Part shown: piece after piece, positions 1 through 64,000 of the stretch | How the letters are laid out: the number at the start of each line of letters is the position of its first letter | How positions within the stretch are numbered: the first letter of the stretch is position 1 | The notes under the pieces: model-generated | What the model saw: the letters and a program-made list of their open reading frames with translations, nothing else | Database searches by the model: none | What the model was told of the DNA's origin: nothing | Assembly: GCA_016874775.1 (NCBI GenBank) | Contig: VGTJ01000001.1 | Location: forward strand, 40,887 to 104,886 | DNA from: Deltaproteobacteria bacterium | Lineage (GTDB): Bacteria > Desulfobacterota > Binatia > Bin18 | Length of the DNA: 64,000 bases | Direction of reading: 5' to 3' | Made by a program: the position numbers and the translations under genes

Positions 1-604
1 TCTCTCGTAGCTCTTCTTTGGTCACCTTCGGATGTTCGGCAGGCGTGTTAGTGGCGAAGAGCCACCAAGCGATCAACCAGACAACGCCAACGACGGCATT
101 AAAGTAAAACGCCATCGGCCACGAGAATGTAAGGACTAGCCAGGTTGTGAGCGGATATGAAATGACCTGACCAAGATACGAACCTGCGACACTTAACGTC
201 TGCGCGCGACTGTACTCATGACGCGGAATCCAGCGCGAATTGAGCGAGGCATAAGCTGGAAAACTGACCGACTCAAACGCGCCGACGAGAAAGCGGATCA
301 ATAACATCAAGCTGTAGGCGATGCCACCAAGTGGCGTCAGTGCCGTAAACAAAGAGAACCCGATACAAGCCACGATCAAGACACGACAGGCATTCCAACG
401 ATCGGCAATGATGCCGCCGGGGAATTGCAGCAGCGCGTAGCCAGCCAGAAAGGCAGAGAAGATGAGACCGAACTGCCCCTCGTTCCATCCGAGCGCTGGC
501 ATCATCACCGGCGCGGCTACGGAGATGTTCACGCGGTCGGCATAATTGATCATGCTGCCAAGTGTTAGCAGACCGATCATTTTGTATCGTACCGGCAATG
601 CCAT
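1..604 (-). CDS. MFS transporter (ACS/hexuronate-like family), 3' end runs off the window
   Basis: Minus-strand ATG at 604-602. Translation MALPVRYKMIGLLTLGSMINYADRVNISVAAPVMMPALGWNEGQFGLIFSAFLAGYALLQFPGGIIADRW... is a typical MFS N-terminal half. The gene is absent from the ORF track because it has no stop inside the window. The 273..629 track ORF is a different, spurious frame. Confidence 0.7.
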   Translation of the reverse strand, partial: MALPVRYKMIGLLTLGSMINYADRVNISVAAPVMMPALGWNEGQFGLIFSAFLAGYALLQFPGGIIADRWNACRVLIVACIGFSLFTALTPLGGIAYSLMLLIRFLVGAFESVSFPAYASLNSRWIPRHEYSRAQTLSVAGSYLGQVISYPLTTWLVLTFSWPMAFYFNAVVGVVWLIAWWLFATNTPAEHPKVTKEELRE

Positions 605-696
605 CGACCCTCCTTTTTTTCTGCGGCAAACCAGTCGGCGGGATTGTAGCGGGAGTACCGTTGATTCCGCAAGGCGCTGGGAAACACAGAGGCGAA

Positions 697-775
697 CCGG
701 GGAAACGGTGAATCGGGGAATCGGTGACAAGGAAGAAAAAGGTTTCTTTCCTCTCCGATTCTTTTTCTTCTCCGT
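697..775. repeat. intergenic repeat family, copy 1 (ggggaaacggtgaatcggggaatcggtgacaa...ctctccgattc)
   Basis: It lies in the divergent region between the MFS and EamA genes and shares the core with the copies near 4212 and 59729. Confidence 0.6.
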
Positions 776-818
776 GTCCCTCTGTAACCTGTACCTAATA
801 ACCTGTACCCTAGCCGCC

Positions 819-1250
819 ATGTTTTACGGAGAATCTTTGGCGCTTATGTCGGCGCTGTTGTGGGGGACGATTCCGATCTTGGTACGGAAAGGCTTACCAC
901 ATGCCAGTGCCTCCGTTGCTGTCGTGTTGGGATTGTTGGCGAGCGTGCCGCTGCTGATCGGTATTTTTTGCTTGCATCCGCGCTGGGTCACACAAGCAGT
1001 GACTCCTTCTGCGGCATTGTGGTTTGCAGCCTGTGGGATTACCGGCCCATGCTTGGGCCGGCTCTTCAATTACCTGGGGGTCGAGCGACTTGGGGCTGCA
1101 CGGGTAACCCCACTGATTAATGCCTCGCCCTTATTCACGACCATGTTGGCACTGGTGTTCTTACGTGAACATATTACGCTGAAAAGCGCTCTGGGCATTC
1201 TCTGCATTGTGGCTGGAATCGCCGTTTTAACCGGACAGAAACGCGCATGA
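819..1250 (+). CDS. DMT/EamA-family half-size transporter (single EamA domain)
   Basis: The internal ATG at 819 gives MFYGESLALMSALLWGTIPILVRKG..., with about 5 TM segments in an EamA-like pattern. The stop overlaps the next start (ATGA), which suggests translational coupling. Confidence 0.6.
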   Translation: MFYGESLALMSALLWGTIPILVRKGLPHASASVAVVLGLLASVPLLIGIFCLHPRWVTQAVTPSAALWFAACGITGPCLGRLFNYLGVERLGAARVTPLINASPLFTTMLALVFLREHITLKSALGILCIVAGIAVLTGQKRA

Positions 1251-1678
1251 ACCCGAAAGATCTTCTCTATCCATTTCTTGCGGCGCTGTGTTACAGCACC
1301 AATCCGATCATGGTGAAGTTGGGATTACGGAGTAGTAACGAGCCGTTACTTGGTGCAGCGATCGGCATGACGGCGAGTACGATTGTCTATCTCGCGTACT
1401 TTCTTGCTGCGGGAAGAACACGAGAGTTGTTCGCTGTGCCCCAGTGGGTGGGATGGTATTTTGCCGCGTCTGGTTTGTGCTCGACGCTTGGAGTGATGAG
1501 TTTCTTTGCCTCGTTGCAATACATTCCCGCTTCGGTTGTGGCACCGCTGACTGGTGCTGCACCGCTAGTGACTGTCACGTTAAGCCATTTCTGGCTCCGT
1601 GAAGTGGAACGCGTGACGTTCCACGACATTGTTGGAACCGTGTTGATCGTACTTGGCGTGGTGTTGCTGGTAGGGTGA
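1247..1678 (+). CDS. DMT/EamA-family half-size transporter (second half, separate ORF)
   Basis: MNPKDLLYPFLAALCYSTNPIMVKLGL... is a second EamA-like domain. The 4-bp overlap with the upstream half is consistent with a heterodimeric split DMT. Confidence 0.6.
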   Translation: MNPKDLLYPFLAALCYSTNPIMVKLGLRSSNEPLLGAAIGMTASTIVYLAYFLAAGRTRELFAVPQWVGWYFAASGLCSTLGVMSFFASLQYIPASVVAPLTGAAPLVTVTLSHFWLREVERVTFHDIVGTVLIVLGVVLLVG

Positions 1679-2103
1679 GGAAGGAAGCGCGAACTCAGTG
1701 TTCCCTCCGCGGTGATCGGTCCTTACTCCTGCTGGTTCTCTTGCCGCAACGGAGCGAGCATCGGTAGAAGGTGACGCAGCGTCTCACGCCCTTTGTTGGT
1801 CTTTGTTGACTTTTGTCCCAGGGAAGCTGCTTTCCCTTGACCACTCCTGAAGAGCAGCAGGTGCGCCTTTGCGTGTGCCGGTCACGGGAGACAGGTCCAA
1901 GTCCTCCGACCAATAGGAAGAGCCAGGCGAGGCAGAGGGAGAGGGGTTCTTTCATGTGTTTGCTTCCTCGCTGAGAGACTGACTGCTAGTACTAACTGTG
2001 TCAGAAAGATTTCTCAATGACTCTGACTCCGAGTTGGAAGACTCGCCCTGAAGATGTCGAGCGTCGTCTAAAAGCAGGTCATTGGGAGCGTAAGGTAGGC
2101 CCT

Positions 2104-2433
2104 TCATCGCTCTGGCTGAGGGTGCGATCGAGAGCCGCGCTGGCCTCTTTTCGACCAGAGGAGATACACGCCCAAAGTGAGGAAAGTCCAAAACATATCT
2201 GAGGCGCTGACCCCAGAGAGGAATAGTTGGGTTTTCCGGGCTGGGTGAGAGAGCAGTTGAGTGGCTGGGGGAACGGTGACCGCTTGAGCTTGGTTTGATG
2301 CAAGCGGAAGGGAAAGAGGAGAACCCAACGTTGGTGCTTGCAGGGCATGGCCACAGTACCCACAGACATGAACATGCCCATAATTTTGCTTGTGGCATTT
2401 CCCACAGGATTGCAAACTGAGGAGCCTGGACAT
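2104..2433 (-). CDS. possible small zinc-ribbon membrane protein (Cys4 ribbon, linker, one TM)
   Basis: The N-terminus SCGKCHKQNYGHVHVCGYCGHAL has CxxC-x12-CxxC spacing. A Pro/Ser-rich linker follows, then the hydrophobic segment MFWTFLTLGVYLLW and a basic tail. The locus has no stop codons in any minus frame, so coding status is uncertain. Confidence 0.3.
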   Translation of the reverse strand: MSRLLSLQSCGKCHKQNYGHVHVCGYCGHALQAPTLGSPLSLPLASNQAQAVTVPPATQLLSHPARKTQLFLSGVSASDMFWTFLTLGVYLLWSKRGQRGSRSHPQPER

Positions 2434-2547
2434 TGAGGGACCCTTTCTTGAGTTGGCGTGATGCTATGCTGTGCGGCAACCAGCACAACGCATGCCAGGC
2501 GTAGCACCCGTAGGATCACTCACAATGAGGGGAGAATGTCGTCGATA

Positions 2548-2577
2548 GTTGACAGTACGTGTCAACAGCAGTTGACA
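2548..2577. promoter_or_regulatory. operator-like site: GTTGACA-N5-TGTCAAC-N4-GTTGACA
   Basis: Read directly from the sequence: gttgacagtacgtgtcaacagcagttgacac. The arrangement is a 7-bp inverted repeat plus a third half-site, about 115-145 nt upstream of the putative zinc-ribbon ORF on the minus strand. Confidence 0.4.
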
Positions 2578-2751
2578 CTTGCTGGGTATGCTGCGAAGTC
2601 ACGGGAAGTGCTGGTGTCGTGTCTTTTCCGTCAAGGTACTTGAGAGTTCCTCGTAGCGATGTGCAGTGCTCCTCGCGCATGATAAACCGCACCGCACCGA
2701 TGGAGTCGAACACGGGGAAAAAACGTAGGCCGGGATAAGCTGTGGGCTGTT

Positions 2752-2790
2752 TCCGGTACGAGCGCGCCGGAAACGCCGCGCGTATTCCGG
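2752..2790. repeat. double-hairpin repeat gtttccgg...ccggaaacgccgcgcgtattccgg (related copy at 18893-18925)
   Basis: It lies directly after the amidase stop. The second copy reads gcgccggaaacgctttgcttattccgg. Confidence 0.4.
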
Positions 2791-2836
2791 TCGACAGTGA
2801 CGATTGTCATAGGTTCAAATGAGCGTTGCTGGATGT

Positions 2837-4189
2837 TCAGGCGACGGGTGGTGCCTGGCGGAAATCCAGTACGCTCTCACACCATTGCCCGATGGCTAAC
2901 AAGCGTTCTTCGGTAAACGCACCACTCATGAGTTGAACGCTGAATGGCAAGCCATTAGCACTGACACCAGAGGGCAAACCAAGACTTGGAATGCCACTGA
3001 AACTTGCCGGACCGTTGAAGGTCGGATCGCCGGTCGCACCCAGGCCGTGCGGCGCAGGGGCTGGAGTAGAGGGAGTCAGCAGCGCATCGACCCTCTGGCA
3101 CAGAGCGTTCATCTCGTGGCGAAACTGTTGCTGATGACGACGGATTTCGATGCATTGAGTCGCGGTTATGGTACGGCCTTTTTCGATCAGGTCCTGCATC
3201 TGCTGGCTGTAGCGCGCTTTGTGTTGTGTATATCGCTCTCGGTGGGAGACCGCGGTCTCGACTTGCAGCATGGCAAAATGCGCATCGAGTTCACCGGCAA
3301 AACTCGGTGGCATTTGCACTTCTTCGATCGTCGCCCCAGCACGAGCAAACCGTTCGGCCATCGCTTCAACATGCTTGCGGGTTTCCTCATTTGCCTTTTC
3401 GAGGAAGAAGTCGCGCACGAGACCAAGCCGAGGAGCTTTGGGGGCACGTAGGCCGTTCGTGTAGCTGGGCACCGGCACCTTCTCAGTCGCTGGGTCGAGG
3501 GGATCATACCCTGCCAATACTTGTAGCAGCAAGGCAATGTCACTGACAGTGCGAGCAAACAACCCGACGTGATCGAGGCTCCAGGAGAGCGCGAAGAGTC
3601 CATGGGCGCTGACGCGCCCATATGTTGGTTTCAAACCGACGCAGCCACAATAGGCTGCCGGTCGAATCGTCGAGCCATACGTTTGCGATCCCAGCGTTCC
3701 TGGGCACATCATCGCGGCTACCGCTGCAGCTGAACCACTACTTGAACCACCGGGCGTGTGTTCGAGGTTCCATGGATTGCGCGTCGGCGAAGGCGCAAGC
3801 GCAGCAAACTCCGTTGTCTGAGCTTTGCCAAGGATGATCGCACCGGCCTCTTTCAGCAATCGTACAGTAGTTGCATCGTGGTCCGGGATAAAATTCGCGT
3901 AGATTGGTGACCCCGCTGTTGTCTTCAATCCTGCCGTATAGAAGATGTCCTTGAGACCGATGGGAATGCCGTGCAGCGGACCACGATACTGCCCGCGTTG
4001 GGCTTCTTCCTCCCGCAGTCGGGCGGTTGCCAGTGCAACCTCGCGATTGACCGTCACCCACGCTTGTACCCGTGGTTCGAGGTGGTCGATCCGTTCAAGG
4101 CATGAGCGGACAAGGTCGACCGGGGAAAGCTGTTTGTTACGGATTTGCTCAGTCGCAGCGGTGATAGTCAACGTGTACAGTGCTGTCAT
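2837..4189 (-). CDS. amidase (amidase-signature family, GatA-like)
   Basis: 450 aa with the GGSSSGSAAAVAAMM amidase signature and a conserved Ser-cisSer-Lys core context. Confidence 0.9.
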   Translation of the reverse strand: MTALYTLTITAATEQIRNKQLSPVDLVRSCLERIDHLEPRVQAWVTVNREVALATARLREEEAQRGQYRGPLHGIPIGLKDIFYTAGLKTTAGSPIYANFIPDHDATTVRLLKEAGAIILGKAQTTEFAALAPSPTRNPWNLEHTPGGSSSGSAAAVAAMMCPGTLGSQTYGSTIRPAAYCGCVGLKPTYGRVSAHGLFALSWSLDHVGLFARTVSDIALLLQVLAGYDPLDPATEKVPVPSYTNGLRAPKAPRLGLVRDFFLEKANEETRKHVEAMAERFARAGATIEEVQMPPSFAGELDAHFAMLQVETAVSHRERYTQHKARYSQQMQDLIEKGRTITATQCIEIRRHQQQFRHEMNALCQRVDALLTPSTPAPAPHGLGATGDPTFNGPASFSGIPSLGLPSGVSANGLPFSVQLMSGAFTEERLLAIGQWCESVLDFRQAPPVA

Positions 4190-4211
4190 GAGAAACCTCA
4201 GTGCATTTGGG

Positions 4212-4288
4212 GCAGAATCGGAGAAACGGGGAATCGGAGAAGCGGAGAATAAAAAAGGTGGGGCGGTCTCCGGTTCTCCGACTCCCCA
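4212..4288. repeat. intergenic repeat family, copy 2 (cagaatcggagaaacggggaatcggagaagcggagaat...ggttctccgactcccc)
   Basis: It lies between the VOC gene and the amidase start. Confidence 0.55.
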
Positions 4289-4299
4289 TTTCAGTGTGC

Positions 4300-4755
4300 T
4301 TACTCGACCAGTTCATCTAACTGCACCAAAATCCCATCCGGATCGACCACGAAGGCACTATTGAAGTTACCATCCGGAGTTTTCGTCACTGATGGTGGGA
4401 CGACAAACTCCACGCCCTTAGCTTTAAGTTCGTCGTAGACTTTGGGCAGATTCTCAACCCAGAAGGCAAAGTGATGAATACCAATCTGATCAAGTTTGAT
4501 CGGTTCGCCACTGACAGGTTTATCGTTGTGCTCAGAGAGTACTAAGAACGCTTCGTCTCTGCCGCGTTTCCAATAGAGTGTCGCGACGCGCCGCTCTTCA
4601 TGACTGTCCTTATACACGGCAGGCAGCACGGTGCCTTTGGTTTTTTGCACTTCATCACGTACGACCTGAAAGCCAAGCTTATCGCGATAGAAGGCGAGTG
4701 ACTTATCCATGTTGCGAACGCCGATGGCAATGTGAGAAACACCTTTGGTTACCAT
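4300..4755 (-). CDS. VOC-family (glyoxalase/bleomycin-resistance/dioxygenase fold) protein
   Basis: VSHIAIGVRNMDKSLAFYRDKLGF... is a VOC domain. The start is placed at the internal ATG at 4755, which has an AAGGAGGG Shine-Dalgarno. The upstream ATG at 4788 has none. Confidence 0.8.
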   Translation of the reverse strand: MVTKGVSHIAIGVRNMDKSLAFYRDKLGFQVVRDEVQKTKGTVLPAVYKDSHEERRVATLYWKRGRDEAFLVLSEHNDKPVSGEPIKLDQIGIHHFAFWVENLPKVYDELKAKGVEFVVPPSVTKTPDGNFNSAFVVDPDGILVQLDELVE

Positions 4756-4778
4756 AATGAGCCCTCCTTCTTTGTAAG

Positions 4779-4905
4779 CGGTCAGCAATTAGCGTTCAGC
4801 TATCAGCTTTTTAGAAAACTATCAGCCTTCAGCTGTCAGCCTCCAGCTGAAACTTCTATTCTATCTTTGCTGGCTGACCGCTGGGCGCTGATAGCTGATA
4901 GCTTC
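4779..4905. repeat. second intergenic repeat family (gttcagctatcagc...cagctgaaa...gctgatagctgatagc), copy 1
   Basis: The terminal inverted repeats are agctatcagc/gctgatagct. A related copy occurs at 48543-48705. Confidence 0.55.
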
Positions 4906-4917
4906 TATCCTTTGTCA

Positions 4918-6240
4918 CTAATGTCGTGCGGCTGCAACCGCTGGGTTGTCAATGATCGCTTGGTTGGCGGCTTTGCCTTGTTTACTTTGGTGTTCGTAGC
5001 CTAACACGGGGATGAGGACTAACCCACCGATAACTTCACCAATACCGAGCGCAACGAAGCCCCAAAAGAACGTGCCACTTTGGTCGTACAAATAACCCAA
5101 CAACAGCGGGCCCATAACGCCACCAAGCCCACCAGCTAAGCCCCCGACGATACCGATTGCCGTGCCGAACACGTGGCCCGGAATGAGATCAAAGACCAGC
5201 ACGACGAAGCCATTTACTGCCGCGGCGTTGAGAAACAAGGCGAGGCTCATGAACGTAATGGTCGCAGTGGCGCTTTCACTCATTCCCATGGCGACGAGGG
5301 CAGGTAAGGTGAACACTGCCGCCACCAGAGAAACGAAGCTGCGACGATAGCCACGGTCACCAAGACCACCAGCGACGTACATCCCCGCGAACGCTGCCAG
5401 GTATGGAATGATGAGATAAATCCCACTCTTCATAATGGTGAAGCCACGTTCTTTGACCAGATACCCTGGGAACCAACTCATCGCCGTGAAGTAGACGCCA
5501 ACACCAAAGAAGGCAGAAATCGTCAGTAACCAAAATGCCGGGATTCCTGAGAGGATTGTCATCCGTTCGCGAAACGACAGCGAAGCAGCAGTATCACCGT
5601 GCGCATTGGCAGTAGCTGGTTCTGATGCGAATGCCTCTCGCACTTCCGCTTTCTCACTTTCTGAGACCCAGGGATGTTCAAGCGGAGTATCGCGCATGAC
5701 GACGGCAAACAGCACCATGACGCCGAGTGTCATAATGCCGACGATGACAAACATCATCCGCCAGTCCCACAAGTTGATGATCCAACCGACCAGTGGCATG
5801 CCGAACGCCACACCAAGATAGGCAAAACCGATGAAGATGCCGTAGGCGCGACCGCGCTCGGCGGGTAATAACCAGTTGTTTTGTAGTTTGTGATTGATGT
5901 TGACCGTGACGCCTTCGGTCAGGCCAAAGAGCAAGCGCACGACGGCAAACTGCCACAATGTCGAGCATGCTCCCGTGAGTGCAGTGAGAACGCTCCAGCC
6001 CAGAATCATCCAGGACGCGAAGTTGCGTAAGGGAATCCGATCGGAGACAAGACCACCAAAAAAATGGCCAAACAGAAACCCCCAGTAGTAGATGCTCAGA
6101 ATAACGCCTGTCTGCATGCCATCGAACTTCAGCTCGTCCATGATCCGCGGCGCGGCTAAGGAGATATTGACGCGGTCAAGCACGAGGAAGAATGAAACCA
6201 CCCATAAGACGCTAATGACGAGCAACCGCGTACCATGCAT
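4918..6240 (-). CDS. MFS transporter (ACS family)
   Basis: 440 aa with 12 predicted TM segments. LVLDRVNISLAAPRIMDELKF...GFLFGHFFGGLVSDR is typical of the MFS ACS family. Confidence 0.85.
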   Translation of the reverse strand: MHGTRLLVISVLWVVSFFLVLDRVNISLAAPRIMDELKFDGMQTGVILSIYYWGFLFGHFFGGLVSDRIPLRNFASWMILGWSVLTALTGACSTLWQFAVVRLLFGLTEGVTVNINHKLQNNWLLPAERGRAYGIFIGFAYLGVAFGMPLVGWIINLWDWRMMFVIVGIMTLGVMVLFAVVMRDTPLEHPWVSESEKAEVREAFASEPATANAHGDTAASLSFRERMTILSGIPAFWLLTISAFFGVGVYFTAMSWFPGYLVKERGFTIMKSGIYLIIPYLAAFAGMYVAGGLGDRGYRRSFVSLVAAVFTLPALVAMGMSESATATITFMSLALFLNAAAVNGFVVLVFDLIPGHVFGTAIGIVGGLAGGLGGVMGPLLLGYLYDQSGTFFWGFVALGIGEVIGGLVLIPVLGYEHQSKQGKAANQAIIDNPAVAAARH

Positions 6241-6445
6241 GGAGACCCCTCCTTAGTTAGGCTCACGTTCGGATGGCAAACTGGCAGGCGCACTCTAGCG
6301 AGGTGTATTCTGCTTGACAACGGTGTAGGGTGGGAACGTAGAACGTGGTGCGTGGTACGTGAAAGCTTGGGCCGAGAGGCTAGGGGCTCGGGGCTTGTTT
6401 TCACGCACCACGTAACACGCAACATCTGCAATTAAGGAATAAACT

Positions 6446-8236
6446 ATGACCACCACCGGATTCAAAGCTGAAGGCATTCAATGGAACTTAGGGGAACTTT
6501 ACACCAGCCCAGATGATCCACGTATCGAAGCTGATCTTACCGAAGCACGGCGACAAGCCGAAGCATTCGCGCAAAAGTACCGCGGCAAGCTGGCTGATAA
6601 ACAACTTGATGGCGTAGCGCTGGCGCAAGCATTGCGAGAATATGAAGCGCTGGCTGAAGTCGAACACCGTCCATCGTTCTATGCCAATCTGTTTTTTGCC
6701 GCGGATACGCAAAATCCTAAGGCGCAGCAGCTGGTGCAACGCACTCGCGAAGCCGCCACGGAAACCAGCAACCTGCTCATCTTTTTCTCGCTCGAGGTGA
6801 TCGCTCTCGATGATGAATATGTCGCTCAGCTTGTTGCTGCACCAGCAATGGCGGACTATCTGCACTACGTTGAAGCTTTACGGCGGTTTAAGCCACATAC
6901 GTTGAGTGAGAAAGAAGAGCAGGCGATCAATCAGAAAAATCTCACCGGACGTCACGCCTTTGAACAACTCTATGAAGAACTGACTGGTTCACTGCGGTTC
7001 AAACTGCGGGTCGATGGTGAAGAGAAAGACTTGACCGACGGTGAAGTGATGGCGTTATTACGATCTCCGGACCGAGAGCTGCGCGAACGTGCGTTTACCA
7101 CGTTTCTCGATACCCATGCTCAGCATTCACTGGTCATCACGTCGGTGTTCAACAATATTTTTCTGGACCACAAAGTTGATTGTGAGATGCGGCAGTATGA
7201 TGATGTCGTGCTGCCGACACACCTCTCCAATGAGATTGCGCCGCAGACAGTGGAAGCGATGATGCAAGCGGTCGAACGCCATTATCCACTGGCGCAAGAA
7301 TATTTCCGTATCAAGGCACGCTTGCTTGGGCTCGATACACTCAAGAACACCGATGTGTATGCACCAATTGAGGCGAACGAAGAGAAGCTGACGTTTGCCC
7401 AAGCACAAGAAATGATTCTGACGGCGTTTGGGAAATTCAGCGAGCCGTTTGCAGCCATTGCCAATGACTTTTTCAGTAAACGCTGGATCGATGCCGAAGT
7501 GCGGCCTGGGAAGCGGGGAGGGGCGTTCTGCGCGGCCTTTACCCCTCAACATCATCCGTATGTGTTGTGTAGCTTCAACGGCACTGGTCGTGATGTGTCA
7601 ACCATCGCGCATGAATTAGGTCATGGCATCCATTATTCTCTGGCGCGCAAGCAACGCTTGGTGAATTACGATGCGCCATTGGTACTGGCCGAAACCGCCT
7701 CTGTGTTTGCTGAGATCGTACTTACTAAACACTTGTTAGCTGAAACGTCCAGTAAAGAAGCCAAACGTGCAATCCTGTGTGAGTTACTGGAAGAAATGTA
7801 CGGCACGGTTTTCCGCCAGACCGCGTTGACCCGTTTTGAGATGGCTGGACATCACCAACGTCGCTCAGGGCAACTGACCGCAGACGATATTTGTGAGTTA
7901 TGGTTACAAGAGCAACGCAAAGTATTTGGCGATGGCATTGAACTGATTCCCGCCTATCGTTGGGGATGGACGTATATCTCGCATTTCATTCACAGCCGGT
8001 TCTATTGTTACTCGTACTCGTTTGGTGAGTTGCTGACCTTGGCATTGTTCCAACGTTACCTTGAGGAAGGTGAGTCATTCGTTCCAGGCTACATGCAACT
8101 GCTTGAAAGTGGCGGTTCGCAACGACCTGAAGTCGCACTGGGGAAACTTGGCATCGACATCAACCAGCCCGAGTTCTGGGATCGTGGGTTTAGCGTGGTT
8201 GAGGGGTTTCTAGGAGATTTGCGGGCAACGCTCTGA
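6446..8236 (+). CDS. pepF: M3-family oligoendopeptidase (PepF-like)
   Basis: 596 aa with the HELGHGIHY zinc-binding HExxH motif and M3B architecture. Confidence 0.9.
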   Translation: MTTTGFKAEGIQWNLGELYTSPDDPRIEADLTEARRQAEAFAQKYRGKLADKQLDGVALAQALREYEALAEVEHRPSFYANLFFAADTQNPKAQQLVQRTREAATETSNLLIFFSLEVIALDDEYVAQLVAAPAMADYLHYVEALRRFKPHTLSEKEEQAINQKNLTGRHAFEQLYEELTGSLRFKLRVDGEEKDLTDGEVMALLRSPDRELRERAFTTFLDTHAQHSLVITSVFNNIFLDHKVDCEMRQYDDVVLPTHLSNEIAPQTVEAMMQAVERHYPLAQEYFRIKARLLGLDTLKNTDVYAPIEANEEKLTFAQAQEMILTAFGKFSEPFAAIANDFFSKRWIDAEVRPGKRGGAFCAAFTPQHHPYVLCSFNGTGRDVSTIAHELGHGIHYSLARKQRLVNYDAPLVLAETASVFAEIVLTKHLLAETSSKEAKRAILCELLEEMYGTVFRQTALTRFEMAGHHQRRSGQLTADDICELWLQEQRKVFGDGIELIPAYRWGWTYISHFIHSRFYCYSYSFGELLTLALFQRYLEEGESFVPGYMQLLESGGSQRPEVALGKLGIDINQPEFWDRGFSVVEGFLGDLRATL

Positions 8237-8275
8237 CAACAGTAGTCAGTCTTTAATTCAATTAAAGGAGACCCT

Positions 8276-9088
8276 ATGGCTGAACCAGCCCTGTTGTATG
8301 AAAAACGTGATGGCATCGCCTATCTCACCATCAATCGCCCTGACAAACGTAACTCGTTTAGCCCGGAAGTGCTGTGCCGCATGGCCGACGCCTGGCAAGA
8401 TTATGCGGCGGATGACTCACTGCGTGTGGCCATCATTACCGGCGCGGGTGATCTTGCCTTCAGTGCAGGTGCGGATTTGGGTCGACTGACGCCATTAACC
8501 TCCGGCGCACGTAAGCCGGAAGATGAATGGGATCACCGGTTGTTGGCCCATCCTGAACTCGGTCAGCAGGCAACCTTGCGCGGTATGGCGATGTATAAGC
8601 CGGTCATTGCGGCGATCAATGGTTTTTGTTTGGCCGGTGGCTGTGAGTTGATTCAAGCGACGGATATTCGTATCGCCGCTGAGAAGGCAACCTTTGCCTT
8701 GACCGAAGTGAAGTGGTCACTCATGCCGTTTGCTGGTTCGATGACACGACTGCCACGACAAATTCCCTACTGCAAAGCCATGGAAATCATGCTGGTGGGC
8801 GATACCTTCGATGCGCAAGAAGCGTATCGCATCGGTCTGGTGAATTACGTCCTGCCAGCGAATCAGGTGATGGCAAAAGCCGAAGAATTGGCCCGCAAGA
8901 TTACTGAGAACGGCCCACTCGCAGTGCGCAGAATTAAACAGGTCGTGCTCAATGCCCTCGGTCTACCGCTCGACGAAGGGTTCAAGCTCGAAAATGCCGC
9001 AGCGAAAGAGATCTTAGCGACGGACGACGCAAAAGAAGGTCCTCGGGCATTCATGGAAAAGCGAAAGCCGAAGTACACGGGGAAGTAG
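8276..9088 (+). CDS. enoyl-CoA hydratase/isomerase (crotonase family)
   Basis: 270 aa. ITGAGDLAFSAGADL and a later FCLAGGCEL motif form the crotonase oxyanion-hole pattern. Confidence 0.9.
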   Translation: MAEPALLYEKRDGIAYLTINRPDKRNSFSPEVLCRMADAWQDYAADDSLRVAIITGAGDLAFSAGADLGRLTPLTSGARKPEDEWDHRLLAHPELGQQATLRGMAMYKPVIAAINGFCLAGGCELIQATDIRIAAEKATFALTEVKWSLMPFAGSMTRLPRQIPYCKAMEIMLVGDTFDAQEAYRIGLVNYVLPANQVMAKAEELARKITENGPLAVRRIKQVVLNALGLPLDEGFKLENAAAKEILATDDAKEGPRAFMEKRKPKYTGK

Positions 9089-9159
9089 GACTCCTCAGTC
9101 AGAAAATGTTGAGCAGGCATATAGGAATCCTCAATGAAATGGCAACAAGCAAATACAGA

Positions 9160-9250
9160 CCACCCTTCGACAAGCTCAGGGTGTACGGGAGAGATACGGA
9201 AACGCTTGAACATTATCCGTTCGTGCTGAGCCTGTCGAAGCATGAACCGC
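9160..9250. repeat. palindromic intergenic repeat of the PFVLSLSKHE spurious-ORF type
   Basis: Arms cttcgacaagctcagg (9165-9180) and ctgagcctgtcgaag (9226-9240) are inverted repeats with one mismatch. The element sits between convergent genes and generates the fake ORF 8863..9252. Confidence 0.6.
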
Positions 9251-9713
9251 ATTCATACGGCACCTCACATTTAGGAGCCCTATAGTAACCAGCATCGTAG
9301 TGGAGAGTTAAGAGTTAAGAATGGAGGAAAAGAGGGCTCAGCTCTTTCTCAGTTCTTTTTCTGACTCTTCACGCTTCACTCTTAATTCTTCACTGACTTC
9401 CTATTGTTTACTTGTTGTCTGTAACGCCAACTCATCGAGCAATGTCTTGGCTGCCTGTAAGTCGGCAGTGTCGAACCCTTCAGTAAACCATGCGTACACT
9501 TCAGATAACATCCTGTGTGTTTCAGCCAGAGCTGGCAGTTGCGCAGATGATGGTGCGTGAGTCGTGTTGCGTGATGTCCGCTCATCTACTTGATGTTGTC
9601 GCAACCTCGCGAGACTCATCACGGCGCGCAACTCTAGCGATTTGGCGTGCTGTTGTTGAGCGATAGCGATAGCTTTGAGGAAACACTCCTCCACCTCCCG
9701 CATCACCCCATTG

Positions 9714-9786
9714 GGGGCTAGAGACTTGAGACTAGGGGCTTGTGGGGAAAAACCAGTCTCTAACCTCCAGCCTCTAGCCTCCGCGA
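9714..9786. repeat. ~70-bp palindromic element (gagacttg...agcctctagcctcc), copy 1, in-frame inside the regulator TPR region
   Basis: It shares gagacttg, ggggcttg/ccaagcc and agcctctagcctcc with the copy at 12109-12180. It has terminal inverted repeats ggctagag/ctctagcc and encodes the peptide RGWRLETGFSPQAPSLKSLAPNG. Confidence 0.5.
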
Positions 9787-12108
9787 GCGTTAGCTCGCCC
9801 TTGAGCCGATACAACTCCGCTTCATAAAACCGTTCGCCGGTGCTGTCTGCGATCTTCAGTGCTTCTTCCAATAATGACAATCCTTCTACGGCCTGTCCGA
9901 CTTTGCCATCGGCTTCGGCTAGCATGGCCAAATACTGGGTGCGCTCGGATTCAGAACCGATCGCGCGCAATGCGTCGAGGCCTTCATGGATTCGTGCGAT
10001 CCCGGCCTCATCTTGGTCTCGCTCTGTGAGTGCCCAGCCGGAAAACAACGTGCCGACCGCTGTCCACAGCGGAAAGCCGTATTCTCGCGACAAGGTTAAG
10101 ATATCGTTCGCCCGTTCCTGCACAAGTTGTTCTTCGCGTTGAAAGCGATGAAACTGAGCTGAGAGTCCCAACGCTGTTGTATGCACGTGTGGATGAGAGA
10201 CTTCATGGGCAAGCGTCAGAGCCGCATTGTTCCGTTGGCGGGCTTGATCGGGATAGCCACGAAACCACAGCGTCCAGGCGGCAAAGGCGCGTGAGGCGAC
10301 ACCAGGATCATCGCCGTAGAGCAACGCAATCGTACGGTGTCGTTGCACATCATAAAGGGCGATGCTCTGGTGAGATGTTCCTGAGCTGTAACGAGATCGC
10401 CGAGCAGAAACAGTACGTAGCCAAGCATGCCGTGTGCGCCCATGAGTAACGTTTGGTCGTGGGCATGTTGCGCGAGCTGTAGCAGTTGGTTAGCCAATTC
10501 TCGTGCGATAGCGAATTGTCCGCGGACAACGTAGTGGCGATAGAGCCCTGCCAGCGCGGGAAAGAGGGGTGGGGTAACCCCGATTTCTTGACATAACGTT
10601 CGGGCCTCAGCATACACAGCTTCCACCTCGGGTGCGGCGTGGCCTTTGGCTGTGACTAACGAGCCGCCAAGAATGAGCCGTAAAGACAGCTCTTGCTGTT
10701 TCCGTTCTTGGCAGTCAGGGAGATGAGTCAGTAACGACAAGGCTTTGGTGAAGTGCAGGATTGCTTCTTGGTGCGCATGGCGTCGAGTTGCGTTCCTGCC
10801 TGCTTGCCACCGATGGTGCAGCGCGCGAGGATAATCCCGTCCTTGCTCGAAACGTATGGCCAGTTCGGTTGCGATTTCTCGTGCCCGGCTTCCATACGCG
10901 GCTTCGAGTTGTTCGCCGATACGTTGATGTTGGATGATGCGTTGGCGTGCTGTGAGACGCTCAGCGAGAACTTGCTGATGCAAGACATGGAAGAAGCGAT
11001 AACGGGAAGTGACCATGCCATTGGGCCACTCTTCGGTGCCTTTGCGTTGGAGAAACAGGGACTGACGTACGAGTCCCTCACAGCTGGCTTCTACTGCATC
11101 GATGTCCTCGCTCGCGCCTGCGGCAACTGCGGCAGCGGAAAACTCTCTTCCGATGATGCTTGCCGTTTGCAGTATGCGTTGCGCACTGTCGCTGACCTGG
11201 TCAATCTGATGCTCGATGAAGGCATGGAGACCACCGGGAATATCGAGATATTGCACCGTTTGCTGGAAACTCCAGTCACCGCCGCGACCGTCATTCACTT
11301 CTCGTGACACAATATAGTCCACTAAACTGACCATAAACAGCGGGTTGCCCTCTGTACGTTGATGAATCATCTGGGCGAATTGTTGGAGTCCAGACTGCAC
11401 GGCGGGTGCAGCGATAGGGAGACGCGTGGTGATGTAGTCTGCAACCGCAGCGAGTGAGAGCGGCTTGATGACCAGCTCTTCGCAATAGTGGTGAACCTGG
11501 AGATCGTACTTCAACGATTTTAGTGGATGGTTATGCTGTTCTACATCGCTCAGGCGATAGGTCGCGATGATGAGGAGCCGCGCAGGCTGCGGACGACGTG
11601 CGACATACGACAGGAGATCAAGGGTGGCGCTGTCACTCCAGTGAAGATCGGCAAAATGAAACACGAGTGTCTGTTGCTCGGTCAGTGCTTCCAACGCTTC
11701 AGCCAGTTCTCGCAGCATCCGTTCTTTTGTGGAGCTGAGCACACGGGGGCGCAGCGCTTCGAGTGTTTCGTTGGTCACGACGCTCGGCATCTGCGCGAGC
11801 CAGGTCGGTGCGTTCCGACTCAGCGTGTCAACGATGTGTTCATGATCTGGTGCGCGGCAGAGTTGCGTCAATGCTTCCAGCACTGGCATGTACGGCTCGC
11901 CTTCACCAAACTGCGCCAGGCAGTGGCCGCGCGAAATAGCAACGTCCGCGTGGCCCGTCAATCGTTCTAGAAATGTTTCCACGACCGTGGTCTTACCGAT
12001 CCCTGCTTCGCCAGTAACGAACACTATCTGGCGTCTCCCAGTTTTGGCAGCACCTAACCAAGAGTGAAGTTGTGTCAGTTCTGCGTTGCGGCCAACGAGA
12101 CTGGAGGC

Positions 12109-12180
12109 GAGAGACTTGTAGGTTTGCAGGAGGGGGAGGGAGGACCAGCCCCAAGCCTCTAGCCTCCAGCCCCAAGGTGG
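12109..12180. repeat. ~70-bp palindromic element, copy 2, coinciding with the frame switch between the winged-helix and ATPase parts of the regulator
   Basis: It encodes PWGWRLEAWGWSSLPLLQTYKSL in the downstream frame, while the upstream winged-helix frame reads through it out of register. Confidence 0.5.
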
Positions 12181-12511
12181 GCGGCGTGGAGGTGGCAAGC
12201 GGAGCGATAAACTGATACCCGCGTCGATGCACGGTCTCAATAAACTGTGGAGCCTTTGCCTGGTCAGCTAAAGCTTCACGAATTTCGCGAATGCAAACTT
12301 TCAGGACAGCAGCACTCACACGAACATCCGGCCACAGCGCTGCGAAGAGTTCCTCTTTGGTGACTAACTGACCAGCGCGTCCGACGAGATAACACAATAC
12401 TGAGAAGGTTTTGGGTTTAAGCGAGAGTTTTTCAGTGTCACGCCACAGATGCGCGTTGGCCACATCGAGACGAAACGCCCCAAAGCTGACGGTGTGGGTA
12501 TCAATCATGTG

Positions 12512-12555
12512 CTTACCAAAAATTTACCGTACGTTTACCGTAAACTTACCGTAAT
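12512..12555. promoter_or_regulatory. four phased 11-bp direct repeats (YTTACCRWAAN; core TTACCGTA)
   Basis: The repeats are cttaccaaaaa / tttaccgtacg / tttaccgtaaa / cttaccgtaat, with an exact one-helical-turn period. They lie 3 bp from the regulator start codon and upstream of the Cys-rich secreted protein gene. OmpR/SARP-type winged-helix regulators bind phased direct repeats. Confidence 0.45.
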
Positions 12556-12865
12556 TATTCGATTTTTTCCATCTTCTGGAAGGTGTGAGCCGTAAACCCT
12601 CATGTGAGCAGGAGGAGAAAAATGACAAACGAAAAGTGCCGGTCCCTGAAAAAGGTTGGTCGTGCTCCACCGTAGGCCCTCATCACGCGGCTATACATAT
12701 AGGAACAACGACAACAAACACAATTTAGGAGTAACCCTCATGAGCATCAAGATACCACAGGCAAAAACCGACGAACCCTATTCTCTCAACCCACAACTGT
12801 ATGGAGGACATATCATGAAGACATTAGCAGCATCTCTAGACTCACAATTCTTAGGAGAACTCTCT

Positions 12866-13318
12866 ATGAAAGTGAAAGCTTGTCTGCTCGGTTTCATTCT
12901 CGCTCTATTCACTGTTTCCCCCGTCCTTGCCGCGGCTGACTACGAAGACTGGTGGCTCTGCGCCAACGAATGCGCGCCTAGCGATTCCGCCTGTGTCGAT
13001 AAGTGTACTGACGACTACAATAAGACGCATGCTACTCCCTATCCGGCGGACCTCTGCATTCAGGTATTGACCGATACTGGCTTTTTGACGGCAAAGACGG
13101 GATTAGAACGCGCCTCGCATGTGAAAGGACTAAAGCTCAAACGTGGGACAACTGAGGGGGTTGCGTGTGATGGGAAACCCGGCCTCGTCACTCCGTGCCC
13201 AGCCGGTTCGGTGCCGACTCCGTTCCAGATGCCAGTGTACGATAACGCTGGACTCTTTGTGACATGTTACAAGACCATCTCAGTCTGTGTCCCGGCAACC
13301 CTAGAACCTGCGAAATAG
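12866..13318 (+). CDS. secreted cysteine-rich small protein (signal peptide plus about 10 Cys), unknown function
   Basis: MKVKACLLGFILALFTVSPVLAAADYE... is a signal peptide, and an AGGAG Shine-Dalgarno lies 8 nt upstream. An alternative start at 12740 also has an AGGAG. The mature region is rich in Cys, Pro and Gly. Confidence 0.55.
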   Translation: MKVKACLLGFILALFTVSPVLAAADYEDWWLCANECAPSDSACVDKCTDDYNKTHATPYPADLCIQVLTDTGFLTAKTGLERASHVKGLKLKRGTTEGVACDGKPGLVTPCPAGSVPTPFQMPVYDNAGLFVTCYKTISVCVPATLEPAK

Positions 13319-13378
13319 ATACTCCCTAGCTCCTCCTCGTCTTGCTGAGTGCCACTGTCCATATCCGAGAGGTCGAAG

Positions 13379-13422
13379 ACAACCACAGGTCAGTAACTGC
13401 CTGTGGTTGTTTGTCTGTTGTT
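13379..13422 (+). terminator. rho-independent terminator (aaccacagg...cctgtggtt plus a T-rich tract)
   Basis: A perfect 9-bp stem is followed by ttgtttgtctgttgtt, directly after the Cys-rich protein gene. Confidence 0.6.
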
Positions 13423-13689
13423 GGTCTGACTTCTCCCCGCCAAGAGGGTAGTCTGCAGAACGCCATCTAAGGTCCTGTTTTCTCTTGTAAATGAGGACTT
13501 GTCTTCGGAGTAGGTATCTCCTATAGGGATGAGTCTGGCAAAATAGACAACATAGCAGGAATTCCTTCCAAGGACTCCTCTAATAAGGACTACAAGATCA
13601 TTAAGCTATCTGAACGTTCAGCTCTCGATATTCAGGTGGAGGTGCGAGCGAGTACGTTGCATGTAACGAGTCGGCGTCGCTGGCCTGCA

Positions 13690-16581
13690 ATGATGCGCAA
13701 CTTCGTGGTGACTATGATATGGGGATGCGTAGGGCTGTTGAGCTTTGCGGCTCGCGCTGCTGCTGAACCGAGCCTCACTGCTAGTCCTGGCACGCTCGCT
13801 AGCGGCGGAACTGTGACAGTAACCTGGAGTGACATCACGAACCCCACGAGCCGTGACTGGATCGGATTGTATCGTCTGGGATGGGCGGATACGGCCTACT
13901 TATCCTTTCAGTATGTCAATTGCAGCCAAACTCCCGGTGCTACCCCGCGGGCCAGCGGCTCGTGCACCTTCGGACTCGGCGGCTCTGGTAACTACGAATT
14001 CCGTTACTTCCGTAATAATGGGTTTATCAAGGTGGTTACGAGTAATCCGGTGACCGTAGGAGCAACCGGGACGCTGCCGACGGTGAGTATTCAAGCGACG
14101 ACGGCGACGGCAGCAGAAGGGGGAGCAGCCGGGCAGTTCACCGTGAGTCGGACGGGCAGTACGACGAGCGCATTGACGGTGAACTACACGGTCGGCGGGA
14201 CGGCGAGCAGTGGTGGTGATTATCAAGCTCTGAGTGGGAGTGTGACGATCCCAGCCGGGCAGACGACGGCGGTGATTGCGGTGACCCCGGTGGATGATAC
14301 GGCAGTGGAGAGCAATGAGACGGTGGTGGCGACACTGAGCGCGAATGCTGCGTACACGGTGGGGACACCGGCGAGTGCGACGGTGACGATCACGGACAAC
14401 GATGTGGGCAGTGGGCCAACGCTGACGGCAAGTCCGGCTACGATCCCGGTGGGTGGCGCAGTAACTGTGAGTTGGAGTGGCGTGACGAATCCCAGTGAAC
14501 GCGACTGGATTGGGGTGTACCAGCCTGGCCTACCAAATACCGGCTATTTGGCCTGGAAATATGTCAGTTGCTCGCAGACGCCAGGAGTGCCGCGGGCGTC
14601 AGGGTCGTGCACCTTCTTCCCCGCACCCGTCGGCATCTATGAATTCCGCTATCTGCGCAATGATAGCTATACGAGCATCGCTACCAGTAATACGGTCCAT
14701 GCGAGCGCAGTAACCGTGCCTAGCGGATTTAACCAGTCAATTTATGTCAATACGCTCATCGCGCCAACCGCGATGGCCTTTGCGCCTGATGGGCGGCTGT
14801 TTATCGCCGAGCAAAGTGGTCGAATACGTATCGTTACCGCGGATGGTACGCTGCTACCAACCCCCTTTGTTGATCTCGCTCCCCAGATTAGTACCGGCAG
14901 CGAGCGTGGGCTCCTTGGGATTGCGGTTGATCCCAACAGTACCCCTCTCTATGTCTATGTTTACTACACAGCCAGCGTGCCAGCGCCCCACATTCGGATC
15001 AGTCGCCTGGTTGCCAGTAGTAACCAGGTCAACCTGAGCAGTGAAGAGATCTTTCTTGAACTTGACAACGTCGTTGCCGGGAACCTGAATGGTGGTGGAT
15101 TGCATTTCGGCAGTGATGGCAAGCTGTATATTGCCACTGGGGAGAACTCTAGCCCCAATCTCTCGCAGATGTTGATTAGCACCTTGGGCAAGATACTGCG
15201 GGTCAACCCTAATCCGGCGAGCTTTATTCCAGCGGACAACCCGTTCGTGGCGCAAACGACCGGGAGAAATCAGGCCATCTATGCGCTTGGTCTCCGCAAC
15301 CCCTTTACCTTTGCGGTCCATCCAGCCAACGGCAGAATCTTTGTCAACGATGTCGGGCGCTTGGATTTTGAGGAGGTGAACGAAATTGGGCGGGGGCTGA
15401 ACTATGGCTGGCCGTTGTGCGAAGGACCGTGTAACGACGTGCGTTTCACCAATCCCGTCTATGCCTATGACCACGCGCAGGGGTGTGCGGTGACCGGCGG
15501 AGTGTTTGATGATCCCCGCGTAGCCCAACTGCCGTCTGTGTATGAGGGGAATTACTTCTTTGCAGATTGTTGCAATGGCTGGATTCGCCGACTAGATCCG
15601 GCCAATGGGAACACTGTAAGTGATTTTTCTTCGGGCTATGGGCGCATCGTCGATCTAGACTTTGGACCTGACGGAGCGCTCTATGTCCTCGACGCGAATT
15701 ATTACGATGGTGGTGCACTTCTGCGCACCGTGTATCAACCGACCAACCAACCGCCCAGCATTACGTTACACCCGGCGAATGGGCGTGTCGGGATAGGACA
15801 GGCGGCCACCTTTACGGTTAGTGCGTTGGGCACACCTCCATTGACCTATCAGTGGCAGAAAAACGGTAGTGATATTCCGGGGGCGACGACAGCCTCGTAT
15901 CTCACGCCCAGTGCTATCCTGGCTGACAATGGCGCAACCTTCCGTTGTCGCGTGACGAATGCATTTGGGACTGCCACCAGCAATGCTGCCACACTCACTG
16001 TGATCGGACAGGCGCCATCAGCTTCCATTGTGCTGCCTGCACTTGGGACGTTGTATACGGCTGGGCAACCAGTGAATTTCTCTGGGCAGGCGTCAGACCC
16101 CGAAGATGGCGTATTACCGCCGTCAGCTTTTACCTGGGATGTGGATTTCCATCACGACGACACTGGTGAGCATGTTCACCCTGCCGATCCGCCGGTGAGC
16201 GGCATTGTCAGTGGGTCATTCACCCCGCCGACCAATGAGGAAGCCTCAGCGAACGTGTGGTATCGGATAATCTTGACCGTGAGAGATTCCGATGATTTGA
16301 CGTTTACGACGTATAGCGATGTTTATCCGCGTACCGCGTTGATAAGCTTGGCCACGAACGTACCGGGGCTACAGCTGACGCTTGGTGGGACTCCGGTGAC
16401 GGTGCCACACGCAGTGCTTGCAGTGGTTGGGCACGAGCATACGTTAAGTGCACCCCTCACACAGACGATCAATGGGCTGACGTATATATTCACCGGCTGG
16501 TCCGATGGTGGTGCGGCAACGCATACCATTACGACGCCAGAGACCGATACGACGTACACTGCTAACTACCAACTGCAGTGA
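13690..16581 (+). CDS. large secreted multidomain protein: duplicated unclassified ~95-aa domain, Calx-beta, PQQ-dependent sugar dehydrogenase-like beta-propeller, Ig-like domain, C-terminal beta-sandwich region
   Basis: Signal peptide MMRNFVVTMIWGCVGLLSFAARAAA.
- Two copies of the unclassified domain have the pattern TVTWS..TNP..RDWIGLY..C.QTPG..RASGSCTF..YEFRY.
- The Calx-beta region reads ATTATAAEGG..FTVSRTGST..LTVNYTV.
- AFAPDGRLFIAEQSGRIRIV...NYGWP is typical of the soluble glucose/sorbosone dehydrogenase family.
- LTYQWQKNGSDIPGATTASY is an I-set Ig-like repeat. Confidence 0.85.
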   Translation: MMRNFVVTMIWGCVGLLSFAARAAAEPSLTASPGTLASGGTVTVTWSDITNPTSRDWIGLYRLGWADTAYLSFQYVNCSQTPGATPRASGSCTFGLGGSGNYEFRYFRNNGFIKVVTSNPVTVGATGTLPTVSIQATTATAAEGGAAGQFTVSRTGSTTSALTVNYTVGGTASSGGDYQALSGSVTIPAGQTTAVIAVTPVDDTAVESNETVVATLSANAAYTVGTPASATVTITDNDVGSGPTLTASPATIPVGGAVTVSWSGVTNPSERDWIGVYQPGLPNTGYLAWKYVSCSQTPGVPRASGSCTFFPAPVGIYEFRYLRNDSYTSIATSNTVHASAVTVPSGFNQSIYVNTLIAPTAMAFAPDGRLFIAEQSGRIRIVTADGTLLPTPFVDLAPQISTGSERGLLGIAVDPNSTPLYVYVYYTASVPAPHIRISRLVASSNQVNLSSEEIFLELDNVVAGNLNGGGLHFGSDGKLYIATGENSSPNLSQMLISTLGKILRVNPNPASFIPADNPFVAQTTGRNQAIYALGLRNPFTFAVHPANGRIFVNDVGRLDFEEVNEIGRGLNYGWPLCEGPCNDVRFTNPVYAYDHAQGCAVTGGVFDDPRVAQLPSVYEGNYFFADCCNGWIRRLDPANGNTVSDFSSGYGRIVDLDFGPDGALYVLDANYYDGGALLRTVYQPTNQPPSITLHPANGRVGIGQAATFTVSALGTPPLTYQWQKNGSDIPGATTASYLTPSAILADNGATFRCRVTNAFGTATSNAATLTVIGQAPSASIVLPALGTLYTAGQPVNFSGQASDPEDGVLPPSAFTWDVDFHHDDTGEHVHPADPPVSGIVSGSFTPPTNEEASANVWYRIILTVRDSDDLTFTTYSDVYPRTALISLATNVPGLQLTLGGTPVTVPHAVLAVVGHEHTLSAPLTQTINGLTYIFTGWSDGGAATHTITTPETDTTYTANYQLQ

Positions 16582-16614
16582 GGTGGAGAGGGGGCGCTTT
16601 TGTAAATCCTGTCT

Positions 16615-16659
16615 GATGTGTGCCATTCCTAAAGTTTGGGTTTAGCAATGGCACACATC
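16615..16659. terminator. bidirectional terminator hairpin between convergent genes
   Basis: gatgtgtgccatt...aatggcacacatc is a perfect 13-bp stem with a 19-nt loop. Confidence 0.55.
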
Positions 16660-16685
16660 GGCCTTTCCAGGTTTCGCCAAGAGGA

Positions 16686-17309
16686 TCACATCATCGCCGC
16701 ACCAAATTGCATCGCGAGCGCCATATCACCCGTAACTTTGATAATCCCGCCCATGAAAGCCATCTGTGGATTGATCTCGCCACGGGCCATCTTTTGCGCA
16801 TCTTCGGCTTTCATTGACATCACTGTTTGTGGTTTCTCGGGGTGCTCGCCGTCACCAAAATGAATAAGAAAACTATGCTCGCCGCCTTCAGGGATGTTGG
16901 TGAAGGTGAACTGCAACAGCCCTTTGAGTTTCTGTAAGCGCTCGAAGCGTGATTTGGTCAGTTCACCTTGATTGTTTTTGCCTCCAGGACCGAACAGACC
17001 AGAATCCGTTGCTAACGATGCCGCCCAATCGAAGTAGGCACGTGATTGGTACACGGTCATCACTGGCGGAAACGCGGCCTCTTGCTCGGCGCGCATTTCC
17101 CCGCTCTTCACATTGAGACACCAGGTGCCGCCCCCGTCACCTTCGACGACGATGCGAACTGTGCCCTGCGCGGTTTGTCGTTCCTGAATTTGTTGCTGAA
17201 TGGTGAGGATTTGTCGTTGCAGATCATCGATACGGCGACGAAACTGCGGCGCGATTTTCTCGCTGAAGAATACCTCTGGAGTAATCGGCGTCGTTTTGTT
17301 CTCTGCCAT
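16686..17309 (-). CDS. SCP2 sterol-binding domain protein
   Basis: The C-terminus AQKMARGEINPQMAFMGGIIKVTGDMALAMQFGAAM matches the SCP2 signature. Confidence 0.7.
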   Translation of the reverse strand: MAENKTTPITPEVFFSEKIAPQFRRRIDDLQRQILTIQQQIQERQTAQGTVRIVVEGDGGGTWCLNVKSGEMRAEQEAAFPPVMTVYQSRAYFDWAASLATDSGLFGPGGKNNQGELTKSRFERLQKLKGLLQFTFTNIPEGGEHSFLIHFGDGEHPEKPQTVMSMKAEDAQKMARGEINPQMAFMGGIIKVTGDMALAMQFGAAMM

Positions 17310-17329
17310 GCGTGTCTCCTTGAGACTGT

Positions 17330-18520
17330 TTAATGAAGAGCATCGTGCATAATCGCAATCGCTTGGTCAATTTCACTCGTCGAAATAATCAGCGGTGGTG
17401 CGAGACGGACAACCGTATCGCGGTGCAATGTCCATCCTAGAATGAGACCCGCAGCGAAACAATGCTGAACAAAGTGTTTGGTGGCTTCTGGTGAGGCGAA
17501 GTCCATGCCGATCATTAATCCGCGACCACGAACATTGGTGAACTCCCCGTGCCCGACGAGCGAGCGAAGCTGAGACAGTAGTTCTTGTCCTTTTTCCTGC
17601 GCTCGCTGCGGAAGATTCGTCTCTAACATAAAGTTCAACGACGCGAGACCGGCGGCACAGCACACCGGGTGACCGCCAAAAGTTGTGACATGAGCGAGTG
17701 GAGGATCAGTGGAGAGGGTGGCCATAATTTCAGGCGTGCTCATAAAAGCGCCAAGCGGCATGCCGCCGCCGAGGGCCTTTGCCAATACCATAATATCTGG
17801 CGTTATTTGCCAATGCTCAGCCGCGAACATTTTTCCGGTGCGACTGAAGCCAGTGATCACTTCGTCGAAGATCAGGAGTGCGCCGACGTCATCACAACGA
17901 CGCCGGAGGGTAGGAAGAAAGTCGTCATCAGGAATGCGCACGCCACCTTCACCTTGAATTGGCTCGATAAGCACTGCGGCAATCGTCTCATCAATGCTAT
18001 CGAGTGCAGTTGTGACGTTAAATGGTAGAAACGTGACGTCTGGCAGAAGCGGCTCAAACGGCTCACGGTAGAGTGGGTTGCCACCGACGGATAACGAGCC
18101 GAACGTATCACCATGAAAGCTACCAAAGAAACTGACGAAACCTGAGCGGCCAGTATATTTGCGCGCAGTTTTCAGTGCCCCTTCGATGGCTTCAGTGCCA
18201 CTGTTGGTGAAATAGGTCACAGACAGTGGCGATGGAGCGACCTCAGCCAATCGTTGTGCAAGTCGCACTTGTGGTTCCTGCACGTACTCGCCATAGACCA
18301 TCGCATGCAGGTAACGCTCGGCCTGTTCCTTGATCGCGTTTATAACTGCCGGATGCGTATGGCCGATACTGGCGACACCGATGCCAGAGAGAAAATCGAG
18401 ATACTCCGTGCCATTTTTATCGACGACCACACAGCCGTGCGCACGGGCGACTTCGATACCCATTGGTTCGGGGGAGGTTTGGCAGACATAGCGAAAAAAT
18501 GCTTCTCGCGAAGTAGGCAT
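17330..18520 (-). CDS. class-III PLP-dependent aminotransferase (acetylornithine/GABA aminotransferase-like)
   Basis: LIFDEVITGFSRTGKMFAAEHWQITPDIMVLAKALGGG contains the PLP-lysine region, and YLDFLSGIGVASIGHTHP is class-III typical. The start is taken at ATG 18520, because the upstream ATG at 18568 lies inside a solo gtcattc hairpin repeat. Confidence 0.8.
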   Translation of the reverse strand: MPTSREAFFRYVCQTSPEPMGIEVARAHGCVVVDKNGTEYLDFLSGIGVASIGHTHPAVINAIKEQAERYLHAMVYGEYVQEPQVRLAQRLAEVAPSPLSVTYFTNSGTEAIEGALKTARKYTGRSGFVSFFGSFHGDTFGSLSVGGNPLYREPFEPLLPDVTFLPFNVTTALDSIDETIAAVLIEPIQGEGGVRIPDDDFLPTLRRRCDDVGALLIFDEVITGFSRTGKMFAAEHWQITPDIMVLAKALGGGMPLGAFMSTPEIMATLSTDPPLAHVTTFGGHPVCCAAGLASLNFMLETNLPQRAQEKGQELLSQLRSLVGHGEFTNVRGRGLMIGMDFASPEATKHFVQHCFAAGLILGWTLHRDTVVRLAPPLIISTSEIDQAIAIMHDALH

Positions 18521-18556
18521 AGGAAAAAAATACGTGAGTCGAGCAAGAAGCACTAG

Positions 18557-18769
18557 TCCTGCCGTCATTCCAGCGAAGGATGGAGGCTCTCAGTTTTTGA
18601 ATTGCTGGAGAAAAATAGAGTCTTTATCAGCACAGATGGTGGGGAGAATTTTACCTCTTTAGGCAATAGACTTTTTGATGCGGATGACTTGAAAATTGAT
18701 CCACAGAATCCGAATAGGCTCTATGCTGTTAAAGCAGGGAGTGGAGTGTACGTGTACGAAAAACAGTAG
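18557..18769 (+). pseudogene. C-terminal relic of a BNR-repeat (sialidase/Ycf48-like) protein
   Basis: A stop-free frame reads ...VFELLEKNRVFISTDGGENFTSLGNRLFDADDLKIDPQNPNRLYAVKAGSGVYVYEKQ*. It has a BNR-like S-x-D-x-G motif and no start codon, and the remainder of the gene would overlap the aminotransferase. Confidence 0.4.
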
Positions 18770-19370
18770 GGGGAGAGGTGGAAGTGATGGATCGTCTTGT
18801 GGGTTGGGTAATACGTATCTCGTGAAGTCATTGTACTTTTTCTCAAGCGTAGTCTGAGGTAAGGCTGCAGGCTGTTCCCAGCAAATTTAGTGACTGCGCC
18901 GGAAACGCTTTGCTTATTCCGGCCTACCTTTTGCGCACTTCACGTTGATAGTGAGCGAGCGCTCTGCTGAAGCAAATCCAAATACCACCAGTGTGAAGGT
19001 GAGGCGTTCGCGCGTTGGCGGAGTTCCGGCATGGGAGCGATTTCAGCGAGCCGAGTCAGTGCGATGGGAGTGGCAGTTAGCAGACGGGCGTCTGCTTCTT
19101 CCGACTGTCGCTGTTGATCGAAGGAAAGGTCAGCTTCTTTCTCCGCCAGAGTACTACGAGTGGTAAGAAGGTCGAGCCATGATCAGACAGACGCTCGGAT
19201 TTCGGAATTGGTATGGCCCGGTCAATATGCCGAACAATATCCAAGTCTGTCAATAAACTGGAGTCGGGTGGGTCATGGCTCGCCCGACTATGTCTGTGTC
19301 TAAGCGTGCCGGAGTTGCACTTCCCTTCTGTGTCCCGCACACTGGTTAAGTCTCTAAGTTGGAGGTTGAT

Positions 19371-19988
19371 ATGACAACAGCTCAATCTGATGAGAGTGGG
19401 ATGCAGCCGATGATTTTACACACGCGGCCAACGCTCGATATGAACGACGAACTTTTTTTCGATTTCTGTCGAACCAATCGCGAATGGCGGATCGAACGGA
19501 CTGCGGACGGAGAGGTGCAAATCATGCCACCAACCGGATGGGAAACTGGCACGTATAACTCTCGCCTCACTGCCTTCGTCACAATGTGGGCGCTACAAGA
19601 GGGGACTGGAGTCGCGACTGACTCTTCCACCGGCTTCACTCTGCCGAATGGAGCGATTCGCTCGCCTGATGTCGCATGGGTAAAGCGCTCACGACTTGTC
19701 ACACTCACGCCGGGACAAAAGCAGCGGTTTCTTCCTCTTTGCCCTGACTTTGTCATTGAGCTGCGCTCTGCTTCTGACCATTTGCGGACGTTGCAAAACA
19801 AAATGCAAGAATACGTGGATAATGGAGCGCAGTTGGGATGGTTGTTCGATGCACCGAATCGACGCGTCTACGTTTATCGACCCGGCAAAGCGGTCGAGTG
19901 CTTGGAAAATCCTGCGACGATCTTGGGAGGTCCCGAACTGCCGGGTCTTGAGATTGACGTGGCGAAAATTTGGACGTCGGATTTTTAG
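19371..19988 (+). CDS. Uma2-family (DUF820) PD-(D/E)XK-like putative endonuclease
   Basis: A GGAGG Shine-Dalgarno precedes the start. The sequence FFDFCRTNREWRIERTADGEVQIMPP...PDVAWV... has the Uma2-family layout. Confidence 0.8.
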   Translation: MTTAQSDESGMQPMILHTRPTLDMNDELFFDFCRTNREWRIERTADGEVQIMPPTGWETGTYNSRLTAFVTMWALQEGTGVATDSSTGFTLPNGAIRSPDVAWVKRSRLVTLTPGQKQRFLPLCPDFVIELRSASDHLRTLQNKMQEYVDNGAQLGWLFDAPNRRVYVYRPGKAVECLENPATILGGPELPGLEIDVAKIWTSDF

Positions 19989-21280
19989 ACCTTTGCCGGC
20001 TGCTCCGCACCTTCACTCTCTGTTTCTTCCCTCATCTCTAGTAATACCGGCACGCGCAACCAAAACCACAGCGCAGCAAAGAGGCACCCGACACCAGTCA
20101 AACCGACAGTCATTGGCGCGCCGATATGATGGGTGAGCCAGCCTGCCAGCAAACTCGCCAACGGTGGCGTGCCCATGAACATCATCAGGAACAAACTCAT
20201 CACGCGTCCGCGTAGACGATTGGGTGTGAGCGTTTGTAACATTGTGTTCGCTGCCGCCATCGGCACCATGAAGCCAGAACCAATCAGCGGCAACAGCAGC
20301 ATGGAGAGCCAGAAGTTACGAGAGAGCGAGAACAAAATCATACCGATACCAAAGCGAATCAACGCGAAAGTAATGAAGCGCCCCATCTCTTCGGTGTTCC
20401 GTTGCCGCGCAAGAAACATGACGCCTACAACTGCGCCTGCTCCGGCTGCACCTAATAGGAGACCCATTGCATCTGGCCCACCATGAAGAACATCCTTGGC
20501 GAAAATCGGCATCAGCACGGTGTACGGCGTACTGAGCAAGCTGATGAGGCCAATAAGCGTTAACAGCAGGCGGATGGCTGGCGTGTGAAACGCGTACGAC
20601 ATGCCTTCACGAATGAAGCTAGAGACCGATGACGTCATTGCGCGAGCTGTGCTTGATGGCACCTGCATGGCCATGAACCCGCCAATGATAGCGAGATAGC
20701 AAATGCCATTGACGGTGAAGCACATCCCTTCGTCAAATTTGGCGACCAGCAACCCGGCGATCGCCGGACCAATAATACGGGCGACATTGACTAAGGCTGA
20801 GTTGAGCGCAATCGCACTGGTTAAATCGTCTTTACCAACAATTTCTTGCAGGAAGGCTTGCCGTGCTGGCATTTCAAATGTCTGTAAAGTCCCCGCTACC
20901 AGCGCCAGGAGGAACACTTGCCACACGGTGATGAGCTGGTGTGAGGTTAACGCGCCGAGGATAAACGCTTGGACCATGAAGAGGATTTGTGTGTAGAGAC
21001 AAATTTTGTAGCGACTAAAACGATCGGCGACGACGCCACCAAAGGGCCCCAGCACAACAGCGGGAATCTGTCCGGCGAACGCGACGAGACCGAGCATGAG
21101 CGAGGACTGTGACAAGCGATAGACAAGCCATCCTTGCGCCATGCCTTGCATCCAGTAGCCAGTGCGAGAAACGAGTTGTCCAGCAAAAAAGAGACAAAAA
21201 TTGCGATGACGAAGCGCGCGCAGCGCGTACGGGAGGCGACGCCCTTCCCCTGCGGCGTCTGATTCAGGTGATGTTGGCAT
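19985..21280 (-). CDS. MFS transporter
   Basis: 431 aa with 12 predicted TM segments and the MFS motif GPFGGVVADRFSR. Confidence 0.85.
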   Translation of the reverse strand: MPTSPESDAAGEGRRLPYALRALRHRNFCLFFAGQLVSRTGYWMQGMAQGWLVYRLSQSSLMLGLVAFAGQIPAVVLGPFGGVVADRFSRYKICLYTQILFMVQAFILGALTSHQLITVWQVFLLALVAGTLQTFEMPARQAFLQEIVGKDDLTSAIALNSALVNVARIIGPAIAGLLVAKFDEGMCFTVNGICYLAIIGGFMAMQVPSSTARAMTSSVSSFIREGMSYAFHTPAIRLLLTLIGLISLLSTPYTVLMPIFAKDVLHGGPDAMGLLLGAAGAGAVVGVMFLARQRNTEEMGRFITFALIRFGIGMILFSLSRNFWLSMLLLPLIGSGFMVPMAAANTMLQTLTPNRLRGRVMSLFLMMFMGTPPLASLLAGWLTHHIGAPMTVGLTGVGCLFAALWFWLRVPVLLEMREETESEGAEQPAKV

Positions 21281-21392
21281 TGGCTGAACCTATCGTTCGT
21301 GGCACGTGTCTGTCAATGAAACGTTGCTTTGCTTGCTGTCGCCGGTGGTTTGCATTAAAAGCCTATTCGAATAATAACAGCCGTTGCACGTT

Positions 21393-21417
21393 GTCATTCT
21401 GAGCGAGGCGAAGAATC
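21393..21417. repeat. solo hairpin repeat gtcattctgagcgaggcgaagaatc
   Basis: It has the same gtcattc...gaatc hairpin consensus as the first half of the composite elements. Further solo copies lie at 18564-18590 and 38720-38780. Confidence 0.5.
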
Positions 21418-21529
21418 TTTTCTCCAGCGCGGAAGGGAGATGTTTCACGGCGCTCAAAACGGCATGGATGCAACCATTGTTGGAAGAAGCGCAAAGACGA
21501 GAGCATAGTTCACAAAAGGAGGACCACTC

Positions 21530-22408
21530 ATGAATGTAGGTATTTTGATTCCGGCAACGGCAACGACGGGCGATTTAGCAGAAATCGCCCGTCAAGTTGA
21601 AGCGAACGGGTTTGATTCGATCTGGATTCCTGAACATCCTGTGATTCCGTTTGGCTACAAAACCTCCGTGCCTGGCGGTGGCCAACTGCCAGAGCATTAC
21701 AATCGGTGGCATGATCCGTTTATTGCGCTGACGGTCGCTGCGACTGCGACGAAAAAAATCAAGCTCGCAACCGGCATCTGTTTGCTGCCTGAGCGTGAAC
21801 CGTTGATGACAGCCAAAGTGATTGCCAGTTTGGATTGTTATTCTGGTGGGCGGACGTTGCTTGGCGTCGGTGCCGGCTGGTTGAAAGAAGAAACAGAAGT
21901 AATGGGCACGAGCTTCCGGGTGCGGTGGAAACGATTACGTGAAACGGTCGAGGCGATGCGGGTCTGTTGGACGCAGGCTGAACCGAAGTATGAAGGAGAA
22001 CTGGTCCGGTTCCCAGCGGTGCATTGTGAACCGAAGCCGATGCAGAAATCTGGTCCGCCTGTGTTGCTCGGTGCGCATGGACCGAAAGCGGCGGAACGCA
22101 TTGCTCGTTTTGGTGATGGCTTGTGTCCACTCGTGGACAGCCCGGTGACACTGAAAAATGTGTACGTCGATCCGGCAAGAAAATTGGCACGTGAGGCCGG
22201 ACGCAATTCCGACAGCTGGCAAATCTCCCCCTTTGTCGATGCCGAAAACGGCAATTTGTCGGAGGAGAAGCTGAAACAGTATCGCGATGCGGGAGCAACA
22301 CGACTTGTGATGTTCTCTCAGCCGATGGCGACAGAGATCGCCAATGGCAAAGGACTGGAGTGGATTAAACGGACCACTGCTATTGTTGAGCGGGCGCAGA
22401 AGGTGTGA
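21530..22408 (+). CDS. luciferase-like monooxygenase (LLM) class F420-dependent oxidoreductase
   Basis: MNVGILIPATATTGDLAEIARQVEANGFDSIWIPEHP is an LLM TIM-barrel N-terminus. An AAAGGAGG Shine-Dalgarno precedes it. Confidence 0.85.
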   Translation: MNVGILIPATATTGDLAEIARQVEANGFDSIWIPEHPVIPFGYKTSVPGGGQLPEHYNRWHDPFIALTVAATATKKIKLATGICLLPEREPLMTAKVIASLDCYSGGRTLLGVGAGWLKEETEVMGTSFRVRWKRLRETVEAMRVCWTQAEPKYEGELVRFPAVHCEPKPMQKSGPPVLLGAHGPKAAERIARFGDGLCPLVDSPVTLKNVYVDPARKLAREAGRNSDSWQISPFVDAENGNLSEEKLKQYRDAGATRLVMFSQPMATEIANGKGLEWIKRTTAIVERAQKV

Positions 22409-22444
22409 CGTAAGCAGGGGCGCAGCATGCTGCGCCCCTACGTG

Positions 22445-23569
22445 TTACTTCTTGAGCACCGCTGTCAGCTCATTGCCAGCTACACACGGCAAATTGAACG
22501 CCGTTGCTACCCCAGGATGCGCAACTTGCCCTTGAATCGTATTCAACCCCCGCCGCAATGCAGCATTGGGTTGCAACGCTGACACTCCCTTATCGGCTAA
22601 TTCCAATGCGTACGACAGCGTCACATTGGTCAACGCATACGTGGAAGTATGTGGTACGATCGCCGGCATGTTGGTAACGCAATAGTGCACCACACCTTCG
22701 TCTATATAGATAGGATTATGGTGTGCAGTGGGACGCGAGGTTTCTGCACTTCCGCCTTGATCGATCGAAATATCAACGAATGCCGCACCGGGTTTCATCC
22801 CGCGAAAGAGCGTGCGAGAGAGAAGCTTTGGGGCACGGGCACCGGGAACTAAAATCGAACTGATGACCAAGTCGGCAGAGAGGGCTTCTTCCTCAATGTT
22901 TGCACGGTTTGACATCACCGTCGTGACATGTCCACCAAGAATATCATGAACATACCGTAGGCGAGCCGGGTTAACATCAAGAATGCTGACCCGAGCGCCA
23001 ATCCCTACCGCGACCTGACATGTACTCGTTCCAGCAATACCTGCCCCAATAATCACTACATGTGCAGGTTTGACTCCCGCCGCTCCGCTGAGCAACACGC
23101 CACGGCCTCCGTTCGTAGCTTGGAGGCTCCACGCTCCTACTTGAATCGCCAAACGCCCGGCGACTTCACTCATTGGCGCGAGCAAGGGTAAGGAACCATC
23201 GTCGAGTTGGATCGTTTCGTACGCTACTCCGGTGACGCGTTTCTCCAATAGCGTACGGGTGAGCGTTTCATCCGCAGCAAGATGAAGATAGGTAAAGACG
23301 ATCAGTCTAGGACGCAGCAGCGGATACTCCGCTGGGAGTGGTTCTTTGACTTTCAGTACCATGTCGGCTTGTTCCCACACCTCTTTGGCGGTGGGGAGGA
23401 TCGTGGCTCCGGCAGTCTGATAAAGATCATCCGGGATACTACTGCCATGCCCAGCGTTGTGTTCGATCAACACGTGATGACCGTGCGTGGCTAGTGCGGC
23501 AACGCCACTGGGAGTGATCGCTACGCGAGTTTCTTCAGCTTTGATTTCTTTTGGAATTCCGATGCGCAT
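22445..23569 (-). CDS. ald: alanine dehydrogenase
   Basis: MRIGIPKEIKAEETRVAITPSGVAALATHGHHVLIEHNAGHGSS is the AlaDH N-domain, followed by the NAD-binding motif GAGIAG. Confidence 0.9.
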   Translation of the reverse strand: MRIGIPKEIKAEETRVAITPSGVAALATHGHHVLIEHNAGHGSSIPDDLYQTAGATILPTAKEVWEQADMVLKVKEPLPAEYPLLRPRLIVFTYLHLAADETLTRTLLEKRVTGVAYETIQLDDGSLPLLAPMSEVAGRLAIQVGAWSLQATNGGRGVLLSGAAGVKPAHVVIIGAGIAGTSTCQVAVGIGARVSILDVNPARLRYVHDILGGHVTTVMSNRANIEEEALSADLVISSILVPGARAPKLLSRTLFRGMKPGAAFVDISIDQGGSAETSRPTAHHNPIYIDEGVVHYCVTNMPAIVPHTSTYALTNVTLSYALELADKGVSALQPNAALRRGLNTIQGQVAHPGVATAFNLPCVAGNELTAVLKK

Positions 23570-23630
23570 ATTTGTTATTATAATAGTTCCCTTTGCAGTG
23601 AGGAAGCGAATTGCGTATCTTGATTAGATT

Positions 23631-24506
23631 ATGACTGAAACCACCGGAACCCTCCTCGATGGAAAAGCGGTAGCACAGACCGTACGGCAAACTGTTAAAG
23701 TTGGAGTTGCGCAGTTTCTTGACCGACATGGATATGTCCCAGGCTTAGCGACCGTGTTGGTCGGTGATGATCCAGCCTCGCGTGTATACGTCAGTACAAA
23801 GGAAAAGGCATGCCAGGAAGTTGGCATTCGTTCTTGTCCACATCGACTTCCTGCCTCAACCGCAGCGAAGGAAGTGCTACAACTCATCAATGAATTGAAC
23901 CAATGTCGCGACGTGCACGGTATTTTAGTGCAGTTGCCGTTGCCTGCACATTTGGATCAGCGGGCTCTCATTTTGGCGCTGGCTCCGGAGAAAGATGTTG
24001 ATGGCCTCCACCCGTTCAATCAAGGGCGACTGGTGTTAGGGGAAGATGCGTTACGTCCCTGTACACCACTCGGAGTAATGCGGCTCATTGAACATACGGG
24101 TATGTCACTGACGGGAAAAAAAGCTATTGTCATTGGGCGCAGTATGTTGGTCGGCAAGCCTGTGGCACTGATGCTCCTTGAACAAAATGCGACAGTGACC
24201 TGTTGCCACTCAAAAACTGTCGATCTTGCTGGGGAAGTGCGAGCTGCTGATGTCGTCGTTGCCGCGATCGGACAACCGGAGGCGATCAAGGGAGATTGGA
24301 TCAAGCCAGGGGCGGTGGTGATTGATGTAGGAATCTCGCGTATGACTGACAATAAACTCAGAGGGGACGTGGAATTTACTGTGGCGAAAGAACGTGCCTC
24401 GTTTATCACGCCCGTTCCTGGTGGAGTTGGACCGATGACCGTTGCGATGTTACTCGCGAATACGTTGAAGGCCACGGAGAGAATAAGTAGTCAGCATTCA
24501 CAGTAG
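23631..24506 (+). CDS. folD: bifunctional methylenetetrahydrofolate dehydrogenase/cyclohydrolase
   Basis: PGLATVLVGDDPASRVYVSTKEKAC is the FolD signature. Confidence 0.9.
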   Translation: MTETTGTLLDGKAVAQTVRQTVKVGVAQFLDRHGYVPGLATVLVGDDPASRVYVSTKEKACQEVGIRSCPHRLPASTAAKEVLQLINELNQCRDVHGILVQLPLPAHLDQRALILALAPEKDVDGLHPFNQGRLVLGEDALRPCTPLGVMRLIEHTGMSLTGKKAIVIGRSMLVGKPVALMLLEQNATVTCCHSKTVDLAGEVRAADVVVAAIGQPEAIKGDWIKPGAVVIDVGISRMTDNKLRGDVEFTVAKERASFITPVPGGVGPMTVAMLLANTLKATERISSQHSQ

Positions 24507-24617
24507 TCAGTAGGAAAAGAAGGGCATCCGTAGGCAGAGTAGAGGAAGGAGCATTGATCATGAGCACTATTTTATGCTGGCTACTGGCTACCGACTACTG
24601 GCTACTCTGAGGTTTGT

Positions 24618-25703
24618 ATGCCCAAACGCACTCCTCTCTACGATACTCATCGATCTCTTGGGGCTCGCGTGATCGAGTTCGGCGGCTGGGATATGCCGGT
24701 GCAATACAGTGGCATCCTTGCCGAGCATCACGCTGTACGGACCAAGGCTGGTCTGTTTGATCTGAGCCATATGGGTGAGATTGAGGTCAGTGGGCCTCAT
24801 GCACTTGAGGCGTTGCAAGAACTGGTTGTGACAGATGTTGCTCGTGTCCAACTGGGCCAAGCGCAATACGCGCTGATGTGTTATCCTGACGGTGGCATTG
24901 TCGATGACATTATCATTTATCGCCAGGCTGAAGATCGCTTCTTTGTTTGCGTGAACGCTGCCAATATCGACAAAGACTTTGCGTGGATGACAGAACATAA
25001 TCGCCTCAAGGCGGTGATGGTTGATCACAGTGACGAATATGCTCTTATTGCTGTCCAGGGACCAATGGCTGTCGCGATCGTGCAACGCTTGACTTCGCTC
25101 AATCTGGCACAGATCAAACGCTATTGGTTTGCAATGGGAGAAGTCGCCGGAGTGCAGGCTCTGGTTGCGCGCACTGGTTACACTGGAGAAGACGGATTTG
25201 AGTTGTTTGTTGCTGCTGACCAAGCCGTGAAAGTATGGAACGCGTGTCTGGAAGCGGGCCAGTCTGACGGTCTTTTGCCGATTGGCTTGGGTGCGCGAGA
25301 CACATTGCGCCTCGAAGCCGCGTATATGTTGTACGGCAATGATATCGATGCGCAAACGACTCCTTTAGAAGCAGGGCTACAGCGACTTGTCAGGTTTGAA
25401 AAACCTGCGTTTCTCGGACGGGACGCGCTGTCGCAGCAACAGTCGACGGGAATAGGCAAACAATTTGTTGGTTTGAGCATGGATGAAGCTGGTATTCCTC
25501 GACATGGGTACTCGTTGTGGCACGATGGCCAGCGCGTTGGGGTAGTGACGAGCGGGACACAGTCCCCCTCGCTTGGCGTTGGCATTGCGCTAGGGTACGT
25601 TCCTCCTGCGGGCGCTGCGGTGGGAACGTCACTAACAGTGGAGATCCGTGGTCGACAGGTACGAGCGCATATCGTAACACGACCATTTTATCGCAAGGGA
25701 TGA
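24618..25703 (+). CDS. gcvT: glycine cleavage system T protein (aminomethyltransferase)
   Basis: RTPLYDTHRSLGARVIEFGGWDMPVQY...AGLFDLSHMG matches GcvT. Confidence 0.9.
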   Translation: MPKRTPLYDTHRSLGARVIEFGGWDMPVQYSGILAEHHAVRTKAGLFDLSHMGEIEVSGPHALEALQELVVTDVARVQLGQAQYALMCYPDGGIVDDIIIYRQAEDRFFVCVNAANIDKDFAWMTEHNRLKAVMVDHSDEYALIAVQGPMAVAIVQRLTSLNLAQIKRYWFAMGEVAGVQALVARTGYTGEDGFELFVAADQAVKVWNACLEAGQSDGLLPIGLGARDTLRLEAAYMLYGNDIDAQTTPLEAGLQRLVRFEKPAFLGRDALSQQQSTGIGKQFVGLSMDEAGIPRHGYSLWHDGQRVGVVTSGTQSPSLGVGIALGYVPPAGAAVGTSLTVEIRGRQVRAHIVTRPFYRKG

Positions 25704-25713
25704 GTAGACGGAG

Positions 25714-26103
25714 GTGGCTATGGAATTCCCCAAAGGGCTGCGATACTCGCAGGAACATGAGTGGGTTGCGGTAGACGGTGATATTGCGACCATTGGCATT
25801 ACGGATTATGCGCAGGAGCAACTCGGTGATGTGGTCTATGTCGAGTTGCCTGCGGTTGGCAAAGCCCTCAACAAAGCTGATACGTTAGGGGTTATCGAGT
25901 CGGTGAAAGCGGTGTCTGACATCTACGCTCCAGTGGGCGGAACCGTGACCGAAATAAATGCAGATCTCCCCAACGCTCCAGAAACTGTCAATGCAGATCC
26001 CTATGGCAAGGCGTGGGTGGTGCGCTTACGTCTGAGCAATCCGCAAGAAGTGAACGAACTGATGGATGCCGCGGCATATGAAAAATTTGTTGCGGAAGCG
26101 TAG
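25714..26103 (+). CDS. gcvH: glycine cleavage system H protein
   Basis: ESVKAVSDIYAPVGGTVTEIN contains the lipoyl-lysine region. Confidence 0.9.
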   Translation: MAMEFPKGLRYSQEHEWVAVDGDIATIGITDYAQEQLGDVVYVELPAVGKALNKADTLGVIESVKAVSDIYAPVGGTVTEINADLPNAPETVNADPYGKAWVVRLRLSNPQEVNELMDAAAYEKFVAEA

Positions 26104-26137
26104 TGATTAACCAGGAAAGTATGGATAACCTGAGGAC

Positions 26138-26226
26138 CGTCATTCCCGCGAAAGCGGGAATCTAGGATAATTAACCTCTAGCCTTGACTTGAAGTTCCTG
26201 GATGCCCGCCTTCGCGGGCATGACGG
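26138..26226. repeat. composite two-hairpin intergenic element (gtcattcccgcgaaagcgggaatc, spacer, cctggatgcccgccttcgcgggcatgacgg), copy 1
   Basis: It sits inside the gcvH-gcvPA intergenic region. A second copy with the same two-part layout occurs at 57453-57543. Confidence 0.6.
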
Positions 26227-26297
26227 GCGAGTTCTCCTCAAATTTCATTAGACAAACTCCCAGACTTTTTAGACTCCCGGACTCTTCGACTTTATTT

Positions 26298-27647
26298 ATG
26301 CGTTACATTCCCCATACTGACAGTGATATTGCGTTCATGCTGGCAACAATCGGTGCGGGCTCAGTTGCTGACTTATTTGCGCACCTGCCTGAAGCTCTCC
26401 GTTCACAAGCAGCGATCGATTTGCCGCTTGGCTTATCTGAAGCCGGAGTGCGATCTCGCTTAACGGAACTGGCAGCGACAAACCGTGTCAGTCCCGAGAC
26501 CGTCGCGTTTCTTGGAGCAGGAGCCTACCCGCACTTCGTTCCTGTAGTGGTCGACCAGATCATTCAACGTTCTGAATTCGCCACTGCCTATACGCCCTAC
26601 CAACCTGAAGTGAGCCAGGGAACGCTACAGACGATTTTCGAGTTTCAGTCACTGGTTGCGATGTTGTTCGGTTTAGACGTTGCCAATGCCAGTATGTATG
26701 ATGGTGCGTCGGCGACTGCAGAAGCTGTGTTGATGACCAAACGCCTGCTGCCACAACGGACGACAGTGCTCGTGGCGCGCTCGCTCCATCCGCAATATCG
26801 GCAAGTGATTCAGACCTATCTTGATGGCGTATCTGGCTTACAGATTGTCGAGATCCCGTGGGGAGCAGATGGACGGGTGGATCTCTCTCAATTGTCACGC
26901 CATTTAGATAACACCGTCTGTGGTGTCCTTGTCGGCTATCCCAATGTGTTTGGTGTGGTTGAAGATGTTGCCGCTATTAGTGAGGCGGCCCATAAAGCTG
27001 GCGCACTGATGGCAACGTCAACTGCTGAGGCGCTTGCGTTAGGATTGCTCAAATCTCCAGGTGAACTGGACGTCGATATTGCTGTCGCCGAAGGGCAGAG
27101 CTTCGGCATTCCGGTGTCATATGGTGGCCCTGGGGTCGGACTCTTTGCGTGTCGTGAACGTTTCTTGCGGAGTATGCCGGGACGCCTGGCCGGTGAAACC
27201 GTCGATCATGATGGGCGCCGCGGTTTTGTCTTGACACTCTCCACGCGTGAACAACATATTCGTCGCGAGAAAGCGACTTCCAACATTTGTACGAACCAGG
27301 GGCTCTGCTCGTTGGCAGCAACTGTCTATCTCTGTCTCATGGGAAAACAGGGACTGCGAGAGCTTGCCGAACGGAATGTCAAGAAAAGCCACTATGCGTG
27401 CGACTTGTTGACGCAAACCGCCAATTACCAACAGCAATTCTCTGCACCCTTCTTTAACGAATTCGTGGTGAACGTGCCGAATGCGCGTGCCACATGGCAG
27501 CGATTACAGGGGCAAGGGATTGTTGCCGGAGTGGTGCTTGAAGATTGGTACCCTGAATTGAAAGACTGTTTGCTATTGTGCGTGACGGAGATGCATACTC
27601 GTGGTGAGATTGAACAGTTAGCAGATGAACTGAAACGTAATGCGTAA
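26298..27647 (+). CDS. gcvPA: glycine dehydrogenase (decarboxylating) subunit 1
   Basis: The start is at the internal ATG 26298, giving MRYIPHTDSD.... It is a P-protein N-terminal subunit homolog. Confidence 0.9.
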   Translation: MRYIPHTDSDIAFMLATIGAGSVADLFAHLPEALRSQAAIDLPLGLSEAGVRSRLTELAATNRVSPETVAFLGAGAYPHFVPVVVDQIIQRSEFATAYTPYQPEVSQGTLQTIFEFQSLVAMLFGLDVANASMYDGASATAEAVLMTKRLLPQRTTVLVARSLHPQYRQVIQTYLDGVSGLQIVEIPWGADGRVDLSQLSRHLDNTVCGVLVGYPNVFGVVEDVAAISEAAHKAGALMATSTAEALALGLLKSPGELDVDIAVAEGQSFGIPVSYGGPGVGLFACRERFLRSMPGRLAGETVDHDGRRGFVLTLSTREQHIRREKATSNICTNQGLCSLAATVYLCLMGKQGLRELAERNVKKSHYACDLLTQTANYQQQFSAPFFNEFVVNVPNARATWQRLQGQGIVAGVVLEDWYPELKDCLLLCVTEMHTRGEIEQLADELKRNA

Positions 27648-27717
27648 AACGTAATACGTAACCGCCTCTCGTCCCCTCTTACGAATTACGGATGACGTGC
27701 AATTTGTGACAACAGCA

Positions 27718-29196
27718 ATGAAAAAAAGAACATTACTGGACGAATCTCTCATCTTCGAACGTAGCTCACCAGGCCGTGTCGGTTACTCATTGCCAGAAGA
27801 CGACCTGCCAGAAAGGCAACTCTTACAGGATGTTCCTGTTGATCTGTGCCGTACCGCGCTTGCGGATTTTCCTGAAGTCAGTGAAGGTGAAATCGTTCGC
27901 CATTTTACGCGCTTGTCGCAGTGGAATCTGAGCGCGGCGACGACGCTGTACCCGCTGGGCTCGTGCACCATGAAATATAACCCTATCGTCAATGAGTTAG
28001 TCGCACGGTTCGCTGGATTGGCCCAACTCCATCCTTTGGTGCCAGATGAGTTCGCCCAGGGAGCGCTTGCCTTGCTGTACGATCTTCAGCACCGCCTTGC
28101 CGAAGTCAGTGGTATGGATGCGATAAGTCTGCAGCCTGCAGCCGGTGCCCAGGGTGAACTGACGGGTATGAAGTTAATCCGCGCACATCATGTCGAGCAG
28201 GGGCGACCACGCAAGAAAGTCCTCATTCCTGGGAGTGCGCACGGTACGAATCCAGCCTCAGCCGCATTGTGTGGCTATACAGTGACAGAAGTTCCGACTG
28301 GGGTAGGTGGCATGCTTGAAGCAGCGACTGTCGCGAAGCATGTTGATGATGAAGTTGCAGCACTGATGGTGACAAATCCGAATACACTCGGCTTGTTTGA
28401 GCGCGAGATCGTGCAGACTTGTGAAGTGCTGCATGCGCGGGGCGCATTGGTGTACATGGACGGCGCCAACCTGAATGCGCTCATGGGTGTAGCGAAACCC
28501 GGTCATATGGGCGCAGATGTTATCCAGTTTAATCTGCACAAAACGTTCTCCACGCCACATGGCGGTGGTGGACCTGGGGCTGGTCCTGTCGGGGTCAAAA
28601 AGATTCTGGAACCATACTTGCCAAATCCACGGGTGGTGAAAGAACGTGGGCAGTATCGATGGAGCAATGACTTTCCTCGATCGATTGGCAAGGTTCGGTC
28701 ATTCTACGGCAACTTTGGTATTCTCGTTCGTGCCTATGCGTACATCCTGGCCATGGGAAGCGATGGACTGACTCAGGCAACGCACATGGCTGTGCTCAAT
28801 GCGAATTATCTGCGTAAACGCCTCGAACACGAATTCACCATTGCCGAAGCGACGCCGTGTATGCATGAATGCGTGTTCTCTGACCGTTCATTTACGCACT
28901 CGGGGGTGAAGACGCTAGATATCGCCAAACGTCTCCTCGACTATGGCTTCTATGCGCCCACGATCTATTTCCCACTGGTTGTGAGTGGTGCGTTGATGAT
29001 TGAGCCGACCGAGACTGAGAGCAAAGAAGCACTCGATGAATTTGCTGACGCACTGCTCGCCATTGCGCAAGAGATCAAAGACAACCCTGATACACTCAAG
29101 AACGCGCCGTTACTCACTCCCGTCAGCCGCCTCGACGAAACCCGCGCTGCACGGCATCCGGTGCTGCGGTGGCGGAAAGAACCAATGAAAAATTAA
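27718..29196 (+). CDS. gcvPB: glycine dehydrogenase (decarboxylating) subunit 2
   Basis: The PLP region is LHKTFSTPHGGGGPG. The start is probably at ATG 27718. Confidence 0.9.
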   Translation: MKKRTLLDESLIFERSSPGRVGYSLPEDDLPERQLLQDVPVDLCRTALADFPEVSEGEIVRHFTRLSQWNLSAATTLYPLGSCTMKYNPIVNELVARFAGLAQLHPLVPDEFAQGALALLYDLQHRLAEVSGMDAISLQPAAGAQGELTGMKLIRAHHVEQGRPRKKVLIPGSAHGTNPASAALCGYTVTEVPTGVGGMLEAATVAKHVDDEVAALMVTNPNTLGLFEREIVQTCEVLHARGALVYMDGANLNALMGVAKPGHMGADVIQFNLHKTFSTPHGGGGPGAGPVGVKKILEPYLPNPRVVKERGQYRWSNDFPRSIGKVRSFYGNFGILVRAYAYILAMGSDGLTQATHMAVLNANYLRKRLEHEFTIAEATPCMHECVFSDRSFTHSGVKTLDIAKRLLDYGFYAPTIYFPLVVSGALMIEPTETESKEALDEFADALLAIAQEIKDNPDTLKNAPLLTPVSRLDETRAARHPVLRWRKEPMKN

Positions 29197-29364
29197 AAAT
29201 GAAGAATGAAGAATTGGAAAAGGGAAAAGTACTGCTCTCTTTTTCCGTGGCCCCTTTCTGCATTTTTAATTCTTCCTTTTTCATTTTGTATTCTTGGCGC
29301 TTTCCTTGACAAAACTCTCGATTCACTCTAGGGGCTAGGTATCCTTGTTCGTAGGAGCAACTGT

Positions 29365-30411
29365 ATGAATTTTGGTCTGCTCACCCTGTTCGATTACTAC
29401 CCCGAGGATTGCTCACCCCAAGAATATTACCGCTTTCTATTGGATGAAATCGCGTACGCCGAAGACCTCGGCTTTGACTCGGTGTGGATGGGCGAGCATC
29501 ATTTCTGTAACTACTTATGCCCATCGCCACAGGTGTTTGCTGCCGCAGTGGCCCAACGAACCAAGCGTCTGCGGCTCGGTACGGCGGTTGCCCTGCTGCC
29601 GTTACATGATCCTGTGCGTTTAGCTGAAGATTATGCGATGGTCGATGTGTTGAGTGACGGGCGGCTCGACTTCGGTGTCAGTCGCGGTTTTCAGAAGACT
29701 AGCTATGACGGTTTCGAGCGTTCGATGGATGACAGTCGAGAACGTTTTGCCGAAGGTATCGAGATTATTGATAAAGCATGGTCGCAAGACTCGATCTCTT
29801 ACGAAGGCCAGTATCGACGACTATCGAATGTGTCCGTTTTACCTCGCCCAGTACAGCGTCCTCGCCCACCGATTTGGATTGGCGCGGGACCAACACCTGA
29901 GTCATACGAACTTGCAGCGGCGCATGGCTATAACATCCTGTTGGCTTCGGTATTCGCGCCGATCAAGACGTTCACTCCGTTTGTCAAACTCTATCGCGAG
30001 CGGTTGCAAGCTGCTGGATTCGATCCTGCGCAGATGTCCACTTCTACTGGGAATCACTGCTATGTAGGGACCTCTTCCGCGCAAGCGAAAGAGGTGTGGG
30101 CCAAGCACTACCTGCGCTATTTCCACTTCGTTTCCACCTTAGTGGAAGAGAAAGACTACCAGCAAAACAAACAGTTCAAAGCCTTTGCTGGGGTGAAGAC
30201 ATTTTTAGAAAAGGTTGATTTCGACAAAGCACGTCAGACCCTGGCGATTTGTGGCGATGCCGAAGAATGCATCGATCGTGTGGCGCAAGCCAAAGAAGCC
30301 GTCGGCAACACCCATTACTGGGTCTACTCCGATCTTGGTGGTTTGCCACGAGAAGAAGTGTGGGCGTCATTGCGCCGCTTTGCTGAGAAAGTAATGCCGA
30401 AGTTTCGCTGA
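29365..30411 (+). CDS. LLM-class flavin/F420-dependent oxidoreductase
   Basis: [13 protein letters not shown] is an LLM N-terminal motif. The protein is 348 aa. Confidence 0.85.
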
Positions 30412-30416
30412 GTACT

Positions 30417-32936
30417 GTGGACGCAATACGTATTCGCGGTGCCCGCGAACATAATCTGAAAAATATCTCGGTTGAGATCCCGCGTAACAAACTCGTGGTG
30501 ATTACCGGAGTCTCAGGTTCGGGGAAGTCGTCGCTTGCGTTCGATACGCTCTATGCCGAAGGGCGGCGACGCTATGTCGAGTCGCTTTCCGCCTACGCGC
30601 GACAGTTTCTTGACCAACGGGCAAAACCAGATGTCGACGCTATCGAAGGTCTCTCTCCAGCGATTGCCATCGAACAACGCAGTGCGACGACATCGCCGCG
30701 TTCGACTGTTGCGACGGTAACCGAGATCGCCGATTATTTGCGAGTTCTCTATGCGCGCGTTGGTACACCATACTGCTTGCAGTGTGGACGAATTATTGCC
30801 CACCATAGCGTGCCGCAAATTGTCGATCGGATTGCCAGTCTCCCTGAAGGTTCGCGTTTGCATGTACTGGCGCCGATTCGACTGACTGAGGCGAAAAACT
30901 TTGTTGCGACTGTGCGTGAGTTGCGACAGGCGGGGTTTGTCCGTGTCCGTGTGGGGGAGACCCAGTACGAACTGGCAGAAGAAGCATCGTTGCCGCGAAA
31001 ACCACCGAGTGAATTCGAGATTGTCATTGACCGCTTGATCGTGAGAAGCGGTATTGCCCAGCGTTTGGCGGACTCGCTCGAAACCGCGCTACGTCATGGC
31101 AAAGATGTGGTGAAAATTCTCGTTGGCGAGCATGAGGAATTGTTGTTTACTCAGCGCTTGGTCTGCGCAGCGTGTGGGTTTTCCTATCCTGAACTGACCC
31201 CAGCCTTCTTCTCTCCTAATAGCCCGCAGGGCACATGTGCGGAGTGTGATGGACTGGGGACACAGGTGGTGAAACAAAAGCCTAAGAAGGCAAGGGGCGC
31301 TGCTACAAGTGAAGAGGAGGGAGGAGAAATCACTTCATGCGCTGCGTGTCACGGGACACGGCTGCGATCGGAGGTGCAGGGCATTCGCCTCGCTGAGCGA
31401 GACATTACCCAAGTGCTGCAGATGTCAATCGTCGAGGCGCAGCAGTTTTTTGCTGCGTTGTCGCTCAGCGACCAACAGACCCTGATTGCCCAGCCCTTAC
31501 GTCAAGCGATTGAGCTACGCCTGCAATTTCTCCTGAATATTGGTTTGAACTATCTTTCCCTTGATCGCCCCGCAAACACTCTTTCCGGTGGAGAAGTACA
31601 ACGGGTGCGACTCGCAACGCAAATCGGAGGTGGGCTCTCTGGCGTTTTGTATGTGCTCGATGAACCGTCGATTGGGCTCCATCAACGTGACACTGAGCGT
31701 TTGCTGAGTGCGTTACGGGAATTGCGCGATCAAGGGAACTCGCTCGTTGTCGTAGAGCATGATCCTGAAACGATCTTGGCGGCTGATTATCTGCTCGATC
31801 TTGGTCCAGGCGCTGGAGCGCAAGGTGGTGAACTCTTGGCTGTCGGAACACCACAGGAAGTGATAGCCTCGCCTGCGTCAATTACAGGTAGTTATCTTCG
31901 TGGGGAGACGAAAATCCCTCTCCTAAAACAGCGACGAGCCGCGCAACAGTGGCTCACGCTTGCTGATGTGACGCTGCATAACCTCAAGAACGTTACCGCT
32001 CAATTCCCGCTTGGTACGCTTACCTGTGTGACCGGTGTCTCAGGTTCAGGAAAAAGCTCGCTGGTGATGGATGTGCTGTACCCACAGGTGACAATTCTAT
32101 TGAACAAAAGGCAGGAAGGCGAAAAGGGCGTCAAACTGTCAGGCTGGCAGCAACTGAAGAGTGTCATTCGCGTCGATCAAGCTCCGATTAGTCGCACGCC
32201 GAATTCCAATGTTGCAACTTATCTTGGCTTGCTCAATCCAATACGCGACCTCTTTGCGCAATTGCCTGAAGCGCGGGTGCGCGGCTATGGACCAGAACGG
32301 TTCTCCTTCAACGTGAAAGGTGGTCGGTGCGAAGCTTGTGAAGGTGACGGGGTCGTTGCAGTCGAAATGCATCTGCTGCCAGATTTATATGTTGAGTGTG
32401 ATGTCTGTCACAGTACTCGCTACAACCGCGAAACCTTAGAAGTGCGCTTCCGGGGAAAAAATATTGCTGAGGTGCTCAGCCTGTCAGTTGCTGAAGCGCT
32501 GGCTTTTGGTGGTGACGTTCCGCTGCTGCGCCCTAAACTCGAAACTCTGCGTGATGTCGGCTTGGAATATCTCCGCTTAGGACAGCCAGCGCCAACGCTT
32601 TCTGGCGGAGAAGCGCAGCGTCTCAAGCTGGCCAAGGAACTGAGCCGTAAAGCATCTGGTCACACGCTGTATATCCTCGACGAACCAACCACAGGTCTCC
32701 ATTTTGCTGATATTCATCGTTTACTGCATGTTCTGCAAATGTTGGTCGAAGGCGGGCATACGGTCATTGTCATCGAGCATAATCTCGAAGTGATTAAGAC
32801 GGCCGACTACGTCATTGATCTTGGCCCCGAAGGCGGTATAGAAGGCGGAGAGATTGTTGCGGTCGGAACACCGGAAGAGATTGCGCAGGTGGAACGTTCG
32901 CATACGGGACGGTTTTTACGGTCGGTGCTTAGGTAG
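30417..32936 (+). CDS. UvrA-like ABC ATPase, short (class II, ~839 aa) paralog
   Basis: The GTG start gives [53 protein letters not shown]. It has two ABC modules and Zn-finger cysteines. At 839 aa it is shorter than canonical UvrA (about 940 aa), which suggests the UvrB-binding domain is missing. Confidence 0.85.
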
Positions 32937-33002
32937 TGTAGACCATATGATTACCGACAAATTGGATGAGGGATTGGTCATTAAACAGACTTCCAGGATC
33001 CT

Positions 33003-33215
33003 TCACTCAGGTTTCAGGATTCCAGCGTATCCCCCATCGCGTTTTAAGCTTTTCACAAAGACAGTAACTGGTTGTTTTTTTGATTCTTGTTGATTTAATA
33101 ACTGCAAGATCTGCTGTGCCACTCGAGTGGCGAAAACGTTAGGTGCCAATCCTGGAGAAAAACCATAACCCCCTTCTTTGGCACGACATGAAGAGACAAA
33201 GTTCATGATACCCAT
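33003..33215 (-). CDS. in-frame continuation of the same toroid-repeat protein after the internal TGA
   Basis: The region 33003-33242 is in the same frame as 33243..34130 (..WYVP*RLDTLSGYPMGIMNF...). It encodes a further PFTB-type repeat, EGGYGFSPGLAPNVFATRVAQQILQLL. Confidence 0.45.
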   Translation of the reverse strand: MGIMNFVSSCRAKEGGYGFSPGLAPNVFATRVAQQILQLLNQQESKKQPVTVFVKSLKRDGGYAGILKPE

Positions 33216-33242
33216 AGGATAGCCACTAAGCGTGTCAAGCCT

Positions 33243-34130
33243 TCATGGGACATACCATTTGTGTTCGTTTACTTTTCTTGCTGGATCGAGATTTAGAATA
33301 GCATGAGTGTGAATGAGATTTGGACGAGCCTTCGGGAGAGTAGAAAAAGCACATTCTTCTTTTGACCAGCAGGCTAGAACGAAACTCTCTATTTTCTCAA
33401 AATAGGAGTTAAGTTCTTTGCCAATTTCTAATGTAGCGGCAAGGCGCGCCGCAAATATACAAGCTGTCAAACAAATGTCTGGAGAGTTGGGGGCAAGAGC
33501 AAAAGAAGCTAAACTTGATTCACGATTATATGAGGGTTGGTATGCTTTTCGGTAACAAGCAACAATATAATTATAAATAGGTTCGCGGAAGTCCTGAACG
33601 GGTTCGCCAAGTTGCCGTAAGATTAATAGGCAGACATGAAGATCAACCAAATCACCCTCATGCGAGCGGTTCTTGGTAATTGCCGACAAATCGGTACGAA
33701 CCTGATCCGTCATTTCTCTCCTGTCTTTTTCAGAAAACCATCCTTCTTCCTCTACCTCTTTGATTTTTGTGCTGAGTGGTGTGTCACATGGCAAATCGAT
33801 CATCGCCTTGATTACGACAATTTTCGCCCTGAAATCTTGAAGTTTACGCTTTAACCCACTTCTTAGGCCATGCTCATTTACGAAGTTGAAGAGGGAGTCC
33901 TTATGGAAATCAGTTTTCTGGTTGAGGAGTTGTTCTACCTCAACAGCGTGGCTTGTTGCAACGAGAGACGGGTTGTCCCATTGAGAGACTTCTTCAATGA
34001 ACGCCGCCTCAAACTTGAGATCTTCCGTAACGACAGGAGGATTAGACTGCCGTCGGTTACGCAAGAGAGAGAAGAGCCAGTCGAATAAGAAGAAGGACAC
34101 GGATGCAATGAAGAAAATGGCCGAAACCAA
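33243..34130 (-). CDS. membrane-anchored prenyltransferase/squalene-cyclase-type repeat (alpha/alpha toroid) protein, main part
   Basis: An N-terminal TM segment (IFFIASVSFFLFDWLFSLL) is followed by repeats of the PFTB type, for example SLASFALAPNSPDICLTACIFAARLAATL and CAFSTLPKARPNLIHTHAILNL. The gene ends at a TGA at 33243-33245, and the same reading frame continues past that TGA. The locus is AT-rich. Confidence 0.55.
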   Translation of the reverse strand: MVSAIFFIASVSFFLFDWLFSLLRNRRQSNPPVVTEDLKFEAAFIEEVSQWDNPSLVATSHAVEVEQLLNQKTDFHKDSLFNFVNEHGLRSGLKRKLQDFRAKIVVIKAMIDLPCDTPLSTKIKEVEEEGWFSEKDRREMTDQVRTDLSAITKNRSHEGDLVDLHVCLLILRQLGEPVQDFREPIYNYIVACYRKAYQPSYNRESSLASFALAPNSPDICLTACIFAARLAATLEIGKELNSYFEKIESFVLACWSKEECAFSTLPKARPNLIHTHAILNLDPARKVNEHKWYVP

Positions 34131-34175
34131 AAAAAAGAGGAAAAAATAAGTTCATCACAGTAACCTTTTCTCGTT

Positions 34176-34751
34176 CTAGCTAGCGATCCTAAAAAGAAAA
34201 TGAAACGCTAGCGGAAAAACGAGAGAACATGCAGCAATACCAAACAAAAAAACGTGCCGGAAAGAGGTCACTTTGTTTGATGAAGTAAAAACTCGAGTAC
34301 AGAATAGAAAAATAAACACAATAACCACAAGAGACAAGGTAAGCATCGCCTTCTCACAGTCGAGGGAAGCTTGGTTATCGCACTTTCGCCCCATGATGAC
34401 AGCAAGCTTTGTTTGACCGCCAGGCTTTGGAAGGATCCAAGAAGAAAATAACGAAACAAGAGAAACGTTGAGGAAATTCTGAGTGGCGCTTCCGATATCT
34501 TTCCATGATCTCCGTACGCTTTTCTTTGGACTTCTAGAGGCAGGTTTTGCGTACCATGGATCCTGACGATTGGTTCTTAATCTTCTGTGGAAAAAAAGAG
34601 TTATACTTCTTAGTGATGGTTCATTTTGTACTCTCCTGACATCAACGAAAGAGAAATGCGCACTCATCATGACAGTAATGGCTAAGGGAAGAAAGACTGT
34701 ATATATACAAAAATTCATTGTCATTACGTCTTTGAGGATGTCGAACACCAT
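34176..34751 (-). CDS. 4-TM integral membrane protein, unknown function (co-directional with the toroid-repeat gene in the AT-rich island)
   Basis: 191 aa with four hydrophobic helices and a basic loop (RRLRTNRQDPWYAKPASRSPKKSVRRSWKD). Confidence 0.5.
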   Translation of the reverse strand: MVFDILKDVMTMNFCIYTVFLPLAITVMMSAHFSFVDVRRVQNEPSLRSITLFFHRRLRTNRQDPWYAKPASRSPKKSVRRSWKDIGSATQNFLNVSLVSLFSSWILPKPGGQTKLAVIMGRKCDNQASLDCEKAMLTLSLVVIVFIFLFCTRVFTSSNKVTSFRHVFLFGIAACSLVFPLAFHFLFRIAS

Positions 34752-34943
34752 ACTTGTTGTGACCTTTTGACGGAAATCTAGCGGTTTATTTCAGATAGAG
34801 CGAAGGGTTGTCAAGCTATTCGCTTCAGAAAGAGCGTGAGTTCAAGCATAGAAACAAAGCAGACTCTTCAAACAAAAGCCCCAGGTTCCCTTGACAGCTC
34901 TCAGCCTGCATCTTATCGTAGACTTGTAAGGTCCATTTTAAGA

Positions 34944-35012
34944 CACGTAAAACGTACCCAGTAAAACGTAATAAGGAAGAGTGGGGTGGTTACGCATCAC
35001 GTTTTACGTTTT
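34944..35012. promoter_or_regulatory. cluster of gtaaaacgta motifs (two direct, one inverted) in the iscA leader
   Basis: The copies are acacgtaaaacgtaccc, agtaaaacgtaat and cacgttttacgtttt. A related gcgtaaaacgtaatacgtaacc occurs after gcvPA at 27645-27668. Confidence 0.35.
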
Positions 35013-35028
35013 CTGCAGGAAGAAAAGC

Positions 35029-35361
35029 ATGGCGCAAGCGACAATTGATATCAGTGAGAATGCGGCAAAGAAGATTCAGTCACTCTTGGCTCAACAGGAA
35101 AAAGACGCACAGGGGCTGAGGGTCAAGGTTGTTGGCGGGGGGTGTTCAGGGCTCTCGTACAAGATGGACCTTGATGTCCAACGTGATGGTGACCGAGTCT
35201 TTGAGCGCGATAACGTTAAAGTGATTGTTGATCGCAAAAGTTTTATTTATCTCCGCGGCACCGAGCTAGACTACGCTGACGGGCTGATGGACTCTGGGTT
35301 CAAACTACAAAACCCTAACGTCAAACGCTCGTGTGGCTGTGGTAGCTCGTTCTCGGTGTAA
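35029..35361 (+). CDS. iscA: A-type iron-sulfur carrier (IscA/ErpA/HesB family)
   Basis: VGGGCSGLSYKMDLD and the C-terminal CGCGSSFSV give the three conserved Cys. Confidence 0.9.
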   Translation: MAQATIDISENAAKKIQSLLAQQEKDAQGLRVKVVGGGCSGLSYKMDLDVQRDGDRVFERDNVKVIVDRKSFIYLRGTELDYADGLMDSGFKLQNPNVKRSCGCGSSFSV

Positions 35362-35378
35362 GCCGCGCTGTATGATGC

Positions 35379-36038
35379 ATGACTACTGTTGCTGTTCTGC
35401 GGTGTTGGCGGTGTGCCCATGAGCATTCCGCCACACTCTTCTGCCCGCGCTGCTCTGCCGTTCAACCCCTCCCACCTCAGACCGATTATTTCACTGTTTT
35501 TGGCTTACCCCTTCGACCAGCAATCGATGAAGCTGGGCTGACTCAGCGGTATTACGACCTCAGCCGCCGTCTTCATCCTGACCTGTACCAGGCTGGCACT
35601 GCAGAAGAAAAAGACGCGAGTCTGAAAAATACGGTTCTTTTGAATCGCGCGTATCGGACCTTGCGGGATCTGATTACGCGTGGTCAATACTGGCTTGAAA
35701 TGCAAGGCGAAGCCCTCGGGAAGGAGAACAACCGTGTCCCGCCGACGCTTGCTGCCTTGGTGTTCGAGGTACAAGAGAAATTGGCCGAGATCCGTGATGC
35801 GCGAGCTGCAGGTGACGGTGAGGTCGATATCGCTACTCTGACGGAAATTCGCGCTGACCTGGATGGACAAATGCAGCGACTCCGTACCGCCTTAGTTGGG
35901 AATCTTGAGCAGTGGCCTGAGCCCTCGCGCTCGCAAGAATTACTTGTGCAACTGAAACGGTTATTATCTGAAATTGCTTATTTGCGTACCTTGTTACGTG
36001 ATGTGGAAAAAGAGAGTGAGGTTTCGTGGAACGCATAG
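35379..36038 (+). CDS. hscB: Fe-S co-chaperone HscB (J-domain) with an N-terminal Cys4 zinc finger
   Basis: CWRC...CPRC is followed by the J-domain [35 protein letters not shown]. Confidence 0.85.
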
Positions 36039-37837
36039 TTGGTATCGACCTTGGAACAACCAACAGTCTGATTGCTTTTGTAGATGGCGAGACACCACGT
36101 GTGATCGCTGATCCTACTAGCGGTGATCCATTGCTTCCCTCGGTCGTTGCATTTCTTACCAACGGCCAGATTGAGGTTGGACAGGAGGCCAAGGCGCTTC
36201 TTGCCGACCAGCCACTGACAACGATTCAATCGGTGAAACGCTTCATGGGATTAGGCATGGAGCATGTTAATGTGGAAGACCGTCGACGCTATCGTTTTGC
36301 TGATGAAGGTGGTGTTGTCCGCTTCGCGTTGCCAGGCCATCCCTATACTGCACCGGAAGTGTCTGCCTTTATCTTACGAGCCTTGCGAGATCGCGCAGCA
36401 GTGTACTTAAAAGAACCCATCAATAAAGTAGTGATTACTGTTCCTGCGTATTTTAACGACTCGCAACGACAAGCCACGAAGGATGCCGGTCGATTAGCAG
36501 GGCTAGAAGTGGTGCGCTTAGTCAATGAGCCCACTGCCGCATCGCTTGCCTACGGCCTTGATAAGAAGGAAGAGGGGCTTATTGCTGTCTATGATTTGGG
36601 TGGCGGCACCTTCGACATTTCGATCTTGCGATTGCACACCGGAATCTTTGAAGTCCTGTCGACCAATGGTGATACGCGACTGGGTGGGGATGATATCGAC
36701 CAGCGGATCGCAGAACGGTTTCTTCTGGTAGGCCTTCCTGAAGCAGTACAGCATGATCCGCACGTTGCCAGTAGTGCCCGGCGTGTGGCCGAACAAGCAA
36801 AGCGAGCCCTCTCTGACAACGATGACACGCAACTGCGCTTAGAAGTGCCGGAGAAGAAGGTGTCGATTACGCGAACCCTCGCGCGCAAAGAGTTAGAAGC
36901 TGCGGTTGATGATATCGTTGCACGGACCTTAGCTCCGTGCCGACAAGCATTAAAAGACGCCGGCCTTGAACCACGCGAGATCGATGAAGTGGTGATGGTG
37001 GGTGGCTCGACGCGGATGCCGTTGGTGCGCCGGCGTGTTGGTGAGTTCTTTGGTCGCAAGCCACTGACTGACCTCAACCCTGACGAAGTTGTTGCGTTGG
37101 GGGCAGCAGTACAAGCCGATACACTTGCCGGACGTCGTAAAGACATGTTGCTGCTTGATGTGGTGCCGCTCTCGCTGGGTATTGAGACGATGGGCGGAGT
37201 AATGAGTCGCCTGATCGAACGCAATACGACGATTCCCACGAGTGTGAAAGAAACCTATACGACAGCAGTGGATGACCAGACCGCGGTCGATATACACGTT
37301 CTGCAAGGCGAGCGTGAATTGGTGCAGGATTGCCGCAGCCTCGCGCGCTTCAAAGTGCCGATCGATCCCCAACCAGCGGGAATGCCGCGTATCGAAGTGA
37401 CGTTCATGATCGATGCGAATGGCATCCTCAATGTTGCCGCTTTAGATATGCGCACAGGGCGTGAGCGTTCAGTCGAGGTCAAACCTTCATATGGGTTGAC
37501 TGATGAAGAAATTGAGCGGTTGCTCGAAGAGTCGATCGATTTTGCCGAAGACGATGTCACTCGCAGATTGATCATCGAAGCGCGCACGGAAGCAGATACC
37601 TTACTGCATGTGACAGAAAAGCAATTGCAGCAACACGCTGCGTTTCTTCAGCTTGGCGAAGAAGCGAAGATTCGCGCTGTCGTGGCGGCTCTCAAAGAAG
37701 CGAAAGAGGGCGAGGACTATAATCGCACTCGTGACCTGATTGAAGAATTAGGGACGACCTCAGCACCTTTTGCGCAGCGGATTATGGATACCTCGATTGG
37801 TGAAGCATTGGGAGGAAGAGAGTTGGGAAGGGTGTAG
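36026..37837 (+). CDS. hscA: Fe-S chaperone HscA (Hsp70 family)
   Basis: [18 protein letters not shown] and [12 protein letters not shown] are Hsp70 signatures. The start overlaps the hscB stop. Confidence 0.9.
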
Positions 37838-37914
37838 CTGCTGGGAGTGCGGGCGTCCCGCCCGCAAAAAAGGCGACCGAGACGGTCGCGCTCCCGGGAA
37901 CAAGTGAGGAATAT

Positions 37915-38127
37915 ATGAAACTCTACTGGGACACTCCCGAAGATATTGCTGAACAACTTTTCGAAGCTCACGCTGAGATTGACCCACTCACCGTGCGTTT
38001 TACTGACTTACATCGTTGGATAATAGAGCTGGAAGGGTTCGCAGATGACCCAAAAGCATCCAGTGAAGGAAAACTAGAAAAAATTCAAATGACCTGGCTA
38101 GAACTCTACAAAGAACAAAACGAATGA
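37915..38127 (+). CDS. iscX: Fe-S assembly protein IscX (YfhJ)
   Basis: The 70-aa MKLYWDTPEDIAEQLFEAHAEIDPLTVRFTDLHRWIIELEGFADDP matches E. coli IscX closely. Confidence 0.8.
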   Translation: MKLYWDTPEDIAEQLFEAHAEIDPLTVRFTDLHRWIIELEGFADDPKASSEGKLEKIQMTWLELYKEQNE

Positions 38128-38236
38128 TATACACTATGTAGTGTTGTCTAGAGTCCAGCCCGTAAGGGCTGTTGGTTGTGGTGGATGTGGCGATCAAGGA
38201 AGTGATCCTTGGTCAGAAAGGGTAGGAGGCTTCAGT

Positions 38237-38656
38237 ATGAAGGACCAACGTGTCGCGGATGGGGGAGCAGGCGTTTTCCAGCCGGATTTTCTTCTTCCTC
38301 TCCAATTCTTCACCGGGACCCGTGGAAAAGGATGTGGCGAAGGCGAGCGTCGTTTGATGCTGGCCATCTTGGAAGATGCGGTTGATTGTTTCCAGAAATA
38401 TCTGGGAACGCGGGAAAGTCGCGGTCGACTGCTTTGCTCTGATGCTGAGGAGTGGTTTATGTCAGATGACCGCAGTTGGCTGTTCTCATTCGTCAATGTC
38501 TGCGAAGTGCTCGGATTACAGCCCGACTTTATTCGTGAAGGGTTACAGGACTGGAAGACGAGACAGCTGGAAAAAGCATTGTCACCAAAGCCACCGGTAG
38601 CAGATGGACCAACACAAGCAAGAGGTCGAAAACGGGGGACGTTGGTGGCGGCGTAA
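38237..38656 (+). CDS. hypothetical protein (139 aa), no family recognised
   Basis: A strong Shine-Dalgarno GGTAGGAGG precedes the start. The protein has a helical, acidic core (RRLMLAILEDAVDCFQKYLG...AEEWFMSDDRSWLFSFVNVCEVLGLQPDF) and a basic tail. The overlapping S-rich minus ORF 38194..38910 is judged a shadow ORF. Confidence 0.45.
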   Translation: MKDQRVADGGAGVFQPDFLLPLQFFTGTRGKGCGEGERRLMLAILEDAVDCFQKYLGTRESRGRLLCSDAEEWFMSDDRSWLFSFVNVCEVLGLQPDFIREGLQDWKTRQLEKALSPKPPVADGPTQARGRKRGTLVAA

Positions 38657-38674
38657 GTTGTCGGTAGGGTGAAG

Positions 38675-38701
38675 AAGAGATTTGAGCTGATCTCTTTTTC
38701 G
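38675..38701 (+). terminator. rho-independent terminator (aagagat-ttgagctg-atctctt-tttcg)
   Basis: A 7-bp stem and 8-nt loop are followed by a T-run immediately after the hypothetical gene. Confidence 0.5.
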
Positions 38702-38854
38702 CGGTAACTCCTCACAATGGTCATTCTGAGCAACGCGAGGAATGTGTCAGTAAGACTCTTCGCTACGCTCAGAGTGACGTTGTCGTTGTCCAGGTCACTT
38801 GAGACCTGACTGCGTGCGGCCAACTCGACAGAGCAAGCAACGAACGAACCGTTC

Positions 38855-40534
38855 ATGCCCATACGCAAATCCCTCACCCGTCGTACCGTACTCGCCTTCT
38901 TGTGGGGCAAGGATCACCTTGCGCGTTTGTTCGGACGGACGAAGCCGTACAATGTTGTTCGTCTCGAACTGTCTGGCGCTTTACCAGAAGAGGCAGGACT
39001 CTCTCTGACCAATCTGTGGCATCGTACGAGCCTTGATTTTTTCTCTGCAACGTCGTTGTTGCGTTGGTTGAGAGAAGATCCGCAGGTGAAAGCTGTCGTG
39101 CTGACGATTGCTGACCTCGAAGTGGGATGGGCGCGACTCCAAAGCCTGCGCCGTTCGCTTTTGGCGTTACGTCAGGCAGGAAAACTCGTATGGGTGTACG
39201 TTGCCGAAGGTGGCATGCGTGAATACTATTTCGCCAGTGCCGCCGATAAAATCTTCCTCGCTCCTGCTGGGCATCTGGCGATCACTGGGTTGGCGGCAGA
39301 GACCATGTTCTTTAAAGGCGCGCTAGATAAACTTGGGGTGACGGCACAAGTCCATCGTGCTGGCCGCTACAAGTCGGCGGCTGAGCCGTTTACGCACGAA
39401 TCGATGTCGCCAGCCAATCGTGAAATGCTCGATAGCTTGCTTGATGACCTCTATGGCCAGATTGTTGATGACATTGCCGACGCCCGTCGCAAGGCAAAGG
39501 CCGATGTGCGCGCACTGATTGATCATGGGTTATTTCTCGCTCGCGAAGCCCTGGCGGCTGGGTTGATCGATCACGTTGGGTACGAGGATGAAATCGATAC
39601 ACTGCTGGAAGCGCAATTGGGCGAGGTCGAAACGATTGAACTTGCGGACTATCAACGCCAGTACGGACGGACGCTCCGACGACGATTACTGCGGGAGGAT
39701 CATGGAAAGATCGCAGTGGTCACAGTAGATGGTCCGATCAAACGTGGAGAGTCCGTCGATGGTGGTGAGGGAACGCACGCGGTGGGATCGACCTCTTTTG
39801 CTGCCGATGTGAAAGAGGCGCGCGAAGATGAGTCGATTGCCGCGATTGTCGTACGCATCACCAGTCCCGGCGGTTCTGGATTAGCGTCTGATCTGATGTG
39901 GCGCGAACTGGTCAAAACCAGTGGAGAAAAACCAATAGTGATATCGATGGGCGATGTTGCCGCCTCTGGGGGATATTATCTGGCACTTGCTGGTGGAAAA
40001 GTGTTCGCCGAGGCCGGCACCATTACTGGTTCCATTGGCGTGATCGCTGGTAAAGCGGTCTTACGTGATCTGTATACACGTGTTGGCGTGAATAAAGATA
40101 TTATTACGCGGGGGAAAAAAGCTGCACTCTTTTCAGATTACCATGAGTTTTCCCCAGCTGAACGAGAACGTTTGGATTTTGAGATTCAAGCGTTTTATCA
40201 AGACTTCCTCTCCAAAGTCGCTTCTTGTCGCTCGTTAAGTATCGAGGCGGTTGAACCCAATGCCCAAGGCCGAGTTTGGAGCGGGCGACAGGCCTGGTCG
40301 CGCGGACTGATTGACGAGATTGGCGGCCTCGAAGAAGCGTTGCGCGAGGCCAAACACCGAGCTGGTTTTGCTGCCGATCAACCCGTTATGGTCGAACGCT
40401 TCCCCAGGCCTTCGTCCGTGTGGCAATTGCCAAAACTCCTGCGTCGTTTTCCCCGTACGCGCCTCGGCCTTCCCCTGTGGTGGGGGCAAGAGCGAGTCTG
40501 GGCCATTATGCCGTTTTCTCTACGATTTTTATAA
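38855..40534 (+). CDS. sppA: signal peptide peptidase SppA (S49 family, 67K type)
   Basis: VISMGDVAASGGYYLALAGGKVFAEAGTITGSIGV is the S49 Ser-Lys dyad region. Confidence 0.85.
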   Translation: MPIRKSLTRRTVLAFLWGKDHLARLFGRTKPYNVVRLELSGALPEEAGLSLTNLWHRTSLDFFSATSLLRWLREDPQVKAVVLTIADLEVGWARLQSLRRSLLALRQAGKLVWVYVAEGGMREYYFASAADKIFLAPAGHLAITGLAAETMFFKGALDKLGVTAQVHRAGRYKSAAEPFTHESMSPANREMLDSLLDDLYGQIVDDIADARRKAKADVRALIDHGLFLAREALAAGLIDHVGYEDEIDTLLEAQLGEVETIELADYQRQYGRTLRRRLLREDHGKIAVVTVDGPIKRGESVDGGEGTHAVGSTSFAADVKEAREDESIAAIVVRITSPGGSGLASDLMWRELVKTSGEKPIVISMGDVAASGGYYLALAGGKVFAEAGTITGSIGVIAGKAVLRDLYTRVGVNKDIITRGKKAALFSDYHEFSPAERERLDFEIQAFYQDFLSKVASCRSLSIEAVEPNAQGRVWSGRQAWSRGLIDEIGGLEEALREAKHRAGFAADQPVMVERFPRPSSVWQLPKLLRRFPRTRLGLPLWWGQERVWAIMPFSLRFL

Positions 40535-40648
40535 GGTGAGGGGCTCCGTATTCTTGGTGCTTGTAATAGGAACCCAGCTACGCTAGGTTCCTGACAATTT
40601 CTTTGCACAACCCCCCTTTCATAAGGGATAAGACAGAAAGGAAAAGGA

Positions 40649-42508
40649 ATGGCGACGACCCCAGTAGCTTCTGCGCTACCGAAACAGGTGCAGGAGCGGG
40701 AGAGTGTAGTTATCCGTTTCGCTGGTGACTCTGGCGATGGGATGCAAGTGACCGGGACGCAGTTTGCGACTGAGTCGGTGCTGGCTGGCAATGATATTGG
40801 TACACTGCCGGATTTCCCCGCAGAAATCCGCGCTCCTACCGGAACCCTGTATGGTGTGAGTGCGTTTCAGGTGCAGTTTGGCAGTCGGAGTGTATACACT
40901 CCTGGTGATGATCTTGATGCGCTGGTGGTGATGAACCCAGCCGCGCTAAAGACCAACCTTGGCGATCTGAAACAGAATGGGGTGCTTATTGTTGATAAGG
41001 AAGAGTTCAACGAAGCGAACCTGAAGAAAGCCGATTACACTACCAATCCTCTAGAGGATGGATCGCTCGCCAAGTATCAAGTATATCCGATCGAAATCAC
41101 CAGGATGACAACCTCTGCACTGGAGGCGCTCAACTTGCCGAATCGGTCGGTTATGCGTTCTCGCAACTTCTTTGCCTTGGGGGTAGTGTCCTGGCTCTAT
41201 CAACGACCGATTGAAAATACTTTGCAGTGGATCAACCAACGCTTCAAGCGCAATAATGAAGTCCTCGAAGCGAATACACGAGCACTCAAAGGCGGCTACG
41301 ATTACGCCGAGAATACTGAAATTTTTGCTTCGTCGTATTCAGTCAAACCTGCGCAAATTGCGCCAGGGACCTATCGTAATATCTCAGGCAATACGGCAAC
41401 AGCCCTCGGGTTCGTGGTGGCCGCGAAGAAAGCCGGTCTGCCTTTGTTCTTAGGCAGTTATCCCATCACCCCAGCGAGTGATGTCCTGCATGAACTTGCG
41501 TCCTTCAAAGATTTCGGCGTCATGACATTTCAGGCCGAAGACGAAATTGCCGGGGTCGGCTCAGCGTTGGGAGCGGCGTTTGGTGGGTCAATCGCGATCA
41601 CCACGACCGCTGGTCCAGGCATGAACCTGAAAGCTGAGACCATTGGTTTGGCGACAGTTGTCGAACTCCCCATGGTCATTACTGACATTCAGCGGTCAGG
41701 GCCGAGTACTGGTATGCCGACGAAGCCTGAACAGTCGGATCTCTTACAGGCGTTGTATGGTCGGCATGGCGACGCACCAATTCCTGTTGTTGCGGCATCG
41801 ACTCCTTCGGATTGTTTCTTTGCCGCGTTTGAGGCGGTCCGTATTGCAGTGACGTATATGACGCCCGTCGTTCTGCTCACTGATGGTTATCTGGCCAATG
41901 CGTCTGAGCCGTGGCTGTTACCGAAAGTTTCTGACTTGCCGGAGATCAACATTCAGTTCCGGACCGACCCACAAGGGTTTTTTCCGTATCTGCGAGATGA
42001 GAACACGCTCGCTCGTCCCTGGGTACGGCCAGGAACTCCTGGGCTCGAACACCGTGTGGGCGGGTTGGAGAAGGATTATACGACCGGCAACATCAGTTAT
42101 GCGCCAGCGAACCACGAACAAATGGTGCGAGTCCGCTTTCGCAAGGTGGCGAAGATCACCCAAGATATTCCACCGACCAAGGTTCATGGTCCTGAGCGAG
42201 GCAAACTGTTGGTGATTGGTTGGGGAAGCACCTACGGTTCGATCACTGCAGCGGTCGGCGAATCTCAGCAACAAGGCAAGTCTGTGTCGCATGTCCACTT
42301 ACGGCACTTGAACCCACTTCCGGCGGACCTCGGCGAGGTCATGTCTCGTTTCGAAAAAGTCTTAGTGGTGGAGATGAACATGGGGCAACTGCTACGTGTG
42401 TTGCGTGCAGAGTACTTGATTGACGCAGTAGGGCTCAACAAAATTCAGGGACGCCCATTCAAAGTTTCCGAGATTATTACCCGGATCGACCGTATGTTGG
42501 AGGAATAG
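40649..42508 (+). CDS. korA: 2-oxoacid:ferredoxin oxidoreductase, alpha (fused gamma-alpha) subunit
   Basis: 619 aa with a PFOR/KOR domain I and III layout. A GAAAGGAAAAGG Shine-Dalgarno precedes the start. Confidence 0.9.
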   Translation: MATTPVASALPKQVQERESVVIRFAGDSGDGMQVTGTQFATESVLAGNDIGTLPDFPAEIRAPTGTLYGVSAFQVQFGSRSVYTPGDDLDALVVMNPAALKTNLGDLKQNGVLIVDKEEFNEANLKKADYTTNPLEDGSLAKYQVYPIEITRMTTSALEALNLPNRSVMRSRNFFALGVVSWLYQRPIENTLQWINQRFKRNNEVLEANTRALKGGYDYAENTEIFASSYSVKPAQIAPGTYRNISGNTATALGFVVAAKKAGLPLFLGSYPITPASDVLHELASFKDFGVMTFQAEDEIAGVGSALGAAFGGSIAITTTAGPGMNLKAETIGLATVVELPMVITDIQRSGPSTGMPTKPEQSDLLQALYGRHGDAPIPVVAASTPSDCFFAAFEAVRIAVTYMTPVVLLTDGYLANASEPWLLPKVSDLPEINIQFRTDPQGFFPYLRDENTLARPWVRPGTPGLEHRVGGLEKDYTTGNISYAPANHEQMVRVRFRKVAKITQDIPPTKVHGPERGKLLVIGWGSTYGSITAAVGESQQQGKSVSHVHLRHLNPLPADLGEVMSRFEKVLVVEMNMGQLLRVLRAEYLIDAVGLNKIQGRPFKVSEIITRIDRMLEE

Positions 42509-42513
42509 CGACA

Positions 42514-43524
42514 ATGAGCACGGCAACTGCACCGAAACTTACCCGTAAAGATTTTGCTTCAGATCAGGATGTTCGTTGGTGCCCAGGGTGCGGCGATTAT
42601 TCGATCCTTGCCCAAGTGCAGAAAATTTTTCCTGAACTTGAGGTACCGAAGGAAAATGTCGTCTTCATCTCCGGAATTGGCTGTTCGAGCCGCTTTCCGT
42701 ATTACATGAACACCTATGGTTTTCACACCATTCACGGTCGAGCACCGGCGATTGCGACCGGCTTGAAAGTGTCTCGACCTGACCTCATGGTATGGGTGGT
42801 AACTGGCGATGGGGACGCGCTCAGCATTGGTGGGAACCATTTGTTACATGCCTTACGGCGCAACGTCGATCTCAAAATTCTGCTATTCAATAACCGCATT
42901 TATGGTTTGACCAAGGGACAATTTTCCCCGACCTCAGAACTGGGGAAGGTGACGAAATCGACACCGATGGGCTCCTCTGACCATCCAGTGAATCCGTTGC
43001 TGTTTGCGCTCGGAGCTGATGCGACCTTCATTGGCCGTACGATCGACGTCGAAGCCAAACATCAACAAGACATGCTCAAGCGCGCGGCTGCTCATAAAGG
43101 TGCGTCGATCATCGAAATCCTCCAGAACTGTAACGTCTATAATGATGGTGCGTGGGATGCTCTCACGGATAAACAGACGAAAGCTGATAGCCAACTTGTC
43201 CTAGAGCACGGCAAGCCGATGATCTTTGGCAAAAACAAAGACAAAGGGATTCGGCTCAAAGGTATGACACCGGAGGTCGTTACCCTTGGTGATGGGGTAA
43301 GCACTTCAGACCTTCTGGTTCATGACGAGACCGACCCGGTGCTGGGCTTTTTGGTGAGTCGTATGGCGCCGCCGCAGTTTCCCACACCTATTGGCGTTGT
43401 CCGCGTCGCTCAACGCCCAAGCTTTGATGAATTGATGAACCGTCAGCTCACTGAGGCGCAGAAAGCTGGCTCCGGTGATTTAGAAAAGCTGCTGCACAGT
43501 GGCGACGTGTGGACGGTGAAATAA
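42514..43524 (+). CDS. korB: 2-oxoacid:ferredoxin oxidoreductase, beta (TPP-binding) subunit
   Basis: VVTGDGDALSIGGNHL is the TPP-binding GDG motif. N-terminal cysteines are present. Confidence 0.9.
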   Translation: MSTATAPKLTRKDFASDQDVRWCPGCGDYSILAQVQKIFPELEVPKENVVFISGIGCSSRFPYYMNTYGFHTIHGRAPAIATGLKVSRPDLMVWVVTGDGDALSIGGNHLLHALRRNVDLKILLFNNRIYGLTKGQFSPTSELGKVTKSTPMGSSDHPVNPLLFALGADATFIGRTIDVEAKHQQDMLKRAAAHKGASIIEILQNCNVYNDGAWDALTDKQTKADSQLVLEHGKPMIFGKNKDKGIRLKGMTPEVVTLGDGVSTSDLLVHDETDPVLGFLVSRMAPPQFPTPIGVVRVAQRPSFDELMNRQLTEAQKAGSGDLEKLLHSGDVWTVK

Positions 43525-43553
43525 TTACCAAGACACAGAAGAAGGACGTATTT

Positions 43554-43838
43554 ATGGCCCAACAAGTACAACGAGTCCCGAAAGAAGAACAAGCTGAATT
43601 GAAAAGACGTATTCGCATGTTGAAAGCGAAACGTGACGAAGCCATTTCGCAGAAAGACTCTAAAAAAGTGTCAAGCTTGCGGCGTGGCATTCGTACGCTC
43701 AAACGACGCACCCGCGTTGTTGCTCAAGCGGTGAAGGCCGAAGCCGCAACGGCAAAAGCGGCGGCAGATGCTACGGCAGCCCAAGCTGCACCAGCCCAAG
43801 CTGCACCAGCAGCAGCTCCGCAAGAGGCAGCATCCTAG
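43554..43838 (+). CDS. small basic protein with Lys/Arg-rich N-half and Ala/Pro/Gln-rich tail (histone H1/AlgP-like composition)
   Basis: MAQQVQRVPKEEQAELKRRIRMLKAKRDEAISQKDSKKVSSLRRGIRTLKRRTRVV... ends in AAQAAPAQAAPAAAP. The tail is encoded by a tandem 15-bp DNA repeat, gcccaagctgcacca. Confidence 0.5.
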   Translation: MAQQVQRVPKEEQAELKRRIRMLKAKRDEAISQKDSKKVSSLRRGIRTLKRRTRVVAQAVKAEAATAKAAADATAAQAAPAQAAPAAAPQEAAS

Positions 43839-43879
43839 TTTTTTTCGTTGTTCCTGACAATCGCATTGCTGTTCCTTAA

Positions 43880-43915
43880 GAGGGCATGGACCTCCATGCC
43901 CTCTTTCTCTTTGCT
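43880..43915 (+). terminator. rho-independent terminator (agagggcatgg-acct-ccatgccctct plus T-rich)
   Basis: A perfect 11-bp stem is followed by ttctctttg. Confidence 0.6.
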
Positions 43916-44021
43916 GCCCTGCCTTTTCGCTCCGGCCCCTGAATTCCGGCAATCTCTAGTTGCGCTCACTCAGTCGAGTCGATAAGATCAGCGCCTTTCT
44001 GACGGTCGAGTGGGGATGTAC

Positions 44022-45728
44022 ATGAAAACCATGACTGGCGCGCAAATCATGATTGAAAGCCTCCTAGCAGAAGGAGTTGATACCATTTTTGGTTATCCTG
44101 GTGGGGCTATCCTTCCGACATACGATGCGTTGGTGCAGAACCCAGCCTTACGTCACATTCTTGTACGTCATGAACAGGGTGCTGCCCATATGGCTGAAGG
44201 ATATGCGCGCGTGTCTGGCCGCCCAGGGGTTTGTCTGGTGACCTCTGGTCCTGGTGCGACGAATACCGTCACTGGTATCGCCGATGCCTACATGGACTCA
44301 ACACCGCTGGTGGTGATCACTGGTCAGGTGCCGACCAGTATGATCGGCAACGATGCGTTTCAAGAAGCTGATCTCACGGGGATTACTCGCCCCTGTACAA
44401 AGCATAACTACCTTATCCGCAATGTGAACGATATCACGCGGGTGATGAAAGAGGCGTTTTATATTGCTGGGAGTGGCCGCCCGGGTCCGGTGTTAGTTGA
44501 TTTTCCCAAAGATGTGCAAAATGCGACTGCACCATTCAAGTATCCTGAGACGGTTGACATCCGTGGCTATAAACCAACGATGAAAGGCAATGAGCGTCAG
44601 ATTGAAAAGGCACTCGAAGCCATCGAGAAATCCGAGAAGCCGCTCTTTTACGTTGGTGGAGGAGTGCAGTGGTCTGATGCCGCTGCGTCACTGACGGAGT
44701 TGGTACGCGGGCTCAAGGTGCCGATTACGACCACGGTGATGGCGCTCGGTGTGTTCCCCAGTTCTGATCCTTTGTGTCTCGGGATGTTAGGGATGCACGG
44801 TGGCTACTGGACCAACATGGCGGTGCAGAGCTGCGATACGCTGATTGCCATTGGCGCCCGCTTTGATGACCGCGTGACTGGGCGCCTCTCTGACTTTGCT
44901 CCCAATGCAAAAACTATCATCCATGTTGACATTGACCCAGCTTCGATCAGTAAAAATATCAAGGTGCATATTCCTATCGTGGGTGACATCAAAGAAGTTG
45001 TCAGCACCATGCTGAAGAAGGTGAAAAGCCAAGAGGGCCTGGCTCCTCGCCAGAAAGTCTGGGCGGAGTGGCACAAGCAGATTATGCAGTGGAAAGAAGA
45101 GAAGCCACTGCCGTATGAGCATGCGAAGCCTGAGGAGAACGCTCGTCCGCGCGATGTCCTTGAGGAGATCCATACGATTACGAAAGGTGACGCCATTGTG
45201 GTCACCGATGTTGGGCAACATCAAATGTGGACGGCGCAGATGATGCCGTTCGATCATCCGCGGTCGTGGCTGACCTCTGGTGGACTTGGAACGATGGGGT
45301 ATGGGCTACCGGCTGGCATTGGTGCTTATTTTGCTGCTCCCGACCGACCGGTGGTTGTTGTCAGTGGTGATGGTAGCATTCAGATGAACATTCAAGAGCT
45401 TGCCACTGCGGTGCAATATAGAGTCCCAGTAAAAGTCGTCATTATGAACAACTACTACCTGGGCATGGTGCGCCAATGGCAAGAGAAATTTTATGAAGGA
45501 CGTTATTCGCACTCCTACATGGAATCGATGCCGAACTTTGTCAAATTAGCTGAAGCCTACGGTGCGGCGGGATTTCGTGTGGAAAAAGCGAAGGATCTGT
45601 CAGCGACATTAAAGGAAGCATTCGCCACCCCAGGGCCGGCGATGGTGGATGTCGTTATTCCGCAAAGTGAAGGTGTGTTCCCGATGGTGCCGGCGGGGAG
45701 CGCCATGCACGAGATGCTTTTCGCGTAA
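44022..45728 (+). CDS. ilvB: acetolactate synthase (AHAS) large catalytic subunit; no small subunit gene adjacent
   Basis: GAQIMIESLLAEGVDTIFGYPGGAILPTYDAL and a TPP-binding GDG region identify AHAS. The start is ambiguous: a GTG at 44010 or ATGs at 44016, 44022 and 44031. Confidence 0.85.
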   Translation: MKTMTGAQIMIESLLAEGVDTIFGYPGGAILPTYDALVQNPALRHILVRHEQGAAHMAEGYARVSGRPGVCLVTSGPGATNTVTGIADAYMDSTPLVVITGQVPTSMIGNDAFQEADLTGITRPCTKHNYLIRNVNDITRVMKEAFYIAGSGRPGPVLVDFPKDVQNATAPFKYPETVDIRGYKPTMKGNERQIEKALEAIEKSEKPLFYVGGGVQWSDAAASLTELVRGLKVPITTTVMALGVFPSSDPLCLGMLGMHGGYWTNMAVQSCDTLIAIGARFDDRVTGRLSDFAPNAKTIIHVDIDPASISKNIKVHIPIVGDIKEVVSTMLKKVKSQEGLAPRQKVWAEWHKQIMQWKEEKPLPYEHAKPEENARPRDVLEEIHTITKGDAIVVTDVGQHQMWTAQMMPFDHPRSWLTSGGLGTMGYGLPAGIGAYFAAPDRPVVVVSGDGSIQMNIQELATAVQYRVPVKVVIMNNYYLGMVRQWQEKFYEGRYSHSYMESMPNFVKLAEAYGAAGFRVEKAKDLSATLKEAFATPGPAMVDVVIPQSEGVFPMVPAGSAMHEMLFA

Positions 45729-45731
45729 ACC

Positions 45732-46589
45732 GTGGAAAAAGATATACCCTTCATAGAGAACAGCGAAGAGCGACCGAAGGATAACTTCTACCACGGTGTC
45801 ATCAGCAAGATTTTTTGGAGTAACGAGACTGGCGTTATTCATAGTGACAGCGGTAAAGAAATTCCTTTCATCTTTGCGTTCGTGACATTACTTGGTGCTC
45901 CGCGTCAGGACATCAACTTCCTGCGACCTGGGATGCGGGTCGGTTTTGATGTAGGGTGGACCTCTAAAGGACTCCGCGCCTCGATCATCAAAATTTACGA
46001 TCTCTATCAGGACGATATCGCACTAGAAGAGAATGGCGCAGGGGTTTCTGCTGAAAGCAGTGATCCCATTGCGTCAGACCACCCGATTAGCCGATATCGA
46101 CCGCCAGAGATACACGACGCTGCTGAACCGCCACGTTATCGTCAACGTCGTTCTCGGCCACGATCGCAGCCGCAAGAATCACGACCGCAAACACAAACAT
46201 CGCACGAACAAAACCGGCAAGAGGCTCATCCCCCAAAGCCAGAGTTCAGTTCAGATGGTCGTATGTCAGGGCAGCAACAGAGCCGCCCACATGGTCGTCC
46301 TGCGGGACAGGAACAACGCCGACCAGAACCACGTACGCAGGGGCAAGAACAACGCCGACCAGATCGACGTCAGCAAGGGCAAGAGCAAAGACGCTCCGAG
46401 CCACGCCATCAGATGCCGGGGCAGCACCGTGGAGATGCCCGCCCTCAAGGCCAACGCCGAGAGGAACAGCCCCGTTCCTCAGCGCCGCAGAATACTAGAC
46501 CGCCCGATTCTGCTCAAAAGTCTGATACCACGGCGCAACCGACAGACGAACGGTCGCGTCGGTCACGCCGTCGCCGCGGACGAAGGTAG
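45732..46589 (+). CDS. cold-shock-domain-like OB-fold protein with a long Arg/Gln/Pro/Glu-rich low-complexity tail
   Basis: The N-terminal ~100 aa (YHGVISKIFWSNETGVIHSDSGKEIPFIFAFV...RPGMRVGFDV) follow a cold-shock-domain beta-barrel pattern. The tail contains GQEQRRPEPRTQ-type 12-aa repeats encoded by 36-bp tandem DNA repeats at about 46290-46400. Confidence 0.55.
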   Translation: MEKDIPFIENSEERPKDNFYHGVISKIFWSNETGVIHSDSGKEIPFIFAFVTLLGAPRQDINFLRPGMRVGFDVGWTSKGLRASIIKIYDLYQDDIALEENGAGVSAESSDPIASDHPISRYRPPEIHDAAEPPRYRQRRSRPRSQPQESRPQTQTSHEQNRQEAHPPKPEFSSDGRMSGQQQSRPHGRPAGQEQRRPEPRTQGQEQRRPDRRQQGQEQRRSEPRHQMPGQHRGDARPQGQRREEQPRSSAPQNTRPPDSAQKSDTTAQPTDERSRRSRRRRGRR

Positions 46590-46694
46590 TCATAACGACC
46601 CTTTTGAGTTCCGTTGGCTCCTCTTTCTCTTGCGACAGTGACCTGCTATGGAATGTGGACAGTCTAAGTCTACATTCAGGGATGAGATGCATCG

Positions 46695-47192
46695 ATGGAA
46701 GCGCAATCGCTGATTACTGACGAGATTCGTGCGTGGATTGGCAGAGAAACGCCGCCGTGGACGATTGAGGTGACCGCACTTGATGTGAAGCGATTTGCGG
46801 TTGCGACCGATGATCCGAATCCTCTCTATCTTGATGAAGAGCGCGCGAGAAACAGCCATTACGGTGGACGTATTGCGCCGCCGTTGTTTTATATGGCACC
46901 GCTCACCAACCCGGTACCAGAGACTGAATTACGTCCAGATGGGTTACCGTACGAAGGGAAATTTCCCATTCCGCCAACTCCGTTGCCACGACTTATGGAT
47001 GGTGGCACCGAAATTGAGTTCTTTCTCCCGATTCGCGTGGGCGATACATTAACCGGGCGCTGTAAGATCACTGACATTTATCAGAAGGATGGTCGCACTG
47101 GTCCGCTGATTTTTGTCGTTCGTGAAACGACATTTATCAACCAGAAGGGGGAGTTGGTAGTGATAGAGAAAGGGGCGTCGATTTTGCGATGA
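46695..47192 (+). CDS. MaoC-like (hotdog) dehydratase, N-terminal-type subunit
   Basis: IGRETPPWTIEVTALDVKRFAVATDDPNPLYLDEE is a MaoC N-terminal hotdog signature. Confidence 0.8.
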   Translation: MEAQSLITDEIRAWIGRETPPWTIEVTALDVKRFAVATDDPNPLYLDEERARNSHYGGRIAPPLFYMAPLTNPVPETELRPDGLPYEGKFPIPPTPLPRLMDGGTEIEFFLPIRVGDTLTGRCKITDIYQKDGRTGPLIFVVRETTFINQKGELVVIEKGASILR

Positions 47193-47307
47193 GTACAACA
47201 GCAAGATCGGTACCTTGGAGATGTCACCCTAAACGAAGTGAACGGTCTCTCTGAGAAATTCTTCGCGAACGGATACGAGGCAGAATTCCAAGTCTAAGCT
47301 AAACGCT

Positions 47308-47775
47308 ATGGCAGAACAGCAACTCTATTTTGAAGATGTGACGATAGGTACCGCGCTTCCTGAAGTGCGCAAAATGCCATCGAATACCCTGTTGTTTCTC
47401 TATAGTGCCATCACCTGGAACCCGCAGCGAATTCACTTTGATAAAGATTTCACGCTATCCGAAGGCTATCGCGATATCATCGTGCATGGACCATTGCGGG
47501 GAGCGTTTCTCTCTCAACTGATGACGCGGTGGATCGGCGACGCAGGAATGCTCAAGAAACTCTCGTATGCGAATCGCGACATTGCCTATGTTAACGAGCC
47601 GCTTCTTTGTAAAGGAACGGTAACACGTACCTGGATCACTGACGGAAAAGGGTACGCTGAGTGTGAGATTTGGGCTGAAAATACTCAAGGGGTAAAACTC
47701 ACGTTGGGGAATGCCACTGTGATTCTGCCACGAAGGAGTCCTGAGTCCAAAGTCCAAAGTCCAAAGTCTTCGTAA
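47308..47775 (+). CDS. MaoC-like (R)-specific hydratase/dehydratase subunit
   Basis: YSAITWNPQRIHFDKDFTLSEGYRDIIVHGPL is the MaoC catalytic hotdog. It is paired with the upstream gene, as in HadAB-type heterodimers. Confidence 0.8.
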   Translation: MAEQQLYFEDVTIGTALPEVRKMPSNTLLFLYSAITWNPQRIHFDKDFTLSEGYRDIIVHGPLRGAFLSQLMTRWIGDAGMLKKLSYANRDIAYVNEPLLCKGTVTRTWITDGKGYAECEIWAENTQGVKLTLGNATVILPRRSPESKVQSPKSS

Positions 47776-47785
47776 GGAACATGAC

Positions 47786-48538
47786 ATGCCACGTCGACGC
47801 CTCAAAATTATTCATACCTCTGACGTCCACCTCGAAAGTGACACCTTCGGCAAAAGTGAAGAAGGGCAAGCGTTTCGCCGCAAGATTCAACGCTCATTTG
47901 AGCGTGTTGTAGATCGCGTGCTTGAAGAGCAGGCTGATTTCTTTTTGATCGCTGGCGATTTGTTTGATTCCAACCGCGTACCAGAATCCGGTGTCGAGTT
48001 CGTTCATACCCAGCTCTCACGGCTGGCGTGTCCAGTAGTCCTGATCCCTGGCAATCATGATTGCTATGATCAGCGATCGATTTACAAGAAAGTAGATTTT
48101 CGCGCGATAGGCCCTCACGTCTATCCGTTGACTCGTGAGGAAGGGGAGACGCTCGAATTTCCCGAATTACATGCGACGGTGTGGGGCAAGGGGCTTGTCG
48201 AGCATGACAACCGCTATCGTCCGCTTGCTGGGGTACCAGCCCGTACGGGAGATTACTGGCATATCGGGATGGCGCACGGTTATTTCGTTGAAGAAGAAGA
48301 GATGCAGCGCTCATCGCTCGTCAAGCCTAAAGAAATTGCGCAGTCAGGACTCGACTATCTGGCGATGGGGCACGTGCACGTGTTCACTGACCTCACACAA
48401 GGTGTGACGAAAGCCTGTTATCCCGGCACGCCTGCGCCATTACATCTCGGTGTGAATGATGGTGGAAGCGTTGTCTTGGCCGTCCTCGATCCAGACGACG
48501 GCGTAATTTTCACTCAGCAAAAGATTGATCTAGGGTGA
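47786..48538 (+). CDS. metallophosphoesterase (calcineurin-like, SbcD/Mre11-type N-domain)
   Basis: The motifs IIHTSDVHL, AGDLFD and GNHD are metallophosphatase signatures. Confidence 0.8.
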   Translation: MPRRRLKIIHTSDVHLESDTFGKSEEGQAFRRKIQRSFERVVDRVLEEQADFFLIAGDLFDSNRVPESGVEFVHTQLSRLACPVVLIPGNHDCYDQRSIYKKVDFRAIGPHVYPLTREEGETLEFPELHATVWGKGLVEHDNRYRPLAGVPARTGDYWHIGMAHGYFVEEEEMQRSSLVKPKEIAQSGLDYLAMGHVHVFTDLTQGVTKACYPGTPAPLHLGVNDGGSVVLAVLDPDDGVIFTQQKIDLG

Positions 48539-48542
48539 AGAA

Positions 48543-48705
48543 AGCGTTCAGCTATCAGCGCTCAGCGAAAACAGCGGGCAGTTGGCAACGATCAGCGGCA
48601 AAGATCTGTCCCTCTCAACGACCTGCGTCATCTGAGCAGCAACACCAGATTTGCTATATTTCCTTCTCTGGCTGAAAGCTGACTGCTGAAAGCTTGAGGC
48701 TGGCT
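48543..48705. repeat. second intergenic repeat family, copy 2 (gcgttcagctatcagcgctcagcg...ggctgaaagctgactgctgaaagc)
   Basis: It begins with the same 16-mer as copy 1, contains gctgaaag direct repeats, and sits upstream of the ferritin-like gene. Confidence 0.5.
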
Positions 48706-48757
48706 TTTTACGGCCCCCCTGTTTTGTCCCCCCGCCCACTTCTGCTAAGAAATAATC

Positions 48758-49354
48758 ATGGTGGAGAAAGCGGATTTACATCGTCGTGCGCACCGCGTGA
48801 CAATCAGAGATATTCTGCGGACTGCGGTCGACATGGAAAAGAAAACCATGGCGCTCTATATGCGTTTCGCTCGCAATTTTCAGAAACAAGAAGAGCTGCG
48901 CAAGTTCTGGTTTACCATGGCCCGACATGAAGCTGGTCACCTTGGGGCACTCGCGCTAGTCGAAGGAGTATTGGACAACGAACCTGATATCGGAGAGACA
49001 ACGAAAGTGTGGTTCGATCCTTCGACGGTCGTGCGATTGCGTTCGTTACTCGCTGCCTATAGTCGGGAAGCCACCAAAAATATCTCGGTCGAGCGTTCGT
49101 TTGAGATCGCGCTCGATATCGAGGGATCTGAGCTTGAGGATGTTGTTGTCGAACTCTTACAAGTTGTGAAAGAGCCGATGCTCCATGACCAAGCTGTGAA
49201 ACTCATGCTCCATGACTTAAGCGACCTCAGTTACATGGTAGAAAAATTCACCAAGAATGAGGCGTTACTCAATCGCGCGGATGAATTGGTCGACCGCCGC
49301 GTTGATGCGTTCACTGTGTCCCAGGCGGAGAAGGCGCACTCAACGTCGTCATAG
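48758..49354 (+). CDS. ferritin-like/rubrerythrin-fold domain protein
   Basis: RDILRTAVDMEKKTMALYMRFARNF...FWFTMARHEAGH contains an ExxH-like di-iron four-helix pattern. Confidence 0.5.
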   Translation: MVEKADLHRRAHRVTIRDILRTAVDMEKKTMALYMRFARNFQKQEELRKFWFTMARHEAGHLGALALVEGVLDNEPDIGETTKVWFDPSTVVRLRSLLAAYSREATKNISVERSFEIALDIEGSELEDVVVELLQVVKEPMLHDQAVKLMLHDLSDLSYMVEKFTKNEALLNRADELVDRRVDAFTVSQAEKAHSTSS

Positions 49355-49544
49355 GCTGCGCGATCAGAATATATTGGTACGGCAGGATGGTGAGTTTCTC
49401 TGTTACTTTCAGTCCGGCTGCCTGCAGTTCTTTTTCTACCTTGTCTTCGCTGAGGCGCATGTACATTGGTGGACCGACCGGTGTTTCTCGCTGGTAAAAA
49501 TCGATAATTGCGACACGACCATTAGGCTTGAGGGCTTTGCGCAT
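49311..49544 (-). pseudogene. C-terminal fragment of a class I SAM-dependent methyltransferase
   Basis: ALKPNGRVAIIDFYQRETPVGPPMYMRLSEDKVEKELQAAGLKV is a typical methyltransferase C-terminus. The N-terminal about 150 aa are absent and the locus abuts a short repeat (tagcctacagcctatagcc). Confidence 0.45.
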
Positions 49545-49600
49545 TCACCTATTTTCTTCCCTATGGCCTGTAGCCTACAGCCTATAGCCTTTGCCTCTCG

Positions 49601-51862
49601 TTACTGCCGACCGCGGAGCATCAAGGCAAGCGCCAATCCTGTAAGCAACAACACTGGGCTCCAGCCCGCAAGTGGTGGAGGCAATTTCCCTCCATACCCA
49701 AGTGAAGCGAAAACACCGGTCAACAAAACATATGCGACCCCAAGGACACTGCATGTGAGAATTGTTACTGCTGGACCTGGAAACGGCGGACCACTGACGG
49801 CGAAAAATAAGGCTGCCGCAGGAAGTAGCAGGCACGCGAACGGTGCGGCGAGCTTCACATGCCAATCCACGCGATACGTGGTTGCACTATAGCCGCTGGT
49901 TTCAACATCACGGATCGCCTCTGCAAGCTGTGTTGTGTTTAAGTGCATGCTGTCTGGCGTCGTGCTGGGGGCTTCCCCGAGCACGATCCGTGATGCTGCT
50001 GGAAGGGGTTGCAACCCTTGCGCTGAGATCCCAATTCGTACGGGTTCGATCAATTCCCATACTCCCTTGCCAATATGCCTGGCTTCTCGTGCATCGATCC
50101 GGCTGACCGGCAAGCCCGAGTCATTGAGTTCGTATACTGCCAATCCTTGAGCTTCGCCGACTTTCGAGTCGAGGGCCGACGCTTGGTACAAATGAGTACT
50201 GTCCTGATACCAGATCATTCGCTGCCGCAGATTCGCTTCTGGTCCACGTCGCTTGATCTCTTCGTCTTTGAGCTGATCGGCAAGTGCATTGGTGCGGGGG
50301 ACAACCAACTCGTTAAGCAAGAAATAGGCGGGCAAAATGAGACCGCAGATGAGCAAGATCGGAGCTAAGGCACGAGGAACAGAGACACCACACGCCCGCA
50401 TCCCGATAATCTCGCGATGGACAGTGAGAATACTCACCGTCAGTGCAGTGGCGAGCAAGAGTGACATCGGAATAACGCGCGAGGCTAAGAGCGGTGTCCG
50501 AGCGCCATAGAAGCGTAGCACGGCCAACAGGTGGGCTTGATGACGTGCGAACCATTGCAGACGTTCGAGGATATCAACGAGCAAATACCCAACGAAGAGC
50601 ATGCCAAAAGCAAGGAGCAGCATGGTCAGGTACTGTTGGGTTACGTATCGTTGCAAGACAAACCGTCGGACACGAGGGTGAGATGTCTCCTCTGTTGGCG
50701 CAGGTTCTTCCGACGTTGTCCGCTCTCCTGCTTGACGGCCCCATGTGGCCCATTTACGGACTCTCCAAATGAGAAGAATGGCGACGATGGCAATAACGAT
50801 ATTGGCCAGCCACACACCAAGGATGAGAGGCACCGCACGTGCTTGTACGAGGCCGTCCCCGAGTTGCATGAGTCCGTAGTAGACCACAGTCACCAAAAGT
50901 CCGGTGACACCTCCAGCCGCACGCGAAAACCGTTTCCCGGCTAGGCTGAGCGGAACGGCTAGTAATCCTAACACCAGTGCAGCAACGGGATAGGCGAGTC
51001 GATGGTGAAACTCCACACGGGCGAGAGAAGCTGAGGATTCTTTTTCACCGGTTTGTTGCATGTGAGCGAGAAGCTGGGTTAACGATTCGCCCGGAAGGAC
51101 ATCCGCCTCTTTTCGTGCCGGAGTTGGATTTTCTTGCAGTGTTTGTATGAAACTGCCAAAACGGGTTGCTTCCCCACGCTCGGGTGGGGAAGGGAGCATG
51201 ACCCCTTCATGCAGGGTTAATTGCGTTGTGTGTTGGCCAAGAGGCAGAAGGTCCCCATGTTCAGCGAACAGTGTCTGACCTTGCTCAGGCAACCAGAGTA
51301 AAATGCCGCGGAGGTGATCTCCACGTGCAGACACCTCGCGCGCAAGCATTTTCACTCCGCTGAAATCGTAGACCGTGCCAGCACGTAACGAGAGCCCAGG
51401 GTTCTCCGCTGCCATGCGTTGGAGTGCGGCATCGAGCGATCGGGTTGCCCACGGCGCAGCAACGAGAGAAAGCATGAACCCCAGTACAGTTGCGATCGCT
51501 CCCCACAAGAGTACGGGGTAGACGAGACGGCGGACGGAAATGCCTGCCGCTTCCATTGACAACACTTCGAGGTCAGCTCGTAAACGTCCCAGCCCTACCA
51601 ATGTCCCAATGAGAAGAGCGAAAGGAAGCGTGCGAGATAGGAGTGGGATGATCTCGTACAGCGCGATCATGGCGACCGCTGAGGCCCCGAACCCGCGATT
51701 GATAACAAGGTCAGAGAAGCCCAGCAGATCTTTAGTCAATACGAGAGCAGTAAGGCCGCCGAGGGCCAGAAGAGTCGGGCGGATTAGCTCAGTAATGACG
51801 TACCAAACGAGTGTGATTCCAAGCGTGCCCTTCCGCTTAGGAGGGAGTTCCGAAAGCGACAT
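49601..51862 (-). CDS. fused LptF/LptG-type LPS export permease (two YjgP/YjgQ domains in one polypeptide)
   Basis: The full ORF is 777 aa if started at 51934, or 753 aa from the chosen ATG at 51862. Both halves begin with a YjgP/YjgQ-type helix pattern: ITLVWYVITELIRPTLL and VRRFVLQRYVTQQYLTMLLL. Each half has its own periplasmic beta-jellyroll insert. The start at 51862 is chosen to leave a promoter gap before the divergent gene. Confidence 0.8.
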   Translation of the reverse strand: MSLSELPPKRKGTLGITLVWYVITELIRPTLLALGGLTALVLTKDLLGFSDLVINRGFGASAVAMIALYEIIPLLSRTLPFALLIGTLVGLGRLRADLEVLSMEAAGISVRRLVYPVLLWGAIATVLGFMLSLVAAPWATRSLDAALQRMAAENPGLSLRAGTVYDFSGVKMLAREVSARGDHLRGILLWLPEQGQTLFAEHGDLLPLGQHTTQLTLHEGVMLPSPPERGEATRFGSFIQTLQENPTPARKEADVLPGESLTQLLAHMQQTGEKESSASLARVEFHHRLAYPVAALVLGLLAVPLSLAGKRFSRAAGGVTGLLVTVVYYGLMQLGDGLVQARAVPLILGVWLANIVIAIVAILLIWRVRKWATWGRQAGERTTSEEPAPTEETSHPRVRRFVLQRYVTQQYLTMLLLAFGMLFVGYLLVDILERLQWFARHQAHLLAVLRFYGARTPLLASRVIPMSLLLATALTVSILTVHREIIGMRACGVSVPRALAPILLICGLILPAYFLLNELVVPRTNALADQLKDEEIKRRGPEANLRQRMIWYQDSTHLYQASALDSKVGEAQGLAVYELNDSGLPVSRIDAREARHIGKGVWELIEPVRIGISAQGLQPLPAASRIVLGEAPSTTPDSMHLNTTQLAEAIRDVETSGYSATTYRVDWHVKLAAPFACLLLPAAALFFAVSGPPFPGPAVTILTCSVLGVAYVLLTGVFASLGYGGKLPPPLAGWSPVLLLTGLALALMLRGRQ

Positions 51863-51965
51863 CAGGGGCCACGTCGGCTGTTGTTGGTTGCCTCGATTCT
51901 TGCGTTGAGAGGCACTCCTCCTTGATTCTTTCACGGATTTCTCTTATACCGGTCTTCTCTCACAG

Positions 51966-52739
51966 ATGAAAGCGATTATTTTGAGTGCGGGGCAGGGGCG
52001 GAGGTTGTTGCCGTTTACAGCGGAGACGCCGAAGTGCCTTCTTCCGGTGGATGCTGGTCGTACTGTCCTTGAACTCCAACTCCGAGCACTAGCCCAGTGC
52101 GGTATTCAAGATGTCACCGTTTTGGTCGGTTTTGCGGCAGACAAGGTAGAGCGGTTCTTACGCGCGCGACCGGTACCCGGTCTCGACATCCGTACGCGGT
52201 ATAATCCATTCTTTGCCGCTTCGAATAATCTGATTACGTGTTGGGCTGCAATGTCGGAGATGACCGAGGATTTCCTCCTTCTCAATGGCGATTCGCTGTT
52301 TGAGCCTGATGCTCTCCGTCGTCTTTTGGCTGCACCCTGGGCCCCAGCGACCCTGACCATCAATCGTAAGGAAGAATACGACGACGACGACATGAAAGTC
52401 TCGCTGAACGGTGGACGGCGACTCAAGGCAGTGGGAAAAACCTTGCCACGCGCTGCTGTCCACGGTGAGTCGATCGGTCTCATGCGCTTCTGTGGCGAAG
52501 GAGTCGGTGCATTCCGTGGGACACTCGAAGAGGCGGTTCGCGGTCCTGAAGCTTTGCAGCGGTGGTATCTTTCTGTGCTAAACACCATGTGTGTTTCAAC
52601 AGTGGTGGAAACCGTGTCAATTGAAGGCCTCTGGTGGGGAGAGATTGATACGCCAGAAGATTTAGCGAAGGTTCGTGCGCACTTTGCCCTTAGCTCACCG
52701 GTTATACGGCCAGCGCTTCGTCTTGCACTGGTTTCTTAG
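51966..52739 (+). CDS. sugar-phosphate/alcohol-phosphate nucleotidyltransferase (NTP_transferase family)
   Basis: MKAIILSAGQGRRLLPFTAETPKCLLPV is the GxGxRL nucleotidyltransferase motif. Confidence 0.8.
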   Translation: MKAIILSAGQGRRLLPFTAETPKCLLPVDAGRTVLELQLRALAQCGIQDVTVLVGFAADKVERFLRARPVPGLDIRTRYNPFFAASNNLITCWAAMSEMTEDFLLLNGDSLFEPDALRRLLAAPWAPATLTINRKEEYDDDDMKVSLNGGRRLKAVGKTLPRAAVHGESIGLMRFCGEGVGAFRGTLEEAVRGPEALQRWYLSVLNTMCVSTVVETVSIEGLWWGEIDTPEDLAKVRAHFALSSPVIRPALRLALVS

Positions 52740-52774
52740 CCCCCGGCCTTTTTCATCGTGAAGGAGAATGGGCC

Positions 52775-53929
52775 ATGCGGGTTGGTTTTCTCCTCAATCA
52801 CTATGCCGTTCATCAAGTGCCGCACGTCGTTCCGTACGCGCTTGAGCTGTCTCGCCACTACCCTGAATTCGAGGTGGTGATTGCCTGCTCTTCCCGGCGG
52901 GAACTCCTCACGGCTCGCGCTATCAGTGAACTCTATCCTCACCATCGGTGTCGCTTCAAACGATTACGCCCAGTGTGGTATTACCAATTTGCCGATCCAT
53001 TCGTTTATCAGTGGAAATTCAAGCGCAAAGAGATGGTGCTACGGAACAATCTTGCCTTCTTCCGTACCCTCAATGCGCTTGTGGCCCCGGAGCGTCACTG
53101 TCTGAGATTACAGAGACGCCATGGGTTGACCAATCTCAAATTTATTAACGTCCGCCATGGCGCAGGCGATAGAGAAGGAAGTTTTGACGACCGTTCGGAG
53201 GCCTTTGATCTGACACTTTTACCTGGACAGAAGTATGTCGATCGCCTGACCGAACTGGACTATCTTCGTTCTGACTCATACGCGGTTGTCGGGTGGCCAA
53301 AGTTTGAAGTTGTCGCTGCTACGCCACCCAAAGCGAAACGCTTCTTTGCCAATGATAAGCCGATTGTCGTCTACAACCCCCATTTTGAGCAGGACGTTTC
53401 TTCGTGGCAGACAGTCGGCTTACAGGTGCTCGATTTCTTTGCCACTACTCACAAGTATAATCTGATCTTCGCGCCGCACGTGATCTTGTTCAAACGGAAC
53501 AAACGGCACCAGGCAGTGCTCCCCACCAAATACTCTCATCTCCCCAATATCTTGATTGACACAAAAAGTGATTCTCTCACGGATATGACGTACATCTTGG
53601 CGGCTGACATCTACCTTGGCGATGTGAGTAGCCAAGTGTACGAATTCTTGTTGCAGCCTCGTCCATGTATTTTCCTCAACGCTCACAACGTGCAATGGGA
53701 AGACAATCCCTATTATTCCCACTGGCGGCTTGGGAAGGTTGTCAATGATGTTGCCACTGAACTGCCTTTAGCTTTGGAACTCGCGTATCCCAGTCATCCA
53801 CAGTTTCTGGCCAAGCAACGTGGAGCTTTTGCGTACACATTTCGCATTGACGTAGAGGGAACGGCAGCCCGACGCGGCGCCGAGGCGATTGCGAAATTTC
53901 TGCAAGCCACGGGCTCAAACGAAGCGTAG
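52775..53929 (+). CDS. putative CDP-alcohol/glycerophosphate transferase (TagB/TagF-like) capsule or teichoic-type polymer enzyme
   Basis: Its size, its position directly after the nucleotidyltransferase and a C-terminal Rossmann-like region (IFAPHVILF...NILID...DIYLGDVSSQVYEF) resemble Glyphos_transf-family proteins. The assignment is tentative. Confidence 0.45.
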   Translation: MRVGFLLNHYAVHQVPHVVPYALELSRHYPEFEVVIACSSRRELLTARAISELYPHHRCRFKRLRPVWYYQFADPFVYQWKFKRKEMVLRNNLAFFRTLNALVAPERHCLRLQRRHGLTNLKFINVRHGAGDREGSFDDRSEAFDLTLLPGQKYVDRLTELDYLRSDSYAVVGWPKFEVVAATPPKAKRFFANDKPIVVYNPHFEQDVSSWQTVGLQVLDFFATTHKYNLIFAPHVILFKRNKRHQAVLPTKYSHLPNILIDTKSDSLTDMTYILAADIYLGDVSSQVYEFLLQPRPCIFLNAHNVQWEDNPYYSHWRLGKVVNDVATELPLALELAYPSHPQFLAKQRGAFAYTFRIDVEGTAARRGAEAIAKFLQATGSNEA

Positions 53930-54118
53930 TGATCTGTCCCTTTTGCTCTGGCTTTGCGCCTGCGGTTCGTTATGATCCGTGGTGAGTATGCGTGGCTTGA
54001 AGAATCATTTATGGTGTCAAAAAGACCAAGTTCGTACGGTACTGGAAAACGTGACGTGATTCGCTATCGTGACGCGTTTCACCATGTATAACTTTATGTT
54101 TGACAGAAAGGAAACCTC

Positions 54119-54715
54119 ATGACGCATCGAATCGATGCTGCTGAAGAAAAAACTGAGAAGAGCGAGAAGACCGAAAGCCTTTCAGAGCAATTGACGTTCA
54201 AGTCTCGCTTTGTCCTGGTTTTTGGTGAGATTAATCACGCGACTGCGCGGGCGACGTGCGAGCGACTCATTGCGCTTTCACAAGAGTCGGACGCTCCTAT
54301 CCGAGTGTTAATTTCCTCGCCTGGTGGTCATGTCGAGTCTGGCGACGCGATTCACGATATGATTCGCTTCGTTCGTTCACCGGTGACAACGGTTGGGACA
54401 GGGTGGGTCGCAAGTGCCGGGACTCACATCTTCCTCGCCGCGCCAAAAGACCGTCGCGTGTGTTTACCGAATACCCGTTTCATGATCCACCAGCCTGGTG
54501 GCGGTGCGGGTGGCCCAGCTACTGATATTGCGATTCAAGCGAAAGAGATTCTGCGCACCCGCGAGCGCATTGCCCAAGTGATCGCGAAGCAAACTGGGCA
54601 GCCACTGAAGAAAGTGCTTGCTGACATGGAACGTGACTTCTGGATGAGTGCCGATGAAGCGATCGAGTATGGCATCGTCTCGCGGGTGATCGAGACGCAT
54701 AAGGAACTGCAGTGA
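54119..54715 (+). CDS. clpP: ClpP-family serine protease with an N-terminal extension (no clpX adjacent)
   Basis: LISSPGGHVESGDAIHDMI and the conserved Ser in GWVASAG, His in MIHQP and Asp in ERD give an intact catalytic triad. Confidence 0.85.
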   Translation: MTHRIDAAEEKTEKSEKTESLSEQLTFKSRFVLVFGEINHATARATCERLIALSQESDAPIRVLISSPGGHVESGDAIHDMIRFVRSPVTTVGTGWVASAGTHIFLAAPKDRRVCLPNTRFMIHQPGGGAGGPATDIAIQAKEILRTRERIAQVIAKQTGQPLKKVLADMERDFWMSADEAIEYGIVSRVIETHKELQ

Positions 54716-54737
54716 TACGTCATCACAGGAGGAGAGC

Positions 54738-55142
54738 ATGACCGAAGCATGCGTCAAGGGGTGGTTGGAGACCTACAATACTGCCGACCTCGATGGAGCG
54801 ATGGCCTGCTACACCGATGATGTCGAATTCGAAGATCCAATCTTTGGCGAGCTCGTGCACGGCAAGCCCGCGCTCCGCCAGGCGTTCAGCCAATTCTTCT
54901 TTTCTGGTGTAACGAAATTACGCTTTCTTGAGTGGTCCGGTGGGCCAGTGGGTGGTGCCGTGGAATGGGAATGGACGGCAACCTGGGGAGCGAATCGCAC
55001 GTTCCTCGGGTTCGATGCATCACATAAGCGCTTCGTTGTTCGCGGTGTGACCGTGCTCAAACTGCGAGACGGGAAGATTAGTCACCAGACCGACTACTGG
55101 GATGCGCGTGGAGCGTTGCGGCAGCTTGGCGGGCTTCAGTAG
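54738..55142 (+). CDS. SnoaL-like/NTF2-fold protein (ketosteroid-isomerase-like)
   Basis: GWLETYNTADLDGAMACYTDDVEFEDP is a SnoaL-like N-terminal pattern. An AGGAGGAG Shine-Dalgarno precedes the start. Confidence 0.75.
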   Translation: MTEACVKGWLETYNTADLDGAMACYTDDVEFEDPIFGELVHGKPALRQAFSQFFFSGVTKLRFLEWSGGPVGGAVEWEWTATWGANRTFLGFDASHKRFVVRGVTVLKLRDGKISHQTDYWDARGALRQLGGLQ

Positions 55143-55353
55143 TGTAGTTTTCAGCTAGGTTTACCTCATTTGTTATCCTTCCCTGGACTTGTTGCGCTTG
55201 TGTTTCCCTCTCCCTGGCAGGGAGAGGGCTAGGGTGAGGGTCGAGAGCGAGGATCTGAGCGACAGGCAATCGCAAATTGCTCTAGCCAGGCCAGGGGTAA
55301 AGCGGTCGCCCCACTAGTCGTTTCCCACATTCTCCCATACATACATAAGCCGT

Positions 55354-56577
55354 ATGGAAAAAAAGAAACAGCCAGTGATCCTTGCCATTCTTGGGACCTT
55401 GATTGGCATCACGCCATTTTCGATTGATATGTACTTACCGGGCTTTCCGGCTATCGCCAGCGATTTACACACGGATATTTCACAAGTTACGCTTTCGTTG
55501 ACTAGCTTCTTTATTGGGGTCGCGGTCGGACAACTCTTCTTTGGACCGATTTCTGACCGCTATGGCAGAAAGACGCCGCTACTTGTTGGCTTAGCCCTGT
55601 ACGTTATCGCTTCTCTTGGGTGCGTCTTTGTCCGTTCCGTCAACGCGCTCATTGCCCTGCGCGTGTTCGAAGCGGTTGGTGGGTGTGCGGGGATGGTGAT
55701 CAGTCGAGCTATCGTGCGCGATATGTACAGTGGGCCTGACATTGCCAGGGTGTTTTCGTTGTTGATGTTAGTCATGGGAGTAGCACCAATTCTTGCCCCG
55801 ACAATTGGCGGGATTGTGACGACGACTTTGGGATGGTGGTATATTTTCCTGGTGCTGATGCTGATCGGTCTCTCGTTGCTGATCATCTCTGCGCGTGTAT
55901 TGCCCGAGACTCGGCAGGCCGATCCCTCCATTTCACTACATCCGTTACGAGTGTTGCGCGAATATCTCACAGTGTTACGTGAACCTCGCTTTGCCACGTA
56001 TGCACTCACTGGCAGTATCGCTTCGGCAGGATTGTTTGCCTATATTTCTGGCTCACCGTTTGTGTTCATGAAGTTATTTAGTATCTCCGAAAAGCATTAC
56101 GGCTGGATTTTCGGCATGAACGCGCTAGGGCTGATTACAGCAAGTCAGATAAACCGGGTGTTACTGCGAAAGCGCACCAGTGCAGAAATCATTCTCAGAG
56201 CCAGTAGCCTGCAATTTACCTTTGGTCTCTTGCTGGCTCTGAGTACGCGCATGCATCTGATTGGCTTTGTTGGCACGGTTCTCCTCATCTTTGGTTTCAT
56301 GATGATGCAAGGCTTTGTCTTTCCTAATGCGTCGGCATTAGCGATCGAGCCCTTCACGCGCAACGCTGGGAGCGCCGCCGCACTACTTGGTGGCCTGCAA
56401 ATGACCTCGGGTGCAGTAGCGTCGGCATTGGTCAGTTATCTGCACAACAATACCGCACTGCCGATGGCTGGGGTGATGGCAATCTGTGGGGTGATCAGTT
56501 TTTCGACCTTGCTCACTGGGCGTGCGGTGCTGCGGAGAAAAGTTGCGGCAACGGAGTTGAATCTTTCACCGTCGTGA
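55354..56577 (+). CDS. MFS drug-efflux transporter, Bcr/CflA family
   Basis: PFSIDMYLPGFPAIASDLHTDISQVTLSLTSFFIGVAVGQLFFGPISDRYGRK is the Bcr/CflA signature. Confidence 0.85.
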   Translation: MEKKKQPVILAILGTLIGITPFSIDMYLPGFPAIASDLHTDISQVTLSLTSFFIGVAVGQLFFGPISDRYGRKTPLLVGLALYVIASLGCVFVRSVNALIALRVFEAVGGCAGMVISRAIVRDMYSGPDIARVFSLLMLVMGVAPILAPTIGGIVTTTLGWWYIFLVLMLIGLSLLIISARVLPETRQADPSISLHPLRVLREYLTVLREPRFATYALTGSIASAGLFAYISGSPFVFMKLFSISEKHYGWIFGMNALGLITASQINRVLLRKRTSAEIILRASSLQFTFGLLLALSTRMHLIGFVGTVLLIFGFMMMQGFVFPNASALAIEPFTRNAGSAAALLGGLQMTSGAVASALVSYLHNNTALPMAGVMAICGVISFSTLLTGRAVLRRKVAATELNLSPS

Positions 56578-56666
56578 TTCTCTAAACCTTGGGGAGATTG
56601 GATCACTGAAGGAATGATGCCATAGATACTGCATTCGAGTGATGCTTCACAAAGGAGGGATGTTTT

Positions 56667-57428
56667 ATGTGGCTTCGCGTACGACAAATCGCCTTGATTG
56701 CACGACAGTTGGCTCCAGTTGTTGACGATATCAAAGATGTGTTTGGCCTTGAGGTGGCGTTTCGTGACCCAGCGGTGAAAGTGTTCGGGCTGGAGAACGC
56801 GGTGTTCCCGATTGGCAACCAGTTTCTTGAAGTGGTCTCACCGATTAAAGAAGGTACGGCTGGTGGACGGTATCTTGATCGCCGTAATGGTGACGGTGGT
56901 TACATGGTGATCTGCCAGTGTGATGATGAAGAGCCACGTAAAAAACGTGTAGCTGAACTAGGGGTTCGCAAGGCGATGGAACACGATGAGCCGGAGATGC
57001 GTATTATGCAGCTTCATCCACGCGATACTGGTGGATGTTTCCTGGAGATCGATCAGCAACTTGGTGACACGAGTGAGTGGATGCCTGCTGGAAAGAATTG
57101 GAAATCGGCGGTTCGTACTGAGATCGTTCGTGGTATTGCTGCGGCAGAAATCCAAACGCCTGATCCAACAGAGCTTGCTGAACGCTGGGGGAAAATCGTA
57201 GAACTACCTGTGAATGACAATGCCGCTGGGCAGGCGAATCTGCACTTTGATAATGCTGACGTGCGCTTTGTCAAAGATACCGATGGCCGTGGGGAAGGAC
57301 TTGGTGGGGTCGATCTGATCGTTGCCAATCGCGAGAAGTTGCTTGCTGCAGCGGAACGGCGTGGTAAACGCGTCGCTGATGATATGGTCAATATTTGCGG
57401 TGTGCGTTTTCGGTTGGTGGAGAAGTAG
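56667..57428 (+). CDS. VOC/glyoxalase-like domain protein
   Basis: IALIARQLAPVVDDIKDVFGLEV...AVFPIGNQFLEVVSP is a VOC beta-alpha-beta-beta-beta module. Confidence 0.6.
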   Translation: MWLRVRQIALIARQLAPVVDDIKDVFGLEVAFRDPAVKVFGLENAVFPIGNQFLEVVSPIKEGTAGGRYLDRRNGDGGYMVICQCDDEEPRKKRVAELGVRKAMEHDEPEMRIMQLHPRDTGGCFLEIDQQLGDTSEWMPAGKNWKSAVRTEIVRGIAAAEIQTPDPTELAERWGKIVELPVNDNAAGQANLHFDNADVRFVKDTDGRGEGLGGVDLIVANREKLLAAAERRGKRVADDMVNICGVRFRLVEK

Positions 57429-57452
57429 AAAGGCTTGACGCGTTTCGCAGTT

Positions 57453-57543
57453 CGTCATTCCCTCGGAAGCGAGAATCCAGGAGGAATAATCAAGAGCTTC
57501 TGCTTGAGGTCCCTGGACGCCCGCCTGCGCGGGCATGACGGAC
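57453..57543. repeat. composite two-hairpin intergenic element, copy 2 (gtcattccctcggaagcgagaatcc, spacer, ccctggacgcccgcctgcgcgggcatgacgg)
   Basis: It has the same two-part layout as the copy at 26138-26226. It lies between convergent genes. Confidence 0.6.
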
Positions 57544-57565
57544 CTTCCCAGAATGTCTCTTGATT

Positions 57566-58237
57566 TTAACCGAGTGTTGGCTTTCTCCAGGCCTCGATTC
57601 CCAACGCCACAACCCACACCATCAACAACACACTTGCTGGCATATTGATGAGCATGGAAAGGTCCGAGAACCCTGTATACGCGATGGCAATCCCCGCGAT
57701 CGCTGTTGGAATGCCGCTCACCATCGCCAATGCTCCGAGCCAGCGCGGAAAGCGCTGGTCAAGAACTAACGCGATACCATAAACCACGACTGTCAGTCCG
57801 AAGAGGATGCTGCTCATGCTGGCAAGCCCGATCTCAATTTGCCGCACGGCGAAGGTCGCGTGAAAGAGCGATGTTTTCTCTGGCTCTGTCGCTGCGGCCC
57901 AGTGATCCACCATAATCTTGAGAGCTACGCCATCAACTGCTTGTAGCGCTGTTGCCAGAGATAAGCTCGCGCCTGCACCGATTCTTATGACAGGCACCCA
58001 GAGTGCGGTTGGTCCATCCTCCAGCGTGTGAGAGAACAATACGAGCGCTGCGAGCAGTAATATGACACCGAGCAACTGCGCCAGATGACTGGCGACCCAG
58101 TGCGGATCGGCGGCATATTCGCCGAATGCTGCTACCGGTACATTGGGGTCTGCGCTCATTGGATGCAGAAAGGTACCGATCAACAACAGACCCGCACCAA
58201 GAATGGCCACGATCAAGCCGATTTTTCCATTTGGCAT
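57566..58237 (-). CDS. integral membrane protein of unknown function (6 predicted TM)
   Basis: 223 aa, hydrophobic throughout, with no recognisable catalytic motif. Confidence 0.55.
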   Translation of the reverse strand: MPNGKIGLIVAILGAGLLLIGTFLHPMSADPNVPVAAFGEYAADPHWVASHLAQLLGVILLLAALVLFSHTLEDGPTALWVPVIRIGAGASLSLATALQAVDGVALKIMVDHWAAATEPEKTSLFHATFAVRQIEIGLASMSSILFGLTVVVYGIALVLDQRFPRWLGALAMVSGIPTAIAGIAIAYTGFSDLSMLINMPASVLLMVWVVALGIEAWRKPTLG

Positions 58238-58411
58238 GTTTGACCTGTTACGTCGTGATTGTGCTATGCCCAGGGAATGCCTTGTTCTTTAGGGTGTTGT
58301 CTCTGGCCACAGGTTGCAAAACCGATAATCTGCCGCTATTACCCGATGCTCACATTTGCGCAGAGTACCAGAAAGGACACTGTTAGTATTCTCATGTCAT
58401 TTCATTTGTCG

Positions 58412-58464
58412 CCAATAGACACCGTAACTGTTGACCAATCAACAAAATCACGCTTACCTATTGG
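58412..58464. promoter_or_regulatory. inverted repeat CCAATAG-N39-CTATTGG enclosing a TTGACCAATCAA quasi-palindrome, in the leader of the RND operon
   Basis: Read directly from the sequence. It abuts the proposed adaptor-subunit start codon. Confidence 0.35.
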
Positions 58465-58465
58465 T

Positions 58466-59716
58466 ATGAATTGTCTCATCTCCCTTTGTATAAAGAATGT
58501 CTCCAAACGACCCGCAAAATCTTGTCCACCGGCAATCACTCTGAGAAAGGCTATCTATCACGGCTTTCTCTTGGTTGCGGTTCTGCTTGCCGCTAGCGGG
58601 TGTGAAACCCCGGCAAGCCCGCAAAAGGCGGCAACGCCGCCGCCGCCACCCGAGGTCCTTGTTACTGAAGTGGTTCAGCAAGATGTGCCTATCTATTTTG
58701 AATGGATTGGTACGACCGAAGGCTTTGTGAATGCGCAAATTCGCCCTCGGGTTCAGGGGAATCTGCAGTCGCGTGACTATAAGGAAGGCTCCTTTGTCAA
58801 GGCTGGGCAGCTTATCTTCGTGATTGATCCGCGCGAATACCAAGCTGCCCTCAAACAAGCGATAGGGGATTTGCGCCGGGCTGAGGCTAACCTCGGGAAG
58901 ACGCAACTCGACGTTGCTCGCTATACGCCGCTGGCGAAAGAGGGCGCCATCAGTCAGCAGGAACTCGATAATGCGATTCAAGCCCACCAAGCGAATAAAG
59001 CCTCAGTCGAAGCGGCGCGTGCTACTGTGGAGCGAGCTGAGCTGAATCTGAGCTGGACGAAAGTGACCGCACCAATCAGTGGTATCGCTGGTATTTCGGT
59101 TGCCCAGATCGGGGATCTGGTGACGCCGAATACGGTGCTGACGACTATTTCGCAGGTCGATCCGATAAAAGTCTATTACCCGATCAGTGAGCAAGAGTAT
59201 CTCCACTTCGCGAGTAGAATACGAGCCATAGAGCAGGGCCGAGGAGACGCTGCGCCACCACTCGAATTGACCCTGGCTGATGGCCGCGTGTATCCAAAAC
59301 GAGGGACGTTCAGTCTTGCCGATCGTCAAGTCGATTTGCGCACCGGTACCATTACTGTCCAGAGCGTGTTTCCCAATCCTGACAACATTCTCCGCCCTGG
59401 TCAGTATGCCAAGATTCGGGTTGCAGCTGAGACGCGGAAAGGGGCGTTACTAATCCCACAGCAAGCCGTGCAGCATCTGCAGGGCAGCCACCAGGTTGCG
59501 GTCGTTGGGGCGGACAATAAAGTCGAACTCCGGTCAGTAAAAGTTGGGGATCAGGTCGGGAACATGTGGATCGTGACCGAAGGTATCAAGCAGGGGGAAC
59601 GGATTGTTGTGTCAGGCATACAAAAAGTAAAAATGGGAGGGATAGTCAACCCAAAACCATTTGTGACCCCCTCTGAGCCCGCGCAAGCAACGGCTGGGGC
59701 GCCGAAGGGAACCTAG
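58466..59716 (+). CDS. RND efflux periplasmic adaptor (membrane fusion protein, HlyD/AcrA family)
   Basis: The lipobox-like LLAASGC is followed by coiled-coil and beta-barrel regions (QIRPRVQGNLQSRDYKEGSFVKAGQLIFVIDPREYQ). The track ORF starts at 58259, but the N-terminus is uncertain. Confidence 0.8.
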   Translation: MNCLISLCIKNVSKRPAKSCPPAITLRKAIYHGFLLVAVLLAASGCETPASPQKAATPPPPPEVLVTEVVQQDVPIYFEWIGTTEGFVNAQIRPRVQGNLQSRDYKEGSFVKAGQLIFVIDPREYQAALKQAIGDLRRAEANLGKTQLDVARYTPLAKEGAISQQELDNAIQAHQANKASVEAARATVERAELNLSWTKVTAPISGIAGISVAQIGDLVTPNTVLTTISQVDPIKVYYPISEQEYLHFASRIRAIEQGRGDAAPPLELTLADGRVYPKRGTFSLADRQVDLRTGTITVQSVFPNPDNILRPGQYAKIRVAAETRKGALLIPQQAVQHLQGSHQVAVVGADNKVELRSVKVGDQVGNMWIVTEGIKQGERIVVSGIQKVKMGGIVNPKPFVTPSEPAQATAGAPKGT

Positions 59717-59728
59717 CTTAAGGACAAA

Positions 59729-59850
59729 CGGGGAAAAACAAAAGCTGAAATGGAGAATCGGGGAAACGGGGAATCGGTGACAATAGGGAACAGGAGTTTT
59801 TTATTCTCCGATTCTCCCTGTCTCCGCTTCCCCGCTTCCCCTTCTCCTCT
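59729..59850. repeat. intergenic repeat family, copy 3 (core ggagaatcggggaaacggggaatcggtgacaa ... ctccgattctcc)
   Basis: It shares the core with copies at about 697-775 and 4212-4288. The inverted arms are ggagaatcgg/ccgattctcc. It lies between the adaptor and RND pump genes. Confidence 0.6.
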
Positions 59851-59879
59851 CATCCCCCTAGTTATGGAGATAACACCCA

Positions 59880-62800
59880 ATGGCAAAGATTTTCGTTGAC
59901 CGGCCTGTGGTGGCCATGGTCATTGCGATCCTTATGGTGATGGTCGGCATTGCTGCACTGGTGCGATTGCCGGTGGCGCAGTTTCCGAACATCGCCCCCC
60001 CACAAATTCAGCTCTGGGCAACGTACGTTGGTGCAGATGCGTTGACGCTTGAGCAGTCGGTCTCGACGCCGACGGAACAGCAGATGAGTGGCGTGGATAA
60101 CATGCTGTACATGTACTCCATCAACTCGAACAACGGCCAAGTGCGGCTGAATGTCATTTATGATGTTGGTACTGACCCCAACACTAACCAAATCCTCACG
60201 CAGATGCGCTATCAGCAGTCGGAGTCGCAAATGCCGGTTGAGGTACGCAACTTCGGGATCACGCTCCGTAAAGCGGTTGCCAGTCCGCTGGCGCTCTTTT
60301 CTATTTATTCCCCCAACGGCACGCATGACGCGCTGTTTCTCACCAACTATGCCAACATCAACATCAACGATCCGATGACGCGCGTGCAAGGTGTTGGGCA
60401 GGTCAACGTGTTTGGCGCTGGCCAATATGCGATGCGCTTCTGGGTGCGGCCCGACACATTGGCGAAGCTCAATATCACTGTCAATGAGATTCTTGAGGCG
60501 CTCACCAAACAAAATAGTGTGAATCCGGCGGGCCAGATCGGTGCTGAACCGGTACCACCTGGTCAAGTCTATACCTATACTGTGCGAGCGCGGGGTCGTC
60601 TGAGCAGTGTTGAAGAGTTCGAGAATGTGATCGTGCGCGCCAATCCTGATGGCTCGATTGTACGGATGAAGGATGTCGCGCGGGTGGAACTCGGCTCGCA
60701 GACCTACAATATGCAAGGTCGCATCAATGGCCGTGCTGCGGCGCTGATCGCTATTTACCAGGTGCCGGGGTCGAACGCCCTTGAAACCATGGCTCGTGCC
60801 AAAGCGCTGCTGGATGAGGTGAAGACCCGGTTCCCAGCGGATATGGATTATGAACTGACACTGGATACCACACGCGCAGTGAGTGAAGGTATTCACGAGA
60901 TCATCAAAACGCTCTTCATTGCCATCGTGCTGGTGACGCTGGTTGTGTATCTCTTTTTGCAAAGCTGGCGGGCAACGCTGATTCCGCTGCTCGCCGTTCC
61001 GGTGTCCTTGATCGGAACGTTCATCATCTTTCCATTCCTGGGTTTTTCGATTAACACGTTGTCTCTCTTTGGCTTGGTCCTTGCCATCGGTCTTGTCGTT
61101 GATGACGCGATCGTCGTGGTCGAAGCGGTTGAACGTCATATCGAAGAAGGACTGTCGCCACGCGATGCGACACTGAAAGCGATGGACGAAGTGTCCGGCC
61201 CAGTGGTCGCGATCGCGTTGATTTTGGTCGCAGTGTTTATTCCCTCTGCGTTTATTCCTGGGATTACCGGTGGTTTGTACCAGCAGTTCGCTGTGACCAC
61301 TGCCGTCTCGGTGGTGATCTCTGCACTGAATGCGCTCACGCTGAGCCCGGCGTTGTCGGCATTGTTGTTAAAGCCACGTACCCATTCTCGTGGTCCTCTG
61401 GCTCTATTCTTTCGTGGCTTTAATTGGGTTTTTGACAAAGTCACGAACGGTTACGTTTCTAGCTGTGCGTTTCTGATCCGAAAAGTCTGGTTCTCATTGC
61501 TGCTCTTAGGCGCCTTTGCCGTAGCGGGTGGGTGGATCGGATGGAAATTGCCTACCAGTTTTCTGCCACCAGAGGATCAAGGCTATTTCTTTTTGAACAT
61601 CCAGCTCCCGGTCGCTTCGTCCTTACAACGTACAGATGAGGTGTGCAAAAAGATTGAGGCGATGCTCAAAGAAACTCCTGGGGTCGAAACTTTCAACATG
61701 GTTATCGGCTTCAGCATGCTCAGCTTCTCGAATACCACCTTTAACGCCTTTGCTTTCGTGATGCTGAAGCCCTGGGGAGAGCGTGACCCCGAGGGGCTTA
61801 CGGCTGACGTAGTCATGCGCCGCCTCAATCAGCGGCTTGCGGGTCTTGTGGAGGCGCAAGCGTTTGCCTTCTCACCACCAGCGATTCCTGGTGTTGGTAC
61901 CTCTGGTGGTATCACTTTTATGCTGGAAGATCGTTCTGGTGGCAGTGTCGAGTTTCTCGCGCAGAATACCAGCAAGTTTCTTGAAGTCGCGCGGGCGCGC
62001 CCTGAGTTCGCGTCGTTAATGACGACATTTATTCCCAGTGTTCCGCAGGTTTTTGCCGATGTCGATCATGACAAGGTGATGAAGCAAGGCGTCGATTTGA
62101 GCGCGGTCTACCGCACGCTCCAGGCATTCATGGGTGGCAGCTTCGTCAACTACTTCAACCTCTTCGGGCGCACCTGGCAGGTGTACGTCCAAGCCGAAGG
62201 GGAGTATCGCACCAAGCCGGAGAACATCGGCCAGTTCCGCGTGCGTAATGCCGCAGGGCAAGCCGTGCCACTCTCGACCTTGATGAACATGAAGACCATC
62301 TACGGACCGGAGTTCACCATCCGTTTCAACGGCTACCGCGCTGCGCAAATCAACGGCGCGGTCGCACCAGGATATAGTACCGGTCAGGCCATGGCCGCGC
62401 TTGAGCAAGTGTTTGCCGAAACCATGCCCCCGGAAATGGGCTACGACTATATGGGCATGTCGTTCCAAGAGAAACAGGCGGCACTAGGAGTGAAGCCTCG
62501 TACGGTCTTTGCTCTCTCACTGTTGGTCGTGTTTCTGATTTTGGCGGCGCAATACGAGAGTTGGACGTTACCGTTCGGGGTGCTGCTCAGCACGCCAATT
62601 GCGGTCTTTGGGGCATTCCTCGTGCTCTGGTGGCGTGCGTTCGAGAACAATGTGTATACCCAGATCGGCTTGGTCATGCTGATTGGTCTGGCAGCCAAGA
62701 ATGCCATTCTGATCGTTGAGTTCGCCAAATTGGAATATGAACGAGGGACCCCGCTGATAGAGGCGGCATTAACCGGTGCCCGCTTACGGCTCCGTCCCAT

Positions 62801-63041
62801 TCTGATGACGGCATTTGCCTATATCTTAGGTGCTGTGCCATTGGCGATCGCGACCGGAGCGGGAGCACAGTCACGGCAAGTGCTTGGAACCGCTGTCATC
62901 GGTGGCATGATGGCAGCATCACTACTTGCTATTTTGCTGATCCCAGTGTCTTTCTATATGGTCGAGCGGCTCTTTCGACGCAAGAAAGTTGTGCCACCCT
63001 TACAAGAAGCAGACTTGCCTATGATGAAGATGACGGACTAA
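59880..63041 (+). CDS. RND efflux transporter permease (AcrB/HAE1 family)
   Basis: 1053 aa with 12 TM segments and two large periplasmic loops. The N-terminus MAKIFVDRPVVAMVIAILMVMVGIAAL is typical of AcrB. Confidence 0.9.
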   Translation: MAKIFVDRPVVAMVIAILMVMVGIAALVRLPVAQFPNIAPPQIQLWATYVGADALTLEQSVSTPTEQQMSGVDNMLYMYSINSNNGQVRLNVIYDVGTDPNTNQILTQMRYQQSESQMPVEVRNFGITLRKAVASPLALFSIYSPNGTHDALFLTNYANININDPMTRVQGVGQVNVFGAGQYAMRFWVRPDTLAKLNITVNEILEALTKQNSVNPAGQIGAEPVPPGQVYTYTVRARGRLSSVEEFENVIVRANPDGSIVRMKDVARVELGSQTYNMQGRINGRAAALIAIYQVPGSNALETMARAKALLDEVKTRFPADMDYELTLDTTRAVSEGIHEIIKTLFIAIVLVTLVVYLFLQSWRATLIPLLAVPVSLIGTFIIFPFLGFSINTLSLFGLVLAIGLVVDDAIVVVEAVERHIEEGLSPRDATLKAMDEVSGPVVAIALILVAVFIPSAFIPGITGGLYQQFAVTTAVSVVISALNALTLSPALSALLLKPRTHSRGPLALFFRGFNWVFDKVTNGYVSSCAFLIRKVWFSLLLLGAFAVAGGWIGWKLPTSFLPPEDQGYFFLNIQLPVASSLQRTDEVCKKIEAMLKETPGVETFNMVIGFSMLSFSNTTFNAFAFVMLKPWGERDPEGLTADVVMRRLNQRLAGLVEAQAFAFSPPAIPGVGTSGGITFMLEDRSGGSVEFLAQNTSKFLEVARARPEFASLMTTFIPSVPQVFADVDHDKVMKQGVDLSAVYRTLQAFMGGSFVNYFNLFGRTWQVYVQAEGEYRTKPENIGQFRVRNAAGQAVPLSTLMNMKTIYGPEFTIRFNGYRAAQINGAVAPGYSTGQAMAALEQVFAETMPPEMGYDYMGMSFQEKQAALGVKPRTVFALSLLVVFLILAAQYESWTLPFGVLLSTPIAVFGAFLVLWWRAFENNVYTQIGLVMLIGLAAKNAILIVEFAKLEYERGTPLIEAALTGARLRLRPILMTAFAYILGAVPLAIATGAGAQSRQVLGTAVIGGMMAASLLAILLIPVSFYMVERLFRRKKVVPPLQEADLPMMKMTD

Positions 63042-63044
63042 CAC

Positions 63045-64000
63045 ATGGCAGCCAAACGCAACCCACGTGGCGGGCAGGACGTACGTCATACGTTGGGGCG
63101 TCAACGTGCGGAGGCACTGTTTCCGGTAGCTCCTCCTCGCGTTGGCTTACCGGATGACTACGGTGTTGTTCTCGAAGAGATCAGGCGTCGCATTCAACAA
63201 GAACGCTTGCGGGTAGTGATGGCCGCGAACTCGGCCATGGTGTTGTTGTACTGGGACATCGGGCAGATGATTTTGCAGCGACAAGGCGATGCGGGGTGGG
63301 GTGCCAAAGTGATTGACCGTTTGGCTCAAGATCTGCGTGACGCTTTTCCTGATACGAAAGGATTTTCGCCGCGGAATCTCAAGTATATGCGTGCCTTTGC
63401 CGCGGCATGGCCAGATCGTGCAATTGTGCAGCAGCTTGCTGCACAATTGCCGTGGTTTCACAACTGTGTGCTTCTCGATCGAGTTTCGGACCGTGCGGAA
63501 CGCGACTGGTATGTGCGTCAGAGCATCAGGCACGGTTGGAGCCGCAATATCTTATCTTTGCAGATCGGCGCTCAAGCTTTTCAGCGAGTGAGTAGAGCCA
63601 TCACCAATTTTTCTGAAACGCTTCCACCTACAGATTCCGACATGGCGAGTCAGATTTTCAAAGACCCGTATCTCTTTGATTTCCTTGGTACGGCTGACCC
63701 GCGCCGAGAGCATGAGGTTGAGCAAGCGCTTGTTGATCATATCCAACGCTTTCTGTTGGAACTCGGAACCGGCTTCGCCTTTGTTGGGCGTCAAGTGCTA
63801 CTCGAAGTTGGAGACCAGGACTTTCACGTCGATTTGCTCTTCTATCATCTCAAACTTCGCAGTTATGTTGTGATCGAACTCAAAGCGGTACCGTTTGAGC
63901 CGGCATTTGTTGGACAGCTCAACCTCTATCTGTCTGCAGTCGATGACCTCTTACGTCACCCCGACGATAAACCTACTATCGGTTTGTTACTTTGCCGCTC
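63045..64000 (+). CDS. DUF1016/YhcG-like PD-(D/E)XK nuclease-domain protein, 3' end runs off the window
   Basis: MAAKRNPRGG... has a YhcG-like N-domain. The C-terminal region ...GFAFVGRQVLLEVGDQDFHVDLLFYHLKLRSYVVIELK matches a PD-(D/E)XK core. Confidence 0.7.
   Translation, partial: MAAKRNPRGGQDVRHTLGRQRAEALFPVAPPRVGLPDDYGVVLEEIRRRIQQERLRVVMAANSAMVLLYWDIGQMILQRQGDAGWGAKVIDRLAQDLRDAFPDTKGFSPRNLKYMRAFAAAWPDRAIVQQLAAQLPWFHNCVLLDRVSDRAERDWYVRQSIRHGWSRNILSLQIGAQAFQRVSRAITNFSETLPPTDSDMASQIFKDPYLFDFLGTADPRREHEVEQALVDHIQRFLLELGTGFAFVGRQVLLEVGDQDFHVDLLFYHLKLRSYVVIELKAVPFEPAFVGQLNLYLSAVDDLLRHPDDKPTIGLLLCR

Follow-up and report, generated by a model that had tools for sequence, protein, structure and literature searches.

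A regulator gene interrupted by two frameshifts, and the heptanucleotide-repeat tracts at its permissive positions

In this study, we report a large regulator gene that is broken twice within a 64-kb window (the whole stretch of 64,000 nucleotides analysed here). The locus is probably a recently inactivated natural copy of a conserved ~1,035-aa regulator, carrying two real mutations and resident, fast-evolving heptamer tracts. Both lesions were found to be real, the second is polymorphic, the tracts lie at fixed positions of the protein family, and other members of the family are broken at their tracts. We infer the exact lesion at the first break, slippage as its cause and a loss of function.

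The broken gene itself is routine gene decay, and as a pseudogene it is ordinary; of greater interest are the heptamer tracts, unstable in frame and fixed in position. The locus also illustrates that separate public assemblies can validate or reject frame breaks in a metagenome-assembled genome. The features discussed below are as follows.

9401-12508, minus strand: whole disrupted gene, winged helix (wHTH) + AAA_16 (STAND-type) + TPR regulator
11993-12508, minus strand: ORF1, 171 aa (NCBI annotation FJ147_00245)
10216-12240, minus strand: middle ORF, 674 aa, from the ORF list
9401-10348, minus strand: ORF3, 315 aa, C-terminal TPR-like helical repeats and conserved C-terminal module (...WFTEGFDTADL...), from the AlphaFold2 model and alignments
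11566-12099, minus strand: AAA_16 P-loop NTPase domain
12513-12556, minus strand: four direct repeats upstream of the gene
12115-12166, minus strand: interval of frameshift 1, read from the sequence, its exact position within the interval being inferred
10371-10372, minus strand: frameshift 2, loss of a single G between these positions
12097-12173, minus strand: copy A, heptamer-armed hairpin in the interdomain linker
9714-9786, minus strand: copy B, in-frame heptamer-armed hairpin in an inter-helix loop
6369-6395, plus strand: third GRGRCTN array, intergenic (array scan)
9304-9394, no strand assigned: intergenic hairpin with tandem 7-nt arms (repeat and folding scan)

Layout of the disrupted gene

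A first-pass annotation, made from the sequence, had taken three overlapping minus-strand ORFs for the parts of one regulator. The ORFs were found as described, the peptides quoted from them (PWGWRLEAWGWSSLPLLQTYKSL and RGWRLETGFSPQAPSLKSLAPNG) are present in the translations, and the product of fusing the ORFs conceptually aligns along its full length with intact proteins of 1,010-1,040 aa. These orthologs (P0001, P0002 and P0003; 73, 71 and 68% identity) are each a contiguous single ORF through the linker, and the gene that follows each of them, as it follows the regulator of the window, is convergent and encodes a 270-aa enoyl-CoA hydratase. Together with the frames and the Pfam matches, this alignment and the common neighbour gene delimit the disrupted gene, whose stop codon lies at 9403-9401. 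ORF1 and ORF3 share one frame, from which the middle ORF is offset by +1. Among the 120 best matches listed by the protein search, none was a full-length protein of more than 73% identity to the regulator.

Pfam searches identified Trans_reg_C (PF00486) at residues 26-100 of ORF1 (E 1.9e-18). Residues 48-225 of the 674-aa ORF matched AAA_16 (E 7.9e-27), and matches to TPR were weak. The first ~100 aa of ORF1 are a genuine OmpR-type winged helix, which leads directly into a repeat-derived linker (30-53 aa); the remainder is an out-of-frame tail reaching into the AAA region. In a PDB sequence search, only the winged helix matched solved structures (OmpR/PhoB/CadC-type domains). Both Walker motifs of a STAND-type P-loop NTPase are present, Walker A as GEAGIGKT (12012-11989) and the Walker B region as FHFADLHWSD, in contrast to the nine aligned relatives, in which E or D precedes the invariant D. 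The AlphaFold2 model of ORF3 is all helical (mean pLDDT 92.8). The STAND layout, with an N-terminal effector and a C-terminal repeat sensor on a single polypeptide, is present in the orthologs, while the polypeptide of the window is broken twice.

The winged helix, AAA module, GEAGIGKT motif and TPR repeats proposed earlier were thus recovered, the last by weak matches; the proposed NB-ARC domain remained below threshold (Pfam, E 0.007). The label 'AfsR/SARP-like' holds for the domain architecture and not for family membership. Neither the three window ORFs (E up to 0.01) nor, among the intact orthologs, P0001 and P0002 (E up to 0.001) matched BTAD (PF03704), and because this domain was not detected the regulator, judged by its domain content, is not a strict SARP/AfsR member. 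Upstream of the gene, (A/T)(C/T)GGTAA is repeated four times at 11-nt spacing, the last repeat ending 5 nt before the ATG (TRF period 11 at 12520-12554). The same 4 x 11-nt repeats are found in the upstream regions of loci L001 and L002, and they are a candidate binding site for the winged helix.

Two frame breaks in the natural population

Alignment with intact homologs, which had been proposed as a check, mapped both lesions. The first frame switch had been assigned to the inside of a ~70-bp element, and this was upheld: it can be placed within 12200-12098 and probably within 12166-12115, the narrower interval lying within copy A. The segment from GAG (12166) to AAG (12117) is 49 nt long, i.e. 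3n+1, versus 54 nt for its counterpart in copy B. The left arm of copy A yields EAR in the upstream frame and the right arm KSLA in the downstream frame, and the same phases are used by the in-frame elements in P0002 and P0003, by copy B and by ORFs of a Roseiflexaceae metagenome-assembled genome (MAG). With the closest relative at 73% identity, one extra C in the C5 run at 12136-12132 and one extra 7-nt unit are both candidate lesions.

The exact 171-aa ORF1, which spans frameshift 1, was found on 11 contigs (nine places were shown, comprising 8 SRA runs and one JGI metagenome). Six of the contigs match the window without a difference (100% identity) along 1.5-7.3 kb. All 11 contigs were retrieved by the exact ORF1 sequence, a lookup blind to repaired alleles, and the lack of an intact near-identical allele is a result of the protein search alone. 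Among the assembled contigs covering the tracts, no indel or SNP was seen in 12097-12173 or 9714-9786, nor was there between assembled contigs any of the tract-length heterogeneity expected of a phase-variable contingency locus.

At frameshift 2 the window reads CATCTC-ACCAGAGC and strain L004 reads CATCTCGACCAGAGC. The deletion also occurs in the separate assemblies L006, L009 and JGI; the G is kept in L004/L005 and in the proteins P0126 and P0127, which read through the site as ...EHLDQSIALYD.... Strain L004 (encoding P0126) is 99.87% identical to the window, with 9 SNPs and the frameshift 2 indel over 7.4 kb. Frameshift 2 is polymorphic in the population, one of two closely related strains carrying the deletion. 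The earlier suggestion of a second indel unrelated to the repeat was correct, the surrounding sequence being non-repetitive. Its placement at 10320-10350 was not; that segment is merely the zone of ORF overlap, and alignment with orthologs and L004 puts the site at 10372/10371.

At 149 highly conserved positions the window deviates 8 times and each intact ortholog 7 times. Unique changes number 57-76 in the window against 39-53 per ortholog (relative-rate test, p 0.05-0.14), and these tests of long-term decay are at most marginal. Because the conserved-site deviations are close in number to those of the orthologs and ORF3 is still modelled at high confidence, the inactivation would be recent. 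The 874 codons downstream remain open in strain L004, which is also what is expected of a gene still in use. Between the strains, 3 non-synonymous and 1 synonymous SNPs in the regulator stand beside 2 and 1 in the neighbouring gene, numbers too few to judge.

Heptanucleotide tracts in the gene and its relatives

Sequence and folding analysis showed copy A to be a hairpin around a C-rich loop, whose arms (left 12173-12147, right 12123-12097) each comprise about three GRGRCTN heptamers. The second copy reported earlier was likewise found in frame: copy B (arms 9781-9755 and 9740-9714) is a heptamer-armed hairpin that keeps the reading frame and encodes EARGWRLETGFSPQAPSLKSLAPNG, a low-confidence coil at residues 198-211 of the ORF3 model. 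The copies have arms in common (GGAGGCTAGAGGCT ... CAAGTCTCTNGCC), and in both the complementary arms constitute terminal inverted repeats, as in MITEs. Both fold as hairpins (z -2.7 and -2.9; 2/200 shuffles fold equally well), with folding energies that do not favour the mRNA strand over the antisense strand. Neither is flanked by a target-site duplication, the flanks (CACCTT/GTTGGC for copy A, CTCGCG/CCCAAT for copy B) having no direct repeat.

The 64-kb window has (GRGRCTN)3 arrays in just three places, 12097-12173, 9714-9781 and 6369-6395 (9 matches versus 0.09 expected), the last nested in the loop of another hairpin. The hairpin at 9304-9394 lies just 3' of the regulator stop; most intergenic regions of the window hold hairpins built like it, each from different heptamers. 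No Rfam family was found over the hairpins (window at the gathering threshold; E-value mode on 9000-12800; 14 loci with canonical elements), and a full-text literature search with the element sequence strings found no paper. HIP1, examined as a check for cyanobacterial origin, was not enriched (5 versus 2 expected).

An element of the copy A type also stands at this linker position in the intact orthologs P0002 (L002) and P0003, where it is read in the same phases and gives the peptide E(T)(K/R)...S(L/P)KP(Q/R)A. Copy B has counterparts of its type in the same loop of P0066, P0113, P0084 and L111, and a peptide of the EARDLRLE...ASSLKPLA type recurs in P0066, P0113 and L111. Across 114 relatives the linker (16-73 aa) and the loop (9-63 aa) are both hypervariable, with heptamer-type peptides, and a period-7 excess marks the DNA of both sites in 64 further relatives (linker, p 0.006; loop, p 9e-5). 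Hairpins are not general to the family at either site, where z-scores are indistinguishable from those of control segments; only period 7 is. Because the orthologs and the 114 and 64 relatives carry heptamer-type sequence there, the tracts are probably resident and not fresh insertions that broke the gene.

The tracts appear prone to breaking the reading frame. In a survey of the best 80 of at least 475 family loci, frameshifts in L139, L155 and L166 and a stop in L110 are located in tracts, and only the stop in L171 lies outside them; gene-breaking lesions thus concentrate in tracts, in a small sample. Separately, L162 seems to change frame in the TPR loop, where its sequence is strongly diverged, and was kept out of the lesion count.

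Hairpins of the same type are dispersed in many genomes (89 loci versus about 8 expected, our own estimate) of several phyla, mostly outside open frames and sometimes in frame, and several genomes contain multiple similar copies. In the Roseiflexaceae MAG, EARDLRLE...ASSLKPLA is encoded in frame in five long ORFs, which by motifs alone look LuxR/MalT-type and RecG-type; the element thus occurs in frame, with a conserved peptide, in seemingly unrelated genes, as RPEs do.

The proposed course of events starts from a gene in which a variable linker joins an OmpR-type winged helix to an AAA_16 STAND-type NTPase followed by TPR repeats, and whose ~70-bp elements would be resident, fast-evolving tracts of 7-nt units. 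Such tracts occupy permissive positions family-wide: the linker between the domains, a surface loop ahead of the C-terminal module and, in some cases, a site after Walker A. They would be the weak points of the gene because gain or loss of a 7-nt unit by slippage, or a 1-base change in the loop, shifts the frame. A 3n+1 length change within the linker hairpin tract, present in every sampled contig of the population, would have come first and uncoupled the DNA-binding domain from the ATPase/sensor. The 1-base deletion in the TPR region would have followed later, in one of two closely related strains.

Alternative explanations and comparison with known systems

Two readings had been offered by the first-pass annotation, assembly errors and a mobile element. 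That errors of assembly or sequencing in a repeat-rich genome made both breaks in a gene that is really intact could be suspected from the metagenomic origin of the window and from the position of one break within a short-repeat tract. This reading is highly improbable, since frameshift 1 is found on the 11 separately assembled contigs and frameshift 2 recurs in L006 and L009 at a non-repetitive site, with the other allele in another strain. The tract, at about 28 nt per arm, is by our estimate shorter than typical reads, and no other split gene was seen in a rough map of about 54 window ORFs. Disruption by a miniature palindromic element (MITE- or RPE-like), its length not divisible by three, that hit the linker and left a sister copy in frame in the TPR loop is unlikely. 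The common arms of copies A and B, the dispersal of the hairpin type, its multiple copies per genome and the in-frame Roseiflexaceae hairpins, resembling in-frame Rickettsia palindromic elements (PMC10969869), speak for it. However, the type already stands at the linker in intact orthologs, and heptamer-type sequence occupies both sites across the whole family. Target-site duplications are lacking, two of the three loci of this type in 64 kb are within the regulator gene, and intergenic hairpins all built from different heptamers fit one self-copying family poorly. The break itself, moreover, changes the length of a resident tract by 3n+1.

The interruption might instead be functional, by programmed +1 ribosomal frameshifting on CCC-C in a PPPP stretch, a reversible heptamer on/off switch, or fission into a winged-helix protein and an AAA-TPR protein. 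Frameshift 1 is in every contig found, yet the 874 downstream codons are open in L004. Sites of the CCC-C type are prone to +1 slippage, and in the 0-frame CCT CCC CCT CCT a +1 slip at CCC-C (12136-12133) leads exactly into the downstream frame. The 7-nt unit is no multiple of three, and in the relative L139, too, the split falls in the linker. Ahead of Walker A lies a GTG with GGGAG upstream of it, and the JGI/Logan gene calls P0123, P0125 and P0126 start at this codon (VFVTGE/MFVTGE). Nevertheless, the shift is not conserved because the three orthologs are contiguous, and the tract frameshifts of relatives run in the other direction and at other sites. The tract is identical in all contigs, without length polymorphism, the 0-frame stays open for about 45 codons more, and the shift site has no stop or rare codon. 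A GTG start would cut off the first strand of the P-loop domain, and one of the two strains carries the second, inactivating deletion. We consider a functional interruption improbable, and favour recent inactivation of a natural copy.

It is a doubtful but broader proposition that heptanucleotide tracts, many of them (GRGRCTN)n repeats with hairpin arms, form an undescribed cross-phylum repeat class, which would invade or be maintained at constant permissive sites in this STAND-regulator family and other proteins, possibly as reversible frame switches, the regulator here being 'off' and not dead. The very large wHTH/cyclase + AAA_16 + TPR family of uncultured bacteria has fast tracts of 7-nt units at the same two or three positions. 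Should this apply more widely, annotation would be affected, split ORFs, "hypothetical" fragments and low-complexity inserts sharing one cause, and there would be a bearing on the origin and turnover of interdomain linkers and on whether heptamer tracts act as mutational switches beyond classical host-adapted pathogens.

The regulator is similar to AfsR and the large SARP-type regulators of actinomycetes (wHTH + BTAD + NB-ARC + TPR) in its OmpR-type winged helix, P-loop STAND-type NTPase and C-terminal TPR. SARPs bind direct repeats at 11-nt spacing, and the window gene also has such repeats upstream; it differs in a sub-threshold NB-ARC and, like the intact orthologs, in the lack of a detected BTAD. 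Over its C-terminal ~800 positions, TIGR03903 ('TOMM system kinase/cyclase fusion protein') can be aligned with the AAA_16-TPR module (P0001, E 1.3e-79), although the 268 bits are far below the family cut-off of 705.75 and the N-terminal domain of the regulator is DNA-binding. Adenylate-cyclase/AAA_16/TPR proteins are also akin, the relatives P0008, P0012 and P0047 carrying an additional guanylate/adenylate-cyclase domain (PF00211).

The tracts resemble contingency loci, which change by slipped-strand mispairing, in being intra-ORF tandem repeats with a unit that is not a multiple of three, so that gain or loss of units shifts the frame, and several family members are 'off' at them. They differ in having 3-4 imperfect units per arm, no length polymorphism in 11 contigs and a free-living environmental host. 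The STRR sequences of cyanobacteria are heptanucleotide repeats. Heptameric repeats are abundant in bacteria (PMC4692102), and the tracts described here share with these the tandem 7-nt units and the abundance in intergenic DNA, but the host is non-cyanobacterial and the units form inverted arms, also within coding sequence. RPEs and other MITEs can lie, as palindromic repeats, in frame within protein-coding genes (review PMC10969869; Coxiella MITEs PMC5896051). The heptamer palindromes likewise stand in frame at permissive positions, with the recurrent peptide EAR(G/D)(W/L)RLE...SLK(S/P)LA in several ORFs. In contrast, they measure ~45-75 bp against ~150 bp for the first-described RPEs, and they are distinguished from RPEs and MITEs by arms of tandem 7-nt units, hypervariable sequence, no observed target duplications and positions that are fixed across the protein family.

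The split regulator gene and its intact orthologs

The regulator gene was found to be divided among three overlapping ORFs, of which ORF1 and ORF3 share one frame in a three-frame translation and the middle ORF is offset by +1.

12508-11993, minus strand: ORF1, 171 aa; Pfam Trans_reg_C (OmpR-type winged helix)
12240-10216, minus strand: middle ORF, 674 aa; Pfam AAA_16 and weak MalT-like/TPR matches
10348-9401, minus strand: ORF3, 315 aa; weak Pfam TPR match

In Pfam searches of these ORFs, NB-ARC was sub-threshold only and no BTAD domain was found. A protein search with their conceptual fusion (1,038 aa) returned thousands of relatives, and the best full-length proteins, P0001, P0002 and P0003 (71, 69 and 67% identity in the search listing; 73, 71 and 68% in alignment), aligned with it end to end without further discontinuity, in agreement with the first-pass annotation, which had read the ORFs as a single regulator. 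A convergent gene for a 270-aa enoyl-CoA hydratase comes next after P0001, P0002 and P0003 and in the window (8276-9088), and four (A/T)(C/T)GGTAA repeats with 11-nt spacing stand just before the ATG in the upstream regions of the window and of the ortholog DNAs L001 and L002. P0001-P0003 thus qualify as orthologs that have stayed intact, and only the window's lineage carries the breaks. The repeats (window 12513-12556, ending 5 nt before the ATG; L001 about 5605-5650; L002 about 5953-5998) are likely to form the binding site of the winged helix. Through P0004 (FJ147_00240), the protein search also showed the window to be part of a metagenome-assembled genome (MAG) named "Deltaproteobacteria bacterium" by NCBI.

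Two frameshifts, their reality and their consequences

DNA alignment with L001 and L002 showed that frameshift 2, the break in the TPR region, is one base missing between 10372 and 10371; the break had been correctly described as lying outside any repeat, but its placement at 10320-10350 was in error, the true site lying 20-50 nt upstream. The cluster of the middle ORF includes P0126 (874 aa) and P0127 (772 aa), in which this site is uninterrupted, reading ...AQEHLDQSIALYDVQRHRT..., and the contig carrying them (L004/L005, run ERR14789947) shares 99.87% identity with the window, from which nine SNPs and one G separate it. The deletion was present in contigs L006 (SRR7990526) and L009 (SRR7053297), both 100% identical to the window. 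Since the base is lost in these and kept in L004/L005, frameshift 2 is a genuine, polymorphic mutation in non-repetitive sequence, an ordinary indel. One of the nine SNPs (12534) falls within the upstream repeats. Contigs L007, L008 and L011, from separate assemblies, all terminate at window 10597-10606, ~80 nt before the SNP at 10679 (G/A) and ~230 nt before the polymorphic deletion; these samples may contain both strains.

The exact 171-aa ORF1, which spans the region of frameshift 1, was located on 11 contigs by a lookup of the exact sequence, to which a repaired allele would be invisible; the nine places shown (eight SRA runs, one JGI metagenome) included the strain without frameshift 2. 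No full-length protein closer than 73% occurred among the best 120 protein-search matches. We therefore conclude that frameshift 1 is real, that it arose before the two strains diverged and that it is fixed, or nearly so, across the data sampled. A rough ORF map of the window (about 54 ORFs) showed no further gene that looked split, which argues against generally poor sequence quality. Assembly error, one of two readings offered by the first-pass annotation, was rejected, as separate contigs repeat both breaks and the base of frameshift 2 is polymorphic.

Conservation bounded frameshift 1 to 12200-12098, in the linker between winged helix and AAA domain that holds one heptamer-armed element (copy A). 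Its arms enclose a C-rich loop.

12173-12147, minus strand: copy A left arm, GGGGCTG GAGGCTA GAGGCTT
12123-12097, minus strand: copy A right arm, CAAGTCTCTCGCCTCCAGTCTC

The left arm reads LEARGLGL in the upstream frame and the right arm YKSLASS in the downstream frame, and the same phases (E-A/T-R/K ... S-L/P-K-S/P-L/Q/R-A) recur in the linker element of P0002 (DNA, L002) and P0003 (protein only), in the second element (copy B) and in in-frame copies of other genomes. As the arms are read in these shared phases, the lesion most likely lies between them. The span from GAG (12166) to AAG (12117) is 49 nt, or 3n+1, and the equivalent span of copy B is 54 nt; either one C too many in the C5 run (12136-12132) or a surplus 7-nt unit would explain the lesion.

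Frameshift 1 uncouples the winged helix from the ATPase/sensor. Upstream of Walker A, no convincing start codon is available to the middle frame, and translation from the GTG chosen by the JGI and Logan gene calls would yield a truncated P-loop domain. Functional readings of the interruption, taken all together, are improbable; in one form, a programmed +1 shift on CCC-C within the PPPP stretch would return translation exactly to the downstream frame, but it is not conserved in the orthologs and nothing beyond that exact restoration speaks for it. Decay of the regulator is slight, the window departing at 8 of 149 highly conserved positions and each intact ortholog at 7, with 57-76 unique changes in the window lineage versus 39-53 in the orthologs (p 0.05-0.14). 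Walker B reads FHFADLHWSD in the window; in the nine aligned relatives, the residue preceding the invariant D is acidic. Frameshift 2, carried by one strain, is consistent with relaxed selection once frameshift 1 had occurred.

Heptamer tracts within the regulator family

The window has (GRGRCTN)3 arrays at three places only (copy A, 12097-12173; copy B, 9714-9781; intergenic, 6369-6395; 9 matches versus 0.09 expected), and copies A and B fold as hairpins (z -2.7 and -2.9), so that the two ~70-bp palindromic elements first noticed here are both real. No matching family was found in Rfam, and a literature search found no paper containing the element's sequence. Four lines of evidence disfavour a fresh insertion: intact P0002 and P0003 carry an element of the copy A type at the identical linker position, and the orthologs can be aligned over the right half of the loop element; the linker (16-73 aa) and the TPR surface loop (9-63 aa) are hypervariable among 114 full-length relatives; 7-nt periodicity is in excess at both sites in the DNA of 64 further relatives (p 0.006 in the linker, 9e-5 in the loop); and no target-site duplications were seen at the elements. 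The proposed pseudogenisation by a mobile element was thus not borne out, and the favoured explanation is a length change within a heptamer tract already resident in the linker. Linker and loop peptides resemble translated heptamer arrays (VVSSQ...QLTTDN, SRFQVS...LETWNLKLET, EARGWRLE...SLKPQA); hairpin potential at these positions is not general across the 64 relatives. In an AlphaFold2 model of ORF3 (pLDDT 92.8), the copy B peptide forms a helix end and low-confidence coil (residues 198-211), which points to a permissive surface loop.

In a tblastn survey of 80 family loci from metagenomes, clear frame changes occurred only at heptamer-type tracts, in the linker (L139) and in a third tract immediately following Walker A (L155, L166); in L110 the loop tract contains an in-frame stop, L171 has the only lesion away from tracts, and L162 a possible, ambiguous further frame change at the loop. 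Because the tracts make up an estimated tenth of the gene or less, four of five lesions within them are unlikely by chance. Frameshift 1 of the window is a further case. As a pseudogene the locus is unremarkable; it is the tracts that merit systematic study.

Long in-frame gaps in the tblastn matches of the relatives L116 (3145-3722, about 577 nt, linker) and L172 (4594-4751, about 156 nt, after Walker A) suggest that inserts of far greater size can be accommodated at the tract positions. In the family member L111, two closely similar GGCTAGA-type elements lie in frame, at 1336-1406 after Walker A (RDWRLETSSSAPQASSLKPLAPS) and 3562-3632 in the TPR loop (EARGWRLETSPSSTQASSLKPLAS), with another heptamer type in its linker; intragenic copies likewise resemble each other in the window. 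A perfect (AGTCCAA)x3.6 array at window 47744-47768 supplies the final codons of ORF 47308-47775 (...SPESKVQSPKSS*), and its SKVQSPKS peptide type also occurs in the family's loop tracts.

Related repeats and known systems

Most intergenic regions of the window contain a long hairpin with arms of tandem 7-8-nt units.

Intergenic hairpins of the window
694-762
4214-4261
4822-4903
6343-6424
9304-9394
24577-24606
27633-27661
29184-29295
48543-48568
49572-49590
59747-59846

None matched an Rfam family, and they may be terminators or mRNA-end structures. The unit differs per hairpin, so locally generated or fast-diverging repeats fit better than one self-copying family. Scanning of species-representative genomes for GGCTAGAGGCT-N(20-50)-AGTCTCTNGCC gave 89 loci (about 8 estimated by chance) in Acidobacteriota, Planctomycetota, Roseiflexaceae, Sulfuricellaceae, Anabaena and others, most with no open frame across; in those genomes the hairpins may be mobile. 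A Roseiflexaceae MAG has stop-free variants in frame in five long ORFs, invariably EARDLRLE...ASSLKPLA; by motifs only, they include apparent LuxR/MalT-type regulators and an apparent RecG-type helicase. In seven Sulfuricellaceae and Sulfuricella MAG loci (L020, L021, L022, L028, L042, L073, L086), GGCTAGA-type arms surround a GC-rich stem-loop (CGGCGCG...CGCGCCG). In L028 and L073 a T run comes next, and the whole resembles an intrinsic terminator extended by heptamer arms.

An 89-nt dispersed repeat (window 26138-26226 and 57453-57541, 79% identical; similar in L001 at about 8975-9085) comprises two small hairpins, ATTCCCGCGAAAGCGGGAAT and ATGCCCGCCTTCGCGGGCAT, framed by CGTCAT...ATGACGG, and is a second, distinct repeat family, more MITE- or REP-like in appearance. 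A 36-nt tandem repeat (46304-46388, 2.4 copies) encodes the Q/R/P/E-rich low-complexity C-terminal half of ORF 45732-46589 (GQEQRRPEPR repeats).

In architecture the regulator resembles AfsR-type regulators; unlike SARPs, it is without BTAD, the SARP-defining domain. Among solved structures, only the winged helix has a sequence match. The AAA-TPR module shows similarity to the C-terminal region of TIGR03903, with a score well below the TIGR03903 cut-off. The in-frame palindromes recall Rickettsia palindromic elements (PMC10969869), but are of a different size, have heptamer arms and occupy fixed positions across a protein family.

Follow-up and report, generated by a model that had tools for sequence, protein, structure and literature searches.

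The 64-kb window, a stretch of 64,000 nucleotides from a Deltaproteobacteria MAG, contains an array of four 11-bp direct repeats (12512..12555, minus strand) next to a gene encoding a winged-helix (wHTH) regulator. Because the array abuts the start of the regulator gene and is kept in all of the related sequences found, it is predicted to be the regulator's own binding site, and we give a probability of about 0.75 to the reading that it is a cooperative operator of the adjacent regulator. The initial annotation had proposed a recognition site for the neighboring wHTH domain, for autoregulation or control of the divergent secreted-protein locus, and this prediction is supported by 98% conservation of the repeat cores, analogous arrays upstream of other subfamilies of the regulator family, covariation of the core with a residue of the protein, and the lack of any other phased pair locally. 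On the plus strand, the units are cttaccaaaaa (12512-12522), tttaccgtacg (12523-12533), tttaccgtaaa (12534-12544), and cttaccgtaat (12545-12555). The TTACC cores (12513-17, 12524-28, 12535-39, and 12546-50) start at 12513, 12524, 12535, and 12546, which gives an exact 11-bp period, and each unit reads GGTAA followed by 6 nt on the regulator strand. The exact phasing described in the initial annotation is thus seen by direct reading, in the TTACC starts, and by Tandem Repeats Finder (period 11, 3.2 copies, score of 49). Relative to the regulator ATG (12508), the array spans -42 to -4, with GGTAA cores starting at -42, -31, -20, and -9. The trinucleotide gtg (12509-12511) is the sole sequence between the array and cat (12506-12508), the complement of the regulator ATG, and the annotated distance of 3 bp to the start codon is therefore correct. 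In a search of the 64 kb for TTACC-N6-TTACC-N6-TTACC with at most 2 mismatches, the array is the only match, with 0.03 expected, and two or more matches occurred in 0 of 100 shuffles. A second GGTAA-N6-GGTAA pair is absent from the 64-kb window and from the ortholog loci, the window contains no paralog of the regulator, and the neighborhood of the array has no other conserved DNA-binding gene; together, these results tie the array to its regulator and the divergent partner.

The conserved part of the repeat differs from the core that had been annotated, TTACCGTA. This sequence occurs four times in the window, three of them in the array, versus 0.61 expected. On the plus strand, TTACC is followed by GTA in three of the window units and by AAA, GAA, or GCA elsewhere. 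Since the bases after TTACC vary between orthologs, TTACCGTA is partly specific to the source genome, and the conserved element is TTACC plus an A/T-rich spacer. The fifth partial copy reported in the initial annotation has to be withdrawn. The sequence ccgtaaaccc lies at 12590-12599 rather than at 12589, lacks the invariant TTA of the core, and, when aligned as a repeat unit, would start at 12587, 41 bp past the fourth unit, an offset that places it out of phase. A dimeric inverted-repeat operator was also considered. The sequence GTTTACcGTAAAC (12533-12545) forms a 6-1-6 palindrome that is perfect only in the window and in ortholog locus L001, and it is disrupted in L003 and L125 to L127 (GCAAAC), while the direct TTACC cores stay invariant. 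The inverted-repeat reading is therefore rejected, and direct repeats are the selected form. Plasmid or phage iterons (about 17 to 22 bp, located by a rep gene or origin) do not fit either, as the units are 11 bp long, there is no rep gene, and the neighbors are chromosomal metabolic genes, which are syntenic across contigs.

In the regulator, an OmpR/PhoB-type winged helix at the N terminus is fused to an AAA_16 NTPase and TPR repeats. The piece of the protein found here is identical to a hypothetical protein from a MAG labeled Deltaproteobacteria. The winged helix matches Trans_reg_C (PF00486) with 66.7 bits (cut-off of 26.2; E = 1.9e-18) over residues 26 to 100, with the same result for the orthologs, and its nearest PDB matches are the effector domains of OmpR/PhoB proteins (PhoB, OmpR, RstA, and KdpE), CadC, and ToxR. 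The AAA_16 domain scores 95.2 bits (cut-off of 32.6; E = 8e-27), and the repeats match TPR_MalT, TPR_12, and TPR_4. In the intact orthologs, Trans_reg_C covers residues 26 to 100 and AAA_16 begins at about residue 131 (131 to 153), with a linker of about 30 to 50 low-complexity residues between them. An AAA_16/MalT-like domain followed by TPR sensor repeats places the regulator in the STAND NTPase type. Searches for BTAD return no match at an E value of ≤0.1 in the window protein or the intact orthologs, and no Response_reg receiver domain is present in the regulator, in which the wHTH begins at residue 1. Membership of the SARP family is rejected because BTAD is absent and only 30 to 50 linker residues separate the wHTH from AAA_16, and the protein is not a two-component response regulator, since it has no receiver domain. 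Of the OmpR/SARP comparison made in the initial annotation, the OmpR/PhoB-type wHTH is borne out, whereas SARP holds as an analogy only, given the missing BTAD and the fusion to a STAND NTPase. The NCBIfam models for HilA/EilA and CadC match residues 4 to 107, but both scores are far below the family cut-offs, and membership of the HilA/EilA family is rejected. The HilA/EilA model (NF009037) scores 55.6 bits versus 589, with the match confined to the DNA-binding domain (residues 8 to 105), and the CadC model scores 41.9 versus a cut-off of 400. The TOMM system kinase/cyclase fusion model (TIGR03903) is likewise rejected, with 268.4 bits versus 705.75 and a match to the NTPase-TPR body only (profile positions 475 to 1265), the N terminus of the regulator being the wHTH.

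In the source genome, the regulator gene is broken, as had been annotated, by two frameshifts relative to the intact ortholog P0003, a result read from the assembled sequence. On the minus strand, the wHTH is encoded at 12188..12508 (ATG at 12508) in a frame that stays open to 11993, past the first frameshift. The AAA_16 domain, with the Walker A motif GEAGIGKT, and the first TPR part lie in another frame at 10363..12102, and the C-terminal TPR part lies at 9401..10369, where the original frame is restored. The corresponding open reading frames are 11993-12508 (wHTH), 10216-12240 (AAA_16 and TPRs), and 9401-10348 (TPRs). Residues 1 to 107 of P0003 align with 12508-12188, residues 130 to 729 with 12102-10363 in the other frame, and residues 728 to 1034 with 10369-9428 in the first frame. 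The first frameshift falls between 12188 and 12102, in the low-complexity linker, and the second is a 1-nt deletion near 10366 (ctc-ac-cag), outside a homopolymer. The two frameshifts limit the wHTH-containing product to 171 amino acids, and because only this product could be made, the switch may be disabled or constitutive in the source genome. The array itself is perfect and is thus not decaying alongside the frameshifted gene.

Three ortholog proteins with 70 to 73% identity to the regulator are intact and about 1,010 to 1,040 amino acids long. Their loci are syntenic with the window, with genes for enoyl-CoA hydratase, an MFS transporter, and a peptidase M3 on one side and a small divergent secreted protein on the other. 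Further orthologs (L125 to L127) were found by a protein-based scan of metagenome contigs, and six distinct syntenic sequences were compared. The array is in the same place in all six of them, reading GGTAA-N6-GGTAA-N6-GGTAA-N6-GGTAAgcaN-ATG on the regulator strand. Five have four units, and L127 has three, with AGTAA in the ATG-distal unit. The consensus of the ortholog units is GGTAA-R-Y-T-T-T-Y. At four-fold codon sites in the first 100 codons, the six orthologs show a mean identity of 48%, and the window shares 30 to 51% of these sites with the others. Identity rises to 98.3% in the GGTAA cores (295 of 300 pairwise comparisons over 20 positions) and to 79% in the array spacers (22 positions). 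The retention of the cores at 98% while four-fold sites are near saturation reflects strong purifying selection on the core, phase, and offset of the array.

Arrays of this kind are also present in front of more distant members of the family. A metagenome scan gave 80 relative loci that are 52 to 84% identical over the wHTH, for which the start codons were located and the upstream DNA was examined. For 73 dereplicated regulator genes, the 4-mer autocorrelation of the preceding 80 nt peaks at a period of 11, with 2.47 matches per locus, versus 0.19 within coding sequence, 0.44 between -260 and -180, and 0.2 to 1.1 for the other periods from 5 to 20. Of 72 upstream regions, 16 contain a chain of at least three GGT[AT][ACT] (GGTWH) cores with exact 11-bp spacing, compared with 0 of 72 coding windows, 1 of 65 windows far upstream, and 0 of 720 shuffled sequences. 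These chains represent five independent clusters at 75% identity, or eight when two or more units are counted. All 17 GGTWH chains found on both strands of 268 kb lie upstream of a regulator and on its sense strand, and 14 of these end at -4 or -10. Related subfamilies carry GGTAA or GGTTC arrays of three or four units with exact 11-bp spacing, and the gene neighborhoods of the arrays differ between subfamilies. The arrays are thus linked to these regulators in position, strand, and period. GGTAA or GGTAC cores are found in the ortholog group and in four further lineages (L129, L141, L184, and L198), and GGTTC cores are found in a large subfamily and in L177. No GGTWH array is present in about 70% of the relatives sampled, which mostly have GC-rich contexts, so the arrays are a trait of subfamilies.

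The type of core follows a residue of the adjacent protein. The residue before VLKVCIREIR is Ala in 10 of 10 proteins with GGTAA or GGTAC cores and Thr in 10 of 10 with GGTTC cores, counts that come from few independent lineages and from sequences retrieved with a search pattern that prescribed the recognition helix (K[VT]CIREIR). In the window ORF, this residue is Ala66 (...VSAAVLK...). Aligned with PhoB, the covarying residue presumably sits at the N-terminal end of helix alpha-3, beside the base-contacting positions. This proximity to the recognition helix is at most suggestive of a role in specificity.

The linkage to one family of regulators also bears on whether the array could serve some other, unlinked factor, such as a global response regulator of the OmpR family, with the adjacent regulator as its target. 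OmpR/PhoB-type proteins generally recognize 11-bp direct repeats (PMC4415409), and the array has remained intact although the regulator next to it is frameshifted, both of which would fit an unlinked factor. However, the arrays stand before several subfamilies of a single regulator family, with an unchanging offset and strand in unrelated gene neighborhoods, their core type changes with the residue near the recognition helix of the adjacent protein, and there is no other site in about 100 kb around the orthologs. An unlinked factor is therefore unlikely. Recent slippage, which would make the array a functionless 11-bp microsatellite, can draw on the fact that 11-bp tandem repeats containing TTACC are common across bacteria; the matches listed from a scan of genome contigs for 4x(TTACC-N6) include unrelated tandem repeats of 11 bp, chiefly from Bacteroidota and Firmicutes. 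This neutral origin is effectively refuted by the copy number, phase, and offset, which are identical in orthologs with near-saturated synonymous sites, and by the fact that the spacers differ and the cores do not, which is the opposite of the pattern left by recent slippage.

Two other readings keep the array functional and dispense with the regulator as its ligand, and both are very improbable. The array may be a structural element in which phased T-tracts curve the DNA intrinsically and act like an UP element for one or both of the divergent promoters. The spacers are indeed T-rich and in phase with the helix, with T in 13 to 18 of 24 units at positions 7 to 9, but the strongest selection is seen on the GGTAA core (98%), with the T-tract less constrained (79%), other subfamilies retain the period with GGTTC as the core, and the strand orientation is strictly fixed, which curvature alone would not require. 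Alternatively, the array may work in the mRNA as a leader lacking a Shine-Dalgarno (SD) sequence, in which GGUAA every 11 nt would be recognized by an RNA-binding factor or would assist standby or S1-dependent initiation of translation. Its position next to the ATG (-4) without an SD, always on the sense strand, would agree with this. Against it are the period of exactly 11 nt, which reflects the turn of the DNA helix and is not known to have significance in RNA, and the adjacent protein, which is a DNA-binding wHTH. A search of 12400-13000 gives no Rfam match, and the array has no significant secondary structure (z = -1.3). Moreover, part of the GGTTC subfamily has an ordinary GGAGA SD after the array, which argues against ribosome binding at the array itself. 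The operator of the adjacent regulator thus remains the preferred reading.

The array is associated with two putative promoters that would be read in opposite directions. Both are weak matches, as a consensus scan of 12300-13000 for sigma-70 promoters and terminators returned neither, and they are proposed from conservation among the orthologs. The candidate divergent promoter (12546..12575, plus strand) consists of a -35-like TTACCG (12546-51), which lies inside the ATG-distal repeat unit, an 18-nt spacer, and a -10-like CATCTT (12570-75). The pattern TTACYG-N18-CATCYT is at the same offset in the six orthologs and in the more distant L129 (seven sequences), while the sequence of the spacer differs. 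The regulator of L129 matches P0005, which is 54% identical to the window protein. The conserved block on this side reads TTTTYCCATCYT. A conserved CCGTA (12590..12594, plus strand), 14 nt past CATCYT in all orthologs and L129, is a separate element and not a phased copy of the repeat. On the regulator strand, the candidate -10 is AATAAT (12554..12559, minus strand; AATGAT in orthologs), with invariant A-T-Y-A-T-T columns just upstream of the array. This AATRAT is the sole conserved -10-like hexamer on that strand, and no conserved -35 accompanies it. The window regulator has no SD before its ATG and would have the array as its leader, and the neighboring genes have strong SDs. A leaderless regulator mRNA was considered and is unlikely, since neither TTTGGT nor TTCGGT, the sequences found at -12 to -7, qualifies as a -10. 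The GGTTC group has a good TTGCAW-N17-NAGAAT promoter in the regulator direction upstream of the array, about 65 to 70 nt before the ATG, so that the array would be part of the leader, and in some members a GGAGA SD follows the array. The same group shows a divergent ATGACT-N18-TATTYT directly beyond the array. As judged from sequence, the geometries of the divergent promoters in the ortholog and GGTTC groups are of the activator-dependent type.

The divergent transcript probably begins with a 17-codon uORF as its first cistron. The uORF is preceded by the strong SD AGGAGGAG (12610-17), starts with ATG at 12622, and ends with TAG at 12673-75 (12610..12675 in all, plus strand), encoding MTNEKCRSLKKVGRAPP*. 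The SD and ATG are conserved in six of six orthologs, and the peptide varies. It is followed by the gene for a small Cys-rich secreted protein (12740..13318, plus strand), which has in-frame starts at 12740, 12815, and 12866 and a stop at 13318. A signal-peptide-like MKVKACLLGF... starts at 12866. The annotated distance of about 185 to 310 nt from the array agrees with the candidate starts at 12740 and 12866, which are 185 and 311 nt past 12555. The protein has no match in Pfam, NCBIfam, or PDB.

If the array is the operator of the regulator, one wHTH would bind each unit, inserting its recognition helix into the major groove at GGTAA and its wing into the A/T-rich spacer. The protomers would be arranged head to tail on one face of the helix, with cooperativity provided by an oligomerizing NTPase-TPR body. 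Since the array is downstream of the only -10-like hexamer on the regulator strand, its occupancy should repress the regulator, so that transcription of the regulator gene would be blocked by its own product (negative autoregulation). The same complex may activate the divergent transcript of the uORF and the Cys-rich secreted protein, in the way that PhoB/PhoP and SARPs replace the -35 contact. That a single complex turns the regulator promoter off and the divergent promoter on has, in our estimate, slightly less than an even chance, and we infer the direction of the effect from the arrangement of the elements. A fuller model is considerably more tentative. In this model, the array would be a DNA template on which ligand and ATP drive four (or 2+2) protomers onto the four in-phase sites, thereby flipping overlapping back-to-back promoters, with the SD-less transcript of the regulator off and the divergent uORF and Cys-rich operon on. 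If this were true, a code of one residue and one core (Ala-GGTAA and Thr-GGTTC) would provide insulated local circuits for thousands of soil paralogs.

Among the closest known systems are the PHO boxes of PhoB/PhoP, in which 11-nt units, each with a conserved core and a spacer that is conserved less strongly, are directly repeated and bound head to tail (PMC4415409). The array has the sequence features of an OmpR/PhoB-type operator, namely, at least two repeats of 10 to 11 bp with a conserved core and an A/T-rich spacer, and its regulator shares the Trans_reg_C fold. However, this regulator has neither a receiver domain nor phosphorylation, its N-terminal wHTH is joined to a STAND NTPase and TPRs, its core is the 5-bp GGTAA instead of 7 bp, and the array abuts its own start codon. 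When PhoP binds as tandem dimers to four units, it takes the place of the -35/sigma R4 contact (PMC11825685). SARP operators have a repeat spacing of 11 or 22 bp and extend into the -35 of weak promoters, and their 3' repeat is located 8 bp from the -10 (PMC10936776). In the array, the sole conserved -10-like hexamer of the divergent side, CATCYT (12570-75) of the putative promoter, is 14 bp past the end at 12555. The afs box of SARP/AfsR resembles the array in its 11-bp spacing, and large SARPs follow the same logic of an N-terminal OmpR-type DNA-binding domain, an NTPase oligomerization module, and a TPR sensor. The regulator differs from them in its lack of BTAD, its AAA_16/MalT-like NTPase, and its nonactinobacterial lineage (a Deltaproteobacteria MAG and Binatia relatives).

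Proteins that combine an N-terminal wHTH with the lack of a receiver domain include HilA/EilA, CadC, and ToxR, all of which differ from the regulator in having no P-loop NTPase, and CadC and ToxR have transmembrane and periplasmic parts that the regulator does not. HilA contains TPRs and recognizes directly repeated hexamers with an 11-bp period, and the sites of ToxR are likewise phased direct repeats. MalT binds cooperatively to several phased MalT boxes. The AAA_16 domain and MalT-like TPRs of the regulator suggest ligand- or ATP-driven oligomerization, as in MalT and other STAND factors, and four in-phase sites would fit such an oligomer. The DNA-binding domain of MalT, unlike that of the regulator, is a C-terminal LuxR-type HTH. 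The mechanism proposed here, with phased direct repeats and an OmpR-type winged helix, is classical and would not surprise a specialist.

Soil metagenomes and Binatia-like MAGs are very rich in regulators of the wHTH-AAA_16-TPR architecture, with more than 4,000 relatives at an E value of ≤1e-20 among 8,000 candidates scored, many of them labeled Candidatus Binatia. Literature searches returned no characterized member and no DNA motif for this architecture, and no study of it outside the SARPs. The array would thus be the first DNA motif predicted for a large, uncharacterized regulator family. The operator model specifies GGTAA or GGTTC cores at exactly 11 bp, three or four units, and a fixed offset from the regulator start, and it adds a candidate specificity residue and a conserved class of targets, the divergently encoded small secreted proteins. 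This makes the family approachable with synthetic DNA (EMSA and DAP-seq) even though the organisms are uncultured.

Repeats similar in sequence or arrangement also occur in other contexts. The repeats listed in the genome-contig scan that share TTACCGTA (L075, L116, L076, and L093) do not stand beside wHTH-STAND genes, and some are near ECF sigma genes. The 8-bp GAAWCGGG arrays elsewhere in the window, which were considered as operators of paralogs, are the arms of REP-like hairpins located by unrelated genes.

A strong SD and the ATG of a short upstream ORF (window 12610-12675), lying about 67 nt past the 11-bp repeat array and ahead of the Cys-rich secreted-protein gene, are kept in all six orthologs, with the equivalent ORF at about 5539-5592 on the minus strand of L003 and at equivalent positions in L125, L126, L127, and L001. 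Unlike the SD and ATG, the encoded peptide varies among the six. It reads MTNEKCRSLKKVGRAPP before the stop in the window and MSAENQAPGKQGKRAPP before the stop in L003; L125 shares this frame, which an internal TAG interrupts, and terminates in HTPP-stop, L126 and L127 encode an 8-aa peptide, MARADPT[QK], and the L001 ORF stops already at codon 3. The C-terminal RAPP-stop of the upstream-ORF peptide is reminiscent of RAPP ribosome-arrest motifs. Control of the secreted-protein gene by a leader peptide encoded in this ORF is possible.

The NTPase-TPR body of the regulator, represented by residues 123-978 of the intact ortholog P0003 (corresponding to window 9428-12102), matches the NCBIfam entry "TOMM system kinase/cyclase fusion protein" with an E value of 1.3e-79, below the cut-off. 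The same genomes hold relatives in which an adenylate/guanylate cyclase N terminus replaces the winged-helix domain (P0020; L001 14615-15060), and these proteins appear to share a common sensor body with a swapped output domain. A similar low-complexity peptide, W-R-L-E-A...S..PQA.SLK..A, coded on 7-bp DNA repeats (CCAGCCT), occurs both in the linker that joins the winged-helix and AAA_16 domains (window 12102-12188, where the 7-bp repeat occupies 12145-12171) and in an insert close to the C terminus (window 9753-9782). The orthologs carry variable versions of it. The regulator's first frameshift falls immediately upstream of the low-complexity stretch in the linker.

Among the neighbors of the Cys-rich gene, a 981-aa secreted protein (window 13636-16581) with SKICH-like, Calx-beta, glucose/sorbosone dehydrogenase beta-propeller, and Ig domains is encoded between that gene and the SCP2/aminotransferase pair. 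Compared with the ortholog locus, its gene appears to be inserted, because in L001 the pair lies directly beside the Cys-rich gene. Regulators of the GGTTC subfamily and of one other subfamily are accompanied by a conserved protein roughly 64 aa long (consensus, ...KTAFV(V/I)RFDP.SDIESG.IEG.VEHVASF.T.RF.SL.ELL.FVG...), whose gene is divergent from the regulator in L135, L143, L150, L147, L140, L157, and L185 and directly upstream in the same direction in L128 and L131. A BON-like secreted protein often adjoins it.

Many Bacteroidota genomes contain TTACC-N6 arrays with an 11-bp period, followed at once by an inverted array (GGTAA-N6), at L005, L008, L023, L047, L061, L066, L069, L070, L077, L080, L122, and other loci, some near ECF sigma factor genes (L075 and L093). 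These arrays are unrelated to the Binatia-type regulators and constitute a recurrent phased element of their own kind. The window also holds three intergenic copies of a REP- or MITE-like hairpin element (4214-4292, 59742-59847, and 694-770), composed of 8-bp GAAWCGGG repeats and a complementary CCGMTTCC arm (arms of 26 to 39 nt, 72 to 88% complementary). The copies sit between codirectional genes (glyoxalase/amidase; HlyD-like/AcrB; upstream of an EamA transporter).

Follow-up and report, generated by a model that had tools for sequence, protein, structure and literature searches.

The element considered here, of about 90 bp, occurs twice in a 64-kb window, a term used throughout for the whole stretch of DNA that was analysed. 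Copy A lies inside the 194-nt spacer between gcvH and gcvPA in a glycine-cleavage operon, the genes of which were assigned with Pfam (gcvT, 24618-25703; gcvH, 25714-26103; gcvPA, 26298-27647; gcvPB, 27697-29196). Copy B is flanked by two convergent genes, specifying a Glyoxalase_3 protein (56667-57428, + strand) and a DUF4386 protein (57566-58237, - strand), and these gene coordinates agree with the placement of both copies in the original prediction. In many bacteria, a glycine riboswitch stands in front of gcvT. Neither a glycine riboswitch nor any other Rfam family was found above threshold anywhere in the window (positions 1-64000), and the spacer upstream of gcvT, between folD and gcvT (~24507-24617), holds an array of the heptamer CTGGCTA. 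A MAG labelled "Deltaproteobacteria bacterium" has a protein with 100% identity to the GcvPA of the window, for which the next closest sequences carry the label Candidatus Binatia. Five relatives (GcvPA identity, 83-87%) lack the element in their gcvH-gcvPA spacer, and the spacers of these closest relatives cannot be aligned to that of the window. From such comparisons, made at 83-87% protein identity and with spacers that do not align, copy A appears to be an insertion at this junction.

A repeat search of the window recovered 26138-26226 and 57453-57541 as direct copies of 89 nt with 79% identity, in keeping with the prediction of a ~90-bp element at both sites. Each copy had been described as two distinct hairpins, but the 24-nt core GTCATNCCCGCGAANGCGGGNATC has four matches in the window (0.00 expected), at 26139-62 (+), 26201-24 (-), 57454-77 (+) and 57516-39 (-), and its occurrence on both strands in each copy shows that the two hairpins are one 28-nt motif, present as inverted copies. 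Each element consists of a unit on the + strand, a spacer measuring 32 nt (about 30 nt had been predicted) and a unit on the - strand, and with units of 28 nt this gives a doublet of about 88-89 nt (Table 1). When the window was searched with a covariance model derived from 53 units in other genomes, only these four units were significant (E 3e-13 to 5e-8); nhmmer returned the same four and nothing else of significance.

Table 1. Coordinates of the repeat units, spacers and associated features in the window.
Feature	Position	Strand	Basis or remark
Degenerate left shell arm, copy A	26101-26137	+	Begins at the gcvH stop codon TAG (26101-26103)
NTS/CGTC-1 REP unit A-left (T:A type)	26138-26165	+	0 mismatches to NTS; SRM pattern match
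Doublet A spacer	26166-26197	+	Consensus GCAGnTTAACCnnnGGCTTCTGCTTGAnnTTC; alignments
NTS/CGTC-1 REP unit A-right (G:C type), CGTCATGCCCGCGAAGGCGGGCATCCAG	26198-26225	-	SRM pattern match
Degenerate right shell arm, copy A (CCTCAAATTTCATTAGAC...CCCAG)	26226-26263	+	Aligns to consensus CCCCTCAAAnTCAAnTnGACTGAGTACTAG
NTS unit B-left (T:A type), decayed, CGTCATTCCCTCGGAAGCGAGAATCCAG	57453-57480	+	Covariance model, 32.7 bits
Doublet B spacer	57481-57512	+	Conserved with the doublet A spacer
NTS unit B-right (G:C type), CGTCATGCCCGCGCAGGCGGGCGTCCAG	57513-57540	-	Covariance model, 39.7 bits
Decayed 5' half of an NTS unit (CCGTCATTCCAGCGAAGG)	18562-18579	+	Edge of a 1.4-kb insertion
Second repeat type, singleton (GTCATTCTGAGCGAGGCGAAGAAT), not NTS/SRM	21393-21416	+	Motif search, fold, covariance model
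Second repeat type, head-to-head doublet	38720-38778	38720-38743 +, 38755-38778 -	11-nt spacer

The left unit of copy A (covariance model, 48 bits, E 6e-13) is composed of a CGTC tag, the hairpin ATTCCCGC-GAAA-GCGGGAAT, a C and a TAG tail, and folds as single-stranded DNA at -9.0 kcal/mol (z -4.0). Its right-hand partner (49 bits, E 3e-13; hairpin, -10.3 kcal/mol) has the G:C-type layout CGTC, ATGCCCGC, GAAG, GCGGGCAT, CCA. In both doublets stem position 3 is T:A in the left unit and G:C in the right one, and as a result both local hairpins are perfect, while a long hairpin formed by the whole doublet acquires fixed mismatches. The spacer of copy A is conserved with that of copy B and with those of the copies from other genomes described below (L119 and about 20 metagenome copies).

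Both elements are head-to-head pairs of CGTC-1 REPs (NTS/SRM units), a known family and not a new structured RNA. The CGTC-1 family includes the dRS3 repeats of Neisseria and RPE-6 of Rickettsia (Di Nocera, De Gregorio and Rocco 2013, BMC Genomics, PMC3733652); its members carry a CGTC tag, an 8-bp stem starting with AT, a 4-nt loop and a tail close to CCA, and are found mostly as extragenic head-to-head dimers, with the tags outside and spacers of 20-100 bp (PMC3733652). The units of the window have every one of these features and both copies are intergenic head-to-head dimers, so that the suggestion of a REP/MITE-like family is upheld. The dRS3 pattern ATTCCC-N8-GGGAAT is found exactly at 26142-26161 and with 1 mismatch at 57457-57476, and the G:C-type units do not fit it.

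The 28-nt Neisseria Transformation Sequence (NTS), CGTCATTCCCGCGMAVGCGGGAATCYRG, encompasses dRS3 (Chenal et al. 2025, Nat Commun, PMC11893778). SsnA, a small GIY-YIG nuclease, binds the NTS when it is folded into a hairpin as ssDNA and cuts one strand only, a few nucleotides 5' of the CGTC tag, with dsDNA and RNA left untouched; cleavage depends critically on the GTC that precedes the palindrome, and binding on the C that follows it (PMC11893778). Hairpin recognition with upstream cleavage of ssDNA has been shown for the Neisseria enzyme and three homologues, the cleavage affects integration of transforming DNA, and in many phyla an ssn gene typically has NTS or SRM motifs on either side of it (NTS-ssnA-NTS; PMC11893778). 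When an NTS is taken to have at most one mismatch to CGTCATTCCCGCGMAVGCGGGAATCYRG (PMC11893778), only one of the four units in the window qualifies, that at 26138-26165, the other three having 2 (unit A-right), 3 and 3 (units B-left and B-right) mismatches; the two in A-right are the compensated pair. The broader pattern of the Ssn-related motif (SRM), HGTCWYN(0-2)YYVSBRHN(0-5)WNVSBRGN(0-2)RNCYNB, fits three of the four (0.46 expected), B-left being the one that does not. Both the GTC in front of the palindrome and the C behind it are retained in every unit, and three of the units fold as a hairpin in ssDNA, unit B-right at -8.7 kcal/mol; B-left is decayed, with most of its hairpin lost (-3.1 kcal/mol, z -0.7).

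The original prediction also listed three solo half-copies of the first hairpin, of which one holds in part. The sequence at 18562-18579 has 1 mismatch over 18 nt (0.09 expected) and is a decayed half-unit, forming no hairpin and with a covariance-model E of 1.4. It borders a segment of ~1.4 kb (18570-19985) that the syntenic L001 and L002 lack, their aminotransferase and MFS genes being directly adjacent; the segment carries a fragment of a BNR-like gene (18602-18769) and a gene for a Uma2-family endonuclease (19371-19988; PF05685, E 4e-40). The sites at 21393 and 38720-38780 belong to a different repeat family, GTCAYTCTGAGC-N3-GCGARGART, with three matches in the window (0 expected), which fits neither the covariance model of the units nor the SRM pattern. 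Taken singly, its units fold weakly (z about 0), but the doublet (38715-38783) can form a long hairpin of -14.8 kcal/mol (z -3.6). This second repeat has a tag-like GTC and 5+2 bp with a tandem G.A; its geometry of 8 bp with a 5-nt loop resembles that of CGTC-2, by description only, and it is also present at L002:14122-14145, L029:6791-6814 and L093:7739-7762.

Units of the window's type are found in hundreds of copies in other genomes, and an exact-pattern scan limited to one genome per species gave at least 120 loci. The labels among the matches listed include Alpha-, Beta-, Gamma- and Deltaproteobacteria, Neisseria, Bacteroidota, Planctomycetota, Dehalococcoidia, Acidobacteriota, Verrucomicrobiota, Gemmatimonadota, Nitrospirota, Binatia and others; MAG labels are unverified, and several of the matched contigs are chromosome-level assemblies. 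Among these listed loci, at least 218 strict units formed 48 HH, 7 TT and 4 HT dimers, the HH spacers ranging from 20 to 91 nt, and the tag was CGTC in 269 of 287 units and the tail CCA in 237 of 287. The sites are depleted in coding sequence (29% lie in ORFs, against a coding fraction of 84%). That two GC-rich hairpins came to resemble each other by chance is refuted by this dispersal, by the 79% identity over 89 nt, spacer included, and by the four core matches where 0.00 are expected.

Compensatory change in the stems had been claimed in the form cccgcg/cgcggg against ctgagc/gctcag, but this sets an intra-unit stem beside the inter-unit pairing of another family, and the singleton at 21393 has no gctcag partner. 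Genuine compensatory changes lie elsewhere, as T:A in one unit of a doublet against G:C in the other at the third stem position, and as swaps among independent units of other genomes. Conservation of the stem in copies elsewhere, on which the prediction had been made to depend, is borne out by a pairing test free of ascertainment: in 46 units outside the scan pattern, recovered by their anchors only, 5.52 of the 6 inner-stem positions are paired, compared with 4.91 for shuffled partners (maximum of 500 shuffles, 5.13), with T:A/C:G, C:G/G:C and G:C/A:T swaps among them. This excess over shuffles marks the local unit hairpin as a conserved structure. RNAalifold, applied to 25 copies of the doublet subfamily, gave no covariation in the core, since the core is nearly invariant, and for that reason one long hairpin and two local hairpins cannot be told apart by this method.

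A different reading places the function in RNA, the hairpin at the gcvH-gcvPA junction being kept because it sets the stoichiometry of the subunits, either by blocking 3'-5' decay of gcvT-gcvH or by attenuating read-through into gcvPA/PB; this would be compatible with a DNA-level origin, as an exaptation. As RNA, doublet A folds into one long hairpin (-51.6 kcal/mol, z -6.4; doublet B, -43.2 kcal/mol, z -2.5), and the whole gcvH-gcvPA spacer folds at -66.6 kcal/mol (z -3.6). All five of the relatives have an unrelated but equally strong hairpin in that spacer (-40 to -72 kcal/mol, z -3.1 to -7.4), which makes an effect on gcv mRNA possible and suggests that a hairpin here is tolerated or wanted. 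The depletion of the sites in coding sequence and the general enrichment of REPs downstream of genes (PMC3733652) point in the same direction. Against it, copy B and the copy in L119 lie between convergent genes and other copies in unrelated contexts, and the long hairpin has its fixed mismatches exactly at the compensated positions of the local unit hairpins. Between 25600 and 26500 there is no site with the intrinsic-terminator pattern (a GC-rich stem followed by a T-run) and no promoter pattern, and Rfam 15 gave no match in the window at the gathering threshold, the sole sub-threshold match being FtrB (22 bits against a threshold of 66). Hairpin-forming heptamer or octamer arrays occupy many spacers of this genome, so that a hairpin is not specific to gcv and the hairpins of the relatives are weak evidence for a role at the junction. 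Overall, an RNA-level function appears rather unlikely. The proposal of a small structured RNA is not favoured, the doublets occurring at unrelated loci, being absent in the five relatives, having no Rfam counterpart and belonging to a family whose partner protein acts on ssDNA only.

The arrays deserve mention in their own right and may be more unusual than the doublets themselves. Many intergenic spacers of the window contain tandem arrays with a 7-8-nt period, often as inverted pairs able to form long hairpins, with motifs that include GAATCGGG, CCAGCCT, CTGGCTA, AAACGTA, AATGAAA and AGTCCAA; they are found at 694-727, 4214-4250, 4822-4903, 9304-9394, 9753-9782, 12145-12171, 24577-24606, 27633-27661, 29184-29295, 47744-47768, 48543-48568, 49572-49590 and 59747-59841. 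The gcvH-gcvPA hairpins of the relatives (L153:1362-1500, L155:571-702, L156:1386-1500, L001:9877-10000 and L002:9879-10000) are inverted octamer arrays of the form (GGAGTCTA)n...(TAGACTCC)n or (GGAGGCTA)n...(CAGCCTCC)n, in which the octamer differs by lineage and the architecture is constant. In the window, 26250-26290 holds right-arm octamers only, adjoining the inserted element. Cyanobacterial STRRs are short tandem repeats of heptamers, and the likeness to them is loose: both are tandem 7-8-nt repeats confined to intergenic DNA, but those of the window form inverted pairs with long hairpins and belong to another phylum.

The doublet has been dispersed as a unit. L119, a contig of a groundwater MAG, has the same doublet, spacer included, between unrelated convergent genes, and a metagenome scan with the spacer and right unit as query yielded 30 contigs that represent about 20 distinct loci with sharp borders. 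Alignment of these ~20 copies delimits a longer element of ~185 nt, beyond the ends of which the DNA is unrelated. In this shell the doublet is enclosed by a left arm, CTAGTAGTCnGTCA..TTTGAnGGGT, and a right arm, ACCCCTCAAA..GACTGAGTACTAG, which pair in 64-77% of cells with some covariation; the ends are TIR-like (CTAGTAGTCnGTC / GACTGAGTACTAG) with CTAG or TA at the termini, and six near-identical shells have six different flanks. Copy A seems to retain degenerate arms (~26101-26263) of a shell of ~165-185 nt, the left one assigned from a moderate similarity to copies of the L126/L139 type (TAGT..CCAGGAAGT..ATGGATA). Copy B has almost none and, like the doublet at 225-312 of L160, is bare.

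The common ends, the unrelated DNA outside them, the pairing of the arms and the near-identical shells in different flanks could mean that the shell is the true mobile unit, a MITE whose CTAGTAGTCnGTC TIRs are recognised by a DDE transposase that duplicates TA or CTAG, with the doublet as cargo. This is improbable given that armless doublets exist, that no clear target-site duplication emerges from the ends of the ~20 copies, where CTAG or TA could either be duplicated target or belong to the repeat, and that no transposase with such ends was found. The motif AGTAGTCAG, moreover, occurs alone in spacers of the window without being enriched (5 matches, 2.8 expected), and the arms may therefore represent a preferred target outside the element proper. 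Lone copies of AGTAGTCAG(TC), the same as the terminal repeat of the shell, lie at 8239-8251, 24486-24512 and 1977-1989, and stand just after or across stop codons (the folD stop at 24504-24506 and an ORF stop at 8234-8236).

A pair of inverted REPs also brings to mind the REPIN/RAYT systems associated with Bertels and Rainey, Nunvar, and Ton-Hoang, in which the RAYT (REP-associated Y1/HUH transposase, IS200/IS605 family) mobilises the repeats. A REPIN is indeed built in this way, from inverted REPs that are separated by a short spacer and fold together into a hairpin (PMC6006769), but here the 5' tag is CGTC and not GT[AG]G, published surveys report no RAYT with CGTC units beside it, and CGTC-1 REPs had no known dedicated transposase (PMC3733652). 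Around the units of the 120 listed loci there is no recurrent transposase family, and all-against-all clustering of the neighbouring ORFs returned housekeeping families only (SDR, ABC transporters, response regulators, T2SSE and dihydrolipoyl dehydrogenase). No RAYT-like ORF was found in the window by tblastn, a weak test with an E. coli RAYT as query, and the genes that the units do bracket are GIY-YIG genes. Mobilisation by a RAYT is accordingly very improbable.

The bracketed genes point to a possible origin of the doublets. On L146, doublets of the window's type at 97-184 and 613-700 enclose a GIY-YIG gene of 96 aa (226-516, - strand; PF01541, E 4e-15). Homologues with 75-79% identity are present on L158, from a Binatia MAG, and on L161 and L162, from "Deltaproteobacteria" MAGs, where a T:A unit and an inverted G:C unit bracket the gene closely, at distances of 10 nt from the ATG and 4 nt from the stop codon, and this heterodimer is the same T:A plus G:C pair that forms the doublets of the window. 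A window-type doublet lies 42 nt upstream of an Ssn-like gene on L160, from the same assembly as L119, with four more doublets within 6.3 kb, and L061 (Sphingorhabdus) has an NTS-GIY-YIG-NTS arrangement. Established ssn genes encode small single-domain GIY-YIG proteins of cd10448, and the proteins of these loci are candidate members of that family and candidate homologues of N. meningitidis SsnA. The 64-kb window itself has no ssn or GIY-YIG homologue. An ORF beside the second-type doublet (38141-38656) was considered as a GIY-YIG candidate and dismissed as noise, having weak tblastn matches and no Pfam match. Searched against PDB sequences, the GIY-YIG protein matched nothing beyond WD40 entries, through composition, and UPF0213, weakly and once. 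On L158 (959-3322) and L160 (3001-6291), the Ssn-like gene and NTS units lie among components of diversity-generating retroelements, the neighbours being FGE-sulfatase-fold genes, bAvd and RVT_1.

Since units and doublets surround GIY-YIG genes in relatives, the doublets of the window are read here as gene-less miniatures of NTS-ssn-NTS: CGTC-1/NTS pairs that are probably non-autonomous and maintained as ssDNA sites for Ssn. This reading builds on the motif identity, the doublet architecture, the dispersal, the absence at the orthologous site and the unit-flanked candidate ssn genes of relatives, all directly supported. A head-to-head pair would provide one functional Ssn site on each strand, with predicted cut points just outside the pair and on opposite strands. 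An Ssn encoded elsewhere in the genome could act on the doublets, provided that the gene is present and its product cleaves, and might process ssDNA at these sites during replication, repair or DNA uptake. The non-autonomous doublets may have spread into intergenic DNA by some such means, sometimes inside the ~185-nt palindromic shell. When transcribed, a doublet would become a very stable RNA hairpin, presumably a by-product and not the reason for the existence of the element, and at gcvH-gcvPA this hairpin may substitute for that of the relatives.

No mechanism of spread is known for NTS repeats, and a hydrolytic GIY-YIG nuclease is not a transposase. It could be speculated that the doublet, with or without its shell, derives from NTS-ssn-NTS, is copied by way of the outside Ssn cuts, and in Binatia-like bacteria replaces native octamer hairpins of operon spacers such as that at gcvH-gcvPA. 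The idea is tentative and likelier to be wrong than right, but if true, it would give the first case of a GIY-YIG single-strand nuclease behind a MITE-like family. More generally, the description of Ssn dates from 2025, and this locus suggests that NTS/SRM extends into Binatia-like soil and groundwater bacteria; a gene-less doublet with the T:A plus G:C pairing that brackets candidate ssn genes in relatives also bears on how NTS repeats multiply. For annotation, riboswitch, sRNA and terminator are all unsuitable labels for the strong hairpin within the gcv operon.

Among the systems with which the doublets can be compared, REPIN/RAYT is similar in that REP hairpins disperse as inverted pairs, that a gene present in single copy lies between REPs of its own (REPtron), and that hairpins are recognised in ssDNA. 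It differs in its tag, GT[AG]G as opposed to CGTC, and in its enzyme, an HUH/Y1 transposase as opposed to a hydrolytic GIY-YIG nuclease. The likeness to CGTC-1 REPs extends over tag, stem, loop, tail and head-to-head dimers, and heterodimers also occur in some species; in Halothiobacillus neapolitanus the CGTC-1 dimers likewise lie within a larger palindrome (PMC3733652). The CGTC-1 survey recorded five phyla, and in the present study exact matches were found on contigs labelled as many more, these MAG labels being unverified; the arms and spacer of the window subfamily are lineage-specific. As to the NTS/SRM system, the natural-transformation role of NTS is shown for N. meningitidis only, and Neisseria NTS form NIME-type clusters, unlike the doublets of the window. 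The host here is a Binatia-like soil or groundwater MAG and not Neisseria or a symbiont, its 64-kb window is without an ssn gene, and its units form tight T:A plus G:C heterodimers with a conserved 32-nt spacer, often, in other copies, in a palindromic shell of ~185 nt. Yet 26138-26165 is identical to the 28-nt NTS consensus, the units are intergenic and have the same directional layout of CGTC tag, 8-bp palindrome, C and YRG, and in related MAGs they bracket small single-domain GIY-YIG genes, in the manner of NTS-ssnA-NTS.

Follow-up and report, generated by a model that had tools for sequence, protein, structure and literature searches.

A recently inserted two-gene cassette upstream of a truncated isc cluster encodes a disrupted prenyltransferase-beta-like toroid protein and a small membrane protein

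Results

An AT-rich segment with two genes lies between uvrA and iscA

We analyzed a 64-kb stretch of a Deltaproteobacteria bacterium contig (hereafter, the window). An AT-rich inserted segment extends over positions 32937..34880, from the uvrA stop codon to a conserved promoter element of iscA, and lies between uvrA and iscA-hscB-hscA-iscX. It carries two genes on the minus strand, namely a broken gene for a membrane-anchored, prenyltransferase-beta-like alpha/alpha toroid protein (33003..34130; 375 codons from TTG 34130) and the gene for a 191-aa small polytopic membrane protein (34176..34751). The neighboring operon had been named correctly in the original prediction, as iscA (PF01521, E 8e-20) and iscX (PF04384, E 2e-27) were identified with hscB and hscA between them, in order. 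The first gene of this operon, iscA (35029..35361, plus strand, 110 aa), lies outside the island; ATG 35029 is more likely to be its start than GTG 34981, because the protein has 110 aa in other assemblies and in both of the relatives described below.

A promoter scan revealed the conserved promoter element of iscA-hscB-hscA-iscX at 34882..34939 on the plus strand (TTGACA, 17 nt, and TATCGT at 34891-34919). The element was 86% identical to that of two relatives (L007 and L008), and the spacer around it could not be aligned. In these relatives the order of the locus is uvrA, a spacer of approximately 180 bp, the conserved promoter, and iscA-hscB-hscA-iscX, with neither the island nor iscRSU; the spacers equivalent to the inserted interval measure 182 nt and 184 nt. 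BLASTN homology between the window and the relatives ended at 32924-32927 and restarted at 34881-34882. The flanks of the island aligned at 75-78% identity, and the HscB proteins of the relatives were 80% and 75% identical to that of the window. The promoter element forms the right edge of the insertion, and the island, which has no relation to the operon, is located upstream of the operon's own promoter.

The GC content at 33000-34900 was 42.7%, compared with 53.3% in the remainder of the window. This is the lowest-GC 1.9-kb stretch of the window and the single such dip: the two 1-kb bins of the island had GC contents of 43.2% and 42.2%, and the remaining 62 bins ranged from 48.7% to 58.9%. 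The dip noted in the original prediction was therefore real, but the value of about 57% that it gave for the surrounding DNA was approximately 4 points too high. Codon usage was scored using a CAI-like, leave-one-out index over the 42 genes of the window (mean 0.790, sd 0.026). The 191-aa ORF had the worst score of all window genes (0.657, z = -5.1); for the first 295 codons of the toroid gene the index was 0.726 (z = -2.5). Thus, GC content and codon usage both deviate at the island.

In an unrelated genome (L010), homologues of both genes were adjacent, between unrelated flanks, in a patch with 46.5% GC on a contig with 56.5% GC, indicating that the two genes travel together. At the ends of the island we found short repeats at chance level and no convincing terminal repeats; no tRNA was present in the whole 64 kb and no recombinase or integrase ORF in the island. 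The genes flanking the island in the window are housekeeping genes. The segment has a foreign composition, is missing at this locus in two relatives and occurs in an unrelated genome; horizontal acquisition, as originally proposed, is therefore the best reading. We concluded that this cassette of two genes was acquired horizontally and entered the short uvrA-promoter spacer, and that the island is accessory DNA inserted recently.

The truncated isc cluster is older than the insertion

No homologues of IscS, IscU, IscR or Fdx were detected by tblastn in the window or in the L007 and L008 loci. The same search gave one weak PLP-fold match, in gcvP. Of the two possibilities raised originally, a truncated isc set agrees with the two relatives, which have the same cluster without iscRSU, whereas displacement of iscR-iscS-iscU by the island does not, as the island-free relatives also lack these genes and the island contains no remnants of them. 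The truncated isc cluster at this locus is thus older than the insertion and is a trait of the lineage, not an effect of the island.

The toroid gene of the window is a recent nonsense allele

The two minus-strand genes were present as predicted, but an intact protein of about 375 aa was not. The N-terminal part of the toroid ORF (33243-34130, minus strand) encodes 295 aa and ends at an in-frame TGA at codon 296 (33243..33245), and the C-terminal part (33003-33215, minus strand) encodes 70 aa; a 375-aa protein can therefore be obtained only by reading through one stop. The toroid frame continues on both sides of this codon, and a 522-aa homologue (P0002) aligns across it. The TGA aligns with a Trp codon of the L010 homologue. 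Further, an intact 365-aa allele (P0151) in another public assembly has Trp at this codon and is otherwise identical, and the same TGA is present in five further assemblies. Given the otherwise identical Trp allele, the TGA (ancestral TGG) is a recent nonsense polymorphism. We concluded that the toroid gene is a very recent nonsense allele of an otherwise intact gene, which the original prediction had not noticed. The annotated proteins MBM4254325.1 and MBM4254324.1 consequently represent one disrupted gene. With the frame ending at codon 296, the barrel described below loses its final one and a half helical hairpins.

We considered whether the TGA encodes selenocysteine or is otherwise recoded. 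A search for a SECIS or other recoding signal after the UGA gave no Rfam match, and the local fold was not significant (z = -1.6). TGA terminates 10 of the 34 long ORFs in the window and is thus a normal stop codon there, and the residue is Trp in homologues and in the intact allele. This candidate was rejected.

Nucleotide alignment with the L010 copy pointed to a possible older start of the toroid gene, GTG 34158 or ATG 34155 (34128..34158, minus strand); compared with L010, a Gly codon has a 2-nt gap, which would put this start in a different frame from the gene body. The region is T-rich and of low complexity, and the alignment is suggestive only.

The toroid resembles protein prenyltransferase beta subunits

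The AF2 model of the toroid protein (pLDDT 87.7) comprised a helix at residues 2-27 and a helical toroid, an alpha/alpha six-hairpin barrel. The helix agrees with the previously proposed N-terminal transmembrane anchor (residues 1-27; 34050..34130, minus strand), and the toroid-type repeat peptides that had been quoted are present in the sequence. In a Foldseek search, the toroid was closest to protein prenyltransferase beta subunits and not to squalene cyclases. Thus, of the prenyltransferase-beta/squalene-cyclase assignment made originally, the toroid fold and the first family held and the second did not. A family profile matched the PDB with E 2.5e-13, through three short repeat matches, and PF00432 gave a marginal match (27.2 bits against a gathering cut-off of 26.5) covering residues 307-368 alone. 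The anchor is followed by RNRRQ; under the positive-inside rule, the toroid would lie in the cytoplasm, held at the membrane beside its partner.

To compare ligand residues we used hhalign, with a RabGGTB query sequence of which three segments agree with PDB chain 6o60_B. Window residues 243-286 aligned with RabGGTB 259-302 (probability 95%), a local alignment of one repeat in an internally repetitive protein. The motif P-D218-I-C220 and H274 are collinear with P-D238-V-C240 and H290 of the RabGGTase beta subunit, the zinc triad, the numbering of which was checked. The candidate metal ligands are therefore D218 (33477-33479), C220 (33471-33473) and H274 (33309-33311), within 33309..33479 on the minus strand. 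C220 was conserved in 28 and H274 in 26 of the 31 family members, and Asp or Glu occupied position 218 in 10 of them. Collinearity of the Cys and His (and, in this copy, the Asp) with the prenyltransferase zinc ligands suggests that the toroid most likely binds a metal together with a hydrophobic isoprenoid-like or thiol-containing ligand.

The 191-aa gene encodes a four-helix membrane protein with a homologue in L010

Hydropathy analysis of the 191-aa ORF agreed with the four membrane helices predicted previously and placed them at approximately residues 12-34, 88-108, 134-156 and 164-188, with an Arg/Lys-rich loop joining helices 1 and 2. The protein had no Pfam or NCBIfam family, and in a word-indexed search of 5.8 billion sequences its single match was itself. 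A homologue is encoded directly upstream of the L010 toroid homologue (tblastn, 33% identity over 153 aa, E 2.6e-15; pairwise blastp, 34%, E 2.5e-21), and on this ground a spurious frame was rejected. A single-sequence AF2 model of the protein was helical with a pLDDT of 54, too low for a fold search.

The gene pair belongs to a rare family

With a cut-off of E < 1e-30, the toroid family comprised 18 cluster representatives among 1.84 billion, and with E < 1e-10 it comprised 41; a word-indexed profile search with the family alignment yielded 2 proteins, and two metagenome scans yielded no further copies. An ORF with 2-4 helices was located immediately upstream of the toroid gene, often overlapping its start, in 7 of the 8 membrane-anchored members examined, and the small membrane partners were not detectably homologous across the family, with the exception of two pairs. 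The GC content of the module was below that of its flanks in 8 of 10 related loci measured. As the original prediction held, the module could not be assigned to a known pathway: neither protein matched PADLOC, PHROGs or NCBIfam. The pair is a real, rare and uncharacterized family, the anchored members of which are almost always accompanied by a small membrane-protein gene upstream.

Some family members are located beside an AbiEii fragment, a HerA/mad8-like ATPase, a PDC-S11-like neighbor or a transposase. Such defense-like neighbors are few, are mostly domain-level matches and do not occur in the 64-kb window. Upstream of one member, an ORF fragment resembles a tyrosine recombinase by eye. 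The partner in a second, soluble subfamily gave a weak, sub-threshold match to the CAP12/Pycsar-type TIR domain (PF10137, E 0.023), and a profile search of the PDB did not confirm this TIR-like identity. In PADLOC-DB 2.0, neither protein of the window matched a defense family at E <= 0.1. Relatives were not found in plasmid, phage and viral-contig collections; with no tblastn match, PHROG, BFVD fold match or IMG/VR locus, these searches gave no evidence for a phage or plasmid origin. A search of the literature for prenyltransferase-like proteins in phage defense or in bacteria found nothing relevant.

Discussion

Our results are best explained, with reasonable though not strong confidence, by a foreign two-gene cassette that encodes a probably metal-binding, prenyltransferase-beta-like toroid and its partner, has an accessory and possibly conflict-related role, and has probably been inactivated recently in this copy. 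A dispensable, accessory role of the module is suggested by its patchy occurrence and foreign composition, by the loss-of-function alleles and by the mobile or defense-like neighbors. A role in conflict between genomes, with the small membrane protein as a co-factor or effector, is plausible. In the mechanism that we propose, the cytoplasmic, membrane-held toroid and the small polytopic partner would form a two-component module, in which the toroid, by keeping the zinc-ligand-like Cys and His, would bind a metal and an isoprenoid-like or thiol ligand. The TGG-to-TGA change would disable the toroid here while an intact allele persists in another sample, and the main gene of the island is probably already knocked out in most sampled populations. 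Eukaryotic protein prenyltransferases are alpha-beta heterodimers. The toroid would act without the alpha subunit that these enzymes require: no alpha-subunit-like gene was present beside any family member examined, and the cassette has two genes only.

Several other explanations were weighed against this one. The canonical operon of the E. coli type has iscRSU ahead of iscA, exactly where the island abuts iscA here, which would fit replacement of iscR-iscS-iscU by the island; nevertheless, the relatives pass from uvrA through the short spacer and the same promoter to iscA with neither island nor iscRSU, and tblastn found no IscS, IscU, IscR or Fdx remnant in the island or the window, making replacement extremely improbable. 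The "missing iscRSU" is thus a trait of the isc locus of this lineage and the island is not its cause. We give equally little credence to the idea that the ORFs are chance open frames in non-coding, AT-rich junk. The 191-aa ORF has a flat codon-position GC (GC1/2/3 of 0.42/0.41/0.40), the worst codon index of the window and no homologue in the word-indexed search, as a chance frame might. However, both ORFs have protein homologues, in the same order, in the unrelated L010 genome, and for the toroid there are 31 aligned family members, a confidently modeled fold and a normal codon-position GC (0.52/0.36/0.43).

The rivals that concern function are less remote, and both are unlikely. The toroid might be a squalene-hopene-type cyclase or another isoprenoid-lipid enzyme of the envelope, with the small membrane protein as a lipid-handling partner, and the module would then be metabolic and not a conflict system. 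Although the fold class is shared, the DxDD motif and QW repeats are absent from the window toroid (DxDD occurs in 2 of the 31 family members), its best structural match is not a terpene cyclase and it does not have the two-barrel architecture, so we rejected the terpene-cyclase assignment and consider this reading improbable. Slightly more probable, but still unlikely, is that the interrupted gene remains functional, either by read-through of the UGA or because the 295-aa and 70-aa polypeptides form one barrel. The protein is otherwise identical to the intact allele and keeps every family-conserved residue; UGA is the leakiest stop codon in bacteria, and a near-cognate tRNA-Trp reading through it would put the original residue back; 27 nt past the TGA there is an ATG; and the closest homologue, in L010, is likewise broken nearby, approximately 26 codons earlier. 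On the other hand, the downstream ATG is not preceded by a clear ribosome-binding site, no recoding signal such as a SECIS was detected, and read-through normally yields a small fraction of full-length protein. Further, the L010 gene is broken by a lesion of another kind (a 1-nt frameshift), and other genes of that record are fragmented too, so that each break seems to have arisen separately, by damage or by assembly error. The toroid copy of the window is most likely inactive, or weakly active via UGA read-through by tRNA-Trp.

A bolder interpretation, to which we assign a low probability, although a higher one than to any of these rivals, is that the family represents unrecognized bacterial prenyltransferase-beta-like enzymes that are free of an alpha subunit, attached to the membrane on its inner face and partnered with a small polytopic membrane protein or, in the soluble subfamily, with a TIR-like protein. 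They would serve either as a mobile conflict or defense module or in S-prenylation of a protein or lipid thiol. If so, the TGA/TGG polymorphism would reflect a fitness cost of carrying the module. If the toroid is enzymatic, it would be a bacterial, membrane-tethered prenyltransferase relative that needs no alpha subunit and has a conserved small-membrane-protein partner, which would open the question of which thiol or lipid is modified. If it acts in conflict, the defense repertoire would gain a new fold.

Returning to the reading that we prefer, an accessory cassette with a prenyltransferase-beta-like toroid, its components can be compared with four known systems. The isc cluster beside the island has iscA, hscB, hscA and iscX in the same order as the canonical isc operon (iscRSUA-hscBA-fdx-iscX), but here and in the relatives the locus is without iscR, iscS, iscU and fdx. 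As a unit of DNA, the cassette resembles small genomic islets and the cargo of defense islands in its low GC content, atypical codons, strain- or lineage-specific presence and loss-of-function polymorphism, and in its recurrence in unrelated genomes beside mobile or defense-like genes; it differs from them in that the site is without an integrase, a tRNA target or repeats, and in that no cataloged defense family was matched. Class II terpene cyclases (squalene-hopene cyclase, drimenyl diphosphate synthase and MstE) share the fold class of the toroid and are often membrane-associated. The beta subunits of farnesyltransferase, geranylgeranyltransferase I and Rab geranylgeranyltransferase (PF00432) have the alpha/alpha toroid fold as well, and the candidate ligands Cys and His of the toroid would correspond to two of the zinc ligands of such subunits. 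In contrast to these subunits, the toroid family is bacterial and is found in AT-rich accessory DNA. Its members have an N-terminal membrane anchor or a helical extension of approximately 160 aa, and their partner is a small membrane protein or, in the other subfamily, a soluble protein of 290-540 aa. Identity to the beta subunits is 9-14%, the Asp ligand is not conserved, and one extra repeat follows the repeat that bears the His.

Composition and insertion site of the island

An AT-rich island had been singled out at 32937-34980; the segment between uvrA and the iscA promoter spans 32937..34880. The drop in GC content was borne out, with 42.7% in 33000-34900 compared with 53.3% in the remaining window, although the background of about 57% estimated in the original prediction was too high. 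This was the lowest 1.9-kb stretch of the 64 kb; the 1-kb bins of the island contained 43.2% and 42.2% GC, and every other bin contained 48.7%-58.9%. An ORF scan of the island detected minus-strand ORFs of 191 aa (34176-34751), 295 aa (33243-34130) and 70 aa (33003-33215). The latter two share a frame and are separated by one TGA, and thus the predicted protein of roughly 375 aa is indeed a single reading frame (the toroid gene, 33003-34130), but one that is split by an internal stop. Codon usage also deviated: across 42 window genes, a leave-one-out CAI-like index averaged 0.790 (sd 0.026), whereas it was 0.657 (z = -5.1) for the 191-aa ORF and 0.726 (z = -2.5) for codons 1-295 of the toroid gene. 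Terminal repeats, tRNA, recombinase and Rfam families were not found in the island region. The public MAG record splits the broken toroid gene into separate entries for the hypothetical proteins MBM4254325.1 (285 aa) and MBM4254324.1 (70 aa), and it gives no NCBI accession for the 191-aa ORF.

We located two relatives (loci L007 and L008) by an HscB scan of species-representative genomes; their HscB proteins were 80% and 75% identical to that of the window. Their DNA matched the window at 75-78% along uvrA as far as 32924-32927, and the alignment resumed at 34881-34882 and continued through iscA, hscB, hscA and iscX. The interval between these anchor points was ~1.95 kb in the window versus an unalignable spacer of 182 nt or 184 nt in the relatives, in both of which uvrA is directly followed by a 110-aa iscA. 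These alignments indicate that the island is an insertion. In L007, uvrA (6751-9301) appears as two overlapping ORFs of 610 aa and 264 aa, most likely owing to a frameshift error of that assembly.

The isc cluster and its upstream region

The original prediction had proposed either that the island displaced iscRSU or that this organism uses a truncated isc set. The cluster (35029-38127, plus strand) consists of iscA-hscB-hscA-iscX only, both here and in the two relatives; iscR, iscS, iscU and fdx are absent. A tblastn search with E. coli IscS, IscU, IscR and Fdx yielded no match in the window or either relative except a weak PLP-fold match in gcvP. Because the island-free relatives run from uvrA through the spacer to iscA without iscRSU matches, the truncated set is the ancestral state of the locus and nothing recognizable was displaced. 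A link between the island and isc function is not supported.

A 58-nt element upstream of iscA (34882-34939, plus strand) was 86% identical in the two relatives, while the spacer around it was unalignable. Inside it, TTGACA, 17 nt and TATCGT (34891-34919) formed the best promoter-like site of the region in a promoter scan. The element is probably the promoter of the iscA-hscBA-iscX operon and perhaps also an operator. Within the iscA leader (34945-35009) lie the two arms of a perfect 11-nt inverted repeat, ACGTAAAACGT / ACGTTTTACGT, 43 nt apart, and a second, overlapping copy of GTAAAACGT. Neither L007 nor L008 conserves this leader; the repeat could form a hairpin in the RNA or serve as the binding site of a regulator. 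The N-terminus of HscB carries a CxxC...CxxC motif (weak PF18256 match, E 0.15). Directly after iscX lies an ORF without a Pfam family (38141-38656, plus strand; 139-171 aa across the window and L007 12829-13248), which is found at this place in other assemblies and in L007 as well and may belong to the operon.

Family and fold of the toroid protein

A word-indexed search of 5.8 billion proteins returned the toroid protein itself and only one homologue, P0002 (522 aa, 30% identity), whose alignment runs straight over the TGA position. When 1.84 billion cluster representatives were searched exhaustively with an HMM, the family proved to be small: 18 representatives passed E < 1e-30 and 41 passed E < 1e-10. 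No match was found in NCBIfam, PADLOC or PHROGs, and that to Pfam PF00432 was marginal (27.2 bits versus a cut-off of 26.5). A 31-sequence alignment retained the motifs W..P.L..T..A.E, CLTAC.FA.R, GGF...P...PDL.HT, C...GGYAL.P...P.AY.TRLA.QI and GGY.G. With this alignment, AlphaFold2 produced a confident model of the joined translation (pLDDT 87.7, pTM 0.86), in which residues 2-27 form an N-terminal helix ahead of a helical barrel; the barrel requires the 70 residues past the stop. Foldseek and a PDB-sequence profile search concurred, and the predicted toroid fold was thereby upheld. Structurally, this membrane-anchored protein is related to the beta subunits of prenyltransferases. A terpene-cyclase type was rejected, as the DxDD, DDxxD and QW motifs are missing. 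The anchor helix is followed by RNRRQ, and by the positive-inside rule this points to a cytoplasmic toroid.

In an hhalign alignment, window residues 243-286 fell on residues 259-302 of RabGGTase beta (three segments of the sequence used agree with PDB chain 6o60_B); the numbering of its Zn triad, D238/C240/H290, was checked. H274 falls on the Zn ligand H290, and P217-D218-I-C220 matches P237-D238-V-C240 by collinearity, the candidate ligands being drawn from one repeat-level alignment rather than a superposition. Among the 31 family sequences, C220 was conserved in 28 and H274 in 26, with Asp/Glu at 218 in only 10; C224, C315 and R336 were likewise strongly conserved. The toroid probably retains a predicted Cys/His metal site.

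The internal stop codon

Five further assemblies, which match the window at 99.99-100% identity along 1.6-14.9 kb, carry the TGA as well, and it aligns with a Trp of the closest homologue. P0151 (365 aa), from a sixth assembly and in the 90%-identity cluster of the toroid protein, reads ...KWYVPWRLDTL... and is otherwise identical. The lesion is thus a single TGG-to-TGA change, recent and polymorphic. Recoding of the TGA is unlikely, since no SECIS-like RNA was found and TGA terminates 10 of the 34 long ORFs of the window. The toroid protein is thus truncated in this genome by a fresh nonsense mutation. Near the 5' end, 2 nt are missing in comparison with the copy in L010, a locus of a different genome, which places an upstream GTG or ATG out of frame; this is only suggestive of a second lesion. 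Translation can still begin at TTG 34130 or GTG 34100 with a membrane helix left intact. We infer that the window copy is inactive or nearly so.

The membrane-protein partner and related loci

The 191-aa ORF matched only itself in the word-indexed search and lacked a codon-position GC signal. A homologue was detected by tblastn at L010 105-542 (33% over 153 aa, E 2.6e-15; pairwise blastp E 2.5e-21), with a toroid homologue (601-1717, 39-44% identical) immediately downstream. Adjacent homologues between unrelated flanks in a different genome show that the two genes travel together. The L010 pair forms a 46.5% GC patch within a 56.5% GC contig and adjoins a 342-aa ORF (1945-2973), then an AbiEii fragment. 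This ORF, in the same low-GC patch, had no Pfam, PADLOC or PHROGs match and is possibly a third cargo gene, one that the window lacks. The L010 toroid gene is also damaged: an in-frame TAG follows the anchor, and there is a 1-nt frameshift as well; given other fragmented genes in the record, the frameshift is possibly an assembly error.

The family has two architectures. In the membrane-anchored one (the window, L010, L009, L011, L013, L015, L016 and L020/L021), a small ORF with 2-4 hydrophobic helices lies immediately upstream in 7/8 members, often overlapping the toroid start; in the eighth, L019, the upstream ORF fragment resembles a tyrosine recombinase, as judged by eye. Soluble members (L001, L014 and L017) have a ~160-aa N-terminal extension, and the gene before them always encodes a soluble protein of 290-540 aa (L001 2-1621, L014 351-1715 and L017 442-1326). 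Homology links the L001 and L014 versions of this preceding protein (28% identity over 463 aa, E 3e-34). One such protein gave a sub-threshold CAP12/Pycsar-type TIR match in its N-terminal region (E 0.023), but this match was not borne out when PDB was searched with a profile. The soluble toroid and its upstream protein may constitute a second form of the module.

Of the 10 related loci in which GC was measured, 8 had a module poorer in GC than its flanks. Neighbors in the longer loci included a DDE transposase, a mad8/HerA-like ATPase (E 6e-16), a PDC-S11-like protein (E 2.5e-6) and AbiEii; these mobile or defence-like neighbors are taken as hints only.

Nature of the module

The segment is a compositionally foreign, recently acquired two-gene cassette of a rare, uncharacterized family. 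The module is real and somewhat unusual, and its local copy is broken. On the cytoplasmic side of the membrane, the toroid with its small partner would probably bind a ligand that is hydrophobic or a thiol, and the module would be a dispensable accessory trait, possibly conflict-related. The libraries and literature searched contained no description of a membrane-anchored architecture that lacks an alpha subunit, of a fixed pairing with a small membrane protein or of the accessory-island lifestyle. The fold and repeat type are already known.
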